Positions 1 through 583 of a DNA stretch of 583 nucleotides are shown piece after piece. A model generated the notes under the pieces. That model ran no database searches. It was given only the letters and a program-made list of their open reading frames with translations, and had not been told where the DNA came from. The translations under genes were made by a program, and so were the position numbers. Each line of letters opens with the position of its first letter. The first letter of the stretch is position 1. This DNA comes from a phage: the sequence record FN641800.1; one strand, written 5' to 3'.

Positions 1-22
1 ATTTGGGGGGTTCAGCCGCTGA
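1..22 (+). other. Probable primer-derived sequence (forward degenerate g23 primer, inosine positions read as G)
   Basis: Nt 1-22 (atttggggggttcagccgctga) match positions 4-25 of the forward g23 primer as I recall it (GATATTTGIGGIGTTCAGCCIATGA), with G at all three inosine positions (nt 6, 9, 18) and one mismatch at nt 19 (c versus primer a). The resulting gggggg run is typical of inosine-containing primers copied into amplicons. Confidence 0.55.
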
Positions 23-583
23 ACAACCCGACTGGCCAGGTATTTGCCCTGCGTGCAGTTTACGGTAAAGACCCTGTCGCTGCTGGTGCTAAAGAAGCTT
101 TCCACCCGATGTATGCTCCGAACGCTATGTTCTCCGGTCAGGGCGCCGCTGAAGCTTTCGAACCTCTGGCTGCAAGCAAGCTGCTCACCGTTGGTAAAAT
201 TTATTCTCACTCCTTCGAAGCAACCGGTTCTGCACACTACCAGGCTGTTGAAGCTGTAACCGTTGATGCTGGCGCTACTGATGCTGCTAAACTTGACGCT
301 GAAGTTACCAAACTGCTCGAAGCTGGTAAGCTGGCAGAAATCGCTGAAGGTATGGCTACCTCTATCGCCGAACTGCAGGAAGGCTTCAACGGTTCTCAGG
401 ATAACCCGTGGAACGAAATGGGCTTCCGCATCGATAAACAAGTTATCGAAGCTAAATCCCGCCAGCTGAAAGCAAGCTACTCTATCGAACTGGCACAGGA
501 CCTGCGCGCTGTTCACGGTATGGACGCTGATGCCGAATTGAGTGGTATTCTGGCTACCGAAATCATGCTGGAAATCAACCGCG
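1..583 (+). CDS. 23: Major capsid protein gp23 of a T4-like phage; internal fragment, partial at both ends (no start or stop codon in window)
   Basis: Frame 1 (codons from nt 1) is open across all 194 complete codons: IWGVQPLNNPTGQVFALRAVYGKDPVAAGAKEAFHPMYAPNAMFSGQGAAEAFEPLAASKLLTVGKIYSHSFEATGSAHYQAVEAVTVDAGATDAAKLDAEVTKLLEAGKLAEIAEGMATSIAELQEGFNGSQDNPWNEMGFRIDKQVIEAKSRQLKASYSIELAQDLRAVHGMDADAELSGILATEIMLEINR. Long stretches (PTGQVFALRAVYGKDPVAAGAKEAFHPMY; DAGATDAAKLDAE; EAGxxxEIAEGMATSIAELQEGFNGSxDNPWNEMGFRIDKQVIEAKSRQLKAxYSIELAQDLRAVHGMDADAELSGILATEIMLEINR) match the phage T4 gp23 sequence as I recall it; this is recognition from memory, not a database search. Codon usage is strongly biased, as expected for a highly expressed late structural gene. 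It is missing from the ORF track because the frame has no stop in the window and no start codon at its 5' end. Confidence 0.93.
   Translation, partial: MWGVQPLNNPTGQVFALRAVYGKDPVAAGAKEAFHPMYAPNAMFSGQGAAEAFEPLAASKLLTVGKIYSHSFEATGSAHYQAVEAVTVDAGATDAAKLDAEVTKLLEAGKLAEIAEGMATSIAELQEGFNGSQDNPWNEMGFRIDKQVIEAKSRQLKASYSIELAQDLRAVHGMDADAELSGILATEIMLEINR
559..583 (+). other. Probable primer-derived sequence (reverse complement of reverse g23 primer)
   Basis: Nt 559-583 (gaaatcatgctggaaatcaaccgcg) are the exact reverse complement of the reverse g23 primer as I recall it (CGCGGTTGATTTCCAGCATGATTTC), and the window ends on the last primer base. Confidence 0.6.

What the first reader, a model, noticed from the sequence alone, without database searches (positions are those of the whole stretch)
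1..583. Window boundaries coincide with degenerate g23 primer sites: likely a PCR amplicon with primer sequence retained
The 3' end is an exact reverse-complement match to the reverse g23 primer as I remember it, and the 5' end matches the forward inosine-containing primer minus its first 3 nt, with G at each inosine position. Natural genome windows do not start and stop on primer sites. The terminal 22-25 nt therefore probably report the primers rather than the template and should be masked in any phylogenetic or diversity analysis. The phage is then known only from this amplicon, so its genome context is unknown.
Basis: partly seen in the sequence, partly recalled or inferred. Interest (0 to 1): 0.5.

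Follow-up and report, generated by a model that had tools for sequence, protein, structure and literature searches.

The report
Phage capsid-gene PCR amplicon, primers retained
The window is an ordinary PCR product of the major capsid gene (g23) of a T4-like coliphage almost identical to phage vB_EcoM_VR20, and its first 18 and last 25 bases copy the published primers rather than the phage, so they should be masked.

Summary
Confirmed, and ordinary. Window 559-583 is the exact reverse complement of primer MZIA6. Both primer sequences were checked in papers. The closest genome is Escherichia phage vB_EcoM_VR20 (170 kb), which differs at 6 of 583 positions. Five of these (6, 9, 12, 18, 564) lie in the primer footprints, and at each the window carries the primer base (hypergeometric P = 1.6e-5). 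Between the primers the identity is 535/536. No assembled phage genome has the window's ends. In 120 natural sites, G never occurs at inosine positions 6 and 9, where it would turn an invariant Cys codon into Trp. Independent amplicon-type gp23 entries share the same DIWGVQPM...TEIMLEINR ends. The primer-retention reading is therefore supported. The claim that the phage has no known genome context is not: VR20 provides it (g22-g23-g24 head module). Position 19 reports the template, probably through 3'-exonuclease primer editing, which is inferred rather than shown. Position 212 (T>C, Phe>Ser) is a singleton of unknown status. This is a technical artefact of known kind with low interest.

The parts
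1..18 (+). Primer-derived 5' end: MZIA1bis nt 4-21. G at the three inosines (6, 9, 18) and primer T at pos 12.
   Evidence: VR20, VR26, VR7, VR25, UPEC01, VR5 and SP18 all differ from the window at 6, 9, 12 and 18. Among 120 natural sites, G occurs 0 times at pos 6, 0 times at pos 9 and 6 times at pos 18. The exact 22-mer is absent from IMG/VR. The best phage genome is 4 mismatches away over nt 1-54.
19..22 (+). Last 4 nt of the MZIA1bis footprint. Pos 19 is C (the template base, Leu codon CTG) instead of the primer's A (ATG). Positions 20-22 are the same in primer and template.
   Evidence: all seven relatives have C at 19; 119 of 120 natural sites have A, so C is specific to this lineage. 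Editing of primer 3' ends by proofreading enzymes reaches up to 6 nt (PMC8421222). That this happened here is inferred.
23..558 (+). Template-derived internal fragment of g23 (major capsid protein).
   Evidence: 535/536 identical to VR20 KP007360. Pfam PF07068 Gp23, 149.9 bits against a cutoff of 24.4.
212..212 (+). Singleton T>C (TTC Phe to TCC Ser; window residue 71, gp23 codon 179). Either a PCR or sequencing error or a real strain difference.
   Evidence: All 7 relatives have T. The 32-mer with C has 0 hits in IMG/VR and the 32-mer with T has 4. The best phage genome over 185-240 has 1 mismatch. The residue is F in the coliphage relatives and D in more distant gp23.
559..583 (-). Primer-derived 3' end: exact MZIA6 (its reverse complement on the + strand). 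Pos 564 is the primer's C where the nearest genomes have T.
   Evidence: No phage genome matches nt 530-583 in full. About 20 of the nearest genomes differ by 1, and position 564 is that difference in the seven relatives compared base by base.
1..582 (+). Open reading frame, frame 1, with no stop: gp23 codons 109-302 in VR20 numbering. Base 583 is the first base of codon 303.

Best explanation
The window is the product of a PCR with the degenerate T4-type g23 primers MZIA1bis (forward, three deoxyinosines) and MZIA6 (reverse). The template was phage vB_EcoM_VR20 or a nearly identical Gaprivervirus coliphage. The sequence was deposited without primer trimming and lacks only the first three primer bases. 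Primers become the physical ends of every PCR product, so nt 1-18 and 559-583 report the oligonucleotides. Polymerase places C opposite deoxyinosine, so each inosine reads as G (pos 6, 9, 18). This creates a false Cys>Trp codon (TGT to TGG). Primer bases overwrite the template at pos 12 (A>T) and 564 (T>C). The A:G mismatch four bases from the 3' end of MZIA1bis (pos 19) was probably removed by a 3'-5' exonuclease in the enzyme mix and refilled from the template, which restored the lineage-specific Leu codon. Shown here: the primer identity, the primer-directed pattern of differences, the absence of these ends from genomes, and the identity to VR20. Inferred: the inosine-to-G mechanism (established chemistry plus concordant entries), the primer-editing step, and the reason for the missing GAT.
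For: Primers were verified in the literature. The 3' match is exact and the 5' match is 21/22. Five of the 6 differences from VR20 fall in the 47-nt primer footprints, each towards the primer base, with P = 1.6e-5 for location alone. The internal sequence is 535/536 identical to VR20. In natural sites, G occurs 0/120 times at pos 6 and 0/120 at pos 9, and the codon is always TGY (Cys). The 5' 22-mer is absent from IMG/VR. The phage genomes closest at each end are 4 mismatches away over nt 1-54 and 1 mismatch away over nt 530-583. Amplicon-type entries P0001, P0002 and P0010 begin with DIWGVQPM and end with TEIMLEINR. P0008 and P0013 carry primer concatemers that translate as observed only if all three inosines read G. 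The predicted amplicon is 586 nt and the window is 586 minus 3. I:C is the most stable inosine pair and Taq readily extends dI-containing DNA (PMC3856533). Primer editing reaches up to 6 nt from the 3' end with proofreading enzymes and is not seen with Taq (PMC8421222).
Against: Pos 19 does not follow the primer, and a Taq-only PCR cannot produce that. Archaeal proofreading polymerases (Q5, Phusion, PfuUltra II, Deep Vent) fail with dI-containing primers (PMC3856533; PMC2794169). The editing explanation therefore needs a Taq/proofreader blend or a tolerant enzyme, which cannot be verified. The record's provenance could not be looked up: the exact protein is not in the 15-billion-protein collection, and the 2010 VR5/VR7/VR20 paper is not held. 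The first three primer bases are missing without a demonstrated reason.
Confidence: 0.95

Rival explanations
1. The window is a natural genome segment cut out in silico at the primer-binding sites, for example extracted from a genome so that it aligns with amplicon data sets. On this reading its ends are real phage sequence.
For: The ends coincide with the primer sites, as they would after an in-silico PCR. Some natural genomes (Shigella phage Shfl2) match both primers exactly at the non-inosine positions.
Against: An in-silico extract keeps the genome's bases. Here the ends differ from all nearest genomes exactly where the primers differ, and the inosine positions are all G. This gives a Trp codon where 120 of 120 natural sites encode Cys. 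No genome among 50,697 phage records or in IMG/VR has these ends.
Confidence: 0.02
2. The amplicon comes from an uncultured or different isolate of a VR20-like phage (an environmental clone), not from VR20 itself. On this reading the pos 212 T>C (Phe>Ser) is a real strain difference.
For: There is one internal difference from the VR20 genome. The residue varies among distant gp23 sequences: F in coliphages, D in P0001 and P0003. MZIA1bis/MZIA6 are mostly used on environmental samples.
Against: The C at 212 is found in no other genome or IMG/VR contig. A single T>C transition in 536 nt is within the range of a Taq or sequencing error (own knowledge). All seven closest relatives keep Phe.
Confidence: 0.3
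3. Pos 19 = C is not primer editing. It would instead result from a modified or degenerate version of the forward primer, from a base-calling error at the end of the read, or from manual curation of the sequence by the depositor.
For: Modified versions of MZIA1bis are in use ('MZIA1bis-mod' with N for I). Most proofreading enzymes fail with dI-containing primers.
Against: No published variant seen here changes the A at primer nt 22. A random miscall would hit the template base only 1 time in 3. The change restores exactly the lineage-specific base, as editing would.
Confidence: 0.35

Closest known systems
g23 (major capsid protein) of Escherichia phage vB_EcoM_VR20, KP007360 / NC_028894 (Gaprivervirus vr20, Tevenvirinae)
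   Same: The 536 nt between the primers are 535/536 identical. The reading frame is the same. The window corresponds to gp23 codons 109-302, and it shares the Leu codon at pos 19-21 that is specific to this lineage.
   Different: The window has primer bases at 6, 9, 12, 18 and 564, which produce a false Cys>Trp. It also has a singleton T>C at 212 (Phe>Ser).
MZIA1bis/MZIA6 g23 amplicons of Filee et al. 2005, as used in environmental T4-like phage surveys
   Same: The end sequences are the same. Translated entries begin with (D)IWGVQP and end with TEIMLEINR (P0001, P0002, P0010), and the inosines read as G.
   Different: The window lacks the first 3 primer bases and has CTG (Leu) instead of the primer's ATG (Met) at the primer's 3' end. 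It comes from a coliphage lineage with a complete genome rather than from an unknown environmental phage.
Phage T4 gp23 (NC_000866, T4p175)
   Same: It belongs to the same protein family (Pfam PF07068). The window's protein is 83% identical to T4 over the fragment. The T4 forward site matches the primer at all non-inosine positions.
   Different: T4 has natural TGT/GGT/CCG at the inosine positions and 2 mismatches to MZIA6.

Membership tests
MZIA1bis/MZIA6 g23 PCR amplicon with primers retained | The 3' end equals the reverse complement of MZIA6 | tested here: met
   Window 559-583 matches exactly, with 0 of 200 shuffles matching. The primer sequence comes from PMC4796948.
MZIA1bis/MZIA6 g23 PCR amplicon with primers retained | The 5' end equals MZIA1bis | tested here: met
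   Window 1-22 equals primer nt 4-25 with 1 mismatch (pos 19). The first 3 primer bases are absent.
MZIA1bis/MZIA6 g23 PCR amplicon with primers retained | Inosine positions read as G, unlike natural genomes | tested here: met
   The window has G at 6, 9 and 18. Natural sites have G at 0/120, 0/120 and 6/120 of these positions, and none has all three. Other amplicon entries imply G, G, G.
MZIA1bis/MZIA6 g23 PCR amplicon with primers retained | Where the primer and the nearest template differ at non-inosine positions, the sequence follows the primer | tested here: inconclusive
   Two of three positions follow the primer (12 and 564). Pos 19, four bases from the primer's 3' end, follows the template. 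This is compatible with 3'-exonuclease primer editing but not shown.
MZIA1bis/MZIA6 g23 PCR amplicon with primers retained | The length equals the predicted amplicon | tested here: met
   The predicted amplicon is 586 nt in VR20, T4 and Shfl2, and the window is 583 = 586 - 3.
MZIA1bis/MZIA6 g23 PCR amplicon with primers retained | The record is declared as a PCR product or partial cds | not testable with these tools
   The window's origin is hidden. The exact protein is not in the protein collection, and the original VR phage paper is not held.
Gp23 major capsid protein family (Pfam PF07068) | The profile match exceeds the curated cutoff | tested here: met
   149.9 bits against a cutoff of 24.4, E = 1.7e-43, covering residues 1-194.
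Gaprivervirus vr20 (phage vB_EcoM_VR20) | Near-identity of the template-derived sequence to the reference genome | tested here: met
   535/536 over nt 23-558. The next relatives (VR26, VR7, VR25) differ at 20-21 positions. Only this fragment is available, so genome-wide identity cannot be tested.

The most novel reading that the evidence does not exclude
The window comes from a natural variant of VR20 whose major capsid protein carries Phe179Ser in the variable part of gp23. In addition, its pos 19 would document primer editing in a PCR that used inosine-containing primers.
Probability: 0.3. Interest if true: 0.05.

Novelty: already known. Interest (0 to 1): 0.07.

Why it matters
The point matters only for data hygiene. 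The 18 + 25 terminal bases carry no information about the phage. They inflate its apparent divergence from the true closest genome (99.0% instead of 99.8% identity). They also create a false Cys>Trp substitution that other amplicon-derived gp23 entries share. Leaving such ends in g23 alignments adds artificial shared characters among amplicons and artificial differences from genomes. There is no biological novelty: the gene, the phage lineage and the artefact are all known.

Tried and rejected
1. An exact look-up of the translated window in the 15-billion-protein collection, to find the record's provenance, found nothing.
2. The original primer paper (Filee 2005, by DOI) and the VR5/VR7/VR20 paper (PubMed 20361343) are not held. 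A text search for VR20 plus g23 found nothing. The primer sequences were therefore taken from three later papers that quote them.
3. The homology search returned only 15 proteins. That was enough to show shared amplicon ends, but it is not a census of g23 entries.
4. A natural Trp at residue 2 was considered and rejected: 120 of 120 natural sites encode Cys.
5. A chimeric amplicon was considered and rejected: the internal region matches a single genome at 535/536.
6. A pure archaeal proofreading polymerase as the cause of pos 19 was considered unlikely, because such enzymes fail with dI-containing primers.
7. The short ORFs in other frames and on the minus strand are treated as chance products inside a coding region. 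The one at 3-68 starts inside the primer.

Full report
**Observation**

The 583-nt window is open in frame 1 of the + strand and has no stop codon. Its translation matches Pfam PF07068 (Gp23 major capsid protein) at 149.9 bits against a cutoff of 24.4.

- MZIA1bis is 5'-GATATTTGIGGIGTTCAGCCIATGA-3'.
- MZIA6 is 5'-CGCGGTTGATTTCCAGCATGATTTC-3' (PMC4796948).
- Two other papers give the same MZIA6 and a variant of MZIA1bis with N in place of two of the inosines.

Window 559-583 is an exact match to MZIA6 on the minus strand. Window 1-22 is MZIA1bis nt 4-25 with G at the three inosines (window 6, 9, 18). The amplicon predicted from T4, Shfl2 and VR20 is 586 nt, and the window is that length minus the first three primer bases.

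**What the template is**

Megablast against 50,697 phage records found 848 g23 matches. The best is Escherichia phage vB_EcoM_VR20 (KP007360 / NC_028894, Gaprivervirus, wastewater, Lithuania) at 99.0%. VR26, VR7 and VR25 follow at about 96.5%.

A base-by-base comparison shows 6 differences from VR20, at positions 6, 9, 12, 18, 212 and 564. Five of these lie within the 47 nt of primer footprint, and at each the window carries the primer base: G at the inosines, T at 12 and C at 564. The hypergeometric probability that at least 5 of 6 differences fall there is 1.6e-5, before counting their direction. All seven relatives examined (VR20, VR26, VR7, VR25, UPEC01, VR5, SP18) differ from the window at 6, 9, 12, 18 and 564.

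Between the primers (23-558) the window is 535/536 identical to VR20. In VR20 the fragment is codons 109-302 of g23, which sits between g22 and g24 in the usual T4 head module.

**Are such ends ever natural?**

- The window's first 22 nt occur nowhere in IMG/VR.
- 120 natural contigs match ATTTGNGGNGTNCAGCCNNTGA. Among them, pos 6 is C or T in all 120 (codon TGY, Cys), pos 9 is never G, and pos 18 is G in 6.
- In the phage genome collection, the closest record to nt 1-54 has 4 mismatches. The closest to nt 530-583 over its full length has 1.
- The G at pos 6 turns the Cys codon into Trp, and all genome-derived gp23 sequences aligned here have Cys.

**Do independent g23 entries share the ends?**

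A protein search returned few hits (15). Three amplicon-length entries (P0001, P0002, P0010) begin with DIWGVQPM and end with TEIMLEINR, whereas a genome-derived protein (Klebsiella phage CPRSB, P0003) has DICGVQPM.

Two entries named 'major capsid protein [Myoviridae environmental samples]' (P0008, P0013) are flanked by MGGSAD... and ...VIFGGFSR. These flanks are translations of concatenated forward-primer copies in other frames. VIFGGFSR* is obtained only if all three inosines read G. Inosine reading as G is therefore seen independently in other entries. It also agrees with I:C being the most stable inosine pair and with Taq readily copying dI-containing DNA (PMC3856533).

**Mechanism**

Primers are physically incorporated into PCR products, so nt 1-18 and 559-583 report the oligonucleotides and not the phage.

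Position 19 is the exception. The primer's A, four bases from its 3' end, would face a G on the template strand, yet the product carries the template's C. That C is specific to this lineage: 119 of 120 natural sites have A, while all VR-type relatives have C.

A non-proofreading PCR cannot produce this. Proofreading polymerases edit primer 3' ends to match the template as far as 6 bases in, and Taq shows no appreciable editing (PMC8421222). However, archaeal proofreading enzymes stall on hypoxanthine and fail with dI-containing primers (PMC2794169; PMC3856533). A Taq/proofreader blend is the most plausible source. This step is inferred and remains partly unexplained.

At the other end, pos 564 lies 6 bases from the 3' end of MZIA6 and forms a G:T wobble with the template. 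It kept the primer base. Positions 559-563 are the same in primer and template, so they are uninformative.

**Position 212**

The only internal difference from VR20 is T>C at 212 (TTC Phe to TCC Ser; window residue 71, gp23 codon 179).
- All seven relatives have T.
- The 32-mer with C has no hit in IMG/VR, and the 32-mer with T hits four contigs whose lengths equal those of the VR26, VR25, VR20 and VR5 genomes.
- No phage genome matches nt 185-240 exactly.
- The residue is Phe in the coliphage relatives and Asp in more distant gp23.

It may be a polymerase or sequencing error, or a real strain difference. This cannot be decided here.

The amplicon and primer-retention interpretation and the advice to mask the ends are supported. 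The primer-determined 5' stretch is 1-18; masking 1-22 is the conservative choice. The inference that the phage's genome context is unknown is not supported, because the VR20 genome supplies it.

**Comparison and novelty**

This is a standard MZIA1bis/MZIA6 g23 amplicon from a known coliphage lineage. Nothing biological is new. The finding matters only for data curation: the untrimmed ends lower the apparent identity to VR20 from 99.8% to 99.0% and introduce a false Cys>Trp substitution that other amplicon entries share. Interest is low.

**What could not be done**

The record's provenance could not be read. The exact protein is absent from the protein collection, and the original papers are not held. 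From memory only, Kaliniene et al. 2010 (cited in PMC6266253) characterised VR5, VR7 and VR20 and may be the source of such a g23 fragment. This is a lead, not a result.

Noticed in passing
window 212: A singleton T>C (Phe>Ser, gp23 codon 179) is absent from all 7 close genomes, from IMG/VR and from the phage collection. It is either a PCR or sequencing error or a real strain difference from VR20.
   Followed up: partly
window 19: Within the forward-primer footprint, the base four from the primer's 3' end is the template's C, not the primer's A. This suggests 3'-exonuclease primer editing, although inosine-containing primers are poorly tolerated by most proofreading enzymes.
   Followed up: partly
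proteins P0008 and P0013: Public entries named 'major capsid protein [Myoviridae environmental samples]' carry translated primer concatemers. They have MGGSAD before DIWGVQPM and VIFGGFSR after EINR. P0013 also has what looks like an internal forward-plus-reverse primer junction (EINRDIWGVQPMKSCWKST; not reconstructed). Part of these 'proteins' is therefore primer artefact.
   Followed up: yes
window 3-68 (+), frame 3: The listed ORF MGGSAAEQ... starts at a TTG inside the primer-derived bases. It is the same out-of-frame reading of the forward primer that appears as MGGSAD in P0008 and P0013. It is not a gene.
   Followed up: yes
L132 (T4) 5834-5858; L131 (Shfl2) 730-754: T4 itself has 2 mismatches to MZIA6, while Shigella phage Shfl2 (Tequatrovirus) matches both primers exactly at the non-inosine positions. 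An exact MZIA6 match alone is therefore not proof of primer origin. The comparison with the nearest genomes decides it.
   Followed up: yes
Homologous-protein result: Only 15 proteins were returned for a gp23 fragment that has 848 DNA matches in the phage collection. The full-length gp23 of VR20 and its relatives did not appear, so this search is not a census of g23 entries.
   Followed up: no

Follow-up and report, generated by a model that had tools for sequence, protein, structure and literature searches.

The 583-nucleotide stretch of phage DNA analyzed here (record FN641800.1; hereafter, the window) is, with high confidence, a g23 amplicon of Escherichia phage vB_EcoM_VR20 or of a virtually identical Gaprivervirus, and its variable core corresponds to the I domain of the major capsid protein, evolving under weak constraint. 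The features of the window are listed below.

1-583, plus strand: partial g23 coding sequence (major capsid protein gp23), frame 1, open at both ends, equivalent to T4 aa 111-304
1-22, plus strand: footprint of the MZIA1bis forward primer minus its first 3 bases (GAT), delimited base by base against the primer, VR20, and T4
23-150, plus strand: conserved N-terminal flank, T4 aa 118-160, including I-domain linker 1 (E-loop equivalent)
151-264, plus strand: divergent segment originally flagged, the N-terminal ∼38 residues of the I domain, T4 aa 161-198
212-212, plus strand: single non-primer difference from VR20, C for T, giving TCC (Ser71) for TTC (Phe71; T4 Phe181)
265-303, plus strand: middle of the I domain, T4 aa 199-211 (DAGATDAAKLDAE)
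304-336, plus strand: second variable patch, VTKLLEAGKLA, C-terminal end of the I domain, T4 aa 212-222
337-558, plus strand: conserved C-terminal flank, T4 aa 223-296
559-583, plus strand: footprint of the MZIA6 reverse primer, exact reverse complement (25/25)

Identity of the fragment and its closest relatives

Translation showed that frame 1 of the window is open from end to end. The translated fragment matched the Pfam Gp23 profile (PF07068) over profile positions 24 to 188 of 376, with 149.9 bits against a cut-off of 24.4 (E = 1.7e-43), and phmmer aligned its residues 1 to 194 without gaps to T4 gp23 aa 111 to 304 (PDB 6uzc, E = 2.8e-100). Hence, in the numbering used throughout, fragment residue n is T4 gp23 residue n+110. 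Gap-free phmmer alignments were obtained with the solved capsid structures 6uzc, 5vf3, and 8t9r, with E values of about 1e-100. The profile score and the ungapped alignment to T4 confirm that the fragment encodes part of gp23, as had been proposed from the sequence. The paralogous vertex protein gp24 gave a far weaker match of 27 bits, which was confined to the C-terminal part of the fragment (aa 132 to 194). More than 800 phage records among the matches carried the annotation major capsid or major head protein. In the VR20 genome, the fragment maps to the annotated major capsid gene, located between the gp22 and gp24 homologues; the window itself holds only part of g23, one member of the head-gene order 21-22-23-24. 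Open reading frames in the other frames and on the other strand were rejected as spurious, being just short (≤71 aa), starting with TTG, and lying inside a highly conserved capsid gene. Judging from its 83% identity to the solved T4 gp23, the protein is predicted to adopt an HK97 fold with an I domain in the E-loop equivalent. An AlphaFold2 model computed from the single sequence of the 194-aa fragment was not interpretable (mean pLDDT of 39.7).

We then located the relatives of the window by a megablast search against 50,697 phage records. The top match was Escherichia phage vB_EcoM_VR20, aligned over 583/583 nt with 99.0% identity, followed by VR26 (96.6%), VR7 (96.4%), and VR25 (96.4%); Tequatrovirus records showed about 79 to 82% identity. 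VR20 is Gaprivervirus vr20, of the Tevenvirinae (KP007360/NC_028894), and among the matches with taxonomy checked, VR20, VR26, and VR7 all belong to Gaprivervirus, which places the closest relatives of the fragment in this genus. Only six bases differ from VR20, at positions 6, 9, 12, 18, 212, and 564, and 535 of the 536 bases between the primer sites are equal. Five of these differences were imposed by primers and the sixth is internal (C212 versus T; Ser71 versus Phe71), so that the gp23 protein of VR20 is the same as that of the fragment save for the primer-derived Trp2 and Ser71. Species are delimited in ICTV practice by a genome-wide nucleotide identity of about 95%.

The fragment and aa 111 to 304 of T4 gp23 (NP_049787; PDB 5VF3, 6UZC, and 7VS5) are the same protein, of the same length and without indels, with 83% amino acid identity overall and 93 to 98% in the flanks. 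In contrast, the near-identity in DNA that would identify T4 itself was not found, since nucleotide identity was 80.6% overall and 85% even in the flanks, with a dS of about 0.75, and the two phages belong to different genera, Tequatrovirus and Gaprivervirus. These results bear out the original prediction of a Tevenvirinae relative distinct from T4. An exact match to a phage with a known sequence had been named at the outset as the sign of a known variant, and the 535/536 agreement with VR20 is essentially such a match. The particular variant is already known, being present in GenBank within the VR20 genome. Thus, the fragment is assignable to the VR20 lineage of Gaprivervirus, a result that matters little beyond bookkeeping. 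The G+C content of the fragment is 52.5%, versus 46.2% for the homologous T4 fragment; therefore, the two lineages encode the same highly conserved protein with noticeably different synonymous codons.

Clustering of the differences in the I domain

In total, 33 of the 194 amino acids differ from T4, and their distribution is strongly uneven. The segment aa 51 to 88 (nt 151 to 264) differs at 20 of its 38 positions, compared with 5/50 for aa 1 to 50 (Trp2 artefact included) and 8/106 for aa 89 to 194, where 6 of the differences fall within the 11 residues aa 102 to 112 (nt 304 to 336). Overall, 26 of the 33 differences lie within T4 aa 161 to 222, in the I domain. The highest-scoring 38-aa interval starts exactly at aa 51, and when 33 differences were placed at random 100,000 times, no interval of this size ever contained as many as 20 (permutation p < 1e-5). 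The contrast between 20/38 and 13/156 differences was likewise significant (Fisher odds ratio of 12.2, p = 5.6e-9). The original prediction had placed a segment substituted without length change at nt 151 to 264 and a shorter variable patch at nt 304 to 336; the coordinates and both quoted peptides were correct, the patch differs from T4 at 6 of 11 residues, and the conserved-variable-conserved pattern stands, as the differences are clustered rather than evenly spread. Nucleotide identity to T4 was 85.3% for nt 1 to 150, 61.4% for nt 151 to 264, and 85.2% for nt 265 to 582. The flanks, described at the outset as T4-identical, are near-identical as protein, but their DNA is only about 85% identical and dS is uniform across the fragment. 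Near-identical protein flanks thus imply neither identical DNA nor a mosaic.

In T4, the gp23 I domain protrudes from the surface of the capsid and is attached through long linkers (Fang et al., PMC9546572). The domain is globular, comprises 60 residues, gives rise to bumps on the capsid exterior, and lies on the neighboring subunit of the same capsomer (Rao et al. 2023, PMC9958956). Because I-domain linker 1 covers T4 gp23 aa 132 to 160 (PMC9546572) and the domain counts ∼60 residues, the I domain lies at about T4 aa 161 to 220, corresponding to fragment aa 51 to 110 and nt 151 to 330, with boundaries that derive from these two published statements and not from structure coordinates. The divergent segment begins exactly at the published junction between linker and domain, and together with the second patch it spans the I domain to within about two residues, so that both belong to one structural module. 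Accordingly, the earlier description of two separate regions holds in that both are variable, but they are parts of a single structural domain that is variable family-wide. The suggestion that the variable part is exposed on the surface is also supported, as this part lies in the I domain, a published capsid-surface protrusion (PMC9546572, PMC9958956), the outer location being that of the published domain description and not of a per-residue mapping of our own. The substituted positions of the domain would be the solvent-facing ones.

Soc binds at a site made up of the N-fist together with the I-domain linkers (PMC9546572), and the described Hoc contact region is gp23 aa 326 to 344 (PMC10385173). 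Therefore, the variable stretch lies outside both described decoration-protein sites, and the conserved flanks include elements that form such sites. From the published domain order, the C-terminal flank should include I-domain linker 2.

We next evaluated variability across the gp23 family. A word-index protein search with the internal 178 aa returned 5 proteins, too few for a variability profile, and column entropy was instead computed on 72 distinct gp23 fragments obtained from 69 IMG/VR and 15 GenBank loci. Mean entropy was 0.56 bits for aa 3 to 50, with 17/48 invariant columns, and 1.53 bits for aa 51 to 112, with 3/62 invariant columns. It reached 1.62 bits in the segment aa 51 to 88 (2/38 invariant columns) and 1.43 bits in the second patch, and it dropped to 0.28 bits in aa 113 to 194, where 46 of 82 columns are invariant. 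The middle of the I domain (aa 89 to 101) shows no difference from T4, yet it is variable in the family (1.37 bits, 0/13 invariant columns). Insertions relative to the FN641800.1 fragment are concentrated immediately behind aa 50 and aa 107, and the solved relative 8gmo is 9 residues longer over the span aa 51 to 112. Together, these results establish that the I-domain stretch is a variable, indel-prone module across the gp23 family. That the gp23 I domain is a variable surface module has long been known, and the finding is real but ordinary. Within the domain, Phe53, Gly65, Ile67, Phe72, Gly76, Gln81, and Gly109 of the fragment (T4 positions 163, 175, 177, 182, 186, 191, and 219) are near-invariant and probably form the domain core or the interface with the neighboring subunit. 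Also, we noticed a 148-aa "hypothetical protein, partial [Enterococcus faecalis]" that is 98% identical to part of the capsid fragment and is encoded on a 446-bp contig; it is probably a contamination or a mislabeled contig of the assembly that it came from.

Insertion domains of other phages offer a comparison. Those of P22 and phi29 are likewise extra surface domains on an HK97 fold and the most divergent part between relatives, and gp23 of PhiM9, which has a reduced E-loop insertion, varies most at the E-loop insertion domain (PMC4621102). What sets the T4-type I domain apart from these other HK97 insertion domains is its position within the E-loop equivalent, resting on the neighboring subunit, an arrangement described as so far seen only in T4 (PMC9546572).

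Constraint, recombination, and selection

We compared the fragment with T4 region by region using the Nei-Gojobori method. The segment aa 51 to 88 had a dS of 0.94 (0.937), a dN of 0.446, and an omega of 0.48, whereas the flanks had a dS of 0.75, a dN of 0.036, and an omega of 0.05. The difference in dN between segment and flanks was highly significant (p = 2.4e-12); dS did not differ (pS of 0.535 versus 0.475, Fisher p = 0.66), although dS values near 0.8 to 1 approach saturation, which blunts the power to see such a difference. The N-terminal flank, with 3 amino acid differences in aa 9 to 50, had an omega of 0.037 and a dS of 0.87, and the C-terminal flank, with 2 differences in aa 113 to 194, had an omega of 0.056 and a dS of 0.69 (aa 113 to 186). 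In the second patch, dN was 0.43, dS 0.48, and omega 0.90, values that derive from 11 codons with 8 non-synonymous and 3 synonymous changes. Comparisons with JS10, SP18, CF1, and KP1 showed the same contrast. Every pairwise omega was below 1 (0.12 to 0.9), a result that is compatible with positive selection at a few sites. As silent divergence is uniform, all parts of the fragment have diverged from T4 over the same period. The pattern points to weak constraint specific to the I domain and to strong purifying selection on the flanks, and relaxed constraint, not adaptive change, would be the main cause of the divergence of the I domain.

A mechanism consistent with these values can be proposed. 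The I domain of this phage would be a globular unit inserted in the HK97 E-loop equivalent and resting on the neighboring subunit, as are the bumps outside the T4 head, and most of its positions would tolerate replacement. The flanks would comprise the I-domain linkers and the adjoining core, and they would be nearly invariant because the contacts that they make within and between capsomers and, in T4, the Soc binding site are under purifying selection. Silent changes would have accumulated equally along the fragment in both lineages, but fixation of amino acid changes would have been about ten times easier in the I domain.

Near-identical protein flanks around a divergent core look like a mosaic, and one could suppose that a T4-like g23 backbone had taken up the I-domain cassette of a distant T4-like phage; such swaps do occur in g23, as between T4 and vB_EcoM_G29. 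However, silent divergence is alike inside and outside the segment (p = 0.66), the DNA of the flanks is just ∼85% identical to that of T4, and VR20, VR7, and VR26 are the closest phages for the flanks as well as for the rest of the fragment. We thus regard this origin as very improbable for the fragment, and a T4 mosaic around a foreign core was rejected on the uniform dS. The comparison of T4 with vB_EcoM_G29, both of them Tequatrovirus, gave a different picture: dS was 0.11 in the flanks and at least 1 across aa 51 to 101 (p = 8e-8), and the difference profile (30-nt) showed sharp breakpoints; the segment concerned is the following.

T4 5425-5577 and vB_EcoM_G29 250-402, equivalent to fragment nt 151-303: high-dS segment of the I domain

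Between T4 and G29, most of the I domain has undergone a real recombinational replacement within the genus. Comparing dN with dS therefore separates constraint from recombination and detects a real I-domain swap where there is one; the mosaic reading, wrong for the FN641800.1 fragment, is right elsewhere in the family. For Edwardsiella phage PEi26, dS relative to the fragment was 0.22 in the C-terminal flank, 0.78 in the N-terminal flank, and 1.02 in the I-domain segment. Such an asymmetry, the reverse of that between T4 and G29, suggests that g23 has had a mosaic history involving Kanagawavirus and the Gaprivervirus/Dhakavirus group.

We also considered whether the substitutions are due to diversifying selection acting on the outer surface of the capsid, with weak constraint alone being insufficient. 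Possible pressures are escape from a host capsid-sensing defense or from antibodies, surface charge, and cold adaptation. Such selection would fit the exposure of the I domain on the capsid surface (PMC9546572, PMC9958956), the ten-fold rise in omega in the I domain, which reaches 0.90 in the 11-codon second patch, the shift in net charge of aa 51 to 112 from -2 in T4 to -4 in the fragment, and the description of VR20 as a low-temperature T4-like coliphage (PMC9785759). Nevertheless, every pairwise omega is below 1 and positive selection is not demonstrated, the omega of the second patch rests on the few changes counted above, and no defense sensor or decoration protein is documented to contact the stretch (PMC9546572, PMC10385173). 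We consider it unlikely that diversifying selection is the driver. The broader proposal that the I domain is an adaptive surface module, shaped by diversifying selection and by cassette exchange among Tevenvirinae of the kind that T4 versus G29 suggests, with Ser71 as a genuine microvariant, appears more doubtful still. If true, the module might serve, for example, escape from capsid-sensing defense, or surface or thermal tuning in low-temperature phages like VR20. Weak constraint on the I domain remains our preferred explanation.

Primer-derived ends and base 212

The standard primer pair for g23 surveys consists of MZIA1bis, 5'-GATATTTGIGGIGTTCAGCCIATGA, whose first two inosines appear in print as N, and MZIA6, 5'-CGCGGTTGATTTCCAGCATGATTTC (PMC10101079). 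Surveys of the diversity of T4-type phages have relied on MZIA1bis/MZIA6 amplicons as markers (Filee et al. 2005, cited in PMC10101079 and PMC5943533), and hypervariable regions within g23 have been noted (PMC5011856). Since its ends coincide with both primers and primer bases override the template, the fragment is an amplicon of this pair, in agreement with the original reading of the sequence as a g23 amplicon. Positions 6, 9, and 18 are G, exactly at the three inosine positions of MZIA1bis; position 12 is T as in MZIA1bis, where VR20 has A; and position 564 is C as in MZIA6, where VR20 and T4 both have T. Primer and VR20 disagree at 6 positions, and the fragment follows the primer at 5 of them and the template at position 19. 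Consequently, five of the six differences from VR20 do not come from the phage. The G at position 6 turns a conserved Cys codon, TGT, into TGG and gives Trp2, and of the 72 gp23 fragments, 64 carry Cys and 7 carry Ala at residue 2, with Trp solely in FN641800.1. Trp2 is a primer artefact, and it would mislead protein comparisons.

These observations have a practical side. The gene g23 owes its role as the standard marker for T4-type phages to a variable region enclosed by conserved priming sites. The fragment shares with survey amplicons the primer pair at both ends and this layout, but it belongs to a cultured and fully sequenced coliphage lineage, whereas survey amplicons come from unknown environmental phages. 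In such amplicons, the first 22 and the last 25 bases derive from the primers and should be trimmed before translation or phylogeny; left in place here, they produce five spurious base differences and a spurious replacement of Cys by Trp.

The remaining difference from VR20, C212, falls inside the flagged divergent segment. All close relatives have Phe at residue 71. A 30-mer containing T212 was present in four IMG/VR contigs, corresponding to VR20, VR25, VR26, and VR5, and no exact match to the C212 30-mer was found in IMG/VR viral contigs or in JGI metagenome contigs. Either C212 is a microvariant private to this phage, or it arose as an error in PCR or sequencing. With primer-derived ends and one private base change in the segment, the divergence as a whole might be suspected to stem from a chimeric PCR product or from low sequence quality midway along the read. 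Against this, the reading frame is intact, and the core equals the independently determined VR20 genome save for one base and is near-identical to VR7, VR25, and VR26. An artefact of this kind is barely credible, and a chimera or sequence error was rejected for the whole segment, which is that of the VR20 genome apart from base 212.

Base 19 lies within the forward footprint and is C, as in VR20, where the primer has A; codon 7 thus reads Leu, not the primer-encoded Met. For the fragment to be an amplicon of MZIA1bis, this template base calls for a small extra assumption, such as 3' trimming by a proofreading enzyme. It suggests either that the 3' end of the primer was trimmed and recopied from the template by a proofreading polymerase or that a variant of the primer was used.
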